This document shows positions 1-64,000 of a DNA stretch of 64,000 nucleotides, piece after piece. The stretch covers positions 28,541 through 92,540 of the forward strand of contig JANLFJ010000005.1 in NCBI GenBank assembly GCA_024655825.1. The letters are read 5' to 3'. The first letter of the stretch is position 1. Each line of letters opens with the position of its first letter. Origin of the DNA: Peptococcaceae bacterium. Lineage in GTDB: Bacteria > Bacillota > Peptococcia > DRI-13 > PHAD01. The notes below the pieces were generated by a model. The model was not told the DNA's origin and did no database searches. It saw only the letters and a program-made list of their open reading frames with translations. A program made the position numbers and the translations under genes.

Positions 1-237
1 CTCGATAAAGCCATCCTGGCAGATGTCGAGGAGATTGTGGCGCCAACCCCCGAATCTCTGGTTTTGAAGACGCGTCACGGTGTGGAGGTGCGTTTTGGAA
101 GACCGGAAGAACTGGAAAGGAAGGTCATGTTAATTGGCGAACTCCTGGTGAAAAACGGCGAGCTGATTAATGACCAGACTGTTGAATACATAGACTTGCG
201 TTATAATACAGCTCCCGTAATCAAACGAAAAAACTGA
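1..237 (+). CDS. divIB: Cell division protein FtsQ/DivIB, C-terminal fragment (5' end outside window)
   Basis: Frame is open from base 1; C-terminal EYIDLRY motif typical of FtsQ/DivIB; lies directly upstream of ftsZ. Confidence 0.75.
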
Positions 238-254
238 AATAAGTCAGGCTAAAA

Positions 255-284
255 AAAGGGAAAAGCCACCTGATTGTGGAATAT
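255..284 (+). promoter_or_regulatory. Putative SigH promoter of ftsZ
   Basis: AGGGAAA-N12-GTGGAATAT versus SigH consensus AGGAWWW-N11/12-RNNGAATWW (1 mismatch); ftsAZ has a SigH promoter in B. subtilis. Confidence 0.55.
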
Positions 285-355
285 GCAATTATAGGAGAAG
301 AAATGCGAAACGCAGGCTTACCAGGAATGTAAAGAGGAGAAGGGAGAAGTTTTTG

Positions 356-1399
356 ATGCTTGAATTTGAAACAGATATTCACCGTACTGCCATGATAAAA
401 GTCATAGGAGTTGGCGGGGGAGGCAGCAATGCCGTCAACAGGATGATTGAAAGCGGTTTAAAAGGTGTCGATTTTATCGCGGTCAACACAGATGTTCAGG
501 CTCTTTACCTTTCCAAGGCCGAACATAAGATCCAGATCGGCGCCAAGCTTACAAGAGGGCTGGGGGCGGGAGCCAATCCTGAGGTAGGTCTGAAAGCGGC
601 GGAAGAAAGCCGTGACGAGCTTGCCGGCATCCTGAAAGGCGCGGACATGGTTTTCATTACTGCCGGGATGGGCGGTGGAACGGGTACGGGGGCTACTCCC
701 GTTATCGCCGGGATTGCCAAGGAAATTGGAGCGCTTACGGTCGGCGTTGTCACCAAACCGTTCCCGTTTGAGGGGAGAAAGAGGATGTCCCAGGCGGAAT
801 CAGGCATAGGAAGCCTTAAGGAGAAAGTGGACACCTTGATTATGATCCCCAATGAAAAACTTCTCCAGGTTGTGGATAAAAACACCTCTATTAACGAGGC
901 TTTTCGCATTGCCGATGACGTTCTTCGCCAGGGAGTACAGGGTATTTCTGATTTGATTGCTGTTCCAGGATTAATAAACCTTGACTTTGCCGATGTGAAA
1001 ACGATTATGCTTGATACAGGTTCCGCCCTCATGGGTATCGGATCGGCTTCCGGGGAAAACCGGGCTTCTGTTGCCGCCAGGTCCGCCATTTCCAGTCCCC
1101 TTCTGGAAACATCTATCGAAGGGGCCAAGGGGGTTCTTTTCAATATCACCGGAGGTTCCAACCTGGGGCTTTTTGAGGTGAACGAAGCGGCGGAGATTAT
1201 TGCGCAGGCGGCAGATCCCGATGCCAACATCATTTTTGGCGCGGTGATCGATGACAACATGGGCGATGAGGTGAGGGTTACCGTAATAGCTACCGGCTTT
1301 GAGCGCAGCGCTCGAAAAGAGAACCTGATTGAACTGGATATTAAACCGTTTAAAGCGGATGACCTGTACATACCGCCATTCTTGCGGACGAAAAAATAA
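356..1399 (+). CDS. ftsZ: Cell division protein FtsZ
   Basis: [10 protein letters not shown] and GMGGGTGTG tubulin signature, NLDFADV T7 loop, C-terminal IPPFLR; ATG 356 (track start TTG 353). Confidence 0.99.
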
Positions 1400-1420
1400 A
1401 CCTTTATAGAAAAACTTGTT

Positions 1421-1443
1421 CCCCGCCTCCGGCGGGGTTTTTT
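1421..1443 (+). terminator. Intrinsic terminator after ftsZ
   Basis: CCCCGCC-TCC-GGCGGGG followed by T6. Confidence 0.85.
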
Positions 1444-1496
1444 GCGCGCCGCGTGCATGGGTATCATTTCAAAAAATGCAGTATTACGCCTTGTCC

Positions 1497-1540
1497 TGTC
1501 GCATAATCCGACAAATATATGGAAAGCCCTGGTGTATAAT
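1497..1540 (+). promoter_or_regulatory. spoIIG-type promoter with two Spo0A boxes
   Basis: TGTCGCA at 1497-1503 and TCCGACA (reverse TGTCGGA) at 1507-1513, each one mismatch from TGNCGAA; TATAAT at 1535-1540; arrangement like B. subtilis PspoIIG. Confidence 0.6.
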
Positions 1541-1566
1541 GAAAAAAGAATTTAACCTGGCCCGGG

Positions 1567-2508
1567 GTGATTGATTTGCAGGCGGGAGGAGAAGTGGTTG
1601 AAGTTTATGCAGATGTCGTGGTCCTGGTTAATTTCGTTATGGACTTTTTTATTCTGTGGATAGCCGGGCGGCTTGCCAGCTTGAGAATAAGTCCATTCCG
1701 TCTCGTTTTGGGGGCATTGACTGGTGCTGTTTATTCACTGGTGGTCCTTATCCCGGAAAACGCGGCTGCTGCTTCTTTTGCCGCCAAAATCGCCTGCTCG
1801 GTGGTTATGGTCCTGCTTGCCTACGCTCCCGTTTCTCCAGCGAAATTTTTACGGTCCATTTTTTTCATGTACGCGCTTTCTTTCATCATGGGGGGATCAG
1901 TCATCGGGACAATTTATCTGACAGAGAGGAAACCAGGCTGTCTCCAAGCCTGGAACGGAGCGGCGGTGCTGGCGAATTCGTTCAATTACTACTGGCTGCT
2001 GGTGGGGCTGGGAATGGCGGTTTTGACTGGATACGCAAGCCTGTTTTTTCTCCGCCGCAATTGGCTGCGGCAGAATCTCGTGAACGGTCTGGTAATCTGC
2101 ATTGGCGACAGGAAAACAGATGTTGACGCACTTTTGGATACGGGAAACCAGCTGCTGGACCCGCTGACGGGAAAACCGGTAATCATCGTTGAGGCCGAAG
2201 CGTTGAAAGGGATGCTGCCCCAGGAACTGCTGGAAGCGGCAGGAAGCGAGGACGAGGTAAAACTGGCTGGCCTTTATGAGCGGCTTGAGCAGGGATGGGC
2301 AGCCAGGTTACGAATGATACCGTTTAATTCCGTGGGCAGGGAACGCGGGTTGCTGGTCGGGCTGCGCCCTGACTACATTGAAATAAAGTGCGGGAACAGG
2401 GTTAGCATATGCCGGGAGGTAGTAATCGGTCTTGTGGGCAACTGCCTTACGCGAGAAGGAAAGTATCGTGCTCTTCTTCATCCGTTTCTTTTAGAGAAAT
2501 ATGTATAG
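1567..2508 (+). CDS. spoIIGA: Sporulation sigma-E processing peptidase SpoIIGA
   Basis: N-terminal YADVVVLVNFVMDFFIL, multiple TM helices, catalytic LLDTGN motif, directly upstream of sigE; alternative start GTG 1594. Confidence 0.95.
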   Translation: MIDLQAGGEVVEVYADVVVLVNFVMDFFILWIAGRLASLRISPFRLVLGALTGAVYSLVVLIPENAAAASFAAKIACSVVMVLLAYAPVSPAKFLRSIFFMYALSFIMGGSVIGTIYLTERKPGCLQAWNGAAVLANSFNYYWLLVGLGMAVLTGYASLFFLRRNWLRQNLVNGLVICIGDRKTDVDALLDTGNQLLDPLTGKPVIIVEAEALKGMLPQELLEAAGSEDEVKLAGLYERLEQGWAARLRMIPFNSVGRERGLLVGLRPDYIEIKCGNRVSICREVVIGLVGNCLTREGKYRALLHPFLLEKYV

Positions 2509-2520
2509 AGGAGGAAGCAC

Positions 2521-3255
2521 ATGCAGTTCCAGGAAAAACTGACCAACGTTCAAATTAACTTAAAATATTTTGTTTTTGGTGTCTTAAAGCTGCTGGGCAT
2601 TGAACCGGAGGTTTTGTATGTCGGAAGCAGTGAAGCTTTGCCTCCGCCTTTGAGCATCGACGAAGAAAACTATCTTTTGGAGTGCCTGGAAAGAGGCGAA
2701 CAGGGCGTTAAAAGCACGCTGATTGAACGAAACTTGCGGCTTGTTGTATACATTGCTCGGAAGTTTGAAAACACGGGGGTAGGGATTGAGGACCTGGTTT
2801 CAATAGGTACTATAGGCCTCATCAAGGCGGTAAACACATTTGATCCGGCTAAAAAGATCAAGCTGGCCACTTACGCTTCAAGGTGTATCGAAAACGAAAT
2901 ATTGATGCACTTGAGACGCAACAGCAAAATAAGGACCGAGGTTTCTTTTGACGAACCACTGAACATTGACCTGGATGGAAATGAGCTTTTGCTTTCCGAT
3001 GTTATGGGCACCGATAACGACATTATTTACAAATCGCTGGAAGAAGAAGTGGACAAAAAGCTGCTGGTTTATGCCATGAAAAAGCTGTCTCACCGGGAAA
3101 GGAGGATTATGGACCTTCGCTTCGGGTTAAAAGACGGTAATGAAAAAACGCAAAAAGAAGTCGCCGATATGCTGGGCATTTCGCAGTCTTATATCTCCAG
3201 GCTGGAAAAGCGCATCATAAAAAGGCTGCGGAAAGAAATACAGCGCATGGAATAA
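2521..3255 (+). CDS. sigE: RNA polymerase sporulation sigma factor SigE (pro-form)
   Basis: Pro-sequence, [63 protein letters not shown]. Confidence 0.98.
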
Positions 3256-3281
3256 AATATGCATAATTATACACAAAATGG

Positions 3282-3310
3282 TTGTATTATAATGAAGTCT
3301 TTGATATGAT
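3282..3310 (+). promoter_or_regulatory. SigA promoter of the GNAT gene
   Basis: TTGTAT-N17-TATGAT with extended TGn. Confidence 0.6.
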
Positions 3311-3329
3311 AGGGTAAGACGCAAGAGAG

Positions 3330-3800
3330 GTGAGAGGAATGTTCATTCGCAAGGCCAGGCTGACAGATGTTGAAGCAATGCACCAGCTTGTGAATAATTA
3401 TGCAGAAAAAGGGTTGATGCTTTCACGTTCACGCAGCATGCTCTATGAGTATATCAGGGACTTTGCCGTTGCCGAGGTGGACGGGGAAGTTGTTGGTACC
3501 GGCGCGCTCCACATCATGTGGGTTGATCTTGCCGAAATAAGAGCGGTAGCTATAAAAGAAGGGTTTACTGGACAGAAGATAGGCAAACAATTGATCGAAT
3601 TCTTTCTGCAGGAAGCCAGGGAACTGGGAATACCCAGGGTCTTCACGCTCACTTACCAGCCGGGGTTTTTTAAAAAATCCGGTTTTACTGTCGTTTCCAA
3701 GGAATCTATGCCCCAAAAAGTCTGGCGAGAATGCATAAACTGTCCCAAGTTCCCTAATTGCGATGAAGTATGTATGGAATTTGTTCTCAGGCAATGCTAG
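3330..3800 (+). CDS. GNAT N-acetyltransferase, ArgA-like short family
   Basis: IRKARLTDV start, LAEIRAVA, motif A GQKIGKQL, VFTLTY, C-terminal PQKVWRECINCPKFPNCDE typical of short amino-acid N-acetyltransferases. Confidence 0.8.
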   Translation: MRGMFIRKARLTDVEAMHQLVNNYAEKGLMLSRSRSMLYEYIRDFAVAEVDGEVVGTGALHIMWVDLAEIRAVAIKEGFTGQKIGKQLIEFFLQEARELGIPRVFTLTYQPGFFKKSGFTVVSKESMPQKVWRECINCPKFPNCDEVCMEFVLRQC

Positions 3801-3855
3801 TAAAAGGCGGTCCCCCAAAAAAGCCGCGTGTTTAACAACGATATTGCTGTTAACA

Positions 3856-3890
3856 GAAAAAAGCCGAACAAAAACGGCTTTTTCTTTTTT
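3856..3890 (+). terminator. Intrinsic terminator between GNAT and sigG
   Basis: AAAAAGCCG-loop-CGGCTTTTT followed by CTTTTTT. Confidence 0.8.
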
Positions 3891-3917
3891 GTCTCCATCT
3901 TGCGCCCTTTTTAAACG

Positions 3918-3947
3918 GTATATTTGATTTTTTTCAAGGTAATAATG
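3918..3947 (+). promoter_or_regulatory. SigF/SigG promoter of sigG
   Basis: GTATA-N15-GGTAATAATG matches SigF consensus GYWTA-N15-GGnnAnAnT. Confidence 0.75.
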
Positions 3948-3987
3948 AAGTTAGATTGTACCTAACCGTTTCCTGGGGGTAGGGAAG

Positions 3988-4761
3988 ATGATCGTAAACA
4001 AAGTGGAGATTTGCGGTGTCAATACTTCTAAGCTGCCGGTCCTCAAGAATTCGGTGATGAGAGAGCTCTTTTTAAAAATGCGAGACGGGGATGCCACAGC
4101 AAGGGAAAAGCTTATAAACGGCAATCTCCGTCTTGTCTTAAGCGTGATCCAGCGTTTTACAAACCGGGGTGAGTACGTGGATGACCTTTTCCAGGTGGGC
4201 TGCATCGGTTTGATAAAAGCCATCGATAATTTTGACCTGGAACAGAACGTAAAGTTTTCTACTTATGCCGTTCCCATGATCATCGGCGAAATCAGGAGAT
4301 ACCTGCGCGATAATAATCCAATCAGGGTCAGCCGGTCGCTGAGGGATATTGCTTACAAGGCGCTGCAGGTGCGGGACAACCTGGTTAACAAAAACTCGCG
4401 GGAGCCGTCCATTAATGAAATAGCCGTGGAATTAAACATTCCCAGGGAAGAGATCGTGTTTGCGCTTGACGCGATTCAGGAACCGATTTCCCTTTTTGAG
4501 CCCATTTACCATGACGGGGGTGATCCCATTTTTGTCATGGACCAGATCGGGGACGAAAAAAATGCAGATGCAAGCTGGCTGGAGACAATATCCGTGAAGG
4601 AGGCTTTGCAGAAACTGAGCGAAAGGGAAAGGCACATTCTCACCCTGAGATTTTTTGAAGGTAAAACGCAGATGGAGGTCGCGGAGGAGATAGGAATTTC
4701 CCAGGCCCAGGTTTCGCGGCTGGAAAAAGCCGCCTTGACACACATGAGAAAATACATCTAA
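3988..4761 (+). CDS. sigG: RNA polymerase sporulation sigma factor SigG
   Basis: NKVEICGVNTSKLPVL N-terminus, DDLFQVGCIGLIKAIDNFD, KFSTYAVPMIIGEIRRYLRDNN. Confidence 0.98.
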   Translation: MIVNKVEICGVNTSKLPVLKNSVMRELFLKMRDGDATAREKLINGNLRLVLSVIQRFTNRGEYVDDLFQVGCIGLIKAIDNFDLEQNVKFSTYAVPMIIGEIRRYLRDNNPIRVSRSLRDIAYKALQVRDNLVNKNSREPSINEIAVELNIPREEIVFALDAIQEPISLFEPIYHDGGDPIFVMDQIGDEKNADASWLETISVKEALQKLSERERHILTLRFFEGKTQMEVAEEIGISQAQVSRLEKAALTHMRKYI

Positions 4762-4837
4762 AAAAAGAAAGTTGTGTTAAACTTAGATTGATGAAACGTT
4801 GGAATTTTCAAGTCATTAAAGCTATTGGGGGGAAGAG

Positions 4838-5590
4838 ATGATGGGAAGTGTTTCCATCCAGTTTTTAGGGAGCGGGGACGCCTTTGGAAGCGGCGGCAGG
4901 ATGCAGCCGTGCATACTGGTAAGGTCAGCCGCGTCTGTTTTTTTGTTGGACTGCGGCACATCGTGTCTTATTTCCATGAGGAAATATGCCGCCGATCCCA
5001 ACGAGGTGCAGGTGATTATTCTATCTCACCTGCACGGCGATCATTTTGGCGGGGTTCCTTTCTTCATTATCGATGCACAGCTGGTGAGCAAGAGGAAAAA
5101 GCCTCTTAGCATCGTGGGCCCGCCCGGGGCGAAGGAAAGAATAAGCGAAGCCATGGAGGTTCTGTTTCCCGGGTCGTCGAAGATTGAGCAGTCGTTTGCA
5201 TTAGAAGTGCTGGAGCTGGCACCGGGGCAGGCAGTGGAATTCAGCGATCTAAAAATGAAAATCGAAGCGGAACAAGGTGTGCACCCCTGCGGCTCTCTCC
5301 CTTTGATCCTGCGTTTGCAGGTTGGGGACAAAGTTATTGCCTACAGCGGAGATACGGAATGGACGGAGGGGCTTGTTAAGGCTGCCAGGGGAGCGGATCT
5401 TTTTATTTCCGAAGCTTACTTCTATGATAAAAATGTCAAAAATCACCTAAATTACCGGACGCTGCTGGAAAAAGAAAAAGAACTCGACGCAAAAAGAACG
5501 GTTGTCACGCACATGAGCCCGGAGATGCTGGGCAGGCTGGATTCGCTCGTTTATGAATACTCTGATGACGGGAAGGTGTTTGAACTATAG
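4838..5590 (+). CDS. MBL-fold metallo-hydrolase (RNase Z-like)
   Basis: LGSGDAF, LLDCG, SHLHGDH, YSGDT and THMS motifs. Confidence 0.85.
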   Translation: MMGSVSIQFLGSGDAFGSGGRMQPCILVRSAASVFLLDCGTSCLISMRKYAADPNEVQVIILSHLHGDHFGGVPFFIIDAQLVSKRKKPLSIVGPPGAKERISEAMEVLFPGSSKIEQSFALEVLELAPGQAVEFSDLKMKIEAEQGVHPCGSLPLILRLQVGDKVIAYSGDTEWTEGLVKAARGADLFISEAYFYDKNVKNHLNYRTLLEKEKELDAKRTVVTHMSPEMLGRLDSLVYEYSDDGKVFEL

Positions 5591-5667
5591 ACTGCCGGCC
5601 CAAAAATGAATTGAGTAATTATTGCTTGCGCCCTCACATATAAATGTAATGTTAAGACAAGGAGAGG

Positions 5668-5946
5668 GTGTCGGGCTTGATCATCAAAATTTCAGATTTA
5701 CGCGACAGGGAAATCATTAATGTTAATGATGGAAGAAGACTGGGGCCGATCAGGGATATCGTGCTGGATTTGGAAAACGGGAAGATCCAGGCGATTGTTC
5801 TGCCGGGAATATCCGGCGGGCGGATACTGGGGATTTTTGGACGCGGCGACGAGCTGGTGATCCCCTGGGAAAAAATTGTGAGGATTGGCGTGGACGTGGT
5901 CCTGGTGGAAGTGCCGGGACAGCATGTTGAACTGCCGAGGAAATAA
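5668..5946 (+). CDS. ylmC: YlmC/YmxH family sporulation PRC-barrel protein
   Basis: [20 protein letters not shown] and [16 protein letters not shown]; usual position after sigG; likely start TTG 5677. Confidence 0.92.
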
Positions 5947-5954
5947 ACCGGAAC

Positions 5955-5982
5955 TTGACACAATCCGGTAAAATAATATATT
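5955..5982 (+). promoter_or_regulatory. Putative SigA promoter
   Basis: TTGACA-N16-TATATT upstream of the 6015 gene. Confidence 0.45.
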
Positions 5983-6014
5983 CTGTTAAAAAATGAACCA
6001 AGAGGAGTATTCTT

Positions 6015-6848
6015 ATGAGAATAAAGGCCACCGTCCTGGTTGACAACTATGCTTATGGGATCAACGGCGTTCTGGCTCAGCACGGGTGGGCCGTGTTCTT
6101 GGAAACGGAGAAGGGCAATTATCTATTTGACACGGGTGCGGGCAAGACAGTGATTAATAATGCCCATGTTTTGGGTGTTGATTTGTCATCCATCCAGGGT
6201 ATTATTCTTAGTCACCATCATCACGACCATACTGGAGGGTTATTGGAGGTCTTGGAGTACCTCAAACGCCCGATTGATGTGTATGCGCACCCGGACCTGT
6301 TTAAGGACAGTTATTCTACCCGGAATGAAAGGATAAGCCACAGCGGTGTGCCTTTTAGACAAGCCGTTTTGGAGTCAAAAGGAGCCAGATTCAACCTGAG
6401 CAGGGAGTTCCGGAGTATTGTTCCAGGTTTTTATCTGACGGGTGAAGTTCCGCGGCTTACTTCTTATGAAAAAGGAGAGTCAAATCAGGTAATCAAGGGA
6501 GAAAACGGGTTTGTGCAAGATCCGCTTCTTGATGACCTGTCGCTTATTATCCCAACGGACCAGGGCCTCTTCATTGTCTTAGGCTGCGCTCACGCGGGAA
6601 TAATTAATATTCTCAACTATGCCGTGAAAATGACGAACCAGGAAGTGATCCATACGGTCTTTGGCGGTACCCACCTGGGGCCGGCGGATGAGGAGCAGAG
6701 AGAGGAAAGCATTAAGGCCTTATTGGAAATGAATATTGCCCGGCTGGGAGTATCCCATTGTACCGGGATGAATACCGCGGTTAAGCTCGTCCAGGAATTC
6801 GGCCAGCGGTTTGTCTTTTGCGGTGTCGGGACTGTATTTGAAGTATAA
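6015..6848 (+). CDS. MBL-fold metallo-hydrolase (COG1237 / MJ0448-like)
   Basis: AQHGWAVFLE, LFDTG, SHHHHDHTGG, GCAHAG, GGTHL and SHCTG motifs. Confidence 0.85.
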   Translation: MRIKATVLVDNYAYGINGVLAQHGWAVFLETEKGNYLFDTGAGKTVINNAHVLGVDLSSIQGIILSHHHHDHTGGLLEVLEYLKRPIDVYAHPDLFKDSYSTRNERISHSGVPFRQAVLESKGARFNLSREFRSIVPGFYLTGEVPRLTSYEKGESNQVIKGENGFVQDPLLDDLSLIIPTDQGLFIVLGCAHAGIINILNYAVKMTNQEVIHTVFGGTHLGPADEEQREESIKALLEMNIARLGVSHCTGMNTAVKLVQEFGQRFVFCGVGTVFEV

Positions 6849-6897
6849 CCACGCACAACTCCCCAACAAATAATAAAAGTATTACCATTCAAAGAAT

Positions 6898-6931
6898 AAA
6901 AAGCTCGTTTCGACAAGGAACGGGCTTTTTT
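6898..6931 (+). terminator. Intrinsic terminator
   Basis: AAAAAGCTCGTT...AACGGGCTTTTTT. Confidence 0.75.
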
Positions 6932-6981
6932 GCCGGTCAGGAACGTATAAGAGCAGGATTATCCTCATTGGTTAAAGATGG

Positions 6982-7035
6982 TTGACATTGTCTATATATA
7001 GTTGGTAAAATATACTTGCACACTATATATAGGGA
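6982..7035 (+). promoter_or_regulatory. SigA promoter overlapped by tandem NrdR boxes
   Basis: TTGACA (6982)-N18-TAAAAT (7006) with TGn; palindromic cores CTATATATAG at 6992-7001 and 7023-7032, 31 bp apart, matching acaCWATATATWGtgt. Confidence 0.85.
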
Positions 7036-7082
7036 TGCAGGGATTGTTGATGTGCAGTTGCCTTTAAAGGTGGTGTTTTGCT

Positions 7083-7538
7083 GTGCGCTGCCCATACTGC
7101 GGATGGAGCGATTCCAGGGTTTTGGAAACGAGGCTGTCGGATGACGGTTATTCCGTACGCCGACGCCGGGAATGTCTAAACTGCCAGAGCAGGTTTACCA
7201 CTTATGAGAAAGTTGATGACCTGCCGCTTTTGGTGGTGAAAAAGGACGGTAGCAGGGAGCCGTTTGACCAGCATAAGATATTGAACGGGCTGTTAAAGGC
7301 CTGCGAAAAACGCCCGGTCTCCCTGGACAAGCTTGAAAACACAGCTGCGGAAATTGAGCGGGTTTTGAAAAACAAATCGCTTAAAAGGGAGGTCGCTTCC
7401 TCGGAGATCGGGGAGATGGTAATGGAACGGCTGAAAGAACTGGACGAGGTGGCCTATGTCCGTTTTGCCAGCGTCTACAGGGAGTTTAAGGATATCAACA
7501 CCTTTTTGGATGAAATTGAAAGACTGCTCAGAAACTGA
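7083..7538 (+). CDS. nrdR: Transcriptional repressor NrdR
   Basis: MRCPYC...[17 protein letters not shown] Zn ribbon, ATP cone, [13 protein letters not shown]. Confidence 0.98.
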
Positions 7539-7550
7539 TTTAAGGAGGAC

Positions 7551-10500
7551 TTGAGATTGTTTACCCACATCAGGAAGCGTGACGACAGGATTGTGCCGTT
7601 CAATGAAAGCAAAATCACCGATGCCATTTTCGCGGCGGCAAAGGCCGTGGGGGGCGAAGACAGGCAGACGGCCGTGGAATTGACCCTGGAAGTAATGAAA
7701 TACCTGAAGAATAATTTCAACGGCGAGATTTTTGGGGTGGAAGACGTCCAGGACGCGGTGGAAAAGGTGCTGATAGAAAGAGGCCACGCCAGGACGGCCA
7801 AAGCATATATCTTGTACAGGGAAAAACGCTCCCGGATAAGGGATGCGCGTTCCGAACTTATGGACGCGGTGGCCGAGATCTTGCGCGAGACCAACAGGGA
7901 AAACGCCAACGTGGGAAATTCGCCTTCGGCCAAGGTCCTGCAGATTTCTGAAGTCGCTTCCCGGAACTATTATTTGAAGCGCGTCATCCCGGAGGATGAG
8001 GCCCGTGCCCACCTGGAAGGCGACATATACATACATGACCTGGCGTGGTACGGCAAAACGCTGACTTGTCTCCAGATTCCCCTGGACAGGCTGCTGGCGG
8101 AAGGGTTCAACAACGGGCACGGCTATATACGGCCGCCCAAGGGAATCAAGACGGCGGCCGCCCAGGCGGCCATAATTTTGCAGAGCAACCAGAACGACAT
8201 GCACGGCGGGCAGTCTTTCGCCTATTTTGACCGCGACATGGCGCCGTATGTGGAAAAGGAATACGAACGCCAGGAAAGGCTGCTGCGCGAAGCGGCCGGG
8301 AAGCTGGGAGCGGTTGCCGACGAGGAGAAAATTAAGTCGCTGGCCATGGAAAGGACGGAAAACGAGGTTTTCCAGGCCATGGAAGGCTTGATATACAACC
8401 TGAACACCATGCACTCTTTGAGCGGAAAGGAGAGGATATGGATTTATGATAAACAGAGTGGGGAAATGACCACTTATAGTATGGCGGAATTTCATGAGCA
8501 ATTCATACCGGGTCGTTATCAAGCATTAAGCGTCAATTATCAGACGGGAAGGACAGAATTGAAAGATATCACCGCTTCATTTAAACATAAGAATACACAT
8601 AAAATTCTGAACATCAAATTTAAATCCGGGCAAACAGTTGCTGTAACTGACAATCATTCCATGATCGCTTTGGGGGATGACGGGAGTATTGTTACAGCAG
8701 CGCCTGACCAGTTGAAACACGGTCTGATACCCCGCGAACTTGTATTGGAAAAAGAAGTGATAGAATTTGATTTGACCAAGTATCCCTCATCCACAAAATA
8801 TCCTCTTGAGAGATTAAGAATGACTCCGTCTTTGGCCAAATTGATGGGCATGTATGTTGCTGATGGTTCTGTTAATGGCTCAACTCTTTCTTTGGCTTTG
8901 TTTGATAAGAATCTGGAAACGGAAGCGGAAAGGATTTTGCATGACATCCACCCGGGGTTTTCTGTTCGGTTACGGGAGCATAAAGGATTGCCGCGTGATC
9001 TGGCTTGTAATGTCGGACAGCAGTTTGCGGCATTTCTGGGGGATAAATGTGGGATAGGTGCTGAGAATAAACGCATACCAAGCGAGCTGTTTTTTGCTGA
9101 CAAGAATATAGTCAAAGCCTTTCTCGATGGTTATATCTCCGGCGATGGCACTGTAGGTTCCAACCGGCTTGTGGTTGGCACTGTCTCAAAAGAATTGCGG
9201 GACGGTATCCAGCTTCTTTTCTGTAAATTGGGAATACCTGTTTATATTAGGGAGGCCTTTCCAAAAAGTCAATTTGCCAAAGCGAAGAAGCGTTACCTGA
9301 TTGCGATAGGCGGATTTTATGGCCATGAACTGTCCTTAAGCGGTGAAAAAGGAATTAAGTTGATTGAAGCAACGCAAATCTGTACGGAGCAAACCCCTTA
9401 TGACTATGATTTTTTGCGTCCTTTCATCAAAGAGGTATACGGCATTCATTGTAAAACCACCAAATACTACCGCTTGAAGCCCGAAATATTGGAAGGGATT
9501 GCGGTGGATCTGGCCAAACGGATTTTGGCCCCGGAAGAAAAGACGCAACTGGAACTTTTGGCTGATGAAGAGTTTTGGCTTAACCAGCTGACAGATGCTC
9601 TTGCAAAAATTCAAACCACTGAAAGGCATTATTTGCTTAAAATGATGTCAAAGAGAAAGCTGCCGCGTTTTTGTAAATACCTGCCGGTTTATTATCCATA
9701 TAAAGACATGTTGAAACGATTCTGCCTGTCAGAGGTTGTCAATGAAAAAACCCGCAGCCGCATCGGCAATCACTGCCAGAGTCCTATGCTGGTCATGGAT
9801 TGGGCTTGTATGGTCTTAAAACAAAACGAAAAAATGGTGAGTTTGCTGGCGGCAATCGAGAGGGCCTTACGTTTGTGGCCTATGAAAGTAAAGGAACTGA
9901 TTGAGCTGGACCATGAGGAATATGTCTATGACGTCTCGGTAGAAGGCAATGAAAATTTCTTAACGGCAGAAGGGTTATTTGTACATAACTCCAGGGCCGG
10001 GGCGCAGGTTCCGTTCTCTAGCATCAACCTGGGGACCGACACCAGCTGGGCCGGGCGCATGGTGACGGAAAAGTTCCTTTTGGCGCTTGAGAAAGGCCTG
10101 GGCAAAGGGGAGTGCGCCATATTCCCCAATGTGATTTTCAAGGTCAAGGAAGGCGTCAATTATGATCCTGATGACCCTAATTACGACCTGTTCCGGCTGA
10201 GCATGAGGGTGGCCTGCAAACGGTTGCAGCCCAACTTTTCCTTCCAGGACTCAAGCTTTAACGCCCCGTACCGCGACGAGGAGGTCGCCTATATGGGCTG
10301 CCGGACCAGAGTAATAGCCAATGTCAACGGCCGCCCGGTAACTAACGGGCGCGGGAACCTCTCTTTTACCTCCATTAATCTGCCCCGCCTGGGGCTGAAG
10401 GCGCAGGGTGATTTGACCCTGTTTTGGCAGTATCTCGATGAAATGATGAACCTGACCATCAAGCAGCTCAAGACCCGCTATGACCTGCAGAAGAAACTGA

Positions 10501-11252
10501 AGGTCAGGGACTTTCCCTTCCTGATGGGGCAAAAACTGTGCCTGGACAGCGAAGACCTTAAGCCGGACGATCCGATCGAAAAAGCGGCCCGCCATGGCAC
10601 CTTGAGCGTGGGGTTCATCGGGCTGGCCGAGTGCCTTAAAGCCTTGACGGGGAAACACCATGGGGAAAGCCAGGAAGCGCAGGCGCTTGGGCTGGCCATT
10701 GTCAGCTACATGCGGCGCCGCTGCGACGAGGCGACAAGGAAATACAGCCTTAATTACACCCTACTGGCTACTCCGGCGGAAGGCTTGAGCGGCAAATTCA
10801 CCAGGGCTGATGCGGAAAGGTTCGGGGTAATTCCCGGCATTACCGACAAGGAGTGGTATACCAATTCGTTTCATGTGCCGGTGGAATTCGACATCACGGC
10901 CATGGAAAAGATTGCTATCGAAGGGCCTTACCATAAATACTGCAATGCGGGGCATATTTCGTATGTTGAACTGCCGTCGGCCCCGCACCATAACCTGGAA
11001 GCCTTCGAATCGCTCATCAGGGCGATGCGTGAAGCCGATATGGGGTACGCAGCCGTTAATTTTCCGGTTGATGTGTGCATGGAGTGCGGGTTTAACGGCG
11101 TGATCGAGAGCGAAATATGTCCCCAATGCCATTCGGCAGGCAAAATCAGCAGGGTCCGCCGGATTACGGGCTATTTATCCACGCTGGACATGTTCAATGA
11201 AAGCAAACGGGCGGAAGAAAGAAGCCGCAAAACTCATATGACCCTAAAATAA
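7551..11252 (+). CDS. nrdD: Anaerobic (class III) ribonucleoside-triphosphate reductase, intein-containing
   Basis: N-terminal ATP cone, GDIYIHDL, MHGGQS, YMGCRT finger loop, CxxC...CxxC Zn site, RVRRITGYL glycyl-radical motif; 1233 aa because of an internal insertion. Confidence 0.97.
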   Translation: MRLFTHIRKRDDRIVPFNESKITDAIFAAAKAVGGEDRQTAVELTLEVMKYLKNNFNGEIFGVEDVQDAVEKVLIERGHARTAKAYILYREKRSRIRDARSELMDAVAEILRETNRENANVGNSPSAKVLQISEVASRNYYLKRVIPEDEARAHLEGDIYIHDLAWYGKTLTCLQIPLDRLLAEGFNNGHGYIRPPKGIKTAAAQAAIILQSNQNDMHGGQSFAYFDRDMAPYVEKEYERQERLLREAAGKLGAVADEEKIKSLAMERTENEVFQAMEGLIYNLNTMHSLSGKERIWIYDKQSGEMTTYSMAEFHEQFIPGRYQALSVNYQTGRTELKDITASFKHKNTHKILNIKFKSGQTVAVTDNHSMIALGDDGSIVTAAPDQLKHGLIPRELVLEKEVIEFDLTKYPSSTKYPLERLRMTPSLAKLMGMYVADGSVNGSTLSLALFDKNLETEAERILHDIHPGFSVRLREHKGLPRDLACNVGQQFAAFLGDKCGIGAENKRIPSELFFADKNIVKAFLDGYISGDGTVGSNRLVVGTVSKELRDGIQLLFCKLGIPVYIREAFPKSQFAKAKKRYLIAIGGFYGHELSLSGEKGIKLIEATQICTEQTPYDYDFLRPFIKEVYGIHCKTTKYYRLKPEILEGIAVDLAKRILAPEEKTQLELLADEEFWLNQLTDALAKIQTTERHYLLKMMSKRKLPRFCKYLPVYYPYKDMLKRFCLSEVVNEKTRSRIGNHCQSPMLVMDWACMVLKQNEKMVSLLAAIERALRLWPMKVKELIELDHEEYVYDVSVEGNENFLTAEGLFVHNSRAGAQVPFSSINLGTDTSWAGRMVTEKFLLALEKGLGKGECAIFPNVIFKVKEGVNYDPDDPNYDLFRLSMRVACKRLQPNFSFQDSSFNAPYRDEEVAYMGCRTRVIANVNGRPVTNGRGNLSFTSINLPRLGLKAQGDLTLFWQYLDEMMNLTIKQLKTRYDLQKKLKVRDFPFLMGQKLCLDSEDLKPDDPIEKAARHGTLSVGFIGLAECLKALTGKHHGESQEAQALGLAIVSYMRRRCDEATRKYSLNYTLLATPAEGLSGKFTRADAERFGVIPGITDKEWYTNSFHVPVEFDITAMEKIAIEGPYHKYCNAGHISYVELPSAPHHNLEAFESLIRAMREADMGYAAVNFPVDVCMECGFNGVIESEICPQCHSAGKISRVRRITGYLSTLDMFNESKRAEERSRKTHMTLK
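8415..9989 (+). mobile_element. Intein with LAGLIDADG homing endonuclease (525 aa) in nrdD
   Basis: Removing SLSGKE...FVHN restores NLNTMH/SRAGAQVPFSS; block B VTDNH, LAGLIDADG-like LMGMYVADG and FLDGYISGDG, block F VYDVSVEGNENF, terminal HN with +1 Ser; visibly more AT-rich than the exteins. Confidence 0.95.
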
Positions 11253-11322
11253 AAAGTAGATAACGGCAGTTGAAATGAAAGCGACTGCAAATCGTAACGG
11301 GAAGAGAAGCGAGGCGGGTGTT

Positions 11323-11817
11323 ATGCGACTAGCCGGAATTGTCCCTGAGAGTATCGTTGATGGCCCCGGCGTGAGAATGGTGGTTTTCGCTCAGGGCTGT
11401 CCTCATCACTGCCCGGGATGCCATAACCCGGAAACATGGGATCCCGGGGGAGGACAAGAGATGACAGTCAAAGAAATTCTCAAAATCGTAAAAAAAAAGC
11501 TGAAAAACATCAGGGGTCTCACCCTTTCAGGCGGTGAACCCTTTCTCCAGGCTGAAGAGATGGCCGCCTTGGCCGGCAAGGCCAGAGAACTGGGACTGGA
11601 TGTGGTTACCTATACGGGATATACTTATGAAGAGCTGCTGGCCCTTAATTTGCCCGGCTGGGCAAAACTGCTGGAGGTTACCGATATACTGGTAGACGGG
11701 CCTTTCTTGCAAGAGTTAAAAGATATCAGCCTTCCTTTTCGCGGTTCCAGAAACCAGAGGGTTATTGATCTCAAAGAGAAAAGAAAAAAGGGAATGAATG
11801 AATGCCAGGCCGGTTGA
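11323..11817 (+). CDS. nrdG: Anaerobic RNR activating radical SAM protein
   Basis: ESIVDGPGVR, GCPHHCPGCHN (CxxxCxxC), SGGEP, FRGSRNQR; ATG 11323 preferred over track start 11275. Confidence 0.97.
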   Translation: MRLAGIVPESIVDGPGVRMVVFAQGCPHHCPGCHNPETWDPGGGQEMTVKEILKIVKKKLKNIRGLTLSGGEPFLQAEEMAALAGKARELGLDVVTYTGYTYEELLALNLPGWAKLLEVTDILVDGPFLQELKDISLPFRGSRNQRVIDLKEKRKKGMNECQAG

Positions 11818-11834
11818 GGCCGGTTCATAAAAAT

Positions 11835-11875
11835 AAGGCTCGCTTTCTCGATACGAAGAGGCGGGCCTTTAATTT
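11835..11875 (+). terminator. Probable terminator after nrdG
   Basis: AAGGCTCGC...GCGGGCCTT stem followed by TAATTT. Confidence 0.6.
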
Positions 11876-11876
11876 G

Positions 11877-11906
11877 TACCGTCCAGATTTGTTTTGGCAT
11901 ATATTA
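11877..11906 (+). promoter_or_regulatory. SigK/SigE-type promoter
   Basis: TACC-N17-CATATATTA. Confidence 0.5.
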
Positions 11907-11944
11907 AGTTTATAGATGCTGTAATACGATCCGGAGTGAAAAAA

Positions 11945-12070
11945 ATGAACAGATATCTCGGGTATATGCTTCTTATTGTTTTTTTACCGGTATTAACGAT
12001 CCTTTTTCTCGTTTTTTTCTTGATAAACAAACTGCTCAAACTTTTTACCGGTCTGTCTTGGCGCCGCTAG
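11945..12070 (+). CDS. Small single-TM protein (41 aa), not in ORF track
   Basis: MNRYLGYMLLIVFLPVLTILFLVFFLINKLLKLFTGLSWRR; GGAG RBS and upstream CATATATTA promoter element. Confidence 0.55.
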   Translation: MNRYLGYMLLIVFLPVLTILFLVFFLINKLLKLFTGLSWRR

Positions 12071-12183
12071 ATCGCCCTGCCTTTGGCCAGTATCACGAGT
12101 ATGAGAAGGCGCCGCGCAGATGAATTGCAGGTATGACATCCTTCACCCCAACAGTACGGGCAGTATTTGCTTAGTTCTGTCAT
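12067..12183 (-). CDS. Small Zn-finger-like protein (38 aa), not in ORF track
   Basis: MTELSKYCPYCWGEGCHTCNSSARRLLILVILAKGRAI; strong AAAGGAGG RBS; CxxCxGxGCxxC. Confidence 0.6.
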   Translation of the reverse strand: MTELSKYCPYCWGEGCHTCNSSARRLLILVILAKGRAI

Positions 12184-12230
12184 AAACCATTCCTCCTTTC
12201 AGGTTGGTTTATTTAGATAAAAAAAGATGA

Positions 12231-12267
12231 AAAAAGAAGCACACTGGCGGTGCAGTCCAGTGCGCTT
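12231..12267 (-). terminator. Intrinsic terminator after the Cys-rich gene
   Basis: Minus strand AGCGCACTGG-N9-CCAGTGTGCT followed by TCTTTTTT. Confidence 0.8.
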
Positions 12268-12300
12268 CATGGACAGTAAACCCAGCGATTAACTTTAAGA

Positions 12301-12921
12301 TCAGAAACACTGGGCTGGGGGTGGAAGAGGGCATACACCCGGCAGGGTTACACACGGCGCCGGTACGCAAAAACCATAGCTGGGAACGAGAAGCTGAACG
12401 GTAAGGATGCACTTGATAACAAAACAAACCTGGATGTTGCAGCTTACGGTTATGCTTCCCAAGTTAACCGCGGTGACAACACAGCTGCATACGATGAGCG
12501 AGCTTTCCGAGCAGTCGGGGCTCACGCCTTCTGGGCAGCACAGCGTGACTGTCTTGGTAAAGGTAACTGTCTCCGTTGTGGTTTCTGCAGCGGCGTTGGG
12601 ATTGGTAAGAACCAGGGGGACCGTCACCAGGACCGTAACAGTGAAAAAACCGTCGCCTACAGCCGTGCGGCTTACTTCTATGCAACTGATACCGGCGGAA
12701 CCCAGAGCGCAGGGGACGGCCTGACCCACAGTAAAGGTACCTGTCGGGAACTCGCCGCCGATTCCGGTGGTCACGGTAAAATCGCGGGTAAGGTCGTGAA
12801 TCTGGAAACAGCTGTCGTATACTTTATCTACGACTATGCATTCAATCCGGGTTGGCGGTGGGCAACCTTCCGGTGGGCATACGCCTGGCGAAACTTGCTC
12901 AAGCTTTGCTTTATCTGCCAT
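12301..12921 (-). CDS. Cysteine-rich putative spore coat/exosporium protein
   Basis: 18 Cys in 206 aa, IECIVVDKVYDSC and LLVPSYGFCVP motifs seen in clostridial spore-surface proteins, AAGGAGG RBS, no signal peptide. Confidence 0.7.
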   Translation of the reverse strand: MADKAKLEQVSPGVCPPEGCPPPTRIECIVVDKVYDSCFQIHDLTRDFTVTTGIGGEFPTGTFTVGQAVPCALGSAGISCIEVSRTAVGDGFFTVTVLVTVPLVLTNPNAAAETTTETVTFTKTVTLCCPEGVSPDCSESSLIVCSCVVTAVNLGSITVSCNIQVCFVIKCILTVQLLVPSYGFCVPAPCVTLPGVCPLPPPAQCF

Positions 12922-12966
12922 CTCATTTTCCTCCTTGTTGATTTTTAAATGGGTTTTTTTCTAATG

Positions 12967-12995
12967 TATTGTATTAGCCAAGTCTATAAGTTGTT
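12967..12995 (-). promoter_or_regulatory. SigK-type promoter
   Basis: AACA-N16-AATACAATA on the minus strand. Confidence 0.55.
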
Positions 12996-13074
12996 ACAAA
13001 TAAAAATGAAAAAATAATGTCAGGTGTTGATAGGAAATACTGTGAGACCATCCAGGACTCTACTGGCAACTTTT

Positions 13075-13395
13075 TCAACCGCGCCGCACATGATGATAAC
13101 CAAGGTTGGAAATAATGTGAGCAATGGTGGAAAGCGAAGTTGAAACGGGGTTGAAGTATACCGTTAGATTTTTTTGATGGAGAAGCGGCTTTACCCTGAC
13201 AACTCCGCTTTGAGCAAGCAGTGCGGATGATATTTTTTCCGCGTCGTTCTTGCTTTTCATATCCGTTATATTAATTGTGTAAGCGAATTCTTTTCCCACA
13301 ACGTGGTAAAAATTAACTCCAGACTGCTGGAAAGGTTGAGTTTTTGAACCCTGGTTTGCCCAGAGGGGATCAAGTCTTTTTTTGTACCAGCTCAT
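13075..13395 (-). CDS. HMA-fold protein lacking the CxxC motif
   Basis: TINITDMKSKNDAEKISSAL...SGVVRV...LTVYFNP...IISNLGY follows the HMA pattern; GGAGG RBS. Confidence 0.7.
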   Translation of the reverse strand: MSWYKKRLDPLWANQGSKTQPFQQSGVNFYHVVGKEFAYTINITDMKSKNDAEKISSALLAQSGVVRVKPLLHQKNLTVYFNPVSTSLSTIAHIISNLGYHHVRRG

Positions 13396-13450
13396 TCTGA
13401 AACCTCCATTATTACGGTCAGCTTCCAGTTGATTCTAATAGTCCCCGATT

Positions 13451-13478
13451 CATTATATTCTGCTACAGGCTAAATGTT
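13451..13478 (-). promoter_or_regulatory. SigK-type (or SigA -10) promoter
   Basis: AACA-N15-AATATAATG on the minus strand. Confidence 0.4.
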
Positions 13479-13651
13479 CGTACCTGGTGTCCTGGAAATA
13501 AGCAGCAAAGTATTTTAAAGAGGCAATATTTTACGCAAGACCCGTTGCCCAGCTATTATTCAGGCCGGGAGTCAGGACAACCCAATGTATCAAATTTGTA
13601 TTGGTTTTTAGGATGGTATATAGTTAAGGCAAAATGATTGAGGGGGCTGCC

Positions 13652-14227
13652 ATGAAAAGAAGTATGAAGAGGAATACGGCTGTTTTACTGCTGGCGCTGT
13701 TTGTTTCCTGTATTTTTTTTACCGGACAGGCTTACGCTTCGTGGGGAGCGGCAAAAATAGCCGAACTGAGAGCTAAACAAAGCGGCGGGACCGTTATGCC
13801 GGAGCCAATGCCGCCTGTTCAGGAACCGCCTGCCGGTCAAGGAGAAATGTCTCAAGAAGAGTCACTGCTGTTGAAGCTTGTTAATGACGAAAGAACGAAG
13901 AACGGGTTGAAGCCGCTTCAGCCAATGCCGGAATTGAACCACCTGGCGCGCCTTAAAAGCGAAGACATTATAAAGTACAACTATTTTTCGCACACTTCAC
14001 CAACTTACGGTTCTTTTGCTAAAATGGTGTATGATGCAGGCATAAGGTTTTATTCGGTTGGTGAGAACCTGGCCAAAGGGAGGAGCGTTACCCATGCCTT
14101 TTATATGTTTTTGGGGAGCGCCGGACACAGGGCCAACATGTTAAACAGCAGCTTCACACATACCGGGATTGGCGTAGTTCATGATCAGTATGGCGTGGTA
14201 GTTACCCAGTTGTTTATTATGAAGTAA
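13652..14227 (+). CDS. Secreted CAP (SCP/YkwD-like) domain protein
   Basis: Signal peptide ending QAYA, Pro-rich linker, NYFSHTSPTYG, GENLA, SAGHRANML, GIGV; ATG 13652 follows GAGGGGG RBS (track start 13634). Confidence 0.9.
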   Translation: MKRSMKRNTAVLLLALFVSCIFFTGQAYASWGAAKIAELRAKQSGGTVMPEPMPPVQEPPAGQGEMSQEESLLLKLVNDERTKNGLKPLQPMPELNHLARLKSEDIIKYNYFSHTSPTYGSFAKMVYDAGIRFYSVGENLAKGRSVTHAFYMFLGSAGHRANMLNSSFTHTGIGVVHDQYGVVVTQLFIMK

Positions 14228-14245
14228 AAATTTTTGCTTTAATGT

Positions 14246-14270
14246 AAACCCGGTATTACCGGGTTTTTTA
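14246..14270 (+). terminator. Intrinsic terminator
   Basis: AAACCCGGT-ATT-ACCGGGTTT followed by TTTA. Confidence 0.8.
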
Positions 14271-14361
14271 TGTTCGATTACGAAACAAGTATATTCCACC
14301 GCGTGAGTAACAAAAAAGCCACCTTAGGTAAGCATTGTTAAATGCTTTTTTATTTCGATAT

Positions 14362-14390
14362 GACATCTTTGGCTGGGGTCTCATATAGTG
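14362..14390 (+). promoter_or_regulatory. SigK-type promoter
   Basis: GACA-N16-CATATAGTG. Confidence 0.65.
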
Positions 14391-14423
14391 ATAATAGTAA
14401 AAAAATGAAGGTGGGATAACGCC

Positions 14424-15593
14424 ATGTTTAACGTTTACTGGGGAGACCGGTTCCTGGCCACATATGAAAAGAAAAAGGAAACACCCTTTCTGACATTTTG
14501 CGCCGCGAATGGGATACCCTGCGAGTATCGCAGCGGGGCAGAGGAGTATGTTGTTTTTCCGGTCTTAAATGGAGTCACTGTGGCCCTGTCTTCTCTAAAT
14601 GCGAATAATAAGAATGCACAAGAAGTGGCAAAACAACTTTCAGAAAGTCTGTCTCCCTGGGGGGCGCTCGTAGTCTTCCTTCACCGCGACTTAAAAAATC
14701 TTGGACTCATAAAGATACTGAAGGTGCAGATACTTTTAGCCCTGGAGGAAAGTGCAGACAGGCAGGAAACGGGTAAGCTGCGGTTTTTTTATTCTTTAAG
14801 ACAAAAGAAAGAAAGCCTGGCTATCATCGCTTCAATTGCCAAGCAATTATTGAAGTCAAGGACAGGTATCACCATGGAAATATCCACCATATGCGATGTT
14901 GTCAAGAATCTGAAGTACATAAAGTATTATTTCTGCAATGTGCCCACCGTCTTGATTGAAATTGCCGGGCTGGATGTTTTCCAGCTGGAAAACCTGGAAA
15001 GAGCTCTGCTGAACGGCATACTGGAAAGATACGGCAGTATTTCACCAGAAGAGCAGTCGACAAAAATAAAAAGGCTGCAGGAGTATATGGAGGAACAGGA
15101 ACAAGAACAGGCAAATGAGGCGGCAGAAGAGGAGATGCCTGACCCTGGAGAAAGCCGGGATACAAAAAAGGAAGAATTCGACTATTCGGTGAACGAGAGA
15201 GAAACACAATCAAAAGAAGATATTATGTCTCAACAGAGGCGGCAGCCAGGCCATAAGAACCAGGCGCAGCCGGAAACTAACGGATGGAAGGTGTCTGGAG
15301 ATTCACCGGTCGAAAGAGGCAAGAACAAGAAAAGACATTACGGAAAACAAACATCAGCTCTTTTTCCGCCGGGCGATGGACCAGTTTATCAATTTGAGGC
15401 GTCTCAGAAAAACAATGTGCTTCAATCCGCTTCCTTGCTGGCGATAGTTGACAGGGAGAACGTGGTCAGCAGTTTTAACGACGAAATCAGAAAAACGGCG
15501 GAGTGGATAGTCCGGCAGGGCGGCTGTATATCCAAACAGAATGCTGGCGAAAACGAAAGTGTGTCCAATTCAGATGACGAGCATATCATATAG
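14424..15593 (+). CDS. Degenerate Amidase_3-like protein with acidic low-complexity tail
   Basis: Central region tracks the amidase fold (LNGVTVAL, GALVVFL, NVPTVLIEIAG, LLNGILERY) but the Zn-binding His residues are absent. Confidence 0.6.
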   Translation: MFNVYWGDRFLATYEKKKETPFLTFCAANGIPCEYRSGAEEYVVFPVLNGVTVALSSLNANNKNAQEVAKQLSESLSPWGALVVFLHRDLKNLGLIKILKVQILLALEESADRQETGKLRFFYSLRQKKESLAIIASIAKQLLKSRTGITMEISTICDVVKNLKYIKYYFCNVPTVLIEIAGLDVFQLENLERALLNGILERYGSISPEEQSTKIKRLQEYMEEQEQEQANEAAEEEMPDPGESRDTKKEEFDYSVNERETQSKEDIMSQQRRQPGHKNQAQPETNGWKVSGDSPVERGKNKKRHYGKQTSALFPPGDGPVYQFEASQKNNVLQSASLLAIVDRENVVSSFNDEIRKTAEWIVRQGGCISKQNAGENESVSNSDDEHII

Positions 15594-15643
15594 TGGGAGT
15601 TAAGCCTCCCAGGTGGGCGCTTATTGCATCTCATGAATTCCTC

Positions 15644-15680
15644 ATTGGGGAGGATCAGGCGATCCTCCCCAATTCTTTTT
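15644..15680 (+). terminator. Intrinsic terminator
   Basis: ATTGGGGAGGATC-AGGC-GATCCTCCCCAAT followed by TCTTTTT. Confidence 0.85.
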
Positions 15681-15770
15681 CCTGTTATGCCTTAAATTAC
15701 CTGCTGAAATTATCCCCTTCGTGTGTTAAGGTAGTATAGGCTGTCATAAATACTTTCACAGGAGGGAAAA

Positions 15771-16592
15771 ATGATTAGTAAAACAAAAAGCGGTATAGCT
15801 TTTGTGCTGCTTCTGGTTTTCTGCCTGCTGATACTGGCGCCCGCGGTCCAGGCCGCACCCGTTGTCGCCAAGCCGGGTGACAGCAGCGCCACGATTGGCG
15901 AAATCAATATGATGCTTAAGTCTTTGGGATACTACTACGGACCGGTATCAGACAAGTACGGTGTTTCCACCAAATACGCCGTAATCATTTTCCAAAGGAT
16001 GCACAGGCTGCCGGCTACCGGTACGGTGGACGAGCTTACCTACCAGGTTTTAAAGAACGAGTTTAATACAAAAACCGGTGGTGATAAAACACCGGCACCA
16101 AGTCCAGAGCCTGCTCCTGTCCAAGAACCGAACCCGCAGCCAGGCACGCAGCCTAAGCCGGAACCCGCACCGGTTCCCGAACCAGCCCCATCACCTGCGC
16201 CTGTTTATGGTCTGACAACCGATGAACAAAAAATGTATGAACTGATAAACCAGGAACGGGCCAAAGCCGGGGTTGCTCCCCTGCAGCTAGACATGAGACT
16301 GGTGGAAAGCGCGCGGATAAAAAGCAAGGATATGATTGACAATAACTATTTCAGTCACACCTCACCGGTTTACGGAGGATTTGCGACCCTGATCCGCAAG
16401 TATGCGCCCGATTACAGATACATCGGGGAAAATATCGCTGGCAACAGGACGGTTGAAGCAGCACAAAGCGCGTTCATGAACAGTGAAGGGCACCGCAGGA
16501 ATATACTCAACCCCAATTATACTCATGTGGGAATAGGGGTTGTTGACGGCGGCCCGTACGGGAAGATGATTACCCAGCATTTTGGCGGTTAG
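15771..16592 (+). CDS. Secreted PG_binding_1 + Pro-rich linker + CAP domain protein
   Basis: Signal peptide ending AVQA, PGB pattern GDS...LGYY...AVIIFQ...TGTVD, NYFSHTSP, GENIA, SEGHRRNILNP. Confidence 0.9.
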   Translation: MISKTKSGIAFVLLLVFCLLILAPAVQAAPVVAKPGDSSATIGEINMMLKSLGYYYGPVSDKYGVSTKYAVIIFQRMHRLPATGTVDELTYQVLKNEFNTKTGGDKTPAPSPEPAPVQEPNPQPGTQPKPEPAPVPEPAPSPAPVYGLTTDEQKMYELINQERAKAGVAPLQLDMRLVESARIKSKDMIDNNYFSHTSPVYGGFATLIRKYAPDYRYIGENIAGNRTVEAAQSAFMNSEGHRRNILNPNYTHVGIGVVDGGPYGKMITQHFGG

Positions 16593-16614
16593 GAAAAGAA
16601 TAGCGAGAAGAACT

Positions 16615-16651
16615 AAAAGAGATTAAACCCATAAAAGGTTTAATCTCTTTT
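16615..16651 (+). terminator. Intrinsic (probably bidirectional) terminator
   Basis: AAAAGAGATTAAACC-N7-GGTTTAATCTCTTTT perfect 15-bp stem. Confidence 0.85.
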
Positions 16652-16664
16652 AATTATTTACAGT

Positions 16665-16693
16665 AACCAAATTGTTGTACATGCAATATCATA
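16665..16693 (+). promoter_or_regulatory. SigK-type promoter
   Basis: AACC-N16-AATATCATA. Confidence 0.5.
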
Positions 16694-16736
16694 TATCAGG
16701 CAGTCCTAAATACTTATGCCGGAAAGGAGATTATGC

Positions 16737-16952
16737 ATGTTCCCAAATGACCTGGAAAAGATTTTTCAAACTGAAGACGCAGCCCTGGAAAAGTTAGCTA
16801 ATTTTCTTTTGGATGTTTTAAAATCTGGAGAAAATAACATGGATTCTAACTTGGGAAAGTCATCGTGTTGTTGCCCTGGGTTAATAAAATTTAAGGTCAT
16901 CGGCAGTACTGTGGTTATAATTAATAACAATGCCGAATGCAAGCGCGATTGA
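16737..16952 (+). CDS. Small CCCP-motif protein, paralog A (71 aa)
   Basis: AAAGGAG RBS before ATG 16737 (track start 16716); shares C-terminal motif with 17081..17335. Confidence 0.8.
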   Translation: MFPNDLEKIFQTEDAALEKLANFLLDVLKSGENNMDSNLGKSSCCCPGLIKFKVIGSTVVIINNNAECKRD

Positions 16953-17006
16953 AATTCTGTCCGATTTTTATCATCCTGTTTTTAAAACTGGTTCTTCAAA
17001 AAAAGT

Positions 17007-17034
17007 AACTAAAAGAAGGTAGAAGCATAGTATA
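17007..17034 (+). promoter_or_regulatory. SigK-type promoter
   Basis: AACT-N15-CATAGTATA. Confidence 0.55.
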
Positions 17035-17080
17035 TAATTGGTCGAGCTAATAATCATTATTCTGGAAGGAGGTTTTTATA

Positions 17081-17335
17081 TTGAAGATTAATGAGATACT
17101 TGAGATTCCTCCCGTTCTTACCCCGGAGGTTATTCAGGCCATTGCCGATAACGCTGAGGCACTAAAAGCGTTAAAAGCGGTTTTAAGTTCAGGCGATGAG
17201 GCTGTGGCGTTAAGCAATGACTGCCATTCTAAAGATTGCTGCTGCCCTAAATTCCTGAAATTCAAGATCATTGGCTGTACTGTCATTATTATCAACGACA
17301 ATGCAGAATGTAAAGAAAACAATAATTCTGATTAA
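17081..17335 (+). CDS. Small CCCP-motif protein, paralog B (84 aa)
   Basis: AAGGAGG RBS, TTG start; CCCPKFLKFKIIGCTVIIINDNAECK. Confidence 0.8.
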   Translation: MKINEILEIPPVLTPEVIQAIADNAEALKALKAVLSSGDEAVALSNDCHSKDCCCPKFLKFKIIGCTVIIINDNAECKENNNSD

Positions 17336-17352
17336 GAAAAGACGTATTAATC

Positions 17353-17380
17353 ATCCGGGAGTGTACAGCTCCCGGATTTT
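17353..17380 (+). terminator. Intrinsic terminator
   Basis: ATCCGGGAG-TGTACAG-CTCCCGGAT followed by TTT. Confidence 0.7.
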
Positions 17381-17516
17381 GCATCACTAACCCGTCCAAC
17401 AACTTGCAACAAACAGCAATCGTGCCGGCAACTTTCCTACAATTACCACGAGACTTTATTCGCTAAACATGCTATTTTATGGATACAGGAAAAATTTTAG
17501 GGAAAGAGGGAATGGC

Positions 17517-18320
17517 ATGATGAAAAAAAGAACCGTAACGACAATTGGTACCCTTGTTTTCCTTTTTTTTACGCTGGCATTCTTAGCTTCGCCCATGAAC
17601 GCAGTTGCCAGCAGTTTGCCGGTTAGCGATACCGGTTCCCAGGACAACCCGATAGTAGCGAAAATGGGCGACAGCGGCCCGGTTGTCAGGGAGATAAAAA
17701 CAATGCTCGGAGCGCTGCGCTATATCAATTTTTACGGGACGCCCAGTACATATTACACAAGGGTTACTGCATACGGGGTTTATTATTTTCAGCGCGACAA
17801 TAGGCTGGACATGACCGGTATGGTGGACCTCCGCACCTATAATCTCCTGCAGGCCAAATACCTGGCCATGCTGGGAAGGCCGGCGCCTTCACCGGCTCCC
17901 GCACCTTCGCCGGCTCCGGTGACGGGCTTGACGGCGGAAGAACAAACGATGATCGATCTTGTTAACCAGGAACGGCTCAAGGCCGGTGTCGCTCCGCTGC
18001 AAGTGGACATGAGGCTGGTGGAAAGCGCGAGACTTAAGAGCCAGGATATGATCGACAATAATTATTTCAGTCACACTTCGCCCACCTGGGGCCAGTTTTA
18101 CACGATCATTCGCCAGAAAACGGGGTCGGATTACGGTTACCTCGGTGAAAACCTGGCGGGAGCGCCGTCGGTTCAAACGGCCCACAGCCTGTTAATGAAC
18201 AGCGAAGGACACCGTCAAAACATTCTAAATCCAAACTACACGCATATTGGGATCGGCATTAAAAAAGGCGGACCGTATGGTATGATGTTCACCCAGCACT
18301 TTGGCGGCGCTGCCAGGTAA
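17517..18320 (+). CDS. Secreted PG_binding_1 + Pro-rich linker + CAP domain protein (paralog of 15771..16592)
   Basis: Signal peptide, GDSGPVVREIK...FQRDNRL...TGMVD, NYFSHTSP, GENLA, SEGHRQNILNP; ATG 17517 after AAGAGGG (track start 17469). Confidence 0.9.
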   Translation: MMKKRTVTTIGTLVFLFFTLAFLASPMNAVASSLPVSDTGSQDNPIVAKMGDSGPVVREIKTMLGALRYINFYGTPSTYYTRVTAYGVYYFQRDNRLDMTGMVDLRTYNLLQAKYLAMLGRPAPSPAPAPSPAPVTGLTAEEQTMIDLVNQERLKAGVAPLQVDMRLVESARLKSQDMIDNNYFSHTSPTWGQFYTIIRQKTGSDYGYLGENLAGAPSVQTAHSLLMNSEGHRQNILNPNYTHIGIGIKKGGPYGMMFTQHFGGAAR

Positions 18321-18363
18321 AATTACTTTTCGATATTTTTGCTGTGTTTTTATGTTGCCAAGT

Positions 18364-18393
18364 CACTCCTTCCTTGTACCCATTCATATTATA
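18364..18393 (+). promoter_or_regulatory. SigK/SigE-type promoter
   Basis: CACT-N17-CATATTATA. Confidence 0.55.
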
Positions 18394-18435
18394 GGTTAGG
18401 CTCTATTAGTTGTGCTGAAAAAAGGAGGGAGTTAA

Positions 18436-19212
18436 TTGCACGAATATGAATTTACGGCCCAGGTGAAACAATTGTGGAAGGACCCGGAGATTCAGGCGCT
18501 GGCCAGGCGCTGCTACCATAAATTATTTAAATGCACGCCAGTTATCCTGGAAAAGGTTTGTGCATCCGGGACCAAGTGTTTTCACGACATTCATTATCTC
18601 TTTGAAACAGAAGGAGGACTTCCCATCCCGCCCGATGCATGTCCCATCAATTGCGTGGTAAGCAATTTTGCCATCTGCGGCGTGGGAACGGCGCCGTTGA
18701 AGCCTGGCGTGCTTGCCCCGCGCAGGGTAGGAGAATGCATAGTTTTCACCGTTGTCTACAAAGTCCGTGTCTGGTTTGAATTCTTTGATACGGTCAATAA
18801 CAGCGTGGAAGTGGGGATGGCAAGTCAATGTTTCGAGCGCGAGCTGGCGGTACCCGTTGAGGATATAGACGGGGGCTGTGTGCTTTGCCAGCCGGAGGCG
18901 GTCGATCTCTGCATCAGGAGAATAAATCTCGACTGTATCAGGGCCGTGGTTGTACCCCGCCCTGAAGGGTTTCCCAAGTCTTTCCCCCCATACGCTATTG
19001 AAGTTACGGTGGAAAAGGAATTCTTTGCGCTGGAATCGGGAAGGTCTATTGTCTGTTTGCCCACATGTGTCGAGGAGTGTATCGAACTGCCGTTTCCGAT
19101 CTTTCCGGGAGAGTGTGTGCCGTTTGAGAAAGAGGCCAAGTGCGACGAATTTTGCCAGGAAACGGACCTGCAGCCCGGCCGCTGCGCCCAGTGCCCGCCG
19201 CCTCAGCCATGA
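18436..19212 (+). CDS. Cysteine-rich putative spore coat/exosporium protein
   Basis: 21 Cys in 258 aa, Pro-rich, no signal peptide, AAAGGAGG RBS with TTG start. Confidence 0.7.
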   Translation: MHEYEFTAQVKQLWKDPEIQALARRCYHKLFKCTPVILEKVCASGTKCFHDIHYLFETEGGLPIPPDACPINCVVSNFAICGVGTAPLKPGVLAPRRVGECIVFTVVYKVRVWFEFFDTVNNSVEVGMASQCFERELAVPVEDIDGGCVLCQPEAVDLCIRRINLDCIRAVVVPRPEGFPKSFPPYAIEVTVEKEFFALESGRSIVCLPTCVEECIELPFPIFPGECVPFEKEAKCDEFCQETDLQPGRCAQCPPPQP

Positions 19213-19238
19213 GACTATGGGTTTGCATAACAGGCTGT

Positions 19239-19270
19239 CAAAAAAGCCACTTTACCAGGTGGCTTTTTTG
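19239..19270 (+). terminator. Intrinsic terminator ending the island
   Basis: CAAAAAAGCCAC-N8-GTGGCTTTTTTG. Confidence 0.85.
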
Positions 19271-19381
19271 TGTTTTGGGCTGGCTGCCGGCAACCAGGGA
19301 CAGGGAAAGGACACAGAATTCGTTTTCTTTTTTATAGAAAAAAGGTAAAATGATCTTTAGTAAAGAGTTGGAGGTAAAGTA

Positions 19382-20215
19382 TTGACAGGCTTATTTGTAA
19401 AAAAGGAAAAAGAGGGAATCACATTTTATCAAGCGGCTTCATTCGAGGCTGCGGGATTAGTAGTTCACGCTTTCACCGGAAGAAAAGGAGGAGTCAGCAG
19501 AGGACTCTTTGAGAGTTTAAATTTGAGCATCTTGACGCAGGACTTGCTGGAAAACGTCCTGGAAAACAGGAGGAGATTGTGCGGGATACTCGGGATCAGC
19601 CCTGACAGCCTGACAGGAGCCCGGCAGGTACACGGGGACAGTGTTTACCTGGTAAGAGAGAACGATAAAGGCCGGGGCGCCAGACAGCCTGGTTCGGTTA
19701 TTCCCGCTGCCGATGCCCTGATGACTGCTGTGCCTGGAATTACCTTGGTTGCCTTTTTTGCAGACTGTGTGCCCGTGTTTTTTTTGGATCCCGTAAAAAA
19801 GGCTGTTGCCTTAACCCATGCTGGCTGGAAAGGAACTGTCGCCGGGATTGCCGCGAAAACGGCAGCGGCGATGACCCGGGCTTTCGGAACAAAACCGGAA
19901 GACCTTCTGGCAGCAGTGGGGCCGAGTATAGGGCCATGTCATTACCAGGTGGATGGTCCGGTTATTGAAAGGGTCAGGCTGGCCTTCCCGGATGATTATG
20001 GTGAATTGCTGCCTGGTATGACGGCGGACGGTCACGCTCGGTTCAATCTCTGGGAAGCCAATGTACGCCAGATTCGCAGTTTGGGAGTACCTGCCCAAAA
20101 CATAACCGTGGCCGGTATTTGCACATACTGCGAGCAAGAGAACTTCTTTTCGCATCGCCGGGGAATGGCGGGAAGGCAGGCGGCTTTAATTATGTTAAAA
20201 AATGAGCAGGGGTGA
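19382..20215 (+). CDS. pgeF: Peptidoglycan editing factor PgeF / purine nucleoside phosphorylase (YlmD/YfiH)
   Basis: QVHG, ADALMT, ADCVPV, HAGWKG, GPSIGPCHY, CTYC...FFSHRR. Confidence 0.95.
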   Translation: MTGLFVKKEKEGITFYQAASFEAAGLVVHAFTGRKGGVSRGLFESLNLSILTQDLLENVLENRRRLCGILGISPDSLTGARQVHGDSVYLVRENDKGRGARQPGSVIPAADALMTAVPGITLVAFFADCVPVFFLDPVKKAVALTHAGWKGTVAGIAAKTAAAMTRAFGTKPEDLLAAVGPSIGPCHYQVDGPVIERVRLAFPDDYGELLPGMTADGHARFNLWEANVRQIRSLGVPAQNITVAGICTYCEQENFFSHRRGMAGRQAALIMLKNEQG

Positions 20216-20219
20216 GAGG

Positions 20220-20918
20220 ATGACGAAAGTACTGGTTGTTGACGATGAAGCCAGTATTGTAGAACTGGTAAAGTATAATCTGGAAAAGGCGGGTTTCCGC
20301 GTGGAATGTCTCGATGACGGGTTAAAGGCTGTTAAGCGTATTATGGAAGTTCCTCCGGATTTATTGATTCTTGACCTGATGCTGCCGGGCATGGACGGAC
20401 TTGATGTTTGCCGCCACCTGCGGCAGCAGGAAAAGACACGCCTGCTACCGATCATCATTCTCACGGCAAGAGTGGAAGAAATCGACAGGGTGGTCGGTTT
20501 GGAACTGGGAGCTGATGATTATTTAACCAAACCTTTTAGCCCGCGCGAACTGGTGGCGAGAGTCAAGTCTATTCTTCGCCGGAGCCAGGGCAGCCAAACA
20601 AAAGTTGAAGCGGAACCCGGACCGATTGTCAGGGGCCCGCTAAAGATTTATCCTGACAGGTATGAGGCGGTCCTTGACGGCGAAGTGCTGGAACTTACTC
20701 CTAAGGAATTTCAGCTCCTGGTTCAGCTGGCGGCTAACCAGGGCAAAGTTTACACGCGGGAATTCTTGCTTGAAAACATCTGGGGATATGAATACCCGGG
20801 AGATACGCGGACGGTGGACGTGCATATCCGCCACCTCCGGCAAAAACTTGAAAAAAATTCGGGCCAGCCTGTACTGATAGAGACAATCAGGGGTATTGGC
20901 TACAGGTTTAAGGGGTAA
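20220..20918 (+). CDS. phoP: OmpR/PhoB family response regulator
   Basis: VVDDE, LDLMLPGMDG, ADDYLTKPF, RTVDVHIRHLR; upstream of phoR-pstB-phoU; ATG 20220 (track start 20202). Confidence 0.9.
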   Translation: MTKVLVVDDEASIVELVKYNLEKAGFRVECLDDGLKAVKRIMEVPPDLLILDLMLPGMDGLDVCRHLRQQEKTRLLPIIILTARVEEIDRVVGLELGADDYLTKPFSPRELVARVKSILRRSQGSQTKVEAEPGPIVRGPLKIYPDRYEAVLDGEVLELTPKEFQLLVQLAANQGKVYTREFLLENIWGYEYPGDTRTVDVHIRHLRQKLEKNSGQPVLIETIRGIGYRFKG

Positions 20919-20920
20919 AG

Positions 20921-22285
20921 ATGAGCAAACTGGCGATAAGGGTCACATCTGTTTATTTTATTATTTCAATAATTACATTGATGACAATTGTATATATGTC
21001 CAGGATACTGGAGAAAGGGCTCTTTTATGTGCCAGCCCTTATTCTGATTTTCCTGGCGGGGGGTGCTGCTTTTTACTTGTGGTTTAACAAGCAGGCTGTG
21101 CATATTCGCAAATTGAACGAAATGGCCAAGGCCTTTGCCCAAGGAAACCTGATTCCCACGGGTATTGTTTCAACAGATGACGAGCTAGGGGAACTGAATG
21201 ACTCCATGTGTCTTATGGCTAAAAATTTGAGCGAGCACCTGAGAAAAACTTTGCAGGAAAAAGACCGCATGGAAACAATACTCACCAGCATGGTGGAAGG
21301 TGTGCTGGTTTTTGACTGCCACGGGCGGCTGATACTTATGAACAGGGCTGCTGAGGACATGCTCGGGGTGAAGTTTGAGGATGAATCAAAACACTTTTTT
21401 CTGGAGATCTTGCAAAACCACCAGATGGCTGACCTGTTGAAACGGGGCCTTTCGGAAAGCAAGCGGCAGGTAATGGAAGTAAGACTGTCTCCAATGAATA
21501 ACGAATACTACCGGGTGTATGTGACACCCATCTTGGGGAAGGAAGGCAATTCCCAGGGAGCCGTCATGGTGCTGCGCAATGTGACGAAGGTGAGGCTTCT
21601 CGAGCAAATGCGCAGCAATTTTGTCGCCAATGTCTCGCACGAGCTGCGAACACCACTCACTTCAATTAAGGGTTACGTGGAAACCCTGCTGGACGGAGCC
21701 CTGGATAACAAAGAGACTGCTCTTCATTTTTTGACGGTTATCAATACGGAAGCCGACCGCTTGAACCGGCTGATCGACGACCTTTTATACCTGTCGCAGC
21801 TGGAAACCGGCCGCATGGAGGTTGCCAAGAAAGTAATCGATTCAAAAACGTTTTTAGAAAAGGTTGTGGTCCTGCTGCAGCAGGTCGCCCGAAGCAAAAA
21901 CATCAACATCGACACGGTTGTTCATCCGGCGGCCCAAACGTTTTTAGGCAACCAGGACATGATGGAACAGGTGATGATTAATTTGCTGGAGAATTCAATC
22001 AAGTATTCACATGATGGAGGTTCTGTCAGCGTAGAAATATTCCCGCACGAACAAGGAACAGCCATCAGGGTCAGCGACACGGGAATCGGTATCCCTGTGG
22101 AAAGCCTGCCGCGCATATTCGAGCGCTTTTATAGGGTGGATAAGGCGCGTTCACGCCAGGTCGGAGGCACGGGGCTGGGATTGTCCATCGTCAAGCATGT
22201 TGTCGACCGTCACCGCGGGCAGGTCCAGGTTGAATCCGAAGAGGACAAGGGGACCACGTTTACGATTATTTTGCCCAAGGCTTGA
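20921..22285 (+). CDS. phoR: Sensor histidine kinase (2 TM, HAMP, PAS, HisKA, HATPase)
   Basis: SHELRTPLT, NLLENSIKY, DTGIGIP, RIFERFYRVDKARSR, GGTGLGL. Confidence 0.9.
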   Translation: MSKLAIRVTSVYFIISIITLMTIVYMSRILEKGLFYVPALILIFLAGGAAFYLWFNKQAVHIRKLNEMAKAFAQGNLIPTGIVSTDDELGELNDSMCLMAKNLSEHLRKTLQEKDRMETILTSMVEGVLVFDCHGRLILMNRAAEDMLGVKFEDESKHFFLEILQNHQMADLLKRGLSESKRQVMEVRLSPMNNEYYRVYVTPILGKEGNSQGAVMVLRNVTKVRLLEQMRSNFVANVSHELRTPLTSIKGYVETLLDGALDNKETALHFLTVINTEADRLNRLIDDLLYLSQLETGRMEVAKKVIDSKTFLEKVVVLLQQVARSKNINIDTVVHPAAQTFLGNQDMMEQVMINLLENSIKYSHDGGSVSVEIFPHEQGTAIRVSDTGIGIPVESLPRIFERFYRVDKARSRQVGGTGLGLSIVKHVVDRHRGQVQVESEEDKGTTFTIILPKA

Positions 22286-22288
22286 TAT

Positions 22289-22342
22289 TTAACATAATGT
22301 TAACCTGGGCTTAAGTAAAAAACATGCCGCCTCTTGTATAAT
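22289..22342 (+). promoter_or_regulatory. Pho box and -10 element upstream of pstB
   Basis: TTAACA (22289), TTAACC (22300), TTAAGT (22311) at an exact 11-bp period, resembling the PhoP TT(A/T/C)ACA repeat; TATAAT at 22337 with no good -35. Confidence 0.7.
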
Positions 22343-22371
22343 TAAAGACAGTGATGAGAGGTGGTTTTGTT

Positions 22372-23133
22372 ATGGAGCGAAACTATAAAATCACGGTAAA
22401 GAATCTGGACCTGTACTACGGGGAACGACAGGCGCTGAAAAATGTCAGTATGGACATAAAGGCGAACAGCGTTACCGCGCTTATTGGTCCTTCCGGCTGC
22501 GGGAAATCGACTTTTATCAGGACTTTGAACCGTATGAACGACCTTATCGCGGAAGTGAGGATAAAAGGAGAAGTGGCCATCGACGGGAAAAACGTTTACG
22601 GGGATGATGTGGATGTCGTGTCTCTGCGCAAGAGGGTGGGGATGGTTTTTCAGAATCCCAACCCTTTCCCCATGACGGTATATGATAATGTGGCGTACGG
22701 CCCGCGAATCCACGGGATAAAAGACCGGCGAAAACTCGGCGAAATTGTTGAAAAAAGTTTGCGGCAGGCGGCGCTCTGGGATGAGGTCAGCGACCGGCTG
22801 CACAAACCGGCCCTAGGGCTTTCAGGAGGGCAGCAGCAGCGCTTGTGTATTGCCCGGTTACTGGCGGTGGAACCGGAAATTCTATTGATGGACGAACCTA
22901 CTTCGGCGCTGGATCCCATTTCGACGTTAAGAATAGAGGAACTGGTGCGAGAACTAAAAAAAGACTATACTATCGTCATAGTGACGCATAACATGCAGCA
23001 GGCAGCGAGGATTTCCGAGACAACGGCTTTTTTTCTCCACGGTGAAGTTATTGAGTGTGATGCCACACAGGTGATATTTACCAATCCTCGCCATCAACAG
23101 ACTGAGGACTATATCACCGGACGGTTCGGATGA
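22372..23133 (+). CDS. pstB: Phosphate ABC transporter ATP-binding protein
   Basis: [37 protein letters not shown]; ATG 22372 (track start 22351). Confidence 0.97.
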
Positions 23134-23193
23134 TAACGTCAAACGGCTTTAGCAATATGTCGAAATATTAAGGGCAGAAAGGAGTAGAACGGC

Positions 23194-23850
23194 ATGATCA
23201 GGCATGGCTTTGATGAAAGCCTGGATGGCCTGCAGAAGGACATCTTGCGCATGGGCAAGATGGTGGAGGAAATGCTGGATAAATCAGTTGAATCTTTGAA
23301 AAGGCAAGATACAAAAATGGCCGAGGAGGTGTTGAGAAGGGAAGAGCAAATAGACCTCTTGGAGCAGGAAATCGAACAAAAATGTCTCAGCCTTATTGCC
23401 ACCCAGCAGCCTTTGGCCAAGGATTTGCGTAAAATTGCGGCCGGGTTTAAAATAATTACCGACCTGGAAAGAATGGCCGACTACAGTGAAGACATTGCCA
23501 AAGTAACCATTCGCCTGGCTGGAGAACCGCTGATTAAACCGCTGATAGACATCCCCCGCATGAGCAAGCTGGCCGGGCAAATGCTGAGCGACGCGCTTGA
23601 CGCCTACGTAAGGGAAGATGTCGAACTTGCTTACCGCATGTGCCAGAATGATGATGAAGTGGACCATATTTATGCGCAGGTCATCAGGGAGCTGCTGACG
23701 TACATGATGGAGAATCCCAGGACCATAAGCCAGGCTACCAGCCTGATGTTTGTTGGAAGGTATATTGAAAGAATAGCCGATCATGCCACCAATATCGGAG
23801 AACGCGTGATTTACCTGGTAACGGGTGTCAAGAAAGAGCTTAATGATTGA
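23194..23850 (+). CDS. phoU: Phosphate signalling protein PhoU
   Basis: QQPLAKDLR, TDLERMADY, ERIADHATNIGE. Confidence 0.97.
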   Translation: MIRHGFDESLDGLQKDILRMGKMVEEMLDKSVESLKRQDTKMAEEVLRREEQIDLLEQEIEQKCLSLIATQQPLAKDLRKIAAGFKIITDLERMADYSEDIAKVTIRLAGEPLIKPLIDIPRMSKLAGQMLSDALDAYVREDVELAYRMCQNDDEVDHIYAQVIRELLTYMMENPRTISQATSLMFVGRYIERIADHATNIGERVIYLVTGVKKELND

Positions 23851-23869
23851 GGGAGAAAACCGGCTGGCG

Positions 23870-23898
23870 AAAAAAATGCCGCATGTGCGGCATTTTTT
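23870..23898 (+). terminator. Intrinsic terminator after phoU
   Basis: AAAAAATGCCGC-ATGT-GCGGCATTTTTT. Confidence 0.85.
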
Positions 23899-23908
23899 AT
23901 CCCGGGGG

Positions 23909-23937
23909 GAAGGATAACATTTCCTTCTGTAGAATAA
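23909..23937 (+). promoter_or_regulatory. SigH promoter of the membrane-fusion-protein/yggS/sepF/divIVA operon
   Basis: GAAGGATAA-N11-GTAGAATAA, exact match to RnAGGAWWW-N11-RnnGAATWW. Confidence 0.75.
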
Positions 23938-23966
23938 ATAAACGTTAGTGGTTTAATCATGAGGTT

Positions 23967-24977
23967 TTGAGAGGCACGAAAAGGTTGCGCGTAGTCGAAA
24001 AACAAAAGAATGAAATAATTAAGGATGAAGCAGCCAAGCGGTTAAAGGCAGCAACCCTGCTCGCTGCGGCGTTTGTTATAAAAATACTGGGGATTGTTTT
24101 GATAAAAGGCCTGGCGGCCAGCATCATGGTAGAGGCCGTGCAGGTAAAAGCCTCTGTCCTGGAAGACTTCCGACAGGCCGAATTCCTGGTAATCAGGCCA
24201 GAAACGACCGTGAACGCTCCCTTTCCGGGGCGGTTTGAAAAGACCCGGCAGGATGGGGAAAGGGTTGCCAGGGGCGCCCTGGTTGGTTACCTGACCAAAG
24301 AGGGAGGAACCAGCCTTGAGAAGCTGGAAAAAATTGAGATGAAGGCTCCGCAGGCAGGGATGCTTTCTTACGAAACGGACGGTTATGAAGAACTGTTCCA
24401 CCCCGCCGTCTGGCCGCAGCCAGATTTGGACAAACTTGCGGAACTGCTGAAACGGTTAGACGGCAAGAACAGTGGAGATGCTAAAAAAAACGGCATGGTT
24501 GAAGCAGGTCAAGCGTTGTTTAAAATCATTAACAACCTGGAGCCGGAATACCTGTTTGCCGAAATAAACGAAGACCTGCCCAAAGAAATAAAAACAAACG
24601 GCTCTCTCGAGCTGCGCCTGGAAGAAGACGGCAAGACCGTCAACTGCGAGGTGGTTTGCATTTCCCGGACCGGAAGCGGTACAAGGCTTCTCCTCAAGGC
24701 ACCCGGTATGCCGGAACTGCAAGGCAACCGTAAAGTCGACTGCAGGGTGATTTTAAGGAAGATACCGGGCGTTGTGCTGGACTATGGTGTTGTCGTGGAA
24801 AAGAACGGAAAAGAAGGTGTGTATCTTATCGAAAACGGTGTTGTAACCTGGCGCGCGGTAAGCGTGTCGGGAACGGCAGGTGAAATGGCTGTATTCAAGG
24901 GCTTGTTTCCCGGAGAATGGGTTGTTGTAACGCCTGAGCTGGTTAAGGAAGGGCAGAGGATATTAACGGAGAAATAG
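23967..24977 (+). CDS. HlyD-like putative membrane fusion protein
   Basis: N-terminal TM, lipoyl-like half motifs (APFPG...GERVARG, APQAGMLSY, VEAGQALFKI), C-terminal GLFPGEWVV. Confidence 0.7.
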   Translation: MRGTKRLRVVEKQKNEIIKDEAAKRLKAATLLAAAFVIKILGIVLIKGLAASIMVEAVQVKASVLEDFRQAEFLVIRPETTVNAPFPGRFEKTRQDGERVARGALVGYLTKEGGTSLEKLEKIEMKAPQAGMLSYETDGYEELFHPAVWPQPDLDKLAELLKRLDGKNSGDAKKNGMVEAGQALFKIINNLEPEYLFAEINEDLPKEIKTNGSLELRLEEDGKTVNCEVVCISRTGSGTRLLLKAPGMPELQGNRKVDCRVILRKIPGVVLDYGVVVEKNGKEGVYLIENGVVTWRAVSVSGTAGEMAVFKGLFPGEWVVVTPELVKEGQRILTEK

Positions 24978-24993
24978 TCGGGATGGAGAGAAT

Positions 24994-25686
24994 ATGGAGC
25001 TGATAAAACAGAATTTGCTTGTTTTAAAGGAAGAAATTTATGAAGCCTGCCGCCGCAGCGGGCGCAAGCCTGATGAGGTTGTCCTGGTGGCGGTAAGCAA
25101 ATCGCATCCCGTGGAGACCATCAGGAAGGCCTATGATTTGGGGCAGCGCGTTTTTGGAGAGAATCGCGTCCAGGAACTGCTGAAAAAGCAGCCGGAATTG
25201 CCGCCTGATATGGAATGGCATTTGGTTGGAACTTTACAGCGCAACAAGGTCAAACAGGTGATAGACAAGGTTTCCTTGATCCATTCCGTTGATTCGCTGC
25301 CCCTGGCGAAAGAAATCAGCAGGCAGGCCGTGTTGAAGGGAAAAACGGCGCATGTGCTTCTCCAGGTGAATATAGCGGAAGAAGCGAGCAAACACGGGTT
25401 TTTGCAAAAAGAATTGGCTGCCGCGGTCAAGGAAATTAATGATCTGCCTGGAATAAAGATTAAAGGGCTGATGACAATTGCGCCTATTACCCGGAACCCC
25501 CAAGAGGTGCGTCCGGTTTTCAGGCGCCTGCGGGAACTGGCCGGTGAAATGAAAGCACTGGGATTGCCGGACCTGGAGATGGACGAACTATCCATGGGCA
25601 TGAGCGATGATTTCCAGGTAGCTGTAGAGGAAGGAGCAACCCTGGTGCGGATAGGCAGTCGTATTTTCGGTCCCCGAGTTTACTAA
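24994..25686 (+). CDS. yggS: PLP homeostasis protein YggS/YlmE
   Basis: LVAVSK, FGENRVQE, WHLVGTLQRNK, GLMTI, LSMGMSDDF, VRIGSRIFG. Confidence 0.97.
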   Translation: MELIKQNLLVLKEEIYEACRRSGRKPDEVVLVAVSKSHPVETIRKAYDLGQRVFGENRVQELLKKQPELPPDMEWHLVGTLQRNKVKQVIDKVSLIHSVDSLPLAKEISRQAVLKGKTAHVLLQVNIAEEASKHGFLQKELAAAVKEINDLPGIKIKGLMTIAPITRNPQEVRPVFRRLRELAGEMKALGLPDLEMDELSMGMSDDFQVAVEEGATLVRIGSRIFGPRVY

Positions 25687-25701
25687 AGGAGGAGGAGGCT
25701 C

Positions 25702-26175
25702 TTGAAAGTCTTTGACAGGTTTTTGGATCTCGTGGGTTTTACTGAGGTCAAAGAGGAGGTTGTAGTGGAGGAAGAGAGTCCTTTGGACGAGGTCCCGGAA
25801 TGGAAGCCGTCACGGAAAACAAGAGGACAGGTTGTTCCCTTAAATACCAGTAAGGAGCAAATAAAGGTGGTTTTAATTGAACCGGCTGCCTTTGACGACT
25901 GCCAGCAAATTGCCGACAGCTTGAAAAACAAGCGCACGGTGATAATCAACCTGGAAAACATCGACCTGGGGCTGGCACGCCGGATCATTGATTTTGTTGG
26001 CGGAACTGCCTACGCGCTTGGCGGGGCCTTGCAGAAAATAGGCTCAGGCATCATCATAGCCGTGCCCAGCAATGTTGATATTTCCGGGGACATTCATTCC
26101 ATGAGCCAGCCCAAAGAGGTCTTTGCCTGGATCAACAAGCTGACGCAGGGGAATGACTTCAACAGGAGGTACTGA
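25702..26175 (+). CDS. sepF: Cell division protein SepF
   Basis: EPAAFDDCQQIAD, VIINLE, RRIIDFVGG, AVPSNV. Confidence 0.95.
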   Translation: MKVFDRFLDLVGFTEVKEEVVVEEESPLDEVPEWKPSRKTRGQVVPLNTSKEQIKVVLIEPAAFDDCQQIADSLKNKRTVIINLENIDLGLARRIIDFVGGTAYALGGALQKIGSGIIIAVPSNVDISGDIHSMSQPKEVFAWINKLTQGNDFNRRY

Positions 26176-26178
26176 GCA

Positions 26179-26973
26179 TTGAAACGCATCGGGTTTATCG
26201 GCGGGGGAGCCATGGGAGAAGCTTTTATCAGGGGGCTTCTGACCAGGGGTAGAGACCCCAACACCATTGCGGTAAGCGAAAAGAACCTTGAACGACTGGA
26301 CCTTTTGAAGAAGAATTATGGGATTGTTTCTTTCCGTGAAAACAGGGAACTGGTGCGCTTCGGCGAGATAATTATTCTTGCCGTCAAACCGCAGAATTTA
26401 TTGGAGGCAGTGGAGAGTTTTTCGTCGTTGATTACAAGTGACAAGCTTCTTGTCTCCATCCTGGCCGGCGTGACCAGGGCAAAGATCGAGTCCTTGCTGC
26501 CGCAGGGGAGCAAGGTGATCAGGGCTATGCCCAATACACCCGCGTTGATCGGCGCAGGCGCTACCGTCCTGGCTGCGGGTCCAGGTGTGGCCCCCGGCGA
26601 ACTTCAGTCGGTTTGTGAAGTTTTTGAAGCTGTGGGAAGTGTCACCGTTTTGCCGGAGGACATGCTCAACGCTGTTACAGGATTAAGCGGCAGCGGTCCG
26701 GCGTTTGCTTATCTTTTTATTGAGGCCTTGGCCGATGGAGGCGTGATGGCGGGGCTTCCCCGGGATACTGCTTATAAGCTGGCAGCCATGACCGTGAAAG
26801 GCGCGGCGATGATGGTTTTAGATTCAAAACTTCATCCGGCACAGTTAAAAGACATGGTGACTTCCCCCGGCGGAACCACCATTTACGGGCTTTTGGAAAT
26901 GGAGAAGGCTGGAGTGAGAGGAGCAGTAATGAAAACAGTTGTGACAGCGGCAAAAAGAGCGGAGGAATTATAG
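26179..26973 (+). CDS. proC: Pyrroline-5-carboxylate reductase
   Basis: GFIGGGAMG, AVKPQ, RAMPNTP, GLSGSGPA, VTSPGGTT. Confidence 0.97.
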   Translation: MKRIGFIGGGAMGEAFIRGLLTRGRDPNTIAVSEKNLERLDLLKKNYGIVSFRENRELVRFGEIIILAVKPQNLLEAVESFSSLITSDKLLVSILAGVTRAKIESLLPQGSKVIRAMPNTPALIGAGATVLAAGPGVAPGELQSVCEVFEAVGSVTVLPEDMLNAVTGLSGSGPAFAYLFIEALADGGVMAGLPRDTAYKLAAMTVKGAAMMVLDSKLHPAQLKDMVTSPGGTTIYGLLEMEKAGVRGAVMKTVVTAAKRAEEL

Positions 26974-27010
26974 CAGTTTATAAAACGAAACAGCAGGGGA
27001 GAGTGGGAAA

Positions 27011-27271
27011 TTGTACCGGCTTATACCTTATGTTCGGGTCGCCTTTGAAGTGTACTACGGGTTGATTATCGTTCGCGTTTTGCTGTCCTGGATACCTCAT
27101 GATCCGTATAAAAGCGTATTTCGGTTTGTTTACGAGGTTACGGAACCGGTTTTGGCTCCGTTTCGCAGGCTGATTGGAGGGCGAATGATGATCGACTTTT
27201 CCCCGATTTTTGCTCTTCTAGCCCTGGAACTGCTGGAAAGGCTGGTAATCAGCATCCTTCGTTACCTGTAA
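27011..27271 (+). CDS. YggT/YlmG family membrane protein
   Basis: IVRVLLSWIP, VTEPVLAPFRR, IDFSPI. Confidence 0.92.
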   Translation: MYRLIPYVRVAFEVYYGLIIVRVLLSWIPHDPYKSVFRFVYEVTEPVLAPFRRLIGGRMMIDFSPIFALLALELLERLVISILRYL

Positions 27272-27310
27272 AGCGTGTAAGAAAAGCTGATAGCCGAGGA
27301 GGGAAATCGC

Positions 27311-27826
27311 TTGTTAACGCCACTTGATATTCACAACAAGGAATTTAAAAGAGGGTTTCGCGGTTATGACATTGATGAAGTGGACGAATTCTTGGACGAG
27401 GTAATCAAGGATTTCGAGTCGCTGTACAAGGAAAACCTGGAACTCAAAGAAGAAATAAGAAAACAAAAAGAGCACCTCAGCCGTTACAAGGAAACGGAGG
27501 ATGCCCTGCAGAATACGATGCTGCTTGCCCAGAAAATGTTGGAAGAGTCCAAGAAAAATGCTGAAAAGGAAGCTGAACTGGTGCTGTGGGAGGCCAGGAA
27601 GAAGGCTGAACAAATTGTGAGCGGCGCCCACGACCAGGTTACGGAGAACATAAGGAAGGTGGAGCAACTAAAAGCATTTGAAAAACAGCTGAAAACAAGG
27701 CTTAAGAGTTTCCTTGCCGCCCAGCTTGAGATGTTGGAGAGCAGCGACTTTGACGAAGAGCCTTGTGCTGGGGCAGAAGGCCGGGAGGAAAACGTTCATG
27801 AGTCCGTGGAAGATAACCGAGACTGA
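27311..27826 (+). CDS. divIVA: DivIVA domain protein
   Basis: [27 protein letters not shown] followed by coiled coil. Confidence 0.95.
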
Positions 27827-28124
27827 AAGCGGGGTCTTGTTCAGCATTAAGGTACAGCCGCGGGCGGCAAGAAATGAAATTGGAGGGCTGCAGGGCCAGG
27901 ACCTTAAAATAAGACTGACTGCCCCACCGACGGAAGGAGAGGCAAACGAGGCCTGCATCAGGTTTATTGCCGAGTGGCTGGATGTGCCCAAAAATGCGGT
28001 AAGAATAATTGCCGGACATACCAGCCGGCACAAGATAATCAAGGCAGCAGGGATAAGCAAGGGAGAACTGATTCGGCGCCTCGAGATGACGCAGGCAAGA
28101 AGCGGCATAAAGTTTGAGCTTTGA
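27798..28124 (+). CDS. DUF167 (YggU) family protein
   Basis: [30 protein letters not shown]; ATG 27798 after GGGAGG (track start 27714). Confidence 0.9.
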
Positions 28125-28139
28125 AGGACGGGGCCGGAT

Positions 28140-28169
28140 TTGACTTTCGCTGCCGCTTTGTTTTATACT
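28140..28169 (+). promoter_or_regulatory. Putative SigA promoter of ileS
   Basis: TTGACT-N18-TATACT. Confidence 0.65.
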
Positions 28170-28191
28170 TTATGGAGCAAGGGCTGTAAGT

Positions 28192-28241
28192 GGGGTGGTA
28201 CCACGGGTAGAACTCGTCCCCTTGGGGGGAGTTTTTGTTTT
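28192..28241 (+). ncRNA. T-box antiterminator/terminator module (Stem I not found)
   Basis: GGGG-TGGTACC-ACGGG-TAGAA-CTCGT-CCCT antiterminator with 7-nt bulge; overlapping terminator AACTCGTCCC/GGGGGGAGTT followed by T-tract. Confidence 0.8.
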
Positions 28242-28259
28242 GTAAGAGGTGAGAAAGGG

Positions 28260-31049
28260 ATGGAAAAGGCTAACAAGTATAATGAAACTCTCAACCTTCC
28301 AAAAACAGAATTCCCGATGCGGGCCAACCTTCCGCAGAGGGAGCCGGAGATTTTGAGAAAATGGGAGGAAATCAAACTTTACGATACTGTCCAGGAGTCC
28401 TGCAAAGGCCGGCCCAAATTTATCCTGCACGATGGACCTCCATACGCCAATGGGGACATTCACCTTGGGCATACTTTGAATAAGGTGCTGAAAGACATAA
28501 TTGTCAAATTCCACAGCCTTAGAGGTTATGACTCACCTTATGTGCCGGGCTGGGATACCCACGGCCTGCCTATAGAACAGCAAGCCATCAAGGCCCTGGG
28601 CTTAAACAGGCACGCTGCCGATCCCCTGGAGTTCAGAAGGCATTGCAGGGAATATGCATTAAAATACGTAGATATCCAGAGAGAGCAGTTTAAACGCCTT
28701 GGAGTAAGAGGGGACTGGGAAAACCCGTACCTCACGCTGAGCCCTGAATTTGAGGCCGTACAAATCGGTGTTTTCGGCGAAATGGCTAAAAAAGGGTATA
28801 TTTACAAAGGGCTGAAGCCGGTCTACTGGTGTCCGAGTTGCGAAACAGCGTTGGCCGAGGCAGAGATCGAATACAACGAAAAAAAGTCGGCTTCAATTTA
28901 TGTCAAGTTTCCTGTAAGCCAAGGGAATAACGTTCTGAGAGAGGACAACACGTATTTTGTAATCTGGACAACCACGCCCTGGACGCTTCCGGCCAACATG
29001 GCCATCTGTCTCCATCCGGAATTGGAATACAATGTACTGGCGGTTGGCGAAGAAAAGTATGTAGTTGCCGGGGAGCTTACGGCGTCTTTTCTCGAAGTGC
29101 TGGGCAACCCGCCGCATTATATCGAAAAAAAATTCCGCGGCGCAAAACTGGAAGGAATTACGTGCCGCCATCCTTTTTATGACCGGAAATCGGTGGTTGT
29201 CCTGGGGGAACACGTCACGACGGAGCAAGGAACCGGCTGCGTCCACACCGCTCCGGGACACGGCGTAGAAGACTTCGAGGTCGGTAAAAAATACGGTCTT
29301 GAAGTTTTGTCGCCGGTTGACGACAGAGGAAGGTTTACCAGGGAAGCCGGCAAGTTTGCAGGAATGTTTATCGAAGACGCCAATAAGGCAATATCCGCCG
29401 AGCTGAAGGAAAGGGGCCTGCTCCTGCACCTGGGATTTATCAGGCACCAGTACCCGCATTGCTGGCGCTGTAAAAAGCCGGTCATGTTCAGGGCGACTGA
29501 GCAGTGGTTTGCTTCAATTGACGGGTTCCGCCAGCAAATACTGCAGGCCATCGAGGAGGTCCGCTGGATCCCTGCCTGGGGAAAGGACAGGATTCACAAC
29601 ATGGTAGCCGAACGGAGCGACTGGTGTATCTCCAGGCAGCGAACCTGGGGAGTGCCTATCCCGATTTTTTACTGCAAAGAATGCGGGAAAGAGATCATTA
29701 ATGATGACACAATCGGCCATTTGCAGAAACTTTTTGCTGAACACGGCTCAGACGTATGGTGGGCCAGGCCGGCAGAAGAACTGATCCCGCCGGGGCTTGC
29801 CTGTCCAGCCTGCGGTAGAAGAGAATTCCGCAAGGAAACCGATATTATGGATGTCTGGTTCGATTCCGGTTCAAGCCACTTTGCCGTTCTGGAAAAACGT
29901 CCTGAACTGAGATGGCCTGCCGATTTGTACTTGGAAGGAAGCGATCAACACAGGGGTTGGTTTAACTCGTCTTTATCGACATCGGTGGCCGTGCGGGGGA
30001 CGGCGCCGTACAGGGCGGTTCTGACTCATGGTTTTTTGGTCGACGAAATGGGAAGAAAAATGTCCAAATCCCTTGGGAACGGGATAGACCCTCTGGAAGT
30101 TATCGAACAGATGGGGGCGGATATACTGAGACTGTGGGTTTCTTCCGCCGATTACCGGACCGATGTGGCCGCCTCGCCCAATATTCTAAAACAGATAACG
30201 GAGGCATACCGGAAAGTTCGCAACACCTGCCGCTACATCCTGGGAAATCTTTACGACTTTAATCCTGAAAAAGACGGGGTATCTTATGAGCAACTAGCCG
30301 AAATCGACAGGTGGGCGCTTCTTAAGCTGCACAAATTGATAAAAAGGGTTACGGACGCCTATGAGAATTATGAATTTCATGTGGTATACCACAGCATCCA
30401 CAATTTCTGTGCCGTGGATATGAGCGCAATATACCTGGACATCATTAAAGACAGGGTCTATACGGCAAAAGCCGGTTCGCTCGAGCGCAGGAGCGCCCAG
30501 CAAACCATGTACGAGATAATCTCAGCGCTGGTCAGAATGCTCACCCCCATCCTGGCTTTTACCACGGAAGAAATCTGGCAGTACTTGCCTTATAACAAAG
30601 GAGCAGCAACGGTACAGGCAGCCGGATGGCCGGAGTACAACGAACGCTGCGTTGATAGTGATCTGGAAAAACGCTGGGAAAAAATACTGGAGATCAGGGA
30701 GTATGCAGCTAAGCCCCTGGAGGAAGCTCGCCAGCAAAAGGTCATCGGGCATTCCCTGGATGCACGCGTTCAGCTGTATGCCGCCGGCGAGTGGTATCAA
30801 TTTTTGAAGGAATTGGAAAGCGAGCTGCCCACTATCCTGATCACCTCGAGCGTGGCCGTTTATCCTAAAGGGGAAGCGCCGGCCGGTGCTTATTCGAGCG
30901 AAGATATTCCGGATGTCGCAGTCCTTGTGCAAAAAGCACCCGGAAAAAAATGCGAACGCTGCTGGATATATTCAGAAACCACGGGATTGGAAGAAGCGCA
31001 TCCCACCCTGTGCCGGCGCTGCGCGCAAGTAATGGCGGGGCAGAATTGA
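28260..31049 (+). CDS. ileS: Isoleucine--tRNA ligase (type 1)
   Basis: HDGPPYANGDIHLGH, GWDTHGLP, WTTTPWT, KMSKSLGN, C-terminal CERCW...CRRC Zn finger; ATG 28260 (track start TTG 28140 coincides with the -35 element). Confidence 0.98.
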   Translation: MEKANKYNETLNLPKTEFPMRANLPQREPEILRKWEEIKLYDTVQESCKGRPKFILHDGPPYANGDIHLGHTLNKVLKDIIVKFHSLRGYDSPYVPGWDTHGLPIEQQAIKALGLNRHAADPLEFRRHCREYALKYVDIQREQFKRLGVRGDWENPYLTLSPEFEAVQIGVFGEMAKKGYIYKGLKPVYWCPSCETALAEAEIEYNEKKSASIYVKFPVSQGNNVLREDNTYFVIWTTTPWTLPANMAICLHPELEYNVLAVGEEKYVVAGELTASFLEVLGNPPHYIEKKFRGAKLEGITCRHPFYDRKSVVVLGEHVTTEQGTGCVHTAPGHGVEDFEVGKKYGLEVLSPVDDRGRFTREAGKFAGMFIEDANKAISAELKERGLLLHLGFIRHQYPHCWRCKKPVMFRATEQWFASIDGFRQQILQAIEEVRWIPAWGKDRIHNMVAERSDWCISRQRTWGVPIPIFYCKECGKEIINDDTIGHLQKLFAEHGSDVWWARPAEELIPPGLACPACGRREFRKETDIMDVWFDSGSSHFAVLEKRPELRWPADLYLEGSDQHRGWFNSSLSTSVAVRGTAPYRAVLTHGFLVDEMGRKMSKSLGNGIDPLEVIEQMGADILRLWVSSADYRTDVAASPNILKQITEAYRKVRNTCRYILGNLYDFNPEKDGVSYEQLAEIDRWALLKLHKLIKRVTDAYENYEFHVVYHSIHNFCAVDMSAIYLDIIKDRVYTAKAGSLERRSAQQTMYEIISALVRMLTPILAFTTEEIWQYLPYNKGAATVQAAGWPEYNERCVDSDLEKRWEKILEIREYAAKPLEEARQQKVIGHSLDARVQLYAAGEWYQFLKELESELPTILITSSVAVYPKGEAPAGAYSSEDIPDVAVLVQKAPGKKCERCWIYSETTGLEEAHPTLCRRCAQVMAGQN

Positions 31050-31051
31050 GG

Positions 31052-32314
31052 ATGAACAACCAGCCGGTTGTGGTAATAGGCGGCGGGGCTGCCGGGATGA
31101 TGGCAGCTGGCCGGGCCGGGGAACTGGGGGCCAGGGTGATCCTCCTGGAAAAGAACAGGGTGCTGGGGCGAAAAATCGGCATTTCCGGAAAGGGTCGCTG
31201 CAATGTCACCAACAGCGGCGAATTACGGGATTTTATCGAAAATTACCCATGTAACGGGCAGTTTTTATACAGTTCGTTAAACAGGTTTTCCAACGTAAAC
31301 CTCATGCAGTTCCTGGAAAAACGGGGAATCCCGTTGAAAAAGGAAAGGGGCGGGCGCGTTTTTCCGGCCTCTGACCGGGCAGCCGATATTGTTGCAGGAT
31401 TGAGCAGGTACCTAGCTGAAAACGGAGTGGATGTTCGTTTAGGCGAAAGAGTTTTGGAAATAATGGCGGCAAATGGAGCAGTCAGGGGAATAAGGACTGC
31501 CCAAGAAGCAATCAGCGCTTATCAAGTTATTGTAGCCACCGGGGGCAAATCATACCCGGCAACAGGGTCAACGGGTGATGGCTATGACTGGGCAGCGAGG
31601 CTCGGGCACACAATAGTGCCGCTGCGGCCAGCCCTCGTACCGCTGAACATAAGGGAGGAATGGGTTAAGGAACTGCAGGGCCTTACCCTGAAAAACGTGG
31701 AGGCTTCGGTCCTGGAGGAAGAGAAAGCACTGGCCGGGGAGTTCGGGGAAATGCTGTTTACCCATTTTGGTGTTTCAGGTCCTATTATTATGACCTTAAG
31801 CAGAAAAGTTGTGGAGAGGGCGGCAGCACCCGGGAAGCTGAAGCTGAAAATTAACCTTAAACCGGCGCTTTCCAAAGAAGAGCTGGACAGGCGGCTGGCA
31901 AGGGATTTTCAAAAATACAGGAAGAAGCAGTTGAAAAATGCCCTGGACGACCTTTTGCCCAAGAGGTTGATTCCCCGGATCATCGAGGCAAGCGGCATTA
32001 ATCCCGGCAAATTTGTTAACCAGCTGACGAGGGAAGAGCGGAGGCGGCTGCTCGACGTTTTGACCGGCTTTACCCTGACCATTGCAGGACCGCGTTCACT
32101 TTCCGAAGCGATTGTGACGGCAGGGGGAGTCTTATTAACAGAAATCAACCCGAAGACCATGGAGTCTAGACTGGTCAAAGGTCTTTATTTTGCAGGCGAG
32201 ATTCTTGATATCGACGGTTACACGGGTGGATACAACCTGCAGGCCGCTTTTTCCACTGGATACGCTGCCGGTGAAGCGGCCGCGGAAGCGGCCCTTTCTT
32301 CGGGCAAACGCTAG
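31052..32314 (+). CDS. HI0933/YhiN family flavoprotein
   Basis: GGGAAG, GISGKGRCNVTN, GRVFP, ATGGKSYPATGSTGDGY, FTHFGVSGP, VTAGGV, GGYNLQAAF; ATG 31052 (track start 30950). Confidence 0.95.
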   Translation: MNNQPVVVIGGGAAGMMAAGRAGELGARVILLEKNRVLGRKIGISGKGRCNVTNSGELRDFIENYPCNGQFLYSSLNRFSNVNLMQFLEKRGIPLKKERGGRVFPASDRAADIVAGLSRYLAENGVDVRLGERVLEIMAANGAVRGIRTAQEAISAYQVIVATGGKSYPATGSTGDGYDWAARLGHTIVPLRPALVPLNIREEWVKELQGLTLKNVEASVLEEEKALAGEFGEMLFTHFGVSGPIIMTLSRKVVERAAAPGKLKLKINLKPALSKEELDRRLARDFQKYRKKQLKNALDDLLPKRLIPRIIEASGINPGKFVNQLTREERRRLLDVLTGFTLTIAGPRSLSEAIVTAGGVLLTEINPKTMESRLVKGLYFAGEILDIDGYTGGYNLQAAFSTGYAAGEAAAEAALSSGKR

Positions 32315-32364
32315 GCCGGAATAAAAGGGGTCAGCAAGGGCCTTCCCCTCTTGCTGCTCGCTTG

Positions 32365-33360
32365 CTACGGGGCTGGTTTAACCTGTTCTTTTTTGGCCAG
32401 GATAATCTGGCCTTCTCTGGTTAAAACCTGGTAAAACTGTTTTTGCCAGGGCAAAACCATTGACTCTAGGTGCTTTTCCATATCCCTGAGGATCACGACC
32501 GTTTGCGGCCCGGCACCCGGCTGGTCGAGGGTTCCTGCGCTTAAAATGAACCTGCGCCACTCTTTATCCCATTGATAGTTAGCCTGAATATTTCTTGCGG
32601 ATACAAGGTCAAAATGATAAGGGGCCGGCAGGGTTTCCTTTTCCCCTGCTGGCGAACAAAAAAAACGCTGTTCGCCTTCCACCCGGACCTGGCAAGAGGG
32701 TGCAGCCTGCATGGTGACGGTGAGTTCCTGGATGAGTTTATACCACTGCGCCGGCCGGGTCTGCGGGTCATACCAGGTATTGAGCAGGTTTAATTCCCAG
32801 AATGTTTGCTCTTCCCACGCGGTTTCCGGCTTGTTTTTTTGCCAGGTCCAAAGCTTGAGGGTTTGCGATTCCGAGTATGCGCCCGTTCTTTCATTGTGGT
32901 CCTCCCGGGTTATAAGGATATCCTTTCCTTCGGGACCGGCAACCTGATCGATCCTGCCCACCGGCAGCAGGTCGTCTATAAAACAACAGAGGACATAGCG
33001 GGAATTTTGTTTTTGTATTACGGCCAGGATCCCTCTGTCCGGCGGCAGGGAAAACGCAAAGACCAATTCCGGTTCTTTATCGCCAAACATATCGAGGAAC
33101 AGGTGCTTTTTTTGCCATGGTTCTCCGGCCAGGTCGGGAACTATATAGCGCAAAAGCGCCCGGGACGTTTCATTGACCGCGTCTTCCACCAGCACGGGGT
33201 TTTTTGACTGCAGCAGGTTCACCTGGACTTGCGGGAAAACAGGAAGCGGGCCGGTGATGAGGCCTGATGCCGGGATTAGTGCTTTTTGCTGCACGGTATA
33301 CCACCAGGCTAAAAAAAGGAGGCAGAATATTAAAAGCTGCCCGGCTATTTTTTTTCTCAT
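32365..33360 (-). CDS. Hypothetical exported/membrane-anchored protein
   Basis: 331-aa ORF with N-terminal basic-hydrophobic segment, GAGG RBS, fills the gap between flanking genes. Confidence 0.75.
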   Translation of the reverse strand: MRKKIAGQLLIFCLLFLAWWYTVQQKALIPASGLITGPLPVFPQVQVNLLQSKNPVLVEDAVNETSRALLRYIVPDLAGEPWQKKHLFLDMFGDKEPELVFAFSLPPDRGILAVIQKQNSRYVLCCFIDDLLPVGRIDQVAGPEGKDILITREDHNERTGAYSESQTLKLWTWQKNKPETAWEEQTFWELNLLNTWYDPQTRPAQWYKLIQELTVTMQAAPSCQVRVEGEQRFFCSPAGEKETLPAPYHFDLVSARNIQANYQWDKEWRRFILSAGTLDQPGAGPQTVVILRDMEKHLESMVLPWQKQFYQVLTREGQIILAKKEQVKPAP

Positions 33361-33530
33361 GGAGAACCTCTCAAAGGATGGTCTTGTTAATAATACATTT
33401 TATTCAGCGGTTTTAGGAATATTGATTCAAATACCACCGCCAACAGTAAAAAGAAAGATAGAAATAATAATCCGCTGGCAGGAATACCGAAAAACGCGTG
33501 GAATATTTACCATGAAACTTAAAAAAGGTA

Positions 33531-33726
33531 CGGATGAAGCCCGGCGGGAGAGTCTCTTAATGAGCGCCGAAGGAGCAAAACCGGAAAATTACTGGCGCCG
33601 GTTGAATCTCTCAGGCAAACAGCACCGCAGGTGGACGTGTCCCTGGAGAGGTATTTATGCCGGCATAAATACACCAAAGGGGTAAACCGGGATTTACCGG
33701 AGAAACTCTCAGGTAAAAGGACAGGG
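33531..33726 (+). ncRNA. Tandem glycine riboswitch
   Basis: GGATGAAG leader; aptamer 1 GGGAGAG...GCCGAAGGAGCAA...CTCTCAGGC; aptamer 2 CTGGAGAG...ACCAAAGGGGTAA...CTCTCAGGTAAAAGGACAGGG; upstream of gcvT. Confidence 0.93.
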
Positions 33727-33775
33727 AAAACAGTAGGAGAATGTTGCTGCTGTTTTGCTTTGTCCTTTCTTTTTG
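33716..33775 (+). terminator. Riboswitch expression-platform terminator (glycine ON switch)
   Basis: AAAGGACA...AAAACAGTAG/CTGCTGTTTT...TGTCCTTT followed by CTTTTT; competes with the 3' strand of aptamer-2 P1. Confidence 0.7.
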
Positions 33776-33829
33776 GGATTAGAAATTAAAAAAACGGGCA
33801 GATTTTGAAAAAGAGAGGTGGTCGGCCAC

Positions 33830-34960
33830 ATGGTTAGTTTGCTTAAGACCCCGCTGTACGAACGGCATGTAGAACTGGGTGCCAGGATGGCGGGATTTGG
33901 CGGGTGGATCATGCCCATACAGTACACCGGCGTTTTGGAGGAGCACAGGGCCGTGCGCAGCGCCGCCGGGATATTTGACGTTTCTCATATGGGAGAAATA
34001 AGAGTCTCCGGAAAAGGGGCGCTTTTTTTCCTGAGAAAACTGCTCACCAGTGACCCGGCATCGCTTGAAACCGGCCAGGTCCAGTACAGCCTGATGTGTT
34101 GCGAATCAGGCGGAGTGGTGGACGACCTGCTGGTTTACAGGCTTGGAGAGGAGAGCTTTTTGCTGGTGGTTAACGCCGGAAATAAGGACAAGGACGTGGA
34201 CTGGCTTAGGGGACATCAAAAGACTACGGGTCATGGAGACAGTGTTGAAATAAGGGACATCTCAGCGGAAACCGGCCAAATAGCGGTGCAGGGACCCCGC
34301 TCTGCGGAGATTCTGGGCAAATTATGCGAGGCGAAACTGGAGGGGATGAGGTATTATTCTTTTCTAAAGACCAGGGTTGCGGGCCTGGAAGCGCTTGTTT
34401 CGCGGACTGGGTACACCGGCGAAGACGGGTTTGAGATTTATTTGAGGGTTGGTGAAACCAAAGAGGCCTGGGATAGGATCATGGAAGCAGGAAAACCGGC
34501 AGGACTGGTTCCTGCCGGGCTGGGAGCTAGGGACACGCTGCGTTTGGAAGCGTCGATGCCTTTATATGGTCATGAATTGAGCCAAAGCACCACACCCCTG
34601 GAAGCAGGGCTTGAAAGGTTTGTATCCTGGGGAAAAGGCGGTTTCATAGGCAGGGAAGCCCTGGAACAGGAGAAAAGGGAAGGGGTCAAAAAGAAACTGG
34701 TTGGTTTTGTGATGGTGGAAAGAGGTGTTCCCAGGGCTGGTTACGAACTGCTAAAAATGGGGCGGGTTATTGGCAAGGCGACTTCCGGAAGTTATGCTCC
34801 CAGCCTGGACGGCTGCTTAGGGATGGGCTATGTTCAGGCACAGGAAGCGGTTGCGGGCAATAGAATAGAAGTGATGATCAGGGGCAGGTGGGCTGCTGCC
34901 GAAATAGTCAACAGACCGTTTTATAAAAAAAAGGGAGGTTGGTCAAATGGGCGAGAGTGA
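33830..34960 (+). CDS. gcvT: Glycine cleavage system aminomethyltransferase T
   Basis: [40 protein letters not shown]; ATG 33830 (track start GTG 33818). Confidence 0.97.
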
Positions 34961-35327
34961 ATTGAAGTATACCAGGGAGCACGAATGGATTAAAGTGGAA
35001 GGTACGAAGGCCTTGGTCGGTATTACCGATTATGCCCAGGAAGCACTGGGGGACGTGGTTTTTGTGGAGCTTCCCGAAGTGGGCAAAGAGCTGGAAATAG
35101 GGGATGTTTTGGGGGTCGTGGAGTCAGTAAAAGCGGCTTCGGATGTTTATTCACCGTGCCGGGGAAAGGTTACCGCCGTGAATGAAGCCCTGTTTAACAA
35201 TCCGGAACTGGTAAACAAGGACCCTTATGGAGACGGGTGGATGGTCGAAATGGAATTCACCGAACTGGCCGGCGATCTTTTATCAGAGGAGCAGTATGAA
35301 GCCAGGCTGGCCGAGGAGGGGAAATGA
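34947..35327 (+). CDS. gcvH: Glycine cleavage system H protein
   Basis: [32 protein letters not shown] lipoyl-Lys, DPYGDGW. Confidence 0.97.
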
Positions 35328-36688
35328 TGATTCCTTATATACCGCATACTCAGGCCCAGGTGGAAGAAATGCTGCGCACGATCGGGGCACGGTCCATAGA
35401 AGAGCTTTTCGGCGATATTCCCGCAGAGGTCAGGTTTAAGGGCGAACTGCGGCTGCCGGGAGGTCTCTCGGAAAAAGAGACCTGGGACCACCTGGCTGAG
35501 CTGGCTGAAAAAAACTGCCACAGCGGACAGTACACCTGTTTTCTTGGCGCCGGTTCTTACCAGCATTACCAGCCTAAAGCAGTGAAACATCTTTTGTCCC
35601 GTTCTGAATTCTACACCGCCTATACCCCATACCAGCCTGAAATAAGCCAGGGGATACTGCAGGCAATTTTCGAGTACCAGACCATGATTTGCGAGCTGAC
35701 CGGGATGGATGCCGCTAATGCCTCTGTCTATGACGGCGCTACTGCTGTATCCGACGCGGCTCTGATGGCGGCTGAAGCCACGCGCCGGAGGGTTATTCTG
35801 GTCAGCAGCCTGCTGCATCCGGAGTACCGCCAGACCATGCGGACTTATTTGCGGAGGCGGGGGCTGGAAATAAAGGAGATCCCCTGGGAAGAAGGGCTTA
35901 CCAGCCAAAGAGCCCTGGAAAAGCTTTTGGACAAGGATGTGGCCGGGGTGGCTGTTCAAAACCCGAATTTCCTGGGAAGCATTGAACCGCTGCACCTGCT
36001 GGCCGGCGCTGTTCACGAGGCCGGTTCGCTGCTCATCGCCTGCGTGGATCCCGTTTCCCTCGGCCTAATTGAAAGTCCAGGGAAACTGGGAGCGGATATA
36101 GCGGTGGGCGAAGGGCAGAGCCTGGGACTTCCCATGAGTTACGGAGGTCCGCACCTCGGGTTTATGGCGGTGAAGGAAAACATGGTACGCCGCCTGCCCG
36201 GCAGGATTGTCGGCAAAACAAGAGATAAAGATGGGCGCGAAGGATTTGTGCTTACGCTTCAGGCTCGTGAGCAGCATATCCGCCGGGAAAAAGCCGGCTC
36301 CAATATTTGTTCCAACCAGGCCCTCTGCGCGCTGGCGGCCACCATTTATCTTGCGCTCATGGGCCCGGTCGGTTTAAGCGAAGTAGGCAGGCAGTGCCGG
36401 ATGAAGAGCAACTACGCCATGTCGCGCCTGGAAAAGATTCCTGGCGTTACGGTTCCTTTTTCGGTTCCTGTTTTCAAGGAATTCGTTGTCAGGACGCAAG
36501 AGGAACCGCAGCAGGTTAACAAGAGGCTGTGGAAAGCTGGAATCCTGGGAGGGCTCGATTTGATGCGGTTTTATCCGGAACTGTCAGGTCATATCCTGCT
36601 GTGTGTGACGGAGATGCGCACATACCAGGAAATAGACAAGCTCATCAGGGTATGGGAGGGAACCGGTGATGGAAAAATTGATTTTTGA
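35324..36688 (+). CDS. gcvPA: Glycine dehydrogenase subunit 1
   Basis: [52 protein letters not shown]. Confidence 0.97.
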
Positions 36689-38138
36689 AAAAAGCGAAGA
36701 AGGCAGGCAGGAGAAGTATTTACCGCCGCTTGAGCCCATCATGAAGGAAAAAGACTTGAAAATGACCCCGCTGCCGCCGGGATTGGAAAGAAAGGTGCCG
36801 CCGCTGCTTCCGCAACTGACGGAGGGGGAAGTGGTGCGTCATTATACAAGGCTTTCCCAATTGAATTACGGGGTGGATACGGGTTTTTACCCCCTGGGCA
36901 GCTGCACGATGAAGTACAACCCCAAAATCAACGAGGATGCGGCCAGCCTGCCAGGGTTTGCCGGGCTGCACCCGTACCAGCCGGAAGAAACAGTACAGGG
37001 CGCCCTGGCCTTGATGTACAAAACACAGCAGTACCTGGGAGAAATCGCGGGAATGGATGCCGTTTCCTTGCAGCCGGCAGCGGGAGCCCACGGCGAGTTT
37101 ACCGGGCTGCTCATCATCATGGCCTATCATGAATCCAGGGGACAGTACGGGCGTAACAAGGTTATCGTACCCGATTCTTCGCACGGCACCAATCCGGCGA
37201 CAGCGGCGCTGGGCGGCTGTGAAATCATCCAGCTGCGTTCCAACCGTGCGGGTACTGTTGACCTGGAGGAACTGCGCCGGGCGGTAGGAGAAGATACTGC
37301 GGCCCTTATGCTGACAAATCCCAGCACCCTGGGCCTTTTTGAGAGGGATATACTGGAAATCGCCCGTATTGTTCATGAAGCCGGCGGTCTTTTATACTAC
37401 GATGGGGCTAATATGAACGCGATTATGGGTTATGCGCGGCCTGGTGACATGGGGTTCGATGTGGTTCATTTCAATCTGCATAAAACATTTTCCGCACCGC
37501 ACGGCGGAGGAGGTCCCGGCTCCGGCCCGGTGGGCGTGAAGGCATTTCTTGAGCCGTTTTTACCGGTTCCGGTGGTAATGTGTGACCAAGAGAATGAGCA
37601 GCGGTACTATTTGGATTACGACAGGCCCCAGTCAATCGGGAAGGTAAAAGCGTTTTACGGCAATTTTTCGGTAGTCGTTAAGGCGTATACTTATATAAGC
37701 AGGATGGGAAAAGAAGGGCTTAAGGCTGCCAGCGAAAATGCTGTTCTTAATGCCAATTACCTCATGGCCAAACTGGCGCCTTATTATCACCAGCCTTTTC
37801 CAGGACCGTGCAAACATGAATTTGTTATCACCCCCAAAAACCTTAAAGAAAAAGAAGTTCGCGCCGTTGACATAGCCAAGCGTCTCCTTGATTACGGGTA
37901 TCACCCGCCGACGGTTTATTTCCCTCTCATTGTGGAAGAAGCGCTGATGATTGAACCAGCCGAGACGGAGAGCAAAGAGACCCTTGATGCTTTTGCGGAC
38001 GCCATGGCTTCGATAGCCAGGGAAGCCGGAGAGAACACGGAAATTCTGCACGAAGCGCCTCATGTGACTCCTGTTGGCCGGCTGGACGAAGTCGCGGCAG
38101 CCCGTAAGCCCGTTCTGCGCTGGAGACCAAACAAATAA
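36669..38138 (+). CDS. gcvPB: Glycine dehydrogenase subunit 2
   Basis: [46 protein letters not shown] (PLP Lys), IEPAETES. Confidence 0.97.
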
Positions 38139-38159
38139 AAGGGATTAAAAGGTCCCATG

Positions 38160-38188
38160 CACACCCGTGTTTTTCCCGTCATATAGTA
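38160..38188 (+). promoter_or_regulatory. SigK-type promoter
   Basis: CACA-N16-CATATAGTA, exact match to mACm-N16-CATAnnnTA. Confidence 0.7.
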
Positions 38189-38211
38189 AAGGGGACGGGG
38201 GTGCAGGGAAC

Positions 38212-38667
38212 ATGGAAAAGGCGATTTTTTTTTCGGGAGAAGGTACCGCGTTCAGGGGGACAATTAAAACGTCAGATTGCCTGGAGTTATACCCGGAAAC
38301 CTTGCCCGCTTTGAGATTGTTGGCTCGACGAGGGTTCGGTCTTTTCCTGGTTACCCCGCAGTACCAGGAATACAGGTGGTTCAAGGCCGCCTTAAAGGAT
38401 AAAACCCTGCCGCTTGGCCATTTCGATCCGGAAAAAACGGGTGCAGCCTGTTGGGGTGAAGTGCATTCCCTTGATTGGGGAGAAAGTTATTATATAACCG
38501 ATGGGCGCTACCTGAAACTGTTTGCAGCGTGGAGCTGCAAGATCATCTTGGTTTTGTCCGGCTGCGGCGTGTCTACCCTGGCTTCGGCAGGCAGTGACCT
38601 GCAGCTTTTTGCTGACGTGTGCAAGGACATTTACGCGGCAGCCTTCAGTGCCGCGGCTGGCAAATAA
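38212..38667 (+). CDS. Degenerate GmhB/HisB-like HAD-fold protein (catalytic Asp residues lost)
   Basis: KAIFFSGEGT, LRLLARRGFGLFLVTPQ, SYYITD, IILVLSGCG parallel GmhB motifs; ATG 38212 (track start 38167). Confidence 0.65.
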   Translation: MEKAIFFSGEGTAFRGTIKTSDCLELYPETLPALRLLARRGFGLFLVTPQYQEYRWFKAALKDKTLPLGHFDPEKTGAACWGEVHSLDWGESYYITDGRYLKLFAAWSCKIILVLSGCGVSTLASAGSDLQLFADVCKDIYAAAFSAAAGK

Positions 38668-38684
38668 GCTATTTTGGAAAATGT

Positions 38685-38708
38685 CCCGTGCCTTGCAGGG
38701 GTTTTTTT
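38685..38708 (+). terminator. Possible weak terminator
   Basis: CCC(G)TGC-CTT-GCAGGG followed by GTTTTTTT. Confidence 0.4.
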
Positions 38709-38811
38709 GTGATTTTTTTATGCAAGGCAAAAAATGAGGCAAAAGCAGGCATTAATTGATATAATAAATTAATGTTATTTTTATATGAACGGTGGGCGGG
38801 AGGGAATATCC

Positions 38812-39096
38812 ATGGATGAAGAACAAAATCGGGCAATCATAACCGTGGTGGGCCGCGATAAAGTCGGTATTATTGCGGGTGTCACTTCGGCGCTGTCTGA
38901 GCAGAATGTCAATATTCTTGATATCAGCCAGACGATCATGCAAAATTTTTTTACCATGATAATGGTTGTTGACCTGGCAAAAGCCACGGTAAGCCTGCAG
39001 GAACTGCAGCGTATTTTAGCCGAAAAGGGCGAAGAAATCGGTGTGCAGATCAATGCACAGCATGAGGACATATTCAAATTTATGCACCGGATTTAG
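38812..39096 (+). CDS. ACT domain-containing protein
   Basis: [37 protein letters not shown]; usual partner of DUF711; ATG 38812 (track start 38785). Confidence 0.92.
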
Positions 39097-39107
39097 GAGG
39101 GATCAAA

Positions 39108-40475
39108 ATGCCTTTTTCATTGACCCCAGGAGAGATATATGAAACAATCCGCATGATCCAGTCTGAAAAACTGGATATCCGGACTATTACCATGGGCATA
39201 AGTTTGAGAGACTGCACCAGCAGCAGCATTGTTCATACAGCCGAGAGGATCTACGATAAAATCAGCAAAAAGGCGGAGCGACTGGTAAAGGTGGGGGAGG
39301 ACATTTCTCGCGAATACGGCATTCCCATCATTAACAAGAGGATTTCGGTAACTCCCATCTCACTGGTAGGGGAAGGGTGTGACGGGAACGATTATTTACC
39401 GCTGGCCCTGGCTATGGAAAAGGCGGCCGAACAGGTCGGCGTTAATTTTATCGGCGGTTTTTCGGCCTTGGTACATAAGGGGTTGACCAAGGGAGACGAA
39501 AACCTCCTCAATTCTATCGCGGCAAGCCTTTCGGCCACGGAGAGGGTCTGCTCATCCGTTAATGTGGCGACCACCAGGACGGGGATCAACATGGATGCGG
39601 TCTACCGGATGGGTAGAATTATTAAAGAGACGGCAGAGCTGACCAAAGAGCTGGGTGCCGTCGGCTGCGCCAAACTGGTAGTATTCTGCAACGCAGTGGA
39701 GGACAACCCTTTTATGGCAGGTGCATTTCATGGCCTGGGCGAGCCTGAGGCGGCAATTAATATCGGCATCAGCGGGCCGGGGGTGGTACTGAATGCGGTA
39801 AGAAACAACCCCCAGGCTGATTTTGGCTCTCTGGCCGAAATCATTAAACGCACGGCTTTCAAGATAACGAGGATGGGAGAACTGGCGGGAAGGGAAGCAG
39901 CCAGGAGGCTCCAAGTACCGTTCGGCATCGTCGATTTGTCTCTGGCTCCCACGCCGGCGCTTGGAGACAGTGTGGCCGATATTATTGAAGCTATGGGCAT
40001 AGAGAAAACAGGCGGACACGGAAGTACCGCCGCCTTGGCCCTGCTTAACGATGCGGTAAAAAAGGGCGGGGCGATGGCTTCTTCTTATGTCGGCGGTTTA
40101 AGCGGCGCTTTTATTCCAGTGAGTGAGGACGCAGGCATGGTCAGGGCGGTTGAAGACGGCAGCCTCGGCATAGACAAGCTGGAAGCCATGACCTGTGTTT
40201 GTTCCGTCGGTCTGGATATGATAGCCGTGCCCGGAGACACTACGGCTGAAACCCTGGCGGCCATAATTGCAGACGAAGCCGCTATCGGGATGGTTAACCG
40301 GAAAACAACCGCGGTCCGGATAATTCCTGTCCCGGGGGGCAGGGTGGGAGATAAGGTGGTGTTTGGCGGGCTTTTGGGAAGCGCGCCCATCATGCCGGTC
40401 AGCAAATTTAAGGCTGACGCTTTTATCAGGCGAGGCGGCAGGATACCGGCTCCCATCACCGCGCTGAACAATTAA
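39108..40475 (+). CDS. PFL-like DUF711 (UPF0210) family protein
   Basis: [55 protein letters not shown]. Confidence 0.93.
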
Positions 40476-40566
40476 TTACGAGGCAAAAAGAAAAAAAGGT
40501 AAAACGGAATTATTGTTGAATAATAATATAGGTCTTGTTAACTATTAAGTTGGTGAGGGAAGCTGT

Positions 40567-41979
40567 ATGTCCCTGCGGTGTTTGATGACAAAAAGGATTG
40601 GCTTGACCGTGGCGTTTTCACTGGCGGCCATTCTGGCGGTAGGATTTTTTTTGTTTGGGTTTGAAGAAAGGCCAGAGAGTATATACATGATTTTATCAAT
40701 TGCTGCTACCGGCGTTCTGATGGGAGCTGTCGTCATTTACAGCCTGGATAAAACGTTTTTGCAGCCCATAGCCCAACTGAAGGAAGGTGTGGAGTTCCTC
40801 AGAACGAAAGGGGGACCGGACGGCTGTCTTAATGTTACAGGGAAATATGAGCTTGAAGAGCTGGGGCGCTCGATCAACTGCCTGCTGGAAGAACTGGCAG
40901 ACGCCCAGCAGGAATTAAAGAAAAGCGAGAAACGCTACAGGTATTTGAGTTTTAAAGACCCCTTGACCGGTTTATACAACAGGGCGTTTTTCGATTATGA
41001 AATGAAGCGCATCAATAAAAATCTCGAGCAGTATCTTCCTTTGAGCATCATTTCTGTTGATATAGACGGACATAAGATTGTGAACGACACCTTTGGCCAC
41101 ACGGAAGGAGACCGCCAGATCAAATATGTGGCTGATATTCTCGCCAATTCCATCAGGAGAGGAGACACCCTGTCACGCATCGGCGGAGACGAGTTCTGCA
41201 TCATTCTTCCCAACGTTTCTCAGAAGGTGGCAAACCAGAGGAGAGAAAATATTCACAAGGCCGTTGAAAGTCACAACAGTGGGAATCCCTTTATACCACT
41301 GAGCATATCCGTGGGTGTGGCTACATTGAACAGCAAAGGAAAGCGCGGAAGCGTGTATGACCTTTATCACCTGGCGGATGACGACATGTATTACCATAAA
41401 TACAGCAAAACAGAAAGCGTTAAAAACAGGGTTATTGAACTGCTGCTTTCAGCTTTGTCGGAAAAGGATTATGCATCGCACGGCCATATTAAGAGAATGG
41501 TAAAAATGGCCGGGGAAATGGCCGACCGGCTGGGTCTTGACGAAAAAATGAAAAACGACCTTCTCCTGGTAGCCAGTATCCACGACCTGGGTAAGCTGGG
41601 TGTGCCCGATGAGATTTTGTTTAAAGCAGGTAAATTATCCCAGAACGAAATGTCAAAAGCGAAGAAGCATGTCAGGATCGGTTATAATATGGCCGTTAGG
41701 ACCAATCAACTGGCGCATGTTGCCGAATACATTCTGCATCATCATGAGTGGTGGGACGGCAGCGGTTATCCCTCAAAAATGAAAGGCAGTGAAATACCGT
41801 TAATCTGCAGGATTCTATCCGTCATTGATGCATATGATATTATGACAATACCGCTTCCCTACCGTCCTGCCAAAAGCAAGGAGGAGGCCGTCGAAGAATT
41901 GAAGAAATGCGCCGGGACCCAATTTGAACCGGCAGTCGTGGAAAAATTTATTGAAATGATCGAGGAGGGAAATATTTAA
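40567..41979 (+). CDS. Membrane-bound HAMP-GGDEF-HD-GYP protein (diguanylate cyclase/phosphodiesterase)
   Basis: Two TM helices, HAMP, DPLTGLYNR, RRGD I-site, RIGGDEF, IHDLGK, HHEWWDGSGYP. Confidence 0.92.
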   Translation: MSLRCLMTKRIGLTVAFSLAAILAVGFFLFGFEERPESIYMILSIAATGVLMGAVVIYSLDKTFLQPIAQLKEGVEFLRTKGGPDGCLNVTGKYELEELGRSINCLLEELADAQQELKKSEKRYRYLSFKDPLTGLYNRAFFDYEMKRINKNLEQYLPLSIISVDIDGHKIVNDTFGHTEGDRQIKYVADILANSIRRGDTLSRIGGDEFCIILPNVSQKVANQRRENIHKAVESHNSGNPFIPLSISVGVATLNSKGKRGSVYDLYHLADDDMYYHKYSKTESVKNRVIELLLSALSEKDYASHGHIKRMVKMAGEMADRLGLDEKMKNDLLLVASIHDLGKLGVPDEILFKAGKLSQNEMSKAKKHVRIGYNMAVRTNQLAHVAEYILHHHEWWDGSGYPSKMKGSEIPLICRILSVIDAYDIMTIPLPYRPAKSKEEAVEELKKCAGTQFEPAVVEKFIEMIEEGNI

Positions 41980-42040
41980 AAATAAGCAGTAGTTGATAGG
42001 GTATAATATAGCTTGAACGCGAAATTATGGAGCACGCAAG

Positions 42041-42316
42041 ATGGGCGATTTGGAAAACAGGATCAGGCAGCTGGCTGAAGCCATGGAGAAAATGAAGATG
42101 GCCGAGTACATGGAATACCTCAACAACACGAAGAGGATGCTGGCGATTAATTTTATTGCCGGGCTCGCCCGTGGACTGGGGATGGCAGTAGGCTTTACCA
42201 TTCTGGGGGCTTTTGTTGTTTATTTTTTACAGAAGCTGGTTCTTCTTAACCTGCCGGTTATCGGAGATTTTATTGCCAATATCGTCAAACTGGTTACATA
42301 CAGCTTGGAAAAATAG
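42041..42316 (+). CDS. DUF5665 family membrane protein
   Basis: NFIAGLARGLGMAVGFTILG...NLPVIGDFIA. Confidence 0.8.
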   Translation: MGDLENRIRQLAEAMEKMKMAEYMEYLNNTKRMLAINFIAGLARGLGMAVGFTILGAFVVYFLQKLVLLNLPVIGDFIANIVKLVTYSLEK

Positions 42317-42340
42317 CCTAAAAGACCTTGGAGCGGGAAA

Positions 42341-42783
42341 ATGACATTCTGGATTACGGTGCTGTTAATTATTCTTCTTGACAGGACAACAAAATATCTG
42401 ATCGGCGCGCATATGAAGCTGGCCGAGAGTATTCCCATCATTAACGGGTTCTTTCATCTTACTTATGTGAAAAATCCCGGCGCAGCTTTCGGAATGCTGG
42501 CTGATAAAAGGTGGCTGTTTATTGTTATCACGCTGGTAATGCTGGGGATAATTGTTTACACTGCGCGGAACAGCTCCGGTAAGAATACCTGGTTTGCGGT
42601 TGCCCTGGGCATGGTGGCGGGAGGTGCGTTCGGAAACCTTGTGGACCGTGTCAAAGGGGGGCTTGTTATCGACTTCATTGATTTTCGCGGAATTTGGCCG
42701 TATATTTTTAATATCGCCGATTCAGCCATTGTGGTCGGGGTTATTCTTTTGGCCTGGCAAGTACTAAAGCCAGACAGGCGCAG

Positions 42784-42790
<7 letters not shown>
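42341..42790 (+). CDS. lspA: Lipoprotein signal peptidase
   Basis: DRTTK, NPGAAFG, GAFGNLVDR, VIDF, FNIADSAI. Confidence 0.97.
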
Positions 42791-44285
<1,495 letters not shown>

Positions 44286-44286
44286 A

Positions 44287-46068
44287 CTAAAGAGCGCGTG
44301 AACTGTCCAAGATTGCTTTTATTTTTTCTTCGGTCGCAGTGACGTGAACGGTTCGCTGGTTTTCATAATGAACCATGCCCGGCCGGGCGCCTTTTCTTTT
44401 CCAAACATGTTTTTTGGGAGTGTAGTCAACAGGCACATTGGCTGACAGCCGGCCCCTGGAATGGTAAGCCGCCAGCAGGGCGGCCTTTTCCAGCACTCCA
44501 GCGGGGAGTTCCCTACCGGCCGGATTTCGTACCAGCACATGCGAGCCCGGGATGTTTTTGGTATGCAGCCAGATGTCTTCGGGTCTAGCTATTTTTGTTA
44601 CCAGGAAGTCGTTTTGCTTGTTGTTTTTACCCAGGTAAACTTCCCAACCATCAATCACGAGCTTTTGCGGGAGACTGGCGGCAGGAGCCGCGTGTTTTGT
44701 TTTTCCCGCCCTGCCTGGAGAAGTCTTGATGTAACCTGCTTCCTGCATTTCCGTTTTTATTTCCTCCAGTTCGTGTAAGTCTGCTGCATTCTCCAGGGCG
44801 GCGGCGAGGCTGGCCAGGTATTCGAGTTCTGAACTGGTTTCCTCGTATTGATGGCCAGCCTGTCGCGCGGCGTTTTGGGCCTTCCGGTATTTCTGGAAAT
44901 AGAGCTGGGCGTTATCCATGATGGAAAGGTCTTCATCCAGGGGTATTTTGACTGTACTGCCGCCGGGATCGTGGTAGTTGACGACTTCGGCTTCCTTCCC
45001 GGGACGAAGGGTGTGAAGGTGAGCGATAAGGAGTTCTCCCCACAACTGGTAGTTCCCGCATTCTTCTGCCTCTCTGATTGTTCCGAGTAGAAGGCCGGCC
45101 TTTTTCTCGCAGCGCAAGGTCTCTTTTTTTATGACCTGGAAGAGGTCGTTTTTTTTCTGGTTGAAAAGAGCGACGGTTTTTTTGGAATGGAAATAACAAT
45201 CTGCGGCTTCACTGATGCTGGGAAACTCGCGGCGCCATTCCTTGGGGTACTGGGTCATGGAGATGGCGGAAAAAGCGAGAGGCGTTTGATCCCGGATTAC
45301 GACTTCAGGTGAAAAGGAGCCATTTTTAATATCGCACGTCACCTGGGAAAAAGAGCGCCATAACCTGCTTAGCTCGTACTCCCCGCAGTATTCAAGGGGA
45401 GTGCTGTCTTCCAGGCCGCTGCGAAAAACAATCTCCGAAACGGTCTGGGGGCCAAAGCCGCTGAAAGCGGCCAGAAGTATTTTGTTCAAATTCTGGGTCA
45501 GGGGGAAGGAGAGCAGCTTCCTGTAAAAGGAATCCTGGTCAACATCCCAGGGAAGGGTTTTTTCCTGTGGAGGCGGAGGCTGGTAGGGAAGACCTGGCAG
45601 GACCTGGCGGTAGCGGCTCATATTTGCGGTCACCCTGTGGATGGCGTCTATTATTACGTCCCGGCCGGGATCCACCAGGATTATGTTGCTGTACTTCCCC
45701 ATTACTTCGATGATCAGGGTGCGTTTTGCGGTTTCGCCGAGTTCATCAACAACCTCGCAGGTTATTTCCATAACCCGTTCAAGTCCTTGCTGTAAACAGG
45801 ACAGCACTTTGCCGCCTTCCAGGTGCTTGCGAAGGAGCATGCAGAAAAGAGGAGGTTCTAAGGGATTGTTTACGGGATGGGAAGTGAAATAAATCCCGGC
45901 TTCCTGGGCTGCGGAGGAGAGCAAAAGCCTGTGTGTGCAGCCCGGCTTTTTAAGCAAAAGCAGTATTTCATTCCTGGCAGGCTGGTAAATCTTATCGATG
46001 CGCGCGCCTTTCAGGTTCCTGTTCAGTTCAAGGGAGACCGCTCTCATAACGGTTCCGTCATACGACAT
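44287..46068 (-). CDS. rqcH: Ribosome quality control protein Rqc2/RqcH (FbpA/NFACT)
   Basis: MSYDG, GARIDKIYQP, PPLFCMLLRKHL, GKNNKQND, WLHTKNIPGSHV, VPVDYT. Confidence 0.93.
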   Translation of the reverse strand: MSYDGTVMRAVSLELNRNLKGARIDKIYQPARNEILLLLKKPGCTHRLLLSSAAQEAGIYFTSHPVNNPLEPPLFCMLLRKHLEGGKVLSCLQQGLERVMEITCEVVDELGETAKRTLIIEVMGKYSNIILVDPGRDVIIDAIHRVTANMSRYRQVLPGLPYQPPPPQEKTLPWDVDQDSFYRKLLSFPLTQNLNKILLAAFSGFGPQTVSEIVFRSGLEDSTPLEYCGEYELSRLWRSFSQVTCDIKNGSFSPEVVIRDQTPLAFSAISMTQYPKEWRREFPSISEAADCYFHSKKTVALFNQKKNDLFQVIKKETLRCEKKAGLLLGTIREAEECGNYQLWGELLIAHLHTLRPGKEAEVVNYHDPGGSTVKIPLDEDLSIMDNAQLYFQKYRKAQNAARQAGHQYEETSSELEYLASLAAALENAADLHELEEIKTEMQEAGYIKTSPGRAGKTKHAAPAASLPQKLVIDGWEVYLGKNNKQNDFLVTKIARPEDIWLHTKNIPGSHVLVRNPAGRELPAGVLEKAALLAAYHSRGRLSANVPVDYTPKKHVWKRKGARPGMVHYENQRTVHVTATEEKIKAILDSSRAL

Positions 46069-46209
46069 CTTTCCACCTCGCCATCTGGTTTTGCTTTAAT
46101 AAGTATATCCCATCTCATGTTTTTTGTGCCAGTAGTAAAAGGTTATTATTAACGGCCGAAAAGAATAAAAATGAAGGGTGGGTAATTGATTTTTGCGAGG
46201 TGGGAATTG

Positions 46210-48969
46210 ATGAAGAAAGAGTGGCATGCGATGACTGCACGAGAAGTGCTGGAAGATTTTATGGTTGAAGCCCAAAAAGGCTTGTCTGCAGGAGAATCGA
46301 TGCGCCGCCTTAAACTTGTTGGCCCAAACCGGTTAAAAGAACAAAAAAAAGTGTCTCCTGTGTTCATTTTTTTTTCACAGTTCACTGATTTTATGGTGCT
46401 GGTCCTGATGGCTGCCAGCGTTGTTTCTGGATTTCTCGGTGAGTATGCCGATTCATTTACCATTTTGTTCATAATTGTCTTGAATGCAGTTTTGGGTTTT
46501 ATACAGGAGTACCGGGCTGAAAAGTCACTGGATGCCCTGAAAAAGATGACCGCGCCTGAGGCCAGGTTGATCAGAGAGGGCCGGGTATTGAGGGTGCCGG
46601 CTGAAGAGGTTGTCCCCGGAGACATTGTGGTGCTGGAAACGGGAGACCTTATTCCGGCTGATCTAAGAATTATTGAAGCAAACCAGCTTGAGGTAAACGA
46701 GGCTACGCTGACAGGCGAGTCTTTGCCGGCAAGAAAACGTCCCCAGGAGACTTTTGCTGTATCAACGACACTGGCCGATAGAAAAAACATGGGCTACATG
46801 GGAACGGTCGTCACCAGGGGCAGGGGAACGGGGGTGGTTGTAGGAACAGGAATGGCAACGGAAATGGGCCAGATTGCCGGGTATATCCAGCAGGTCCAAG
46901 ATGAGGATACACCGCTGCAGAAAAGGCTAGCCCATCTCGGACGCTGGCTGGTCATGGCCTGCCTGGCGGTAGTTGCCTTGGTGGTCGCGGCTGGAATAAT
47001 GCGCGGTGAACCTGCCTACGGGATGTTTCTTACCGGGGTTAGCCTGGCTGTAGCCGCCATTCCTGAGGGGCTTCCCGCCATTGTTACTGTAACTCTGGCT
47101 GCCGGGGTGCAAAAAATGGTAAAAAGGCAGGCTATCGTTAGGGAACTTCATGCGGTGGAAACTCTCGGCTGTGCAACGGTAATCTGTTCTGACAAGACCG
47201 GAACACTCACCAAGAATGAAATGACAGTGCGCAGGATTTACTTGGCCGGAACAACGGTGCAGGTCACAGGTGAAGGTTATGACCCGCATGGCCGGCTAAC
47301 CTGTTCAGGCGACGAGTCATGGACGGAAAAGAATAAGGGCGGAATTGATCAAGCGATGAAAATTGCGGCCTTGTGCAATAATGCTTCTCTCCGGAAGAAT
47401 AATATAACCATTAAGGGGCTTTTCAGGAACGGCGACCGGCAAGCATGGAAGGTGGAAGGAGACCCGACCGAAGGGGCCCTGCTGGTTGCTGCCGCAAAGG
47501 CCGGCTTGTGGCGTGAAACGCTGGAAAGAAAAGAGAACAGGGTCAGGGAAATACCCTTTGATTCCGAAAGAAAACGGATGAGCGTCGTTTACGAAACGAA
47601 GGGCAGCGGGAAAAGATATGTTTACTGCAAGGGAGCGCCGGATGTACTCCTGGATCTTTGCAGGTGGGTCTGGTGGAATAATGAAATCGTTCCATTAAAA
47701 CCAGAACTAAAAAAGGCGGTCCTGCAGGCCGACGAGGAAATGGCTGGCGAAGCCATGCGCGTGCTGGGACTGGCCTTTCGAGAAATTCCGGCAGGTTTCA
47801 ACCTGGAAGACGAATCCGGTATAGAAACCGATCTGGTGTTTGTTGCTCTCGCCGGGATGATTGACCCGCCGAAAGCAACCGCCCGGGAGGCCGTGGGAAT
47901 ATGCAGGGCGGCGGGGATAAAGACGGTCATGATTACCGGAGACCATAAAAGGACGGCGGAGGCCATAGCTAAAGAGGTGAGGATTATAACCGGCCCAGGC
48001 CAGCTTGTTCTGACCGGGCCAGAACTTGACGGTTTGAGCGATTACCAGTTGGGGAACATTATCAACCAGGTGGCGGTTTTTGCGCGTGTTTCTCCCAAAC
48101 ATAAAATCAGGATCGTGAGGGCCCTCAAAAACGCAGGGCACATTGTGGCCATGACTGGAGACGGCGTAAATGACGCTCCGGCGGTAAAGGAGGCCGACAT
48201 CGGCGTGAGCATGGGAATCGCGGGAACTGACGTTACCAGGGAAGCTTCGTCGCTGGTCCTGGGGAATGACGATTTCGCCACTATTGTGGCTGCCGTCGAA
48301 GAAGGCCGGATCATTTACGACAATATCAGGAAATTTATACGTTATCTTCTCTCCTGCAATGCGGGGGAGATCATGACCATGTTCGCCGCTACCCTGCTGG
48401 GCTTGCCCCTGCCGCTGATACCGATTCAGATCCTGTGGATGAACCTGGTCACCGACGGGCTGCCGGCCATGGCCCTAGGCTTTGATCCCGGCGACCCGGA
48501 CATCATGAATCGTCGCCCCCGGTCCCCGCGAGAAAACATTTTTGCTCATGGATTGAGCAGGAGAATAATCGTGAGAGGGTTTATTATCACCGCGGCCGTA
48601 TTGTTTGTATATATCACTGGATTTTTTGCCGGTGGAAAAAATTTAGAACTGGCCAGGACAATGGCTTTTACCACACTAGTGTTTGTGCAGCTGCTTTATG
48701 TATTCGACTGCAGGTCGGAGCGCTATTCCATTTTTGACCTTGGTTTTCTAAGCAATCCATACCTTGTGGGAGCCGTAACCTGCTCAATCATCATGCAGCT
48801 GGCGGTCATATATGTCCCGGCTTTCCAGGGACTTTTCGGGACTGTCCCGCTGGAATTATGGCCTTGGGGTTTAATCATCAGCCTGTCGATAGGAACTACC
48901 CTCTTGCAGGGATTGTACCGTACTGTTAAAATCAGGAGAAAGAGAAGAATTATTTCCTTGAGAGCATAG
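46210..48969 (+). CDS. P-type (IIA, Ca2+) cation-transporting ATPase, YloB-like
   Basis: TGES, AIPEGL, CSDKTGTLT, KGAPD, MTGDGVNDAP, LWMNLVTDGLPA; ATG 46210 (track start 46186). Confidence 0.95.
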   Translation: MKKEWHAMTAREVLEDFMVEAQKGLSAGESMRRLKLVGPNRLKEQKKVSPVFIFFSQFTDFMVLVLMAASVVSGFLGEYADSFTILFIIVLNAVLGFIQEYRAEKSLDALKKMTAPEARLIREGRVLRVPAEEVVPGDIVVLETGDLIPADLRIIEANQLEVNEATLTGESLPARKRPQETFAVSTTLADRKNMGYMGTVVTRGRGTGVVVGTGMATEMGQIAGYIQQVQDEDTPLQKRLAHLGRWLVMACLAVVALVVAAGIMRGEPAYGMFLTGVSLAVAAIPEGLPAIVTVTLAAGVQKMVKRQAIVRELHAVETLGCATVICSDKTGTLTKNEMTVRRIYLAGTTVQVTGEGYDPHGRLTCSGDESWTEKNKGGIDQAMKIAALCNNASLRKNNITIKGLFRNGDRQAWKVEGDPTEGALLVAAAKAGLWRETLERKENRVREIPFDSERKRMSVVYETKGSGKRYVYCKGAPDVLLDLCRWVWWNNEIVPLKPELKKAVLQADEEMAGEAMRVLGLAFREIPAGFNLEDESGIETDLVFVALAGMIDPPKATAREAVGICRAAGIKTVMITGDHKRTAEAIAKEVRIITGPGQLVLTGPELDGLSDYQLGNIINQVAVFARVSPKHKIRIVRALKNAGHIVAMTGDGVNDAPAVKEADIGVSMGIAGTDVTREASSLVLGNDDFATIVAAVEEGRIIYDNIRKFIRYLLSCNAGEIMTMFAATLLGLPLPLIPIQILWMNLVTDGLPAMALGFDPGDPDIMNRRPRSPRENIFAHGLSRRIIVRGFIITAAVLFVYITGFFAGGKNLELARTMAFTTLVFVQLLYVFDCRSERYSIFDLGFLSNPYLVGAVTCSIIMQLAVIYVPAFQGLFGTVPLELWPWGLIISLSIGTTLLQGLYRTVKIRRKRRIISLRA

Positions 48970-48983
48970 GAGGTTTTCGAAGG

Positions 48984-49835
48984 ATGAAATTTCGCAAAGT
49001 TCACGGGCTGGGCAACGATTTTATTGTTATCGACGGTATTAAGGAAAACCTCCCGAACGATTTATCCAAAGCTGCCTGGAGAATGTGCGACAGGCATTTT
49101 GGTATTGGGGCTGACGGCCTTGTGGTTATACTGCCTTCCAACCGCGCAGACATCAGGATGCGGATCATCAATTCTGACGGGAGCGAAGCGGAGATGTGCG
49201 GCAATGCCATCCGCTGTTTCGCCAAACTGGTTTATGAACTTGGTTATGTGGTGAAGGATGAGTTTTCTGTGGAAACCCTGGCCGGCCTGATGGTCCCCCG
49301 CCTTGTCCTGGAAGGGAGAGCAGTAAAGGGGGTAACCGTAGACATGGGAGAACCTGCGCTGGAAAAGAGCGCCGTTCCCATGCTGGGACCGGAGGGACAG
49401 GCCATCGACGAACCCCTGGAGGTGCTGGACACAACGTACAGGGTAACCTGCCTCTTGATGGGTGTCCCGCACTGCGTGATTTTTGCAGACGATGTAGAAA
49501 AAGTTGACCTGTACCGGTACGGCCCGGCGATAGAAAAACATCCAGTATTTCCCAGGAAAACAAATGTCCATTTCGTTGAAGTGATCAGCGACCACGAGTT
49601 GAAAATGAGGATCTGGGAAAGAGGGGCCGGACCCACCCTGGCTTGCGGGACCGGGGCCTGCGGCGTGCTGGTTGCGGCGGTGCTGAATAAAAAGACCGGC
49701 AGAAAGGCCAGGATCCAACTGCCGGGAGGATTTCTTGACGTGGAGTGGGCCAAAAACAATCATGTCTACATGACCGGTCCGGCCATGGAGGTTTTCCGGG
49801 GCGAAATATCAGATACGAGCCTGATTGAATCTTAA
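48984..49835 (+). CDS. dapF: Diaminopimelate epimerase
   Basis: HGLGNDF, GIGADG, MCGNAIRC, GVPHCV, ERGAGPTLACGTG. Confidence 0.97.
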   Translation: MKFRKVHGLGNDFIVIDGIKENLPNDLSKAAWRMCDRHFGIGADGLVVILPSNRADIRMRIINSDGSEAEMCGNAIRCFAKLVYELGYVVKDEFSVETLAGLMVPRLVLEGRAVKGVTVDMGEPALEKSAVPMLGPEGQAIDEPLEVLDTTYRVTCLLMGVPHCVIFADDVEKVDLYRYGPAIEKHPVFPRKTNVHFVEVISDHELKMRIWERGAGPTLACGTGACGVLVAAVLNKKTGRKARIQLPGGFLDVEWAKNNHVYMTGPAMEVFRGEISDTSLIES

Positions 49836-49861
49836 TCGGATGAAGAAAGGATGATTGGTTT

Positions 49862-51031
49862 ATGGAAGCGACAAGGATTAAAAAACTGCCACCTTATCTG
49901 TTCGCGCGCATTGAGAAGAAGATCGAGGAAGCCAGGGAAAAGGGGATTGACATTGTCAGCTTCGGTATTGGAGACCCCGACCAGCCTACTCCCCAGTACA
50001 TCATCGACGAACTGTGCAAGGAAGCGCAAAACCCCGCCAACCACCAGTACCCGTCTTCGGTGGGACTGCTTTCTTTCCGTCAGGCGGTTAGCGAGTATTA
50101 TAAAAAGACGCACGGTGTGGACTTGGACCCTAAAAAAGAAGTGGTAACCCTGATCGGCTCGAAAGAAGGGATAGGACACATCAATTTCTGTTATGTGGAC
50201 CCTGGCGACATCAACCTAATTCCTGATCCGGGTTATCCCGTTTACGGGATAGGCACACTGCTGGCAGGCGGTGAAGGTTATCCCATGCCGCTTTTGAAAG
50301 AGAACGGTTTTCTGCCGGACCTGGACAGCATTCCCGCAGATGTGGCCAGGAAAGCCAAGCTGATGTTTATCAATTATCCCAATAACCCTACCGGCGCCGT
50401 GGCCGGGAAGGATTTCTTTTCCAAAGTGGTGGAGTTTGCAAAAAAATACGAGATAATCGTTTGTCATGATGCCGCCTATGTGGAACTCGCTTACGGCGAT
50501 TACGAGCCGGTAAGCTTCCTTGAAGTTCCCGGGGCCAAGGATGTGGGGATTGAGTTCGGGTCACTTTCCAAACCGTTCAACATGACGGGCTGGCGCATAG
50601 GATGGGCTGCCGGCCGGACCGACGTTGTGGAATCGCTCGGCCGCCTCAAGTCAAACCTGGACTCCGGGCAATTCCAGGCCATCCAGTACGCGGCAATAAA
50701 AGGGCTGACCGGGCCGAAGGACGGGGTTGAAAAATTGCGCGGTTTATACAAAAGGAGATTGGACCTGGTTGTAGAAGGTTTAAACAAGATGGGTTGGAAC
50801 TTGCCAAAACCCAAAGCCACCTTTTATTTGTGGGCTCCCGTTCCCCGGGGATTCACTTCGGCCTCTTTTGCCGAGTACGTGCTGGACAAAGCGGGAGTGA
50901 TTGTTACGCCAGGCAACGGCTACGGCCAGTACGGCGAAGGATATTTCCGCATTTCCGTCACTATTTCCGACGAGCGGATCAAGGAGGGACTGGCTCGCCT
51001 GGAAAAACACCTGGGCAAAGTGGAGTTTTAA
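49862..51031 (+). CDS. dapL: LL-diaminopimelate aminotransferase
   Basis: [41 protein letters not shown]; adjacent to dapF. Confidence 0.9.
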
Positions 51032-51075
51032 GGTTATGACTGTCATAATTATTAAAGAAATTGTGGAGGTAAAAA

Positions 51076-51954
51076 TTGATTAAAAGCATGACGGGATTCG
51101 GCAGGGGGGAAAACACGGGTCTCCACAAGCAGGTGACGGTGGAAATAAAATCGGTGAACCACCGCTACAACGAGGTCCTGGTTAAACTGCCGCGCCAGTA
51201 TACACTGCTGGAAGAAAATGTGCGCCGGGAAGTGCTAAAAAATGTTTCGCGCGGCAGGGTTGAAGTAAAATTGAATCTGGAAAACGCGGGCGGCGACAAA
51301 ATCAAGGTTGAAGTTGACAAAGAATTAGCCTTGGCGTATTATAAAGCATTGAAGGAATTGGCAACAATTGTCGATATGCCTTTGAACTTGAGGCCGGTTG
51401 AAATCGCCCAGATGCCGGATGTTATGAAAGTGGAGGAAACCGAAGAAAATCTTGATGAAATCTGGCGGGACGTAAAACCTGCCCTTGAACAGGCTCTCCT
51501 TGTTTTGCTGGAGATGAGAAAAAAAGAGGGGGAAAAACTGGAAGCCGATTTTAAAGCCCGTATAGATTACTTACATGAACTGCATAACAAGATTGAAGAT
51601 AGAAGCCCTTTCGTGGTAAGCCAGTACCGGGATAAACTGCACAGCCGGCTAAAAGAAATAATTAACAGCGGCCAAGTTGACGAAAACCGTGTCGAGCTTG
51701 AGATTGCGCTCTTTGCGGACAGAAGCAGCATAGACGAAGAACTTACCAGATTAAAAAGCCATTTTAATCAGTTTATAGAAGCTTTAGAAGAAGACAGCCC
51801 GGTAGGCCGCAAGCTGGATTTTTTGATCCAGGAAATGCACAGGGAAGTCAACACCATCGGTTCAAAAGCCAGTGACATGGAAATAACCCGGCACGTGGTG
51901 GAAATGAAGTGCGAGCTGGAAAAGCTGCGTGAACAGGTACAAAACATTGAATAA
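51076..51954 (+). CDS. yloC: YicC/YloC family endoribonuclease
   Basis: MIKSMTGFG, SVNHRY, EELTRLKSH, GRKLDFLIQEMHRE, REQVQNIE. Confidence 0.95.
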   Translation: MIKSMTGFGRGENTGLHKQVTVEIKSVNHRYNEVLVKLPRQYTLLEENVRREVLKNVSRGRVEVKLNLENAGGDKIKVEVDKELALAYYKALKELATIVDMPLNLRPVEIAQMPDVMKVEETEENLDEIWRDVKPALEQALLVLLEMRKKEGEKLEADFKARIDYLHELHNKIEDRSPFVVSQYRDKLHSRLKEIINSGQVDENRVELEIALFADRSSIDEELTRLKSHFNQFIEALEEDSPVGRKLDFLIQEMHREVNTIGSKASDMEITRHVVEMKCELEKLREQVQNIE

Positions 51955-51972
51955 ACGGGCCAGGAGGTTTAT

Positions 51973-52245
51973 ATGTCTATTAAATTGATAAATATCGGCT
52001 TCGGGAACATAGTTTCGGCCAACCGCATCATTGCCATTGTCAGTCCGGAATCGGCACCGATCAAGAGGATAATTCAGGAAGCCCGCGACAGGGGAATGCT
52101 GATTGATGCCACATATGGAAGGCGGACGCGGGCAGTAGTTATTATGGACAGCGATCACGTTGTTTTGTCTGCTGTCCAGCCGGAGACTGTTGCTAACAGG
52201 CTGGGAACCAAAGAGTCGCTGCCAGTAGAAGATCCTCTTATGTAA
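51973..52245 (+). CDS. remA: Extracellular matrix regulator RemA (DUF370)
   Basis: [39 protein letters not shown]. Confidence 0.95.
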
Positions 52246-52257
52246 TGGAGAAAAAGC

Positions 52258-52863
52258 ATGTGCAACCTCGCTGACAATCGTGGTTCCAGGGGTAACCTGA
52301 TAGTTCTTTCCGGCCCTTCCGGGGTTGGCAAAGGGACTATCTGCCGTGAGCTTTTAAAAAAGTGCCCCGACCTGACCTATTCCGTTTCTGCTACCACCAG
52401 GAAGATGCGTCCAGGTGAAACTGACGGTAGAGAGTATTTCTTTTACAATGTGGATGAGTTTCTTCACCTGGTTAAAAAAGGCGCTTTCTTGGAATGGGCC
52501 AGGGTATATGACAATTACTACGGCACTCCCCGGGAGTTTGTTGAAAAAATAACGGGGGAAGGCAAGGACTGCATTTTAGAAATAGATGTCCAGGGAGCCC
52601 TGCAGGTGAAAAGAGAAAAGCCGGAAGGAGTGTTCATCTTTATTGCGCCGCCTTCTAAGGAAGAACTTGTTCGCAGGATTACCGGGCGAGGGACCGAAGA
52701 CAAGGTAGAAATTAAAAAGAGACTGGATCAAGCGGACGGGGAGATGGCCCATCTGGCGGAATACGATTACTTGGTAGTAAACGATGAAGTATCTCTGGCC
52801 GTTGCCAGGATACAATGCATTATTACGGCCGAAAGATGCCGGGTACATAAAAAAAGCAGGTAA
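52258..52863 (+). CDS. gmk: Guanylate kinase
   Basis: [34 protein letters not shown]. Confidence 0.97.
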
Positions 52864-52883
52864 ATATTACGGGAGGTGTCTAT

Positions 52884-53099
52884 GTGCGCCAGCCTTCAAT
52901 AGATGAGTTAATGAAAAAAGTCGATTCCAAGTACGCTTTGGTGGTGGCAGCGGCCAAAAGGGCACGCATGTTGACGGAGGGAGCCAATCCCCTGGTGGAA
53001 AAAGGGAATAATGAATCATTAAAGCCGGTCAGCGTGGCCCTGGAAGAAATAGCTGGCGGAAAAGTGCTTTTCGAGTCCACCAAGAGCGGCATAAAATAA
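52884..53099 (+). CDS. rpoZ: RNA polymerase omega subunit
   Basis: PSIDEL...[14 protein letters not shown]...[10 protein letters not shown]; GTG start. Confidence 0.95.
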
Positions 53100-53151
53100 A
53101 CAAATGATGGTAGATACAGCGTGGAGCGGCGGCTGGAAAGGGGGAACGGCT

Positions 53152-54369
53152 TTGTTCAAGGGGAAAAACATTGTTGTCGGCGTAACGGGCAGCATAGCCG
53201 CTTATAAAAGCGCGGAACTGGTCAGCTTGCTGAAAAAGAAAGAAGCCCGGGTATATTGCGTGATGACGCAAGCTGCCCGGGAGTTTATTACTCCTCTTAC
53301 CCTGCGCACTCTTTCGCAAAACCCCGTCTTTACCGGGATGTTCGATGAACCACGGTTGTGGAAGGTGGAACATGTAGGGCTTGCCGACAGCGCGGACCTG
53401 GTGATGGTTGTTCCTGCCACCGCAAATATAATCGGCAAGTTGTGTCACGGGATTGCGGACGACCTGCTCACCACCGTAATTATGGCTGCAAAGGCCCCGG
53501 TCCTGCTGGCGCCTGCCATGAACGTCAATATGTATATGAACCCAATTGTTATTGAAAATATAAAAAAATTGAAAGAATTTGGCTACCATTTCGTAGAGCC
53601 TGAAGAGGGAGAACTGGCCTGCGGCTACCAGGGCAAAGGGCGCCTGGCTGATCTGGAGACAATTCTGGAACGGGCTGAAGAACTCCTGGTGAAAGAAAGG
53701 CCGCTTTGCGGGAAGAAGGTACTGGTAACTGCTGGTCCCACCCGCGAACCACTGGATCCGGTCAGGTTTTTAACCAATCACAGTACGGGGAAAATGGGTT
53801 ACGCCATCGCCAGGCAGGGGCGCCTGCTTGGCGCTGATGTGACCCTGGTCAGCGGGCCTTCCGCACTCAGGCCGTTTTCAGGCGTCAAGTTAATAAAAGT
53901 AGAAACGGCCCAGGAAATGAAGGACGCAGTAATCAGCGAGTACGAAAACAGCGACATAATTATAAAAGCCGCTGCTGTCGGCGATTTCAGGCCAAAAACA
54001 AGATCCGTTGAAAAAATAAAGAAACAATCAGCCGGTGGGCTCTGCTTGGAATTGGAAAATAACCCGGACATATTAGCAGAACTGGGACAAAGGAAAGGCT
54101 CCAGGATCCTGGTCGGGTTTGCTGCAGAAACCACCGGAGTCATAAAAAACGCGGCTGAAAAAATAGCTAAAAAAAACCTGGACTTTATCGTTGCCAACGA
54201 CATTACCAAGCCTGGCGCCGGCTTTGCTGGGGATACGAACCAGGTAACCCTTATTTTCGCTGATGGCAGGGAGAAAAAACTCCCCCTGATGGAAAAAGAC
54301 AGCGTGGCCAGGGAAATTCTAGAAGAGGCAACCAGGATTTTAAAAGAAAGGGAGTGTATGTTGAATTGA
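53152..54369 (+). CDS. coaBC: Bifunctional PPC decarboxylase / PPC synthetase
   Basis: GSIAAYK, PATAN, PAMN, TAGPTRE, STGKMG, VGFAAET; TTG 53152 (track start 53104). Confidence 0.97.
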
Positions 54370-55559
54370 GCAAAAGACTTTATACATCGGAGTCGGTTAC
54401 GGAAGGACACCCGGATAAGATAGCGGACCAGATTTCGGACGGCATCCTGGATGCGCTTTTAACGGAAGACCCCATGTCCAGGGTTGCCTGCGAAACGTCG
54501 GTAACAACGGGATTGGTGCTTGTTTTCGGAGAAATAACCACAAGCTGTTATGTGGACATTCCCAAAATCGTTAGACAGATTGTAAAGGACATCGGTTATA
54601 CAAGGGCGAAATACGGTTTCGACGGGGACACATGCGCCGTGCTTACGGCTATCGACGAGCAGTCGCCGGATATTGCCCTTGGTGTGGACAGGTCGCTGGA
54701 AGCCAAAACGGGGATAGATGCAGAAGACGAGGAATTTGAAGCTATCGGCGCGGGCGACCAGGGCATGATGTACGGTTATGCGACGAACGAAACGCCAGAA
54801 TACATGCCTATGACCATCTCCCTGGCCCATAAGATTACCCGGCGGCTGGCCGAGGCGAGAAAAAAAGGAATTATTCCCTACCTCAGGCCGGACGGGAAGT
54901 CCCAGGTGACCGTGGAATACGAAAACGGAAAGCCGGTGAGGGTGGATACAATCGTTGTTTCTACGCAGCACAGCCCAAGCGTGGAAACCCAAAACATCAG
55001 GGACGATATTATTGAAGAAATTATCATCCCGATTGTTCCTGCCGAAATGATCGACAGGAAAACGCGCTACCTGATAAACCCCACCGGCAGGTTTGTAGTT
55101 GGCGGTCCACTCGGCGATGCCGGTCTAACCGGGCGTAAAATCATAGTTGATACTTACGGGGGAATGGCCCGGCACGGCGGAGGGGCTTTCTCCGGCAAGG
55201 ACCCGACAAAAGTTGACCGTTCCGCCGCGTATGCAGTAAGACACGTGGCCAAAAACATTGTGGCGGCGGGGCTTGCCGAAAAGTGCGAAATACAGGTGGC
55301 TTATGCCATTGGAGTGGCCCGTCCTGTCAGCATTATGGTGGATACTTTCGGCACCGGGAAATTTGATGACGAAGAAATAGTAAGGGCCGTACGGGAACTG
55401 TTCGACCTGCGGCCGGCGGCGATTATCAAAAACCTCGATCTTCGCAGGCCAATATACAAGCAGGTAGCGGCTTACGGGCATTTCGGACGCACTGACCTTG
55501 ACCTGCCCTGGGAAAGACTGGACAAAGTGGGAGAATTGAAAAAATACTTTAAACTATAA
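54366..55559 (+). CDS. metK: S-adenosylmethionine synthetase
   Basis: [49 protein letters not shown]; TTG 54366 (track start 54354). Confidence 0.98.
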
Positions 55560-55572
55560 GGAAACTAACCCT

Positions 55573-55600
55573 GCCGGGAACATTCAGTTCCCGGTTAATT
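55573..55600 (+). terminator. Probable terminator after metK
   Basis: GCCGGGAAC-ATTCA-GTTCCCGGT stem followed by TAATT. Confidence 0.55.
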
Positions 55601-55639
55601 AATGAGAAAAAACCATTTAATGCTTGCGCGGGGTGAAGG

Positions 55640-57877
55640 ATGTTTGCAGATGTATTAATCCTGCAGCCGAAGAGCGGTCAGGACCAGGTGCTGACATACC
55701 ATGTGCCGGAACACACGGCCGGAGTTGAGGGCGGCCGCCTGGTCGTCGTGCCCTTAAAGCAGCATAAAAAAAGAGGACTTGTCCTCAGGGTGTTCGACGA
55801 GAGACCGGCTGTCAGAGCGAATATTAAACCGGTGGAAAGCGTCCTGGACGAGTGGATGTCTCTAACGAGCACCGGTCTTGAGATAGCCATCTGGCTAAGC
55901 GAGTATTATGTGTGTTCACTTAATAAAGCCGTGTCTTTATTCCTTCCGCCGGCCATGAGGCAAAAGGAAAAGGAGATCGAGGTGTTTGTTGCCGGCAGCA
56001 GGGAACCGTTCGAACATTTGCTCCTGGGGAAAATGGAGGAGGATATTTTATCGCTTCTCAAAGAAGAGGGCGCGGCAACACGAGAAAGAATAAGCAGGTG
56101 TTTCGGTCCGGACGTGAAGCAGTCGCTGGAGTTCCTTTCGAAAAACAGGCTTATTGAACTGCAAAGAAAAATAATACCGCCAAAAACAGAAAAGAAAACC
56201 GGAAGAAATGGTCTCCCTGCGGAAAGAATGGACAGCCGCAGACCTGAGGTCTTGAATTGCGAACAGCAGCTTGTTTTCGATAAAATATATTCATCTATAA
56301 TAAAACGTGAAACAAAAAAGTGGCTGCTGTTTGGGGTTGCCGGAAGCGGCAAGACGGAAATATATCTCAGGGTCATGGAAGAAATCTTAAAGCTTGGGCG
56401 GCAGGTTCTTTACCTTGTGCCAGAGATTGCCTTGACACCGCAGGTTGCTTCTCTCCTTCTGGGATCCTTCGGAGAGAAGGTGGCTGTTTTGCACAGCGGC
56501 ATGTCTGGCGGCGAAAGATTTGACGAGTGGCTGCGGATCAGGAAGGGAGAGGCGAGGATTGTCCTGGGTCCACGCTCGGCTGTATTTTCTCCGTTCACCG
56601 ACCTGGGATTGATCATTATTGATGAAGAACATGAAAACACCTATAAACAAAACGAACCGGACCCGCGTTATGATGCCAGGAAGGTGGCGCTTGAACTGGC
56701 CGATCGCTTCAGGGCACTCCTGGTAATGGGTTCCGCCACGCCCTCCTTGTTGTCATTTAAACTTGCCCTGCAAGGGAACTACGAATTGCTGCGCCTTCAG
56801 ACGAGGGCAGCGTCCCGCCCCCTGCCGGAAGTAACAATAATTGATATGAAAAAAGATAGAAGAGAAGGAAACGGCGGAATTTTCAGCAGTTATCTTCAAG
56901 AGGCTTTGAAAAAGGTTGTTGCCCAGGGGGAGCAGGCTATTTTATTCATGAACAGGAGAGGGTTTCATACATTTCTTTTATGCCGCGAATGCGGGAAAAC
57001 GATGAACTGCCCGCGCTGCTCGATTTCTTTAACTTACCACCGGTCAGGAAACAGCATATTGTGCCATTACTGCGGGTACAAAAGAGCTGTGCCCGTAAGG
57101 TGCCCTTTATGCGGGAGCCATTTCCTGAATTATTACGGTACAGGCACGGAAAGGGTGGCCCAGGAACTGGAAAGGTTTTTGCCGGGTATCAGGTATGCCC
57201 GGATGGATGCGGATACGACCAAGACCAAAGGCAGTCATACCAGGATTCTCAAGGAGTTCCAGCAAAAGAAAAGCCAGGTCCTGATCGGCACGCAAATGGT
57301 TGCCAAGGGCCTGGACTTTCCAGGCGTTACCCTGGTAGGGATCATCAACGCCGATGCGCTTTTGAACATACCGGATTACCAGGGCGCGGAAAGGGCTTAC
57401 CAACTCATGGCCCAGGTTGCCGGGAGGGCGGGCCGCGGTAAAATAAAAGGAGAAGTGATCATACAGGCTTACAGCACAGAGAACTACGTGTACCCGGCAG
57501 TGGCGCGCCATGACTACGAAGCATTTTTCAAAAAGGAGATTGAAGACCGCCGGGTGTTGAAATACCCGCCGTTTTATCACCTGGTGAGGATACTTGTGAG
57601 CGGGACGGAAGAGAAAAAAGTCATGGAAAGGGTAGATTATTTATCAAAAATGCTTAAAATAAAAATAGGTACAAATGTTGAAGTTGATACCGAAATAATC
57701 GGACCGGCTCCTGCCCCGCTGTACCTTTTAAAAGGGCGCTGCCGGCATCATCTGCTGTTAAAAGGGAAACGGCTTGAAAGGCTGCAGGAACTGGCAGCCG
57801 CAGTTCGCGAAACAACCAAGAAATTGAGTCTGGAACCGCGGGTAATAATTGATGTTGAACCGCAAAACCTGCTTTAA
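55640..57877 (+). CDS. priA: Primosomal protein N'
   Basis: GVAGSGKTE, LVPEIALT, DEEHE, SATPS, four CxxC pairs, GTQMVAKGLDF. Confidence 0.97.
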   Translation: MFADVLILQPKSGQDQVLTYHVPEHTAGVEGGRLVVVPLKQHKKRGLVLRVFDERPAVRANIKPVESVLDEWMSLTSTGLEIAIWLSEYYVCSLNKAVSLFLPPAMRQKEKEIEVFVAGSREPFEHLLLGKMEEDILSLLKEEGAATRERISRCFGPDVKQSLEFLSKNRLIELQRKIIPPKTEKKTGRNGLPAERMDSRRPEVLNCEQQLVFDKIYSSIIKRETKKWLLFGVAGSGKTEIYLRVMEEILKLGRQVLYLVPEIALTPQVASLLLGSFGEKVAVLHSGMSGGERFDEWLRIRKGEARIVLGPRSAVFSPFTDLGLIIIDEEHENTYKQNEPDPRYDARKVALELADRFRALLVMGSATPSLLSFKLALQGNYELLRLQTRAASRPLPEVTIIDMKKDRREGNGGIFSSYLQEALKKVVAQGEQAILFMNRRGFHTFLLCRECGKTMNCPRCSISLTYHRSGNSILCHYCGYKRAVPVRCPLCGSHFLNYYGTGTERVAQELERFLPGIRYARMDADTTKTKGSHTRILKEFQQKKSQVLIGTQMVAKGLDFPGVTLVGIINADALLNIPDYQGAERAYQLMAQVAGRAGRGKIKGEVIIQAYSTENYVYPAVARHDYEAFFKKEIEDRRVLKYPPFYHLVRILVSGTEEKKVMERVDYLSKMLKIKIGTNVEVDTEIIGPAPAPLYLLKGRCRHHLLLKGKRLERLQELAAAVRETTKKLSLEPRVIIDVEPQNLL

Positions 57878-57915
57878 TTTTATTCGATGCCGCAGGGTGT
57901 AAAAGGAGGGCTCAG

Positions 57916-58371
57916 ATGCCGGTTTACCAGATTATAAAAAAAGGCGACAGCATATTGAGGGAAAAGGCTAAAACCGTGCCCCAGGTCACAGCCAGCATCA
58001 TTAAACTGCTGGACAACATGAAAGCCACGCTTGAAGCAGCGAACGGCGTTGGGCTGGCTGCGCCGCAAATAGGCGTTTCCAAGAGGGTAATTATCGTGGA
58101 GACCGAGGAAGAATACATTGAGCTGATAAATCCGGAAATCGTCATGAGCGAGGGGGAACAAACGGATATTGAGGGGTGCCTCAGCATTCCGGGTATTGTT
58201 GGTGAAGTGACCAGGGCTTTCCGGGTCAAGGTTAAAGGACTTGACCGCAGCGGAGAAAACGTGGAACTGGTCAGGGAAGGGCTTTTAGCCAGGGCATTGC
58301 AGCATGAGATCGACCACCTTGACGGCATTCTGTTCATTGACAGGGCCCAGAACCTCAGGCCGGTGGAATAG
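57916..58371 (+). CDS. def: Peptide deformylase
   Basis: GVGLAAPQIG, EGCLS, QHEIDHLDG. Confidence 0.98.
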   Translation: MPVYQIIKKGDSILREKAKTVPQVTASIIKLLDNMKATLEAANGVGLAAPQIGVSKRVIIVETEEEYIELINPEIVMSEGEQTDIEGCLSIPGIVGEVTRAFRVKVKGLDRSGENVELVREGLLARALQHEIDHLDGILFIDRAQNLRPVE

Positions 58372-58381
58372 AGTGGTTTTG

Positions 58382-59332
58382 ATGGCTGAAGAAACTAGAA
58401 TCGTTTTTATGGGCACACCCGGTTTCGCCGTGCCTTCGCTCCAAGCGCTGCATGAAGCGGGTTACAACTTGGCGGGGGTAGTCACCCAGCCGGACCGGCC
58501 CAGCGGACGCGGGCAAAAAATAGTCTATTCCCCGGTCAAAGCAGAGGCGATAAAACTGGGGCTGAATGTTTACCAGCCGGCCAAACTGGGAGAGGAATGG
58601 TTTCGGGATGAGCTGGCTAGGATTAAGCCAGAAATCATTGTGGTGGCAGCTTTTGGCCGCATCTTGCCGCGTGAGCTGCTCGAACTGCCGGTCCTTGGTT
58701 GCATAAATGTTCACGCTTCGCTGCTGCCGGCCTACCGCGGGGCAGCGCCGATCAACTGGGCCATTATCAACGGGGAGCGGGAAACAGGGGTTACGACCAT
58801 GCTGATGAACGAAGGTCTGGACAGGGGAGACATACTGTTGTCCGAAAAAGTGGTAATAACGCCGGACATGACCAGCGGAGAACTGCATGACCTGCTGGCC
58901 CGGGTTGGCGCGCAGCTTCTCGTAAAGACTTTGGCTCTATGGGTAAAGGGCGAGATACGGCCGCAAAAACAAAGAGAAGAAGAAGCCAGCTATGCGCCAA
59001 TTTTAAAACCGGAGCACGAAAAAATTGACTGGTTCAAACCTGCCGGGCAGGTGCACAATCTGGTGCGGGGGCTGGAGCCGTGGCCCGGAGCCCATACAGG
59101 TTACCTGGGCGGTATTTTGAAGATAAGGGAAACGAAGGTTTGGGAAATAAGCGGTAGAGAAGCTCTCCCGGGAACTGTTTTGCATATCGTCAAGGGACAG
59201 GGTTTCGTAGTACAAGCAGGAGAAGGCTCCGTACTGGTTACCAGGGTACAGCCTGAAGGTAAAAAGGCGATGACCGCAAGCAGTTTTATCAACGGTTACC
59301 GTTTGCGGGAAGGGTTTTTATTCGAAAGCTGA
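58382..59332 (+). CDS. fmt: Methionyl-tRNA formyltransferase
   Basis: IVFMGTPGFA, TQPDRP, NVHASLLPAYRGAAPI, LDRGD; ATG 58382 (track start 58304). Confidence 0.97.
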   Translation: MAEETRIVFMGTPGFAVPSLQALHEAGYNLAGVVTQPDRPSGRGQKIVYSPVKAEAIKLGLNVYQPAKLGEEWFRDELARIKPEIIVVAAFGRILPRELLELPVLGCINVHASLLPAYRGAAPINWAIINGERETGVTTMLMNEGLDRGDILLSEKVVITPDMTSGELHDLLARVGAQLLVKTLALWVKGEIRPQKQREEEASYAPILKPEHEKIDWFKPAGQVHNLVRGLEPWPGAHTGYLGGILKIRETKVWEISGREALPGTVLHIVKGQGFVVQAGEGSVLVTRVQPEGKKAMTASSFINGYRLREGFLFES

Positions 59333-59336
59333 CAGC

Positions 59337-60101
59337 GTGGGGTTTGTTATGCGAAAACGTTTATTTATCGGGCTTCTGGTGATCAGCCTGTTTTTCCTGC
59401 TCTTACTTTTTGCAGGCGCCTGGTGGCTGGTTTCATACAGGGGTTTGGTAATCAATAAAATTATACTAACCTTTATTACCGCGGCAGTCGTTTTTCTTCT
59501 GTTCATGCTCGTAACCGGACTGGCGGCCATGGTCTGGAGTTTATGGCGGGCCAGGACAATTCCGCTGCTGCATAACATTATGCTCTCCGCGACAAACATG
59601 CTCTTTCCCCTGGCGATAGCGATAGGTAAAGGGCTGGGTTTAAGCGAGGACCGCGTCAAAAATTCTTTTATAAATGTATCCAACCACCTGGTCAGAGGGA
59701 GGGATTATGCCCGGCCGTTTAAAAACATAATAATCCTGGCTCCCCACTGCCTCCAGTGGGTATACTGTCCCCACAAAATTACCATCGATGTCCACAACTG
59801 CCGGGAGTGCGGCAGGTGCCCGGTTTCGACGCTGCTCAAGATTGCCAGGCGCTATGATGTCCAATTGCGGGTGGTGACCGGCGGCACTTTCGCCCGCAAG
59901 GTGGTAAGAGATGTTAAACCGGAGGCTATAGTAGCGATTGCCTGCGAGCGGGACCTGACCAGCGGAATCCAGGATATTGCCGGCCTGCCCGTGATAGGGA
60001 TCGTGAACGAACGTCCTGAAGGGCCTTGCTTTAACACTAAAGTGGATTACGGTAAGGTGGAGGAAGCCATTCAATTTTTTCTCAAAGGAGGTTTAAGGTA
60101 A
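59337..60101 (+). CDS. DUF116 domain membrane protein
   Basis: Two N-terminal TM helices, APHCLQ, CRECGRC, IACERDL, GPCFNT. Confidence 0.9.
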   Translation: MGFVMRKRLFIGLLVISLFFLLLLFAGAWWLVSYRGLVINKIILTFITAAVVFLLFMLVTGLAAMVWSLWRARTIPLLHNIMLSATNMLFPLAIAIGKGLGLSEDRVKNSFINVSNHLVRGRDYARPFKNIIILAPHCLQWVYCPHKITIDVHNCRECGRCPVSTLLKIARRYDVQLRVVTGGTFARKVVRDVKPEAIVAIACERDLTSGIQDIAGLPVIGIVNERPEGPCFNTKVDYGKVEEAIQFFLKGGLR

Positions 60102-60102
60102 A

Positions 60103-60801
60103 ATGTATTACAACCCGTTTTTTGATCCAAGCATGATCATTGTCATACCTGGGCTGATCCTGGCCATGTACGCCCAGGCCAAGGTCCAATCTACTTTTGC
60201 CCGCTACCTGCGGGTGGCTTCGGGCAGCGGAGTTACAGGCGCGGCAGTGGCCCGTTCAATCCTTGATTCCGAAGGGATCAGGCAGGTCGAGGTCGAAATG
60301 ATCGAGGGAAACTTGACCGACCACTATGACCCGAGAACAAAAACGCTGCGGCTTTCACCGCAGGTCTATAGGGGCACTTCTTTGGCCTCCCTGGGCGTGG
60401 CTGCCCATGAAGCGGGGCACGCCATCCAGCATTACGCCGGTTACATCCCGCTCAATATCAGGAACAGCCTGGTGCCGATGGCCAATTTCGGTTCCACGCT
60501 GGCTTTTCCGCTGTTTTTCATCGGTTTGTTTTTCAGTTATACGATGGTGAAAATCGGGATATACCTGTTCGCCGCTGTTGTTCTTTTCCAGCTGGTAACC
60601 TTGCCGGTCGAGTTCAACGCTTCCCGGCGGGCGCTTGTCGCCCTGCAGGCCGGCGGGTACATCAGTACCTCGGAGGTAAAAGGGACCAAGGCCGTCTTGG
60701 ATGCGGCGGCCTTGACGTACGTAGCCGCAGCCCTGATGGGCCTTTTGCAGTTGGTGAGGCTCCTGCTGATAGCAGGCATATTCGGGCGCAGGGACGAGTA
60801 G
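60103..60801 (+). CDS. Putative neutral zinc metallopeptidase (YugP-like)
   Basis: LTDHYDP, VAAHEAGHAIQ (HExxH), TLPVEFNASRRA, AAALTYVAA. Confidence 0.92.
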   Translation: MYYNPFFDPSMIIVIPGLILAMYAQAKVQSTFARYLRVASGSGVTGAAVARSILDSEGIRQVEVEMIEGNLTDHYDPRTKTLRLSPQVYRGTSLASLGVAAHEAGHAIQHYAGYIPLNIRNSLVPMANFGSTLAFPLFFIGLFFSYTMVKIGIYLFAAVVLFQLVTLPVEFNASRRALVALQAGGYISTSEVKGTKAVLDAAALTYVAAALMGLLQLVRLLLIAGIFGRRDE

Positions 60802-62148
60802 ATGCCAAGGGAAGCGGCCTACCGCATCCTGACGGAAATAGAAAAGGGGGCTTACGCCAACCTGGCCCTTGACGATTATTTAGACAGGCATGAACTGTCT
60901 TCCTCGGACAGGGCGTTTGTTACCGAAATTGTTTACGGTACGGTAAGATACCAGTTGAAGATGGACTGGATAATCGACCAGCTGGTTAAAAAAACGGGCA
61001 AACTGGAAACAGGACCCCGCCTTTTGCTGCGCATGTCTTTTTATCAGCTGCTTTTTATGAAAAGGGTACCGCCTTTTGCCGTTACCAGCGAGGCAGTCAG
61101 GCTGGCGAAAAAGCTTTTTCATGCCGGGGTGGCAGGGCTGGTCAACGGAGTGCTCCGCAGTTACCTGCGCTGCCCCAAACAGGTGAAATGGCCGGACTGC
61201 GCCGCCGATCCGGCCCGGTTCCTGGCGGTGGTCCATTCCCACCCTCTCTGGATGGTGAAACGCTGGATTGCCCGTTACGGCTTTCAGGCCAGCCGGGAGA
61301 TATGCGAGTTCAACAACAGGCCGGCCGATTTATGGATAAGGACTAATACGCTGAAGATAAGCCCTGAGCGCTTGGCCAGCCGGTTAAAAGAGGAAGGGTG
61401 CGTCGTGGAAAAGGGCAGCCGGGTGCCGGAAGCACTGCTTCTAAAGGAAGGTCCAAACATCGGTTCACTGCCCTCGTTCCAGGAGGGCCTGTTTACGGTA
61501 CAGGACGAGAGTTCCATGCTTGTTTCCCATGTTCTCAGGCCCCAAGCGGGACAGGTCGTTCTCGACACCTGTGCCGGTCCCGGAGGGAAAAGCACTCACC
61601 TGGCCCAGTTAATGAAAAACAAGGGGCTGGTAGTGGCCTGCGACGTGCACGAACACAGGCTCAGACTGATCGAGGATAACGCAGCCCGCCTGGGGATCAA
61701 GATCATTGAAACGAGACTGCGGGATGCGGCCAGCGCAGGCTGGGAGCCTGACGAAAAATATGACCTGGTTCTGGTAGACGCGCCGTGCTCCGGTTTGGGC
61801 GTGTTAAGACGCAGGCCGGATTCACGCTGGCGAAAAAAAGAGGAGGATATTAAGGTTCTTGCCGACCTGCAGGCTCAAATCCTGGACAATGCCGTCCGGC
61901 TTGTCCGGCCCGGGGGAAGGATAGTGTACAGCACCTGCACTATTGAACCGGAGGAAAATGCGGGTGTCGTGGAGAGAATAAAGGGAATACACCGGGGAAT
62001 AAGGAGCGTTGATTTGAACCCTCTCCTCCCGTACAGGCCTTCGGATGAACAAGAAAAAAGGGATAATGCCCTGGGTTTTCGCCAGTACCTGCCGTTTAAA
62101 GACGGTATGGAGGGGTTTTTTATTGCCGGGCTGGAAAAAGTTTATTGA
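60802..62148 (+). CDS. rsmB: 16S rRNA m5C967 methyltransferase
   Basis: NusB-like N-domain, VQDESS, DTCAGPGGKS, DAPCSGLG, YSTCT. Confidence 0.95.
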   Translation: MPREAAYRILTEIEKGAYANLALDDYLDRHELSSSDRAFVTEIVYGTVRYQLKMDWIIDQLVKKTGKLETGPRLLLRMSFYQLLFMKRVPPFAVTSEAVRLAKKLFHAGVAGLVNGVLRSYLRCPKQVKWPDCAADPARFLAVVHSHPLWMVKRWIARYGFQASREICEFNNRPADLWIRTNTLKISPERLASRLKEEGCVVEKGSRVPEALLLKEGPNIGSLPSFQEGLFTVQDESSMLVSHVLRPQAGQVVLDTCAGPGGKSTHLAQLMKNKGLVVACDVHEHRLRLIEDNAARLGIKIIETRLRDAASAGWEPDEKYDLVLVDAPCSGLGVLRRRPDSRWRKKEEDIKVLADLQAQILDNAVRLVRPGGRIVYSTCTIEPEENAGVVERIKGIHRGIRSVDLNPLLPYRPSDEQEKRDNALGFRQYLPFKDGMEGFFIAGLEKVY

Positions 62149-62158
62149 GCAAGAATAA

Positions 62159-63256
62159 GTGGAGAAATTGAGAATGGAAGATTGTTTAAGGCAGGACATC
62201 AGGGGACTGTCACTCGATGAGATAAAAGAACTCCTGGCAGGCGCGGGAGAAAAGGAATACCGGGGCGAACAGGTCTTTCGCTGGGTGCAGAAAAAAGCTG
62301 TTGCGTGCTGGCAGGAAATGAGCAGCATCGGAGAGAAGACCAGGGCTTGGTTGGCTGAAAAGACTTACCTGCGGCCGCTGGAATTGAAGGAAGAACTGGT
62401 GAGCGAGGACGGCACACGCAAGTACTTGTGGAAGTTGGGAGATAATAAAACCATTGAATCCGTATTGTTATACCATGAAGGTGACGTTACAAAGGCCAGG
62501 CATACGATCTGCCTGTCAACGCAGGTCGGGTGTCCCATGGGTTGCTCGTTCTGTGCCACGGGGAAAATGGGTTTTTGGCGAAACTTGAGCGCAGGCGAAA
62601 TAGTTTCGCAGGTCCTTGATACGACAAGGCTCAGGCGGAAGGAAACGCCGGCGTTTAAGGCAGGCAATATTGTTTACATGGGTATGGGCGAACCGCTTTT
62701 AAATTTGCCAGCGGTACTGAAAAGTATTAGAATACTAAATGATAAACAAGGGCAAAACATCGGCATCCGCCGCATAACCGTCTCAACCTGCGGGCTGGTA
62801 CCCCAAATTGATGAGCTGGCCAGGCAAAATATTGACATTGTCCTGGCCGTGTCGCTGCATGCCCCGAATAACGAGCTGAGGAACAGGGTTATGCCGGTCA
62901 ATAAGAAATACCCCTTGGAAATATTGATCCCTGCCTGCCGCCGTTATATCGAGAAGACCGGGCGACGGATCACCTTCGAATATGCTCTCATTAAGGGTTT
63001 TAACGACGACCAGGAACACGGAAGACAGCTGGCCCAACTTTTGCGAGGGCTGAAAGCCAATTTGAATATTATCCCTGTCAACACTGTCCCTGGCGCGAGT
63101 TTTTCTAGGCCAAAGCCTGAAAATACCAGGAGATTTGCCGAACTGCTGAGGAAAATGGGACTTGATGCCGTAGTCCGCGAGGAAAAAGGCGTGGACATAG
63201 CAGCGGCCTGTGGACAGCTGGCTGGAAGGAGCGAGGTGAGAGGGTTTGCTTTTTGA
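62159..63256 (+). CDS. rlmN: 23S rRNA m2A2503 radical SAM methyltransferase
   Basis: STQVGCPMGCSFC, MGMGEP, SLHA, IAAACGQL. Confidence 0.97.
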   Translation: MEKLRMEDCLRQDIRGLSLDEIKELLAGAGEKEYRGEQVFRWVQKKAVACWQEMSSIGEKTRAWLAEKTYLRPLELKEELVSEDGTRKYLWKLGDNKTIESVLLYHEGDVTKARHTICLSTQVGCPMGCSFCATGKMGFWRNLSAGEIVSQVLDTTRLRRKETPAFKAGNIVYMGMGEPLLNLPAVLKSIRILNDKQGQNIGIRRITVSTCGLVPQIDELARQNIDIVLAVSLHAPNNELRNRVMPVNKKYPLEILIPACRRYIEKTGRRITFEYALIKGFNDDQEHGRQLAQLLRGLKANLNIIPVNTVPGASFSRPKPENTRRFAELLRKMGLDAVVREEKGVDIAAACGQLAGRSEVRGFAF

Positions 63257-63959
63257 TGCTTTGACCGATGTCGGCCTGATCAGGAAGGAAAATGAAGACA
63301 ATTACCTGGTTTCTCCCGAAAGGGGTCTGTTTGCGGTTGCCGACGGAATGGGTGGGCATGTCGGCGGCCAGAAGGCCAGCAAGCTGGCTGTTCAAGTCCT
63401 GGACGAATTGATCAATAATGAGAGTGAAAAGGAAGCGCCTGCCCTGATGCAGTATGCTGTTAGCCGGGCAAACGAAATGATCCTAAAGTCAGGGGAAAAT
63501 GAACAGGAATATTATGGAATGGGGACGACAGTTACCGCCGCGCTCTTCAGAGACGGATTAATCCACCTGGCCCATATCGGCGACAGCAGGGCCTACTTGT
63601 TCAGGGACAGCAGCCTTTCTCTATTGACTTGCGACCATTCGCTGGTTAATGAATTATTCCAGACCGGGAGCCTGACCTTTGAAGAAATGCAGAACCACCC
63701 ACAGCGCAACATTCTAACCAGGGCTTTAGGCACGCAGAAAGTGGCCCAGGTCGATATTATGTCCTTACCGGCTCAGGAGAAAGACCTTCTTCTCCTTTGC
63801 ACGGACGGGCTTTATTGTCACGTCTCCGACAGAGAAATCGAGGATATTTTAAAGCAGGACTGGTCTTTGAAGGAAAAAGTCCGCCGGATGGTGGCCCTGG
63901 CCCTGGAAAGAGGCGGCACGGACAATATTACGGTTGTGCTTGTCGCCAATGAAGGGTGA
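63246..63959 (+). CDS. stp: PP2C-type Ser/Thr phosphatase (Stp1/PrpC)
   Basis: TDVGLIRKENED, ADGMGGH, GMGTT, HIGDSR, CTDGL, GGTDNIT. Confidence 0.93.
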   Translation: MLFDALTDVGLIRKENEDNYLVSPERGLFAVADGMGGHVGGQKASKLAVQVLDELINNESEKEAPALMQYAVSRANEMILKSGENEQEYYGMGTTVTAALFRDGLIHLAHIGDSRAYLFRDSSLSLLTCDHSLVNELFQTGSLTFEEMQNHPQRNILTRALGTQKVAQVDIMSLPAQEKDLLLLCTDGLYCHVSDREIEDILKQDWSLKEKVRRMVALALERGGTDNITVVLVANEG

Positions 63960-64000
63960 TTAAGGATATTTTTGCTATTATATCTTTGCAAGGAAAGAGG

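What the first reader, a model, noticed from the sequence alone, without database searches (positions are those of the whole stretch)
11877..19270. Candidate undescribed late-sporulation spore-surface island
Seen: about 7.4 kb between nrdG and pgeF holding 11 genes with no housekeeping function. These are two large Cys-rich proteins, two paralogous CCCP micro-proteins, two further micro-ORFs, a Cys-less HMA protein, a pseudo-amidase and three secreted CAP proteins, two with PG-binding domains. Most are monocistronic with their own terminators. Seven of the eight non-secreted genes have a CATAnnnT-type promoter; the three signal-peptide CAP genes do not. Established: Cys-rich proteins build coats and exosporia, CAP proteins of the YkwD/YlbC type are linked to sporulation, and SigK drives late mother-cell genes. 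Inference: a two-compartment module in which disulfide-crosslinked outer layers made in the mother cell are paired with secreted cortex-binding CAP proteins and non-catalytic scaffolds.
Basis: partly seen in the sequence, partly recalled or inferred. Interest (0 to 1): 0.8.

Follow-up and report, generated by a model that had tools for sequence, protein, structure and literature searches.

The report
Conserved late-sporulation spore-envelope gene cluster
This 7.4 kb stretch of an uncultured anaerobic spore-former is a real, widely conserved cluster of genes that most likely build the cross-linked outer layers of the spore; several members are very distant, cysteine-rich relatives of known Bacillus coat organisers, so it is a new variant of a known kind, not a new kind.

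Summary
Ten solid genes and one doubtful micro-ORF lie between nrdG and pgeF, inside the ftsZ-spoIIGA-sigE-sigG-ylmC...pgeF region.

- **Promoters:** Seven non-secreted genes carry an AC-N16-18-[C/A]ATAnnnT[A/G] site, against 1.7 expected. It matches the conserved yabG promoter of this lineage and differs from the spoIVA promoter. The three CAP genes lack it.
- **206-aa protein (18 Cys):** a distant relative of the BMQ_0737 spore-coat family.
- **258-aa protein (21 Cys):** a divergent CotE relative, linked through one intermediate homolog.
- **389-aa protein:** it has an Amidase_3 fold without the zinc ligands, so it is a pseudo-amidase.
- **Linkage:** Across 80 genomes, a CAP gene, the pseudo-amidase or the Cys-less HMA gene each lies within 9 kb of the 206-aa homolog in 30-33 loci. 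These include Moorella, Alkaliphilus and Sulfobacillus.
- **Distribution:** Both Cys-rich families occur only in SpoIVA-positive relatives.

The late mother-cell, disulfide-layer reading is supported. The "two-compartment, cortex-binding" role of the CAP proteins is untested, because their conserved promoter looks sigma-A-like. No sigK gene is in this assembly and no expression data exist. "Undescribed" is only partly right.

The parts
11878..11906 (+). sigma-K-type promoter-like site before the 41-aa peptide (AC-N18-CATATATTA)
   Evidence: pattern scan; read directly
11945..12070 (+). 41-aa single-transmembrane peptide (MNRYLGYMLLIVFLPVL...)
   Evidence: 73% identical, and also called as a gene, in a relative with about 83% nucleotide identity
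12067..12183 (-). 38-aa CPYCWGEGCHTC ORF; doubtful gene
   Evidence: It has a ribosome-binding site, but no homolog in relatives and no promoter. It lies directly after the Cys206 terminator.
12236..12284 (-). intrinsic terminator of Cys206 (dG -21 kcal/mol, T-run)
12301..12921 (-). Cys206: 206-aa all-beta protein with 18 Cys and Cys/Pro-rich flexible ends; distant BMQ_0737-family relative
   Evidence: NF052457 scores 28.4 bits over the full length. 25 of 30 family members hit it, best E 3.2e-11. More than 160 homologs exist. AF2 pLDDT is 82. Orthologs are 59-80% identical across families.
12967..12994 (-). promoter of Cys206: GTAACA-N16-AATACAATA, conserved in orthologs
13075..13395 (-). HMA106: HMA-fold protein without any Cys, with a conserved MSWY N-terminus
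   Evidence: Pfam HMA scores 26.4 bits against a cut-off of 24.8. It has 0 Cys. Orthologs lie next to Cys206 in 30 of 80 loci.
13451..13477 (-). promoter of HMA106: GAAC-N16-AATATAATG
13596..13624 (+). sigma-A-like promoter of CAP197 (TTGTAT-N17-TATAGT); orthologs share TTGTTG-N17-TATAGT and an upstream CCGACAAC element
13652..14227 (+). CAP197: secreted YkwD-type CAP protein (191 aa counted from the start codon that follows the ribosome-binding site)
   Evidence: PF00188 E 1e-15. TIGR02909 scores 134 bits. Orthologs lie next to Cys206 in 32 of 80 loci.
14246..14266 (+). terminator of CAP197
14363..14390 (+). promoter of p389: AC-N17-CATATAGTG, conserved as CATATAGTGATAGTAG in orthologs
14424..15593 (+). 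p389: cytoplasmic pseudo-amidase. It has an Amidase_3-fold domain at residues 1-236, a disordered acidic/basic region at 238-351, and a conserved PPxDGPVFQF motif.
   Evidence: AF2 model. Foldseek hits 5emi (E 1.2e-6) and 4rn7 (E 7.8e-6). The 16-sequence alignment has no conserved His, and E179 is invariant.
15644..15673 (+). terminator of p389 (dG -23 kcal/mol)
15771..16592 (+). PGCAP273: signal peptide + PG_binding_1 + Pro-rich linker + CAP domain
16614..16652 (+). terminator of PGCAP273
16666..16693 (+). promoter-like site of cccp71 (AC-N17-AATATCATA)
16737..16952 (+). cccp71: CCCP micro-protein
   Evidence: It belongs to a family of about 20 small proteins with invariant CCP..K..N. The pair is absent from the nearest relative.
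17008..17034 (+). promoter of cccp84 (AC-N16-CATAGTATA)
   Evidence: Family members in two other genomes have the same type of site.
17081..17335 (+). cccp84: CCCP micro-protein, paralog of cccp71
   Evidence: A 73% homolog lies in the same island of another genome.
17353..17377 (+). terminator of cccp84
17517..18320 (+). PGCAP283: signal peptide + PG_binding_1 + CAP domain; paralog of PGCAP273 (50-54% identity)
18365..18393 (+). promoter of Cys258: GTCAC-N18-CATATTATA, conserved in orthologs
18436..19212 (+). Cys258: 258-aa protein with 21 Cys; divergent CotE-family relative
   Evidence: 54 homologs. Member P0172 is 47% identical and passes the Pfam CotE cut-off, 32 bits against 25, over residues 10-163. 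A second member gets a weak colinear CotE hit.
19239..19270 (+). terminator of Cys258

Best explanation
The stretch is a conserved cluster of late mother-cell sporulation genes whose products most likely build and organise the outer, disulfide-cross-linked layers of the spore (outer coat or exosporium-like layer). The host is an uncultured Peptococcia bacterium.

**Core of the cluster.** Four genes stay linked across very distant spore-formers:
- a BMQ_0737-like all-beta protein with 18 Cys (Cys206);
- a Cys-less HMA-fold protein (HMA106);
- a cytoplasmic pseudo-amidase with a long disordered tail (p389);
- a secreted YkwD-type CAP protein.

**Additions.** Peptococcia add a 21-Cys CotE-like protein next to pgeF. 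This genome further adds two PG_binding_1-CAP paralogs, a tandem pair of CCCP micro-proteins and a 41-aa membrane peptide.

**Proposed working.**
- Shown: motif, conservation, homology and fold.
- Inferred: sigma-K RNA polymerase transcribes the seven non-secreted genes late in the mother cell. Cys206 and Cys258 self-assemble around the forespore. They are locked by intermolecular disulfides through their flexible Cys/Pro-rich ends, as in CsxA, CsxC, CdeC, CotY and ExsY. The pseudo-amidase and the HMA protein act as non-catalytic adaptors. The CCCP micro-proteins act as small cross-linking partners.
- Open: the CAP proteins are exported by Sec from a sigma-A-like promoter. Their role and compartment remain unknown.
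For: **Promoters.**
- Seven AC-N16-18-[C/A]ATAnnnT[A/G] sites occur against 1.7 expected. All lie upstream of, and in the same orientation as, non-secreted genes.
- The same sites are conserved before the orthologs of Cys206, HMA106, p389 and Cys258 in up to 14 genomes, and in a further metagenomic island.
- The motif equals the conserved yabG promoter in 15 of 16 relatives, including this genome.
- It differs from the conserved spoIVA promoter.

**Homology.**
- Cys206 matches NF052457, the BMQ_0737 morphogenetic spore coat family, over its full length. 25 of 30 family members hit it.
- BMQ_0737 is an outer-layer protein of B. megaterium spores (PMC4656864).
- The Cys258 family member P0172 passes the Pfam CotE cut-off.
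- p389 has an Amidase_3 fold without conserved zinc ligands.

**Linkage.**
- The order nrdDG-Cys206-HMA-CAP-p389-(PGCAP)-Cys258-pgeF is kept in several families of the order.
- Moorella keeps Cys206-p389-HMA.
- In 80 species-level loci, a CAP gene (32), p389 (32) or HMA (30) lies within 9 kb of Cys206.
- All CAP genes of this genome lie in the island.
- CCCP genes sit in the same island in another genome.

**Phyletic pattern.** Cys206 or Cys258 is present in 23 of 29 SpoIVA-positive relatives and in 0 of 12 SpoIVA-negative relatives (Fisher P = 2e-6).

**Context.** The island lies in the ftsZ-spoIIGA-sigE-sigG-ylmC region.

**Precedent.** Cys-rich SPOCS proteins form crystalline, disulfide-linked spore layers in Clostridia (bioRxiv 10.64898/2026.09.03.749163; PMC7333573).
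Against: - No expression or protein data exist. No public run holds the stretch.
- The Moorella orthologs (by position Moth_1266-1270) and their peptides are not in the held, truncated spore-proteome supplement.
- No sigK gene is present in this assembly, although 18 of 25 relatives have one.
- Both homology links are sub-threshold for the window's own proteins. Cys206 scores 28 bits against a cut-off of 71. Cys258 has no direct CotE hit.
- Neither Cys-rich protein hits Pfam SipL/DUF3794.
- The Cys206 model has no PDB neighbour.
- Three of the seven promoter sites read AATA instead of CATA.
- The conserved CAP promoter is sigma-A-like.
- The phyletic test is not corrected for phylogeny. The absences come mostly from two families.
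Confidence: 0.65

Rival explanations
1. Only the genes with the sigma-K-type promoter are spore-envelope genes. The three CAP proteins are ordinary secreted, wall-associated proteins made from sigma-A promoters in growing or pre-divisional cells. They stay next to the coat genes through shared ancestry of the block, not through shared function.
For: The conserved CAP197 promoter is TTGTTG-N17-TATAGT. No sigma-K-type site precedes any CAP gene. All three have Sec signal peptides. A weak NCBIfam hit points to the divisome-associated lipoprotein DalA.
Against: CAP genes lie within 9 kb of a Cys206 homolog in 32 of 80 species, including distant Sulfobacillus, Thermaerobacter, Alkaliphilus and Natronincola. 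About 2% would be expected by chance. All CAP genes of this genome are in the island. The CAP domains are of the YkwD type, which is known only from endospore-formers (TIGR02909). B. subtilis YlbC, a CAP/YkwD protein, is sigma-F-regulated and affects germination (PMC6568419).
Confidence: 0.25
2. The block is a conserved piece of the sigE-sigG-ylmC...ylmD chromosome region. It holds several sporulation genes that act independently in different steps, so there is no common structure or module.
For: The island lies inside the ftsZ-spoIIGA-sigE-sigG-PRC-nrdR-nrdDG...pgeF region. Most genes have their own promoter and about half have their own terminator. Cys206 and Cys258 are unrelated in sequence.
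Against: The Cys206-p389-HMA trio is also kept in Moorella in a wholly different chromosomal context, next to Moth_1265 and Moth_1272. The Cys206-HMA-CAP group is kept in Alkaliphilus and Natronincola. Linkage therefore survives relocation, which points to selection for co-location or co-regulation.
Confidence: 0.15
3. The Cys-rich products are not structural. They are redox or metal-handling proteins, or in the case of the CCCP micro-proteins and the CPYCWGEGCHTC peptide, secreted bacteriocin-like or modified peptides.
For: The products have a high Cys content. An HMA-fold gene is present. Weak sub-threshold NCBIfam hits of Cys258-family members point to small Cys peptide families (actinodefensin, CCPGW) at E of 1 or more.
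Against: The HMA protein has no Cys at all. There are no leader peptides, modification enzymes or transporters in the island. The promoters are of the mother-cell type. The full-length similarity is to coat proteins. Sequence conservation is very high, 59-80% across families, which is typical of lattice-forming structural proteins.
Confidence: 0.05

Closest known systems
BMQ_0737 family morphogenetic spore coat protein (NCBIfam NF052457; prototype from Priestia/Bacillus megaterium QM B1551)
   Same: Cys206 aligns colinearly over its full length, residues 28-205 against model positions 2-193 of 199. 25 of 30 Cys206-family members hit the model. The prototype sits in the outermost spore layers and is needed for their integrity (PMC4656864, citing Manetsberger 2014).
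   Different: The score is far below the curated cut-off, 28 bits against 71. Cys206 comes from anaerobic Peptococcia, Moorella and Clostridia. It has 18 invariant or near-invariant Cys and Cys/Pro-rich arms. It is linked to HMA, pseudo-amidase and CAP genes.
CotE, outer-coat morphogenetic protein of Bacillaceae (Pfam PF10628)
   Same: A 47%-identical member of the Cys258 family passes the CotE gathering score over 154 residues. A second member gets a weak hit to the same part of the model. Both are mother-cell genes.
   Different: Cys258 itself gives no direct hit. It has 21 Cys, whereas CotE is Cys-poor. It ends in a Cys/Pro-rich tail instead of an acidic tail. CotE was reported as absent from Clostridia and Moorella (PMC8745062).
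Cys-rich SPOCS/DUF3794 lattice proteins CsxA and CsxC (C. sporogenes), CdeC (C. difficile), and the csxA gene cluster
   Same: These are Cys-rich, beta-rich, self-assembling proteins that form disulfide-locked spore outer layers. They are encoded in small clusters with other envelope genes. UniRef labels some Cys206 homologs as "SipL SPOCS domain-containing".
   Different: No Pfam DUF3794/SipL hit was found for Cys206 or Cys258. No collagen-like or glycosyltransferase genes lie in the island. The partners here are a pseudo-amidase, an HMA-fold protein and CAP proteins.
YkwD/YlbC-type CAP proteins of endospore-formers (TIGR02909, PF00188)
   Same: All three CAP domains match TIGR02909 at 134-164 bits. 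They have signal peptides. YlbC is sigma-F-regulated and affects germination in B. subtilis.
   Different: The scores are just below the 171-bit cut-off. Two are fused to PG_binding_1. The conserved promoter looks sigma-A-like rather than sigma-F or sigma-G.
Amidase_3 N-acetylmuramoyl-L-alanine amidases (AmiC2 5emi, C. difficile 4rn7, CwlD type)
   Same: The fold of p389 residues 1-236 matches these enzymes, with Foldseek probability 1.0 and TM-score 0.57-0.60 on the target. The VPTVLxEI segment with an invariant Glu is kept.
   Different: There is no Pfam hit. No His or Glu ligands are conserved at the zinc site. The protein has no signal peptide and carries a roughly 150-aa disordered tail. 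It is therefore cytoplasmic and very probably non-catalytic.

Membership tests
BMQ_0737 family (NF052457) | HMM score at or above the curated cut-off (71 bits) | tested here: not met
   Cys206 scores 28.4 bits, E 1.7e-6. The best family member reaches E 3.2e-11.
BMQ_0737 family (NF052457) | Colinear full-length similarity shared by the whole family | tested here: met
   Residues 28-205 align to model positions 2-193 of 199. 25 of 30 members hit the model.
BMQ_0737 family (NF052457) | Location in, and requirement for, the outermost spore layers | not testable with these tools
   This needs fusions or mutants in a cultivable carrier.
CotE (PF10628) | HMM score at or above the gathering score (25 bits) | tested here: not met
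   There is no hit for Cys258 or anywhere in this genome. Only the homolog P0172 passes, at 32 bits. The G009 homolog gets E 0.12.
CotE (PF10628) | Cys-poor protein with an acidic C-terminal tail | tested here: not met
   Cys258 has 21 Cys and a tail reading PGRCAQCPPPQP.
SPOCS / DUF3794 (PF12673) | Pfam SipL/DUF3794 domain match | tested here: not met
   None of 30 Cys206-family members hits at E up to 1. The whole-genome scan finds only a true SipL with three domains on another contig.
SPOCS / DUF3794 (PF12673) | SPOCS beta fold | tested here: inconclusive
   The AF2 model is all-beta with long strands. No SPOCS structure is in the PDB library and no hit falls below E 0.001.
Amidase_3 (PF01520) | Amidase_3 fold | tested here: met
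   Foldseek hits 5emi (E 1.2e-6), 4rn7 (E 7.8e-6) and Cwp6 5j72.
Amidase_3 (PF01520) | Zinc ligands (His, Glu, His) conserved | tested here: not met
   The invariant columns of the 16-sequence alignment are Y42, P46, G80, Y165, P174, E179 and P316. None is a His.
HMA (PF00403) | HMM score at or above the gathering score | tested here: met
   26.4 bits against 24.8.
HMA (PF00403) | GMxCxxC metal-binding motif | tested here: not met
   The protein has no Cys. The motif position reads DMKSKND.
YkwD-type CAP (TIGR02909 / PF00188) | PF00188 match, and TIGR02909 at or above 171 bits | tested here: inconclusive
   PF00188 is met, E 1e-15 to 2e-20. TIGR02909 scores 134, 164 and 159 bits, just below the cut-off.
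Sigma-K regulon | AC-N17-CATAnnnTA promoter at the right distance, conserved in orthologs | tested here: met
   Three of the sites are AATA variants.
Sigma-K regulon | sigK gene present in the genome | tested here: not met
   No sigK was found in this 98-contig assembly. It is present in 18 of 25 relatives, and split in some.
Sigma-K regulon | Late, sigK-dependent transcription | not testable with these tools
   No public runs hold the stretch.

The most novel reading that the evidence does not exclude
The quartet of BMQ_0737-like Cys-rich protein, Cys-less HMA protein, cytoplasmic pseudo-amidase and YkwD-type CAP protein may be an ancient, self-contained outer-spore-layer assembly system. It is shared by Peptococcia, Moorella, Alkaliphilus/Natronincola and, in part, Sulfobacillus and Thermaerobacter. 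It would fill the place of the CotE/SafA-type encasement machinery that is reported missing from these anaerobes. In this reading a wall-hydrolase fold is re-used as a protein-binding scaffold in the mother cell. A secreted CAP partner on the other side of the outer forespore membrane completes the system. The Cys-rich CotE-like protein of Peptococcia would then be a sequence-level bridge between CotE and the Cys-rich lattice proteins of Clostridia.
Probability: 0.2. Interest if true: 0.8.

Novelty: new variant of a known kind. Interest (0 to 1): 0.55.

Why it matters
How anaerobic spore-formers outside Bacillus and a few pathogenic clostridia build their outer spore layers is largely unknown. 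The Moorella spore study found no CotE, SafA or SipL equivalents (PMC8745062).

This cluster gives a short, conserved and testable list of candidates:
- two strongly conserved Cys-rich building blocks with distant links to BMQ_0737 and CotE;
- two new non-catalytic accessory families, a pseudo-amidase and a Cys-less HMA protein;
- a micro-protein family.

It also gives the first genomic argument that YkwD-type CAP proteins belong with them. Several carriers can be cultivated, including Moorella thermoacetica, whose spores are among the most heat-resistant known. The hypotheses can therefore be tested directly.

Tried and rejected
- **RNA-seq or DNA runs for the stretch or for Cys258 alone:** none could be listed.
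- **DpaA (TIGR02853) as a sigma-K reference promoter:** this lineage has no DpaA. yabG was used instead.
- **Cys206 against Cys258:** BLASTP and profile-profile comparison show no relationship beyond short PG-C-PP tails.
- **PDB by sequence:** the Cys206 and Cys258 profiles and P0172 give nothing.
- **PDB by fold for Cys206:** nothing below E 0.001.
- **Pfam on 30 Cys206 homologs:** no hits.
- **Direct CotE scan of this genome and 40 relatives:** only one weak hit.
- **Moorella spore proteome supplement:** the file held is truncated. Tags Moth_1266-1271 and six predicted tryptic peptides are absent, while control tags are found. This is inconclusive.
- **Micro-ORFs and CCCP genes in the 14 syntenic loci:** tblastn finds nothing.
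- **Rfam scan of the island:** nothing credible.
- **Repeats:** only the two PGCAP paralogs.
- **A horizontally acquired island as the explanation for the whole block:** rejected because gene order is conserved across families. Only the low-GC cccp pair looks like a recent insertion.

Full report
**What is there.**
- Between nrdG (11275-11817) and pgeF (19382-20215) lie ten well-supported genes and one doubtful ORF.
- Pfam and NCBIfam give these results:
  - HMA for the 106-aa protein, 26.4 bits against a cut-off of 24.8;
  - CAP for three proteins, two of which also carry PG_binding_1;
  - TIGR02909 (YkwD) at 134-164 bits for all three CAP proteins;
  - nothing for the 389-aa protein, the two CCCP micro-proteins or the 258-aa Cys-rich protein.
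- The 206-aa Cys-rich protein gives a full-length but sub-threshold match to NF052457, the "BMQ_0737 family morphogenetic spore coat protein" (28.4 bits, cut-off 71).
- Cys content is 18 of 206 and 21 of 258. The HMA protein has no Cys.
- The three CAP genes are the only ones in the 3.16 Mb assembly.
- The left flank reads ftsZ, spoIIGA, sigE, sigG, a metallo-beta-lactamase gene, PRC-barrel (ylmC type), a second metallo-beta-lactamase gene, nrdR, nrdD (with an intein) and nrdG. The island therefore sits inside the classical sporulation and division region that ends with ylmD/pgeF.

**The individual proteins: Cys206.**
- It has more than 160 homolog clusters, all annotated as hypothetical. They come from Peptococcaceae MAGs, Moorella, Zhaonella, Alkaliphilus and Natronincola.
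- The N- and C-terminal motifs are nearly invariant: PGxCPPEGCPPPTRIECIVVDKVYDSCFQ and VQLLVPSYGFCVPAPCVTLPGVCPP.
- 25 of 30 members hit NF052457, best E 3.2e-11. None hits any Pfam model.
- The AF2 model (pLDDT 82) is all-beta with very long strands. The Cys/Pro-rich ends have low confidence. It has no PDB neighbour.
- BMQ_0737 is an outer-layer protein of B. megaterium spores that is needed for their integrity.

**The individual proteins: Cys258.**
- It has 54 homolog clusters, almost all from uncultured Peptococcia.
- One member, P0172, is 47% identical and passes the Pfam CotE gathering score over residues 10-163.
- A second member, in relative G009, gets a weak hit to the same part of the model.
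- Cys258 itself and this genome give no direct CotE hit. I put the CotE relationship at about 70%.
- Cys206 and Cys258 are not detectably related to each other.

**The individual proteins: p389.**
- It evolves fast, with 22-37% identity to the aligned homologs.
- It keeps a roughly 215-aa N-terminal domain with VPTVLxEI, a long acidic/basic stretch and a PPxDGPVFQF motif.
- In the AF2 model, residues 1-236 are confident and 238-351 are disordered.
- Foldseek places the domain with the Amidase_3 enzymes AmiC2 (5emi, E 1.2e-6), the C. difficile amidase 4rn7 and Cwp6.
- No His is conserved and only one Glu (E179) is invariant.

**The individual proteins: CCCP micro-proteins.**
- They belong to a small family of about 20 representatives, 63-121 aa long. 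CCP, K and N are invariant, and the first Cys, FK and the A and C of NA.C are nearly so.

**Promoters and terminators.**
- I compared the upstream regions of orthologs from 14 syntenic loci:
  - Cys258 orthologs share G(T/A)CAC-N17/18-CATA(T/G)(T/A)ATA.
  - p389 orthologs share AC-N17-CATATAGTGATAGTAG.
  - Cys206 orthologs share GTAACA-N16-AATACAATA.
  - HMA orthologs share GAAC-N16/17-AATAnnATAA.
- As lineage-specific references I used yabG, which is mother-cell expressed and sigma-K-dependent in B. subtilis. 15 of 16 orthologs, including the one in this genome, carry AAC-N17-CATAGAATA.
- The second reference was spoIVA, a sigma-E gene. Its orthologs share a different motif, GTAATAAATA-N14-TATATATGT.
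- The island genes match the yabG type.
- The pattern AC-N16-18-[C/A]ATAnnnT[A/G] occurs 7 times in the island against 1.7 expected from the genome-wide density (P = 0.002). The strict CATA form occurs 4 times against 0.63.
- All seven sites lie 30-70 nt upstream of, and in the same orientation as, the 41-aa peptide, Cys206, HMA106, p389, cccp71, cccp84 and Cys258.
- CCCP genes in two other genomes have the same kind of site.
- The CAP197 orthologs share a different promoter, TTGTTG-N17-TATAGT, plus an upstream CCGACAAC element. This is sigma-A-like.
- Good terminators follow Cys206, CAP197, p389, PGCAP273, cccp84 and Cys258. None follows HMA106, cccp71 or PGCAP283.
- Caveat: no sigK gene is in this assembly, even when it is searched with the sigK of a same-family relative. 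18 of 25 relatives have one, and in four of them it is split.

**Conservation.**
- In 14 genomes from several families of the same order, the order nrdDG, Cys206 (minus strand), HMA (minus strand), CAP, p389, optional PGCAP, Cys258, pgeF and response regulator is kept.
  - Cys206 is 59-80% identical across these genomes and Cys258 is 44-80%.
  - CAP197 is 44-57% identical, HMA is 32-48% and p389 is 23-32%.
- A pattern scan of one genome per species returned 80 loci with a Cys206 homolog.
  - Within 9 kb, 32 have a CAP gene, 32 have p389, 30 have the HMA gene and 5 have Cys258.
  - Moorella keeps Cys206-p389-HMA in a quite different context, next to the M55 peptidase Moth_1265 and the amidase Moth_1272.
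  - Alkaliphilus and Natronincola keep Cys206-HMA-CAP. Sulfobacillus and Thermaerobacter keep Cys206 with a CAP gene.
- A 73% homolog of cccp84 lies, again as a tandem pair, between nrdG and Cys206 in the same island of another metagenomic genome.
- In the nearest relative (about 83% nucleotide identity) the pair is absent, while the 41-aa peptide is kept.
- Among 41 relatives, Cys206 or Cys258 occurs in 23 of 29 genomes with SpoIVA and in none of 12 without (Fisher P = 2e-6). This test is not corrected for phylogeny.

**How it most likely works.**
- *Shown:* the conserved mother-cell-type promoter motif, the conserved linkage, the restriction to spore-formers, the distant homology to two outer-coat proteins, the amidase fold without ligands, and the HMA fold without Cys.
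- *Inferred:*
  - The seven non-secreted genes are transcribed late in the mother cell.
  - Cys206 and Cys258 self-assemble on the forespore surface and become locked by disulfides through their flexible Cys/Pro ends.
  - This follows the principle shown for CsxA, CsxC, CdeC, CotY and ExsY.
  - p389 and HMA106 serve as adaptors, and the CCCP micro-proteins as small cross-link partners.
- *Open:* the CAP proteins are exported. Recurrent linkage argues that they belong to the system, but their sigma-A-like promoter leaves the time and compartment undecided. B. subtilis YlbC, a CAP/YkwD protein, is sigma-F-regulated and affects germination.

**Comparison with the known.**
- The kind of thing is known: a small cluster of mother-cell genes encoding Cys-rich self-assembling spore-envelope proteins. 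Examples are the csxA cluster, exsY/cotY and cotVWXYZ.
- The composition is not described. It consists of BMQ_0737-like and CotE-like Cys-rich proteins with a pseudo-amidase, a Cys-less HMA protein, YkwD-type CAP proteins and CCCP micro-proteins.
- The Moorella spore study reported no CotE, SafA or SipL equivalents. This genome does have a true SipL with three DUF3794 domains next to yabG.
- Earlier notes of this scan on other genomes reached the same family assignments for the two Cys-rich proteins. I had derived them independently before reading those notes.

**Verdict.** It is a new variant of a known kind, of moderate interest.

Noticed in passing
whole assembly G000; relatives G003, G006, G012, G016: No sigK gene is found in this assembly, although yabG and the island carry sigma-K-type promoters. 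In four relatives the sigK halves (model positions 7-145 and 139-226) lie far apart or on different contigs, as expected for interruption by a skin-like element.
   Followed up: partly
window 13540-13595 and orthologous loci L016, L020, L024, L026, L160: A conserved element, (T/A)AAC-CGACAAC-TT, lies about 12 nt upstream of the -35 box of the CAP197 promoter. Its core resembles a reversed Spo0A box (TTCGACA) at 5-6 of 7 positions.
   Followed up: no
G000:C8:31689-32831 (minus strand), next to yabG at C8:33579-34436: A 519-aa ORF with three tandem DUF3794/SipL domains lies directly beside yabG. It is a true SipL-type coat morphogenetic protein.
   Followed up: no
window 16500-17500: The cccp71/cccp84 pair lies in a GC trough, 0.37-0.39 against about 0.48. 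It is missing between the two PGCAP genes of the nearest relative (L159), so it looks like a recent insertion of a tandem micro-gene pair.
   Followed up: partly
relatives G010, G011, G020, G022; P0086, P0091, P0093 and G006:C21: Both Cys-rich families expand. Several relatives have two or three adjacent Cys258 copies on one contig. Longer Cys206 paralogs of 318-400 aa carry a large insert or repeat after the N-terminal motif.
   Followed up: no
L071 12478-12753; L160 8332-8610; upstream part of the HMA ORF in L015, L016 and L018: A second small conserved protein of about 91 aa (...AVYPLVKEI...PSFIDYLL...) precedes the HMA gene in Moorella and some Peptococcia. In L160 it carries the sigma-K-type promoter. 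It is absent from the window.
   Followed up: no
window 12301-12921 and 18436-19212: The two unrelated Cys-rich proteins end in similar tails, PGVCPLPPPAQCF and PGRCAQCPPPQP. This may be a shared cross-linking or docking motif.
   Followed up: no
window 7551-11252: nrdD carries a large intein, giving a 1233-aa ORF. Some relatives have the intein-free 706-aa form and one has a 1042-aa form. Other notes of this scan already cover it.
   Followed up: no

Follow-up and report, generated by a model that had tools for sequence, protein, structure and literature searches.

The genes small1 and small2 are a B-then-A unit of a rare, previously uncatalogued family of small proteins in endospore-forming Clostridia. 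They lie side by side in the window, i.e. the whole stretch of 64,000 nucleotides of Peptococcaceae DNA that we analysed, and we name the family after its CCCP motif. It is defined here by a module of ~25 residues, by the A/B unit and by a covarying pair of cysteines that makes a testable structural prediction. Promoter-like sites of the late-sporulation type precede both genes, which suggests that the outer shell of the spore most likely contains the products as minor building blocks. We give a probability of roughly 0.55 to the reading that the two are structural micro-proteins of the spore coat or outer layer, produced late in the mother cell and conserved as a B/A unit. Catalogues of spore coats are poor outside Bacillus and C. 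difficile, and coat proteins are notoriously lineage-specific. That the CCCP family would most likely be part of the spore shell is interesting, and no surprise.

Two adjacent genes and their signals

Both ORFs named in the original prediction, of 71 and 84 aa, were found in the ORF list; they and all the signals described here are on the forward strand. The gene small1 (B type, ATG start) spans 16737..16952 and corresponds to P0018 in the library of protein representatives. It is shielded from upstream transcription, since the preceding CAP/YkwD gene has an intrinsic terminator of its own (16614..16652), with a 16-bp stem and a T-rich tail in the terminator scan. Its sigma-K-like promoter (16660..16693) has the -35 'AC' at 16666-16667 within AGTAAC, a 17-nt spacer and the -10 element AATATCATA (16685-16693), which departs by one mismatch from the consensus CATAnnnTA and is followed 43 nt further on by the ATG. 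The ribosome-binding site GGAAAGGAG, read from the sequence at 16721..16729, is 7 nt before the start codon.

The gene small2 (A type, TTG start, 17081..17335) has homologues at 57-71% identity, and its TTG start is supported by the agreement of the N-termini of the orthologues. Its promoter ACTAAAAGAAGGTAGAAGCATAGTATA (17008..17034) consists of AC, 16 nt and CATAGTATA, fits the strict sigma-K pattern and ends 46 nt from the TTG. The ribosome-binding site GGAAGGAGG (17064..17072, also read from the sequence) is 8 nt before this codon. A terminator hairpin 3' of small2 (17353..17381), made of a GC-rich stem of 10 bp and a UUUU tract, closes the two-gene unit. RNA folding gave -18.1 kcal/mol for the hairpin at 17353-17377 (z=-4.18), none of 200 shuffles folded as well, and no hairpin of such strength was found between small1 and small2. 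The expectation that each gene would have a promoter and a strong ribosome-binding site of its own was thus borne out, with the precision that the promoter-like sites are of the sigma-K rather than the sigma-70 type; no sigma-70 site was found upstream on the forward strand.

The two proteins are paralogous (BLASTP E=1e-14) and have in common a C-terminal module made of CCCP, a beta-hairpin and NxNAxC. In small1 this module (CCCPGLIKFKVIGSTVVIINNNAEC) covers residues 44-68 (nt 16866-16940) and follows a helical N-terminal half (EDAALEKLANFLLDVLKS). In small2 the N-terminal motif IPPVLTPEVIQAIADNAEALKALKAVLSSGDE and its helices (residues 15-23, 25-36 and 39-44) are followed by a variable linker, CCCP (residues 53-56, nt 17237-17248), the hairpin predicted by AlphaFold2 (residues 58-63 and 66-71, nt 17252-17293), NDNAEC (residues 72-77) and a short polar tail. 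The C-terminal 26 residues had been described as nearly identical. This is slightly generous, as 19 of the 26 are identical, and six of the seven differences are conservative. The differing codons that had been quoted (tgt tgt tgc cct versus tgc tgc tgc cct) are exact. Over these 26 codons the Nei-Gojobori pS is 0.82, i.e. saturated, for a pN of 0.135, and in pairs of orthologues dN is well below dS. These values reveal purifying selection on real coding sequence, as had been claimed, and confirm that small1 and small2 are real genes.

A rare family without known relatives

Scans of both proteins against Pfam, NCBIfam, PHROGs and PADLOC gave no match, and thus zero families among the models of phage and anti-phage defence in the last two. 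No Pfam family matched the 45 members of the CCCP family consistently at E<=1. Profiles of coat, exosporium and appendage proteins (CotY/CotZ/ExsY, Coat_F, DUF3992/Ena, BMQ_0737, Tiny_TM_bacill) did not match small1 or small2 significantly. The profile search of the PDB returned only chance helical matches (E>5), and Foldseek found nothing in the PDB at E<=0.001 for either AlphaFold model, a result that carries little weight since the confidence of the models is only moderate. In our literature search the CCCPK motif was absent in the present sense and the family undescribed. The first reading of the sequence had not recognised the family either.

The family amounts to ~35 clusters at 50% identity (48 at 90%) among 1.84 billion representatives. 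Three long repeat proteins from this search (P0027, P0045 and P0048) were rejected as spurious low-complexity matches. The clusters span 63-121 aa with one common architecture, and members as a whole range over 51-121 aa. Conservation is highest in the C-terminal module, whereas A and B types have different N-terminal parts; copies of 51 aa (P0011 and L003_short) lack the N-terminal part. Conservation of the A type extends over its whole length, beyond the C-terminus noticed at first. It includes the N-terminal motif P-E-L-L-T-P-E, which is also present in larger coiled-coil relatives.

The B-then-A order was observed in at least five genomes, that of the window and those of L027, L029, L031 and L006, and in the last four terminator-like hairpins equivalent to that of the window follow the A gene. 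L003 and L032-L035 have three to four copies in tandem. Every carrier that could be identified belongs to the Clostridia or is of the Peptococcaceae type, among them Ca. Formimonas warabiya with three copies (L012, L013). The distribution is patchy (3 of 88 genomes of the class, and 3 of 401 in a further count), which shows that CCCP-family proteins are dispensable for sporulation.

Sigma-K-type promoters

The signature of sigma-K is an AC at -35 with a CATA-type -10 (PMC3789822), and we used the consensus of the same source to define a strict pattern, AC-N16-17-CATAnnnTA. This pattern was present in 9 of the 30 regions upstream of CCCP-family genes, compared with 0.19 in shuffled sequences; a relaxed pattern was present in 20 of the 30, compared with 1.4. 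The distance between promoter and start, 24-48 nt for almost every copy, is conserved across at least six lineages. The site of small2 combines the -35 AC, the spacer, the -10 element and a suitable distance, and that of small1 does so with its single mismatch. All five A-type orthologues have a site of the small2 type upstream, and the promoter architecture found before small1 recurs before the B-type orthologues in L027 (where it is strict, CATATTATA), L029, L031 and L006. The genome (3.16 Mb) has 93 strict sites, of which only 18 are followed by a ribosome-binding site and an ORF. The site of small2 is among these 18, as are those of YabG (TIGR02855, E=1e-105), a CotS-family protein and a SafA-like LysM protein. 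In C. difficile, yabG is sigma-K dependent (PMC3789822).

From these sites we infer that small1 and small2 would depend on sigma-K in vivo. Both genes would then be transcribed late in the mother cell, and the A gene may be fed by its own promoter as well as by read-through from that of the B gene.

Structure and cysteines

The AlphaFold2 model of small2, made from 77 sequences, has three helices and a hairpin (H15-23, H25-36, H39-44, E58-63, E66-71) at moderate confidence (mean pLDDT 70.9, pTM 0.35). An earlier model from 45 sequences lacked strands; the hairpin came with the deeper alignment. We counted the first cysteine of CCC (Cys1) and the terminal cysteine, that of NxNAxC, in 88 distinct sequences: 73 have both and 11 neither, 4 have the terminal one without Cys1, and none has Cys1 without the terminal one (Fisher 4e-11). 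On the tree their double loss accounts for 6 changes, of which at least 4 are imposed by well-supported branches. Hence Cys1 and the terminal cysteine are kept or lost together, which suggests that they act as a functional pair. The cysteine next to the proline of CCC is nearly invariant. The proposal that a beta strand lies beside the triple cysteine fits both this covariation and the modelled hairpin.

These features suggest how the proteins might work. Each would present a C-terminal beta-hairpin bracketed by cysteines, and Cys1 and the cysteine of NxNAxC (Cys44 and Cys68 in small1, Cys53 and Cys77 in small2) may staple this hairpin, either by a disulfide within the chain or by jointly binding a metal. 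The second and third cysteines and the hydrophobic beta-branched strands would be left for intermolecular bonds and strand-to-strand assembly, with A/B hetero-oligomers as the probable form. As small subunits with a structural or cross-linking role, the products would be laid down in the coat or outermost layer, and the helical N-terminal part may be a targeting or interaction handle. We infer the coat localisation, the disulfide chemistry and the hetero-oligomerisation or polymerisation of A and B from this combination of features. The cytoplasm of the mother cell in anaerobes is reducing, and disulfides would therefore be possible only after release.

We hold as a long shot a more specific version of this scheme, in which the hydrophobic A and B hairpins co-assemble into a cross-beta or lattice-like polymer that is locked by bonds of CCC and the terminal cysteine after lysis of the mother cell, with the P-E-L-L-T-P-E helix at the N-terminus as a shared dock. 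If true, the A/B polymer would be a minimal two-component self-assembling material of the spore surface in anaerobic Clostridia, with a fold different from those of Ena fibres and CotY/ExsY lattices, and its docking handle would also serve the larger coiled-coil relatives.

The pattern of four conserved cysteines fits metal binding equally well as disulfides. Under this alternative the micro-proteins of the spore would bind Zn, Cu or Fe-S through CCC and the terminal cysteine, possibly across an A/B dimer, and they would serve in metal storage, detoxification or redox buffering instead of covalent cross-linking. The covariation of Cys1 with the terminal cysteine is compatible with it, and the reducing cytoplasm, which disfavours disulfides, speaks for it. 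So do the ferritin-like or rubrerythrin-like neighbours in L003, the extra Cys/His-rich linkers of some members and the tails rich in His, Cys and Asp of P0030 (HKHHRCEDDHKHDRCKDDHKHHKCKHH), L032 (...HGHGKC) and L033 (...HGHDHC). Yet the His-rich tails are not conserved, small1 and small2 lack them, and three adjacent cysteines have a poor geometry for a single site. Profile and Foldseek searches matched no metal-binding family or PDB fold, and the strongly hydrophobic, beta-branched hairpin suggests packing between proteins. We thus regard metal binding as unlikely to be the main role.

Comparison with known spore proteins

CotY/CotZ/ExsY in Bacillus and CdeC/CdeM in Clostridioides difficile are Cys-rich proteins encoded by late mother-cell sigma-K genes. 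They self-assemble into disulfide-stabilised outer layers of the spore, are lineage-restricted and are often paralogous and adjacent. Ena1A and Ena1B (DUF3992) are small subunits of the spore surface in the Bacillus cereus group. Their two related genes are side by side, a cysteine connector makes disulfides between subunits and beta-strands build the polymer. The CCCP family resembles the former in being Cys-rich, paralogous, adjacent and lineage-restricted, and the latter in its small size, paired related genes, cysteines and predicted beta-strands. The differences are also clear. CotY/CotZ/ExsY and CdeC/CdeM have 150-400 aa, whereas CCCP-family members are shorter and consist of a helical handle and one Cys-bracketed hairpin; we found no sequence or profile similarity to them, and the CCCP-hairpin-NxNAxC arrangement is not described for them. 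Ena subunits are jellyrolls of ~120 aa with an N-terminal cysteine connector, unlike the CCCP family, of which 0 of 45 members match DUF3992 or another Pfam family; Foldseek gave no match either.

SscA/YjcZ, CmpA and SpoVM have roles in coat assembly and are membrane-associated or amphipathic-helix peptides. They share with the CCCP family a length below 100 aa, a promoter of the mother-cell type and the fact of being usually unannotated. By analogy, small1 and small2 could be non-structural adaptors of late sporulation, with a role in assembly or regulation: the helical N-terminal handle would guide or check coat assembly and the proteins would be scarce in the mature spore. Their size and late promoter type are in line with this, as are the patchy, accessory distribution and the conserved N-terminal motif in common with the larger coiled-coil relatives. 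But tandem arrays of up to four copies, doubled promoters and Cys-rich low-complexity linkers rather typify abundant structural components. Scans of Pfam and NCBIfam revealed no similarity to known small morphogenetic proteins, and the CCCP family differs from these peptides by its soluble-looking sequence, beta-hairpin and conserved cysteine pattern. We therefore find an adaptor role improbable.

If CCCP-family proteins are coat components, as we favour, they would be a tiny and tractable model of how Cys-bracketed beta-hairpins build resistant layers in strict anaerobes, and a marker for late-sporulation islands in the uncultured Clostridia of digesters and the subsurface. If they are not, an unstudied lineage would still have gained annotated small proteins and a set of sigma-K-type promoters.

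Genomic context

The window includes ftsZ-spoIIGA-sigE-sigG, and the genome also has yabG and cotS-type genes. The island around small1 and small2 encodes YkwD-type CAP proteins (TIGR02909-like) and a weak relative of the BMQ_0737 spore-coat family, and has further sigma-K-like promoters. In L003 a Coat_F gene lies downstream and a Mn_catalase/ferritin-like gene upstream, and the divergent members L032 and L035 adjoin two Spore_coat_YutH/APH kinases and a glycosyltransferase. Not all carriers share this kind of neighbourhood: in L006, L029, L012 and L013 the neighbours are housekeeping genes.

The original prediction had placed the two proteins among small crosslinkers of the coat or crust, possibly partnering larger Cys-rich proteins. 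The sporulation and coat setting receives indirect support from the conserved sigma-K-type promoters, the coat genes next to other members and the sporulation genes of the window. The partnership, taken as obligate, is not supported, because the phyletic spread differs: within the class, the large Cys-rich neighbour proteins were found in 20 and 26 of the 88 genomes and the CCCP family in three.

Housekeeping neighbours in many carriers could also indicate that the genes are genuine but have an unrelated cytoplasmic function, their promoter likeness being due to chance or to another sigma factor. The absence of sigK from the assembly, a draft of 98 contigs where neither an HMM nor tblastn with the SigK of a relative found it, goes in the same direction; among relatives the gene is intact in 41 of 88 genomes and split in ~10, and here too a skin-like element may interrupt it. 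Against this, the position of the motif is conserved far above chance across lineages, yabG and cotS-type genes of this genome have the motif too, and every identifiable carrier belongs to the clades named above. We consider this reading very unlikely.

Small cysteine-rich proteins of other kinds

Precursors of RiPPs such as the SCIFF ranthipeptide are also small and tandem, with a conserved N-terminal part and a Cys-rich C-terminal part; in some CCCP-family members GG precedes the latter, and there is a radical-SAM gene upstream, at a distance of 5 kb in the window and directly adjacent in L027. The N-terminal part would then be a leader that directs an enzyme to a Cys-rich core, where thioether or sactionine-type cross-links are made. 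We reject this reading, to which we give hardly any credence, because no maturase is conserved across the loci: no radical-SAM/SPASM maturase, peptidase or dedicated exporter recurs in any of ~12 loci (+/-6 kb), the radical-SAM neighbour is the NrdG activase (Fer4_12 domain, next to nrdD and nrdR), the promoters belong to the sporulation type, and the 'core' is the most conserved part while the 'leader' is variable or, in the shortest copies, absent, a pattern that is reversed in RiPP families.

An analogy of principle only can be drawn with the high-sulfur keratin-associated proteins of mammalian hair. These are eukaryotic and repetitive, unrelated to the CCCP family in sequence and fold and without an evolutionary link to it. 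Their CCxP/CCCP repeats contain CC(C)P motifs that are dense disulfide cross-link points in a tough extracellular matrix.

Two paralogous genes under purifying selection

Two adjacent genes of 71 and 84 aa had been predicted, and both open reading frames match the predicted coordinates exactly, as do the codons quoted for each copy. The first, small1 (16737–16952, + strand), encodes 71 aa from an ATG start, with the RBS GGAAAGGAG 7 nt upstream. The second, small2 (17081–17335, + strand), encodes 84 aa from a TTG start, with the RBS GGAAGGAGG 8 nt upstream; the orthologue N-termini MVKINEVLEIPP and MKNKDIPEIPP back this choice of start. BLASTP shows the two proteins to be paralogues (E=1e-14). 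Their C-terminal modules of 26 residues are identical at 19 positions, and all but one of the seven differences are conservative. The DNA of the module shows 12.5 synonymous differences over ~15 sites (pS 0.82, i.e. saturated), against a pN of 0.135. Orthologues gave consistent values: dN 0.20 and dS 2.7 between the small2-like (A-type) genes of the window and of locus L027 in another genome, and dN 0.10 and dS 1.2 between loci L029 and L006. The original prediction of purifying selection on the 26 residues is thus borne out: small1 and small2 are real genes under purifying selection.

Sigma-K-type promoters

No sigma-70-like site was found on the + strand upstream of either gene. The promoter of small2 (ACTAAAAGAAGGTAGAAGCATAGTATA, 17008–17034, + strand) is a perfect match to the strict sigma-K pattern (AC, 16–17 nt, CATAnnnTA), with 46 nt from its end to the start codon. 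That of small1 has one mismatch, with AC at 16666–16667, a spacer of 17 nt and AATATCATA at 16685–16693 (+ strand). Sigma-E and sigma-K promoters have the −10 element in common and differ in the −35 (ATA versus AC), and yabG of C. difficile is sigma-K dependent (PMC3789822). A terminator precedes small1 (16614–16652), a strong hairpin follows small2 (17353–17377; −18.1 kcal/mol, z=−4.2) and neither was found between the genes. Hence, both promoters should transcribe small2.

The same architecture lies 24–48 nt upstream of 5/5 A and 5/5 B (small1-like) orthologues, as well as of the copies in L010, L012, L013, L023, L003 and L032–L035, with the −35 inside an AGTAAC that is itself conserved. Of 30 upstream regions of the family, 9 contain the strict pattern (0.19 in shuffles, maximum 3) and 20 a relaxed version (1.4 in shuffles); orthologous promoters are partly non-independent in these counts, which represent at least six lineages. 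The pattern is informative in this genome: among 93 strict sites in 2 × 3.16 Mb, 18 have an RBS and an ORF downstream, including YabG (TIGR02855, E=1e-105), a CotS-family coat protein (TIGR02906), a SafA-like LysM/PG-binding protein and small2. The set also includes two candidate coat proteins without NCBIfam match, a Gly-Tyr-Pro-rich one of 110 aa (C6:59158, + strand) and a Cys-rich one of 459 aa (C15:2712, + strand; N-terminus MAKPAQPCQCSPYQSICCCGP).

We did not find sigK in the assembly, which has 98 contigs and is 99.5% complete: the HMM matches were SigE, SigF and SigG only, and tblastn with the SigK of a relative from the same family retrieved SigE only (50% identity). Yet this genome has sigma-K-type promoters ahead of yabG, cotS-type genes and others. 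An intact sigK is present in 41 of 88 relatives. In about ten others, among them a member of the same family and another carrier of the CCCP family (G020), only an N-terminal fragment is found. Since this is what a skin-type interruption is expected to leave, sequence data suggest that skin-like interruptions of sigK are common in the class. The missing sigK is likely due to an assembly gap.

A rare family with a single plan

Neither protein matched models of Pfam, NCBIfam, PHROGs or PADLOC, and Pfam gave no consistent match to 45 family members. A word-indexed search of 5.8 billion proteins retrieved 11 relatives of small2, and the family profile had 38 matches among 1.84 billion representatives, three of which were discarded as spurious (long repeat proteins). 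A second profile search yielded 48 clusters at 90% identity, and each named one is a 'hypothetical protein'. True members (51–121 aa) share a single plan: an N-terminal region (P-x-L-L-T-P-E-v-I-x-A-i-A-e-N-A-e-a-L-K...S-G-D-E), a variable linker, frequently rich in Cys, His or charges, the module CCCP-K-x-l-K-F-K-f-x-x-x-N/T-V-x-I-i-N-x-N-A-x-C, and a short acidic or polar tail, often with Cys as last residue. The distribution is rare and patchy, with carriers in 1/4 genomes of the window's family, 3/88 of the class and 3/401 sampled from the phylum. Carriers with a name are MAGs of Clostridia from digesters and Ca. Formimonas warabiya (Peptococcaceae), the latter with three copies.

While small2 is of the 'A' subtype, small1 represents a distinct 'B' subtype (N-terminal half EDAALEKIxxLLxxLKSxLFNxDNT, alignment A3). 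In the tree, B is nested inside A, which indicates that B arose by duplication followed by divergence of its N-terminal half. The order B-then-A is found in the window, L027, L029, L031 and L006. L027 shares synteny with the window (sigE-sigG, nrdR-nrdD-nrdG, CAP, an HMA-like gene and a 208-aa Cys-rich protein), and its pair directly follows nrdG, so the pair was relocated inside a conserved island. This conserved pairing suggests that A and B may form a hetero-oligomer. Arrays can be longer: four copies stand in tandem in L003 (one of 51 aa without the N-terminal part, then A, B, A), and the divergent clade L032–L035 has three tandem relatives. One of these three, flanked each time by two canonical small members, has 165–204 aa (L032 6401–6901, L033 6314–6928, L034 5385–5882, L035 619–1152) and combines the N-terminal motif MPELITP, a Cys-poor hairpin that lacks CCCP (NVKLVFCNVTIG) and, at the C-terminus, a coiled coil. 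All paralogues of this clade also conserve GCTATTGGAAGAAGACAAACCGGTT after the −10 box, ~20–60 nt upstream of each gene; this may be a 5'-UTR element common to them or the mere trace of recent duplication.

A covarying cysteine pair

An AlphaFold2 monomer model from 45 sequences has helices at 15–23, 25–36 and 39–45 and no strands (pLDDT 68.6). With 77 sequences, the same helices are accompanied by a beta-hairpin (58–63/66–71) at moderate confidence (pLDDT 70.9, pTM 0.35). CCCP (53–56) lies just ahead of the first strand and NDNAEC (72–77) just past the second, so that the Cys-bearing ends meet in the model. Foldseek found nothing similar in the PDB. Among 88 distinct sequences, the Cys adjoining Pro is kept in 87 and the middle one in 83. 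The first and the terminal Cys occur together in 73 sequences and are missing together from 11; four sequences, confined to one B-type clade, have the terminal without the first, and none has the reverse (Fisher 4e-11). The double loss requires six changes on the maximum-likelihood tree, at least four of them forced by well-supported branches. Covariation and repeated double loss argue that Cys53/Cys77 in small2 and Cys44/Cys68 in small1 act as a functional pair, which could staple the hairpin through an intramolecular disulfide or a metal site that both Cys share. We found no literature on this family, nor a profile or structure for it. It is uncatalogued, and its module and covarying cysteine pair are new.

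Genomic context and putative function

The window encodes the sporulation genes ftsZ, spoIIGA, sigE and sigG. Its nrdG-pgeF island includes three CAP/YkwD-type proteins, two with peptidoglycan-binding domains, and a 206-aa Cys-rich protein adjoining a small HMA-like gene (12301–12921 and 13075–13395, − strand). The Cys-rich protein matches the BMQ_0737 morphogenetic spore-coat family (NF052457) below threshold (E=1.7e-6), and L027 has the same pairing (208 aa, next to a weak HMA match). Sigma-K-like sites (AC, 17–18 nt, CATAnnnT-) at 14357–14385, 17448–17476 and 11878–11906 (+ strand) lie ~40 nt before a 389-aa gene (14424), the third CAP/YkwD gene and a micro-ORF after nrdG, respectively. Taken as a whole, the island resembles a regulon cluster of the late mother cell. 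Another such site (ACTCCTTCCTTGTACCCATTCATATTATA, 18365–18393) precedes a 258-aa Cys-rich gene (18436–19212, + strand), whose product lacks matches in Pfam and NCBIfam, is often present in two or three tandem copies and is probably a core coat component of the lineage. The larger Cys-rich proteins had been proposed as partners of the small ones. As an obligate relation this is unsupported: they occur in 20/88 and 26/88 genomes of the class, with 64–82% identity across the order (including the 258-aa protein), and the CCCP family in three.

Small, Cys-rich, lineage-specific coat proteins driven by sigma-K are of a familiar kind. The most economical reading, to which we give a probability of roughly 55%, is that small1 and small2 are a late mother-cell pair of the sigma-K class, both of them putative small structural components of the spore's coat or outer layer. 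Docking would rely on the N-terminal helix as a handle, and assembly and cross-linking on the Cys-bracketed, beta-branched hairpin. A role in metal binding is doubtful, even if the His/Cys tails of some members and the reducing mother-cell cytoplasm speak for it; that the two proteins are non-structural assembly factors is a similarly minor prospect. An unrelated function, with a coincidental resemblance of the promoters, is improbable. RiPP precursors are very unlikely, as we found no maturase recurring at the loci, NrdG is the sole radical-SAM neighbour and the conservation pattern is inverted.

Neighbours of the structural candidates vary among loci. The array of L003 has a Coat_F-domain gene downstream, and Mn_catalase/ferritin-like and UPF0180 genes upstream. 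L032 and L035 lie in a typical coat-maturation cluster, with two Spore_coat_YutH/APH kinases, a GT4 glycosyltransferase and a UDP-glucose dehydrogenase. Neighbours are ordinary in L006, L029, L031, L012 and L013, and no enzyme recurs beside the family across all these loci and the window. In Ca. Formimonas warabiya, a MacB-type ABC exporter with an HlyD-like adaptor (L012 6766–10232, − strand) adjoins the tandem pair; since this arrangement is not conserved in other loci, it is probably a coincidence.

Follow-up and report, generated by a model that had tools for sequence, protein, structure and literature searches.

In transcriptional T-boxes, rapid recruitment of the tRNA depends on Stem I: single-molecule work shows that Stem I acts first and that the antiterminator then locks the tRNA (PMC5951919). 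An antiterminator without Stem III shows no appreciable tRNA binding, and the 5'-RRRxG-Stem III-AA-3' element belongs to the sensing unit (PMC7583486). In this work we analysed an ileS leader, a real T-box riboswitch from which the whole tRNA-decoding half has been deleted. This leader is a natural experiment on what becomes of a T-box expression platform after loss of the tRNA-decoding domain; no description of a natural Stem-I-less T-box was found in the literature searched.

The leader lies in the window (the whole 64,000-nt stretch of DNA that was analysed), upstream of the sole isoleucyl-tRNA synthetase gene found in this genome (one match), and its features are collected in Table 1. A first-pass annotation, made from the sequence alone, had described most of these parts, and the promoter with its 18-nt spacer, the position of the antiterminator 67 nt past the DUF167 stop and the overlap that makes the terminator and the antiterminator mutually exclusive in the predicted folds were all recovered. 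In the antiterminator itself GGGG, TGGTACC and ACGGG/CTCGT are as it had them, but the 3' strand of helix A1 reads CCCC and not CCCT. Helix A1 begins 22 nt past the -10 box, that is ~16–17 nt past the predicted start site, and the leader measures 93 nt from the -10 box to the ATG. With a GC-rich hairpin and a U-tract in the 5' UTR, and a competing structure predicted upstream of them, it has the composition of an attenuator based on an intrinsic terminator. The fold of the whole ileS leader shows no excess stability (z = -0.02), which argues against a hidden large structure.

Table 1. Features of the ileS leader and of the flanking genes (positions in the window).
Feature	Position	Strand	Sequence or basis
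DUF167/YggU gene	27798..28124	+	directly 5' of the leader; translation, PF02594, synteny
DUF167 stop codon	28122-28124		TGA
Sigma-70-type promoter	28140..28169	+	TTGACT-N18-TATACT; 10/12 matches
-35 box	28140-28145		TTGACT
-10 box	28164-28169		TATACT; spacer 18
5' leader remnant and deletion junction	28170..28191	+	comparison with relatives
Mini-hairpin	28176-28185		AGC/AAGG/GCT
T-box antiterminator	28192..28221	+	RF00230 match; 34/34 identity to G001
Helix A1	28192-28195, 28218-28221		GGGG pairs with CCCC
Antiterminator bulge	28196-28202		7 nt, TGGTACC (UGGUACC)
Helix A2	28203-28207, 28213-28217		ACGGG pairs with CTCGT (CUCGU); loop UAGAA
Intrinsic terminator, hairpin and U-tract	28211..28241	+	9-bp hairpin, predicted -11.6 kcal/mol; U-tract UUUGUUUU
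Terminator hairpin	28211-28233		AACUC-G-UCCC / GGGG-G-GAGUU, then TTTGTTTT
Ribosome-binding site	28244..28252	+	AAGAGGUGA; 3' of the terminator, unsequestered in the folds
ileS	28260..31049	+	ATG at 28260; Pfam families

At its gathering threshold Rfam finds no T-box in the window, just a tandem glycine riboswitch (33535-33727, two RF00504 aptamers, 59.5 and 45.8 bits). The RF00230 scan that the first-pass annotation had proposed was run permissively over 27300-28400 (E<=10): 28188-28221 aligns to positions 183-216 of the model only, with all pairs standard, at 29.2 bits (E 2e-4), below the gathering threshold of 93 bits. The 12 other T-boxes of this genome align over the full model at 69-120 bits, and the second module of the aroF leader is the only other 3'-only RF00230 match that the genome contains. 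No partial match is present among the best 150 matches listed for a scan of 41 genomes, and a pattern scan of the genome contigs for another promoter-proximal antiterminator copy gave 0 matches. We consider the ileS match to be beyond chance because its 34 nt (AGUGGGGUGGUACCACGGGUAGAACUCGUCCCCU) are identical, 34/34, to the full ileS T-box of a same-family genome (G001), because it occupies the position of the T-box in relatives, and because a second assembly (L140) carries an identical leader (3327/3327 nt). An assembly artefact was considered and is ruled out by the same architecture in two assemblies here and two of the sister lineage. The T-box sequence itself is present as a 7-nt bulge, UGGN-ACC, between A1 and A2, and the pairing of UGGU with A73 of the tRNA, already put forward in the first-pass annotation, is consistent with all the full ileS T-boxes of relatives.

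The decoding half is absent from the sequences covered. The 5' part of RF00230 (positions 1-182) has no match in 27300-28400 at E<=10, and upstream of the antiterminator no Stem I, Stem II or proper Stem III was detected with Rfam or, for Stem I, with an order-specific covariance model built from the aligned Stem I regions of 19 same-order ileS T-boxes. As RNAalifold gave only 6 base pairs this is mostly a sequence model, but controls show that it works, with scores of 24-39 bits on the other T-boxes of this genome and of 30-47 bits on 17 untrained ileS leaders. With filters off, its best score over 25000-28400 was 4.2 bits (E about 0.9), and it found no Ile-type Stem I elsewhere in the genome. 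Among 95 DUF167-linked loci, 18 have an intact downstream T-box motif; in 17 of these a Stem I lies ~200 nt upstream, and the exception is this leader. Of Stem III and its flanking purine string, 5'-RRRxG...AA-3', what is left is GCUGU, a remnant of the 3' strand, with the AA after it; the RRRxG motif and the 5' strand of Stem III are deleted. The locus does not correspond to a class II ileS T-box either, with no specifier hairpin, ~16 nt from the predicted start to A1 and a ribosome-binding site outside the hairpin. Taken with the scores above, these features establish the absence of Stem I.

The leaders of neighbouring genomes indicate how this form arose. Full-length RF00230 is found upstream of ileS in 19/29 of their loci (82-131 bits), its specifier AUC-A is invariant (19 same-order Stem I regions), and the gene order divIVA-DUF167-ileS is conserved here and in the relatives that have a full T-box. 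The promoter is homologous in G001 and L138, both with a full T-box, in G003, with a leaderless ileS, and in this genome, the conserved segments being TTGACTTT...TGTTTTATACT. Just past the -10 box, TTTATGGAGCAAGGG matches the start of the leader of another genome of the same family (G002, TTTAGAAAACAAGGGG), and within 28170..28191 GCTGTAAGT represents what is left of the former Stem III, namely its 3' strand and flank; GCUGUAAGUG matches the same part of Stem III in relatives (ACUGUUAGUG in G001). Because the promoter-proximal bases and the Stem III 3' flank match the ends of the relatives' leaders, the comparison establishes that this leader arose from a canonical transcriptional isoleucine T-box through an internal deletion of ~190 nt. 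The missing segment begins near +12 of the leader and reaches the 3' strand of Stem III. With it went Stem I and its AUC specifier, Stem II, the IIA/B pseudoknot and the greater part of Stem III, and of the ancestral arrangement there remain the promoter, the antiterminator and the terminator that overlaps it. The AGC/AAGG/GCU mini-hairpin, which had been offered as a possible Stem III, is not conserved in the closest relative, L046 (GGG -> ATC), and is a fortuitous product of the deletion junction.

This order has seen at least three independent, complete losses of the ileS T-box. In G003 the promoter, ribosome-binding site and ATG follow each other with nothing between, in a short leader directly after DUF167 (L033). 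In G024 (L036) the leader element is lost while other members of the family keep it, and a short promoter-RBS leader follows DUF167. In family f7 (L037-L044) the ileS T-box is absent in all seven genomes. The leaderless ileS of G003 was considered as a further step from the deletion described here, but G003 groups with the full-T-box genomes, so its loss is independent.

The closest metagenomic relative, represented in two samples (L046 and L139), has an IleRS N-terminus 90% identical and a DUF167 protein 79% identical to those of this genome, and 75 of 170 four-fold sites (44%) differ between this genome and L046. The L046 leader has the same short form and shares the junction; between the -10 box and the U-tract the two sequences align without an indel. 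As the two also form a clade (support 100/99), the comparison establishes a shared ancestry of the deletion, which predates their split. The first-pass annotation had asked whether relatives conserve the short leader, and the answer is divided: L046 and L139 share the deletion, but most neighbours, the 19/29 mentioned above, carry a full T-box. A search for further members of the deletion clade by DUF167 homologues yielded only the 79% (L046/L139) and 66% (L138, full T-box) matches, and by IleRS N-terminal fragments none above 78% identity.

The comparison with L046 separates the terminator from the T-box bulge. Only 1/18 terminator-paired positions has changed, from U-A to U-G, so that the pair is kept (P=4e-4 against the four-fold rate); the strand shared by the two structures (AACTCGTCCCC / AACUCGUCCCC) has 0/11 changes and the U-tract 1/9. 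In the bulge 5/7 positions have changed (UGGUACC -> CGACGUC) and the NCCA pairing is lost, while the bulge length of 7 is kept and the 5' strands of the helices have 2/9 changes, one of them preserving pairing. These substitution patterns establish conservation of the terminator stem, argue that the terminator is under constraint in both deletion-bearing lineages, and argue that the tRNA-binding bulge is not under constraint in L046. In this genome 0/15 outgroup-polarisable bases of the T-box core have changed, which has a probability of about 0.03 under neutrality on its branch in a test that uses the share of the divergence (branch lengths 0.048 against 0.084); the unchanged bulge alone is not significant (P 0.20). 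The intact core is suggestive of constraint on the antiterminator in this genome, short of proof of tRNA binding, and with two deletion-bearing lineages only, the power of the selection tests is low.

On balance we lean towards a reading in which the deletion relic has been kept as a tRNA-independent, leaky transcription attenuator, whose terminator and antiterminator would still be used while tRNA would play no part. The antiterminator helix is transcribed first and is predicted to be ~2-3 kcal/mol weaker than an unusually weak terminator. Competition between the two would let a constant share of transcripts through into the essential ileS, and would also stop transcripts arriving from divIVA-DUF167. 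The predicted energy of the antiterminator is -8.4 to -9.3 kcal/mol. In a set of 20 ileS leaders, the two that are Stem-I-less have the weakest terminators (-11.6 and -9.3, vs -13.3 to -23.6 kcal/mol), and the terminator-minus-antiterminator gap here is the smallest (-2.3 kcal/mol; full T-boxes range from -4 to -15). In these predicted folds, weak terminators and a small gap are consistent with tuning towards constitutive read-through, and an antiterminator that is transcribed first, combined with a small gap, fits a leaky attenuator independent of tRNA. As ileS is the only gene found for this synthetase and its start codon lies only ~20 nt past the terminator, we infer that it is expressed by read-through. 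A decaying relic acting as a fixed attenuator was one of the two possibilities raised in the first-pass annotation, and it agrees with the deletion origin, with the decay of the L046 bulge next to a conserved terminator and with the repeated losses; rapid decay in relatives, which the annotation had named as evidence against its proposal, is what the L046 bulge and the repeated loss of the ileS T-box present. The intact core, together with an intact Stem-I-less antiterminator on leuS in the same genome, is a hint of selection on more than helix stability here. It also counts against an attenuator that its long retention is not obviously required, since a weaker promoter could serve in place of a fixed attenuator.

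The leuS leaders of the same order form a second series. In this genome (C77:4143-4360; L013:1501-1722) TTGACT-N17-TATAAT is fused 7 nt before an intact antiterminator, the terminator is strong (-17.2 kcal/mol), and RF00230 scores 30.5 bits in an end-to-end alignment with Stem I deleted and no canonical Stem I. A small K-turn-like hairpin (AUGA-AGCC...GGCU-CUU-GAGC) and AACCAAAAGC-type repeats lie upstream of the promoter. A metagenomic relative whose LeuRS is 83% identical (L206) has a full leuS T-box behind a homologous promoter. In Thermanaerosceptrum (G004/G012/G016), G007 and G008 the T-box sequence of the leuS remnant has decayed and the terminators are strong; G002 and G003 have no leuS remnant. 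These leaders support a pattern in which remnants would lose the tRNA-binding sequence and keep the hairpin, and we count the parallel remnants that have kept a terminator with a decayed T-box sequence in favour of the attenuator reading. At the Thermanaerosceptrum leuS loci (L177-L179) an extended -10-like TGATATAAT is found ~60-75 nt past the remnant terminator, which suggests a new promoter that would bypass the relic.

The leader of the aroF operon (DAHP synthase / prephenate dehydratase; C22:149633-150060, L011:1501-1930) is of another kind. A full Phe T-box (UUC) with its own terminator is followed ~25 nt later by a second module, in which a purine string and Stem III precede an intact antiterminator and another terminator, with no room for a second Stem I. 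The combination of one Stem I with two discriminators is also present in G001, G010 and G016 (three families), where the terminator stems covary; no description of this two-discriminator architecture was found in the literature searched. Downstream of the aroF operon, on C22, lies a NiCo riboswitch match (RF02683, L146:3299-3384) that scores 41.1 bits, above the gathering score.

Several other explanations of the ileS leader have to be weighed. The remnant could be a pure relic, an antiterminator and a terminator that have no selected role and are simply undecayed so far, ileS being expressed despite them. Losses of the ileS T-box are recurrent and evidently tolerated (G003, G024 and family f7 live without the leader element), the L046 bulge decays and so do leuS remnants in several genera, but the single change with preserved pairing among 18 terminator-paired positions, set against 44% of four-fold sites, the retention of the U-tract and the persistence of terminators in all leuS remnants make this explanation unlikely in our view. 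The first-pass annotation had raised as its second possibility an anticodon-independent sensor or a sensor of a trans-acting RNA. The UGGU bulge would pair with the A73-CCA of uncharged tRNAs and raise read-through into ileS and leuS in general amino-acid starvation. The Phe, Leu, Tyr, Glu, Pro, Lys, Val, Met and Ala tRNAs and 2/5 Arg tRNAs have A73, about half of the tRNA species found in the genome, so residual sensing would be non-specific for one amino acid; tRNA-Ile(GAU) is not in the assembly, probably since the rRNA operons are missing. Such a sensor would account for a T-box core that is intact in 15 bases although the deletion is older than the L046 split, for the second intact Stem-I-less antiterminator, on leuS, and for the discriminator-only module of aroF, conserved across three families; the aroF module, however, has a Stem I in cis on the same transcript and is no true parallel. 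Against it, tRNA binding needs the purine string of Stem III (PMC7583486), which this leader lacks, recruitment within the time window of transcription needs Stem I (PMC5951919), the conservation of the bulge by itself is not significant, the sister lineage kept the terminator and lost the bulge, and most leuS remnants have lost the T-box sequence. The proposal received no positive support, and we regard it as improbable.

A different ligand (a protein, a small RNA or a metabolite) might stabilize or block the antiterminator, whose helices are largely kept in L046, with 2/9 changes and a bulge still 7 nt long, next to a conserved terminator. Against this, the two lineages have entirely different bulge sequences, the fold of the leader as a whole shows no excess stability, the analysis turned up no candidate partner and the genome has no Ile-type Stem I elsewhere; this makes such a ligand quite improbable. 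As to a Stem I that was missed, it could be of an ultrashort form, such as exists in T-boxes of Actinobacteria (PMC7583486), or lie inside the DUF167 coding region, where the first-pass annotation had said that its discovery would overturn the proposal; transcripts that read through from DUF167 are likely, as there is no terminator between that gene and the leader. Rfam (over 27300-28400) and the order-specific model (over 25000-28400) both find no such stem, there is no ATC triplet in 28100-28190, and the nearest AUC-A (AUAAUCAAGG, about 28044-28053) sits in the HKIIK codons of DUF167 and is GUC in L046. The homologous promoter, moreover, marks the start of the ancestral leader, and we hold the chance of a missed Stem I to be very slight.

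The attenuator reading therefore remains the one that we favour, and the ileS and leuS leaders of this order can be set in a series: full T-boxes, Stem-I-less leaders that are intact, leaders with a decayed bulge and a conserved terminator, and leaders with no element. This series shows how riboswitches are lost, and it points to a possible survival of the terminator half as a simple attenuator. It is also a warning for annotators, as a perfect T-box motif need not mean tRNA sensing. If the intact remnants of this genome did respond to tRNA, this would overturn the view of Stem I as indispensable for transcriptional T-boxes, and anticodon-independent sensing of general amino-acid starvation would be a T-box mode so far undescribed.

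Among known systems, the canonical class I T-boxes (RF00230; G001, L138 and Thermanaerosceptrum G012 in the same order, tyrS and glyQS in B. subtilis) are homologous to this leader by descent. It has the same T-box sequence, antiterminator, overlapping terminator, promoter and gene (34/34 with G001), but has neither Stem I (with its K-turn, AUC specifier loop and distal platform) nor Stem II, and also lacks the IIA/B pseudoknot and a genuine Stem III with the purine string. It measures 93 nt, whereas in G001 and G002, of the same family, the complete intergenic region between DUF167 and ileS has ~290-410 nt. The Actinobacterial class II ileS T-boxes (Sherwood et al. 2015, as cited in PMC7583486) resemble it in their gene and in a reduced decoding arm. 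In the account given in PMC7583486 they keep a specifier-presenting Stem I, Stem II and a pseudoknot and control the Shine-Dalgarno sequence, whereas here there is no specifier, the platform is a terminator with a U-tract and the ribosome-binding site is free. The leader can be seen as a natural counterpart of the isolated antiterminator model RNAs (Gerdeman/Hines; Li et al. 2019, both as cited in PMC7583486), although a functional discriminator in vitro, as described in that source, needs Stem III and RRRxG...AA, and only the 3' AA and a 3-bp junction hairpin are present here. With simple constitutive 5'-UTR attenuators it shares a promoter-proximal hairpin, a U-tract and a competing upstream helix, and it differs from them in that its origin from a riboswitch platform can still be traced and its tRNA-binding bulge is intact.
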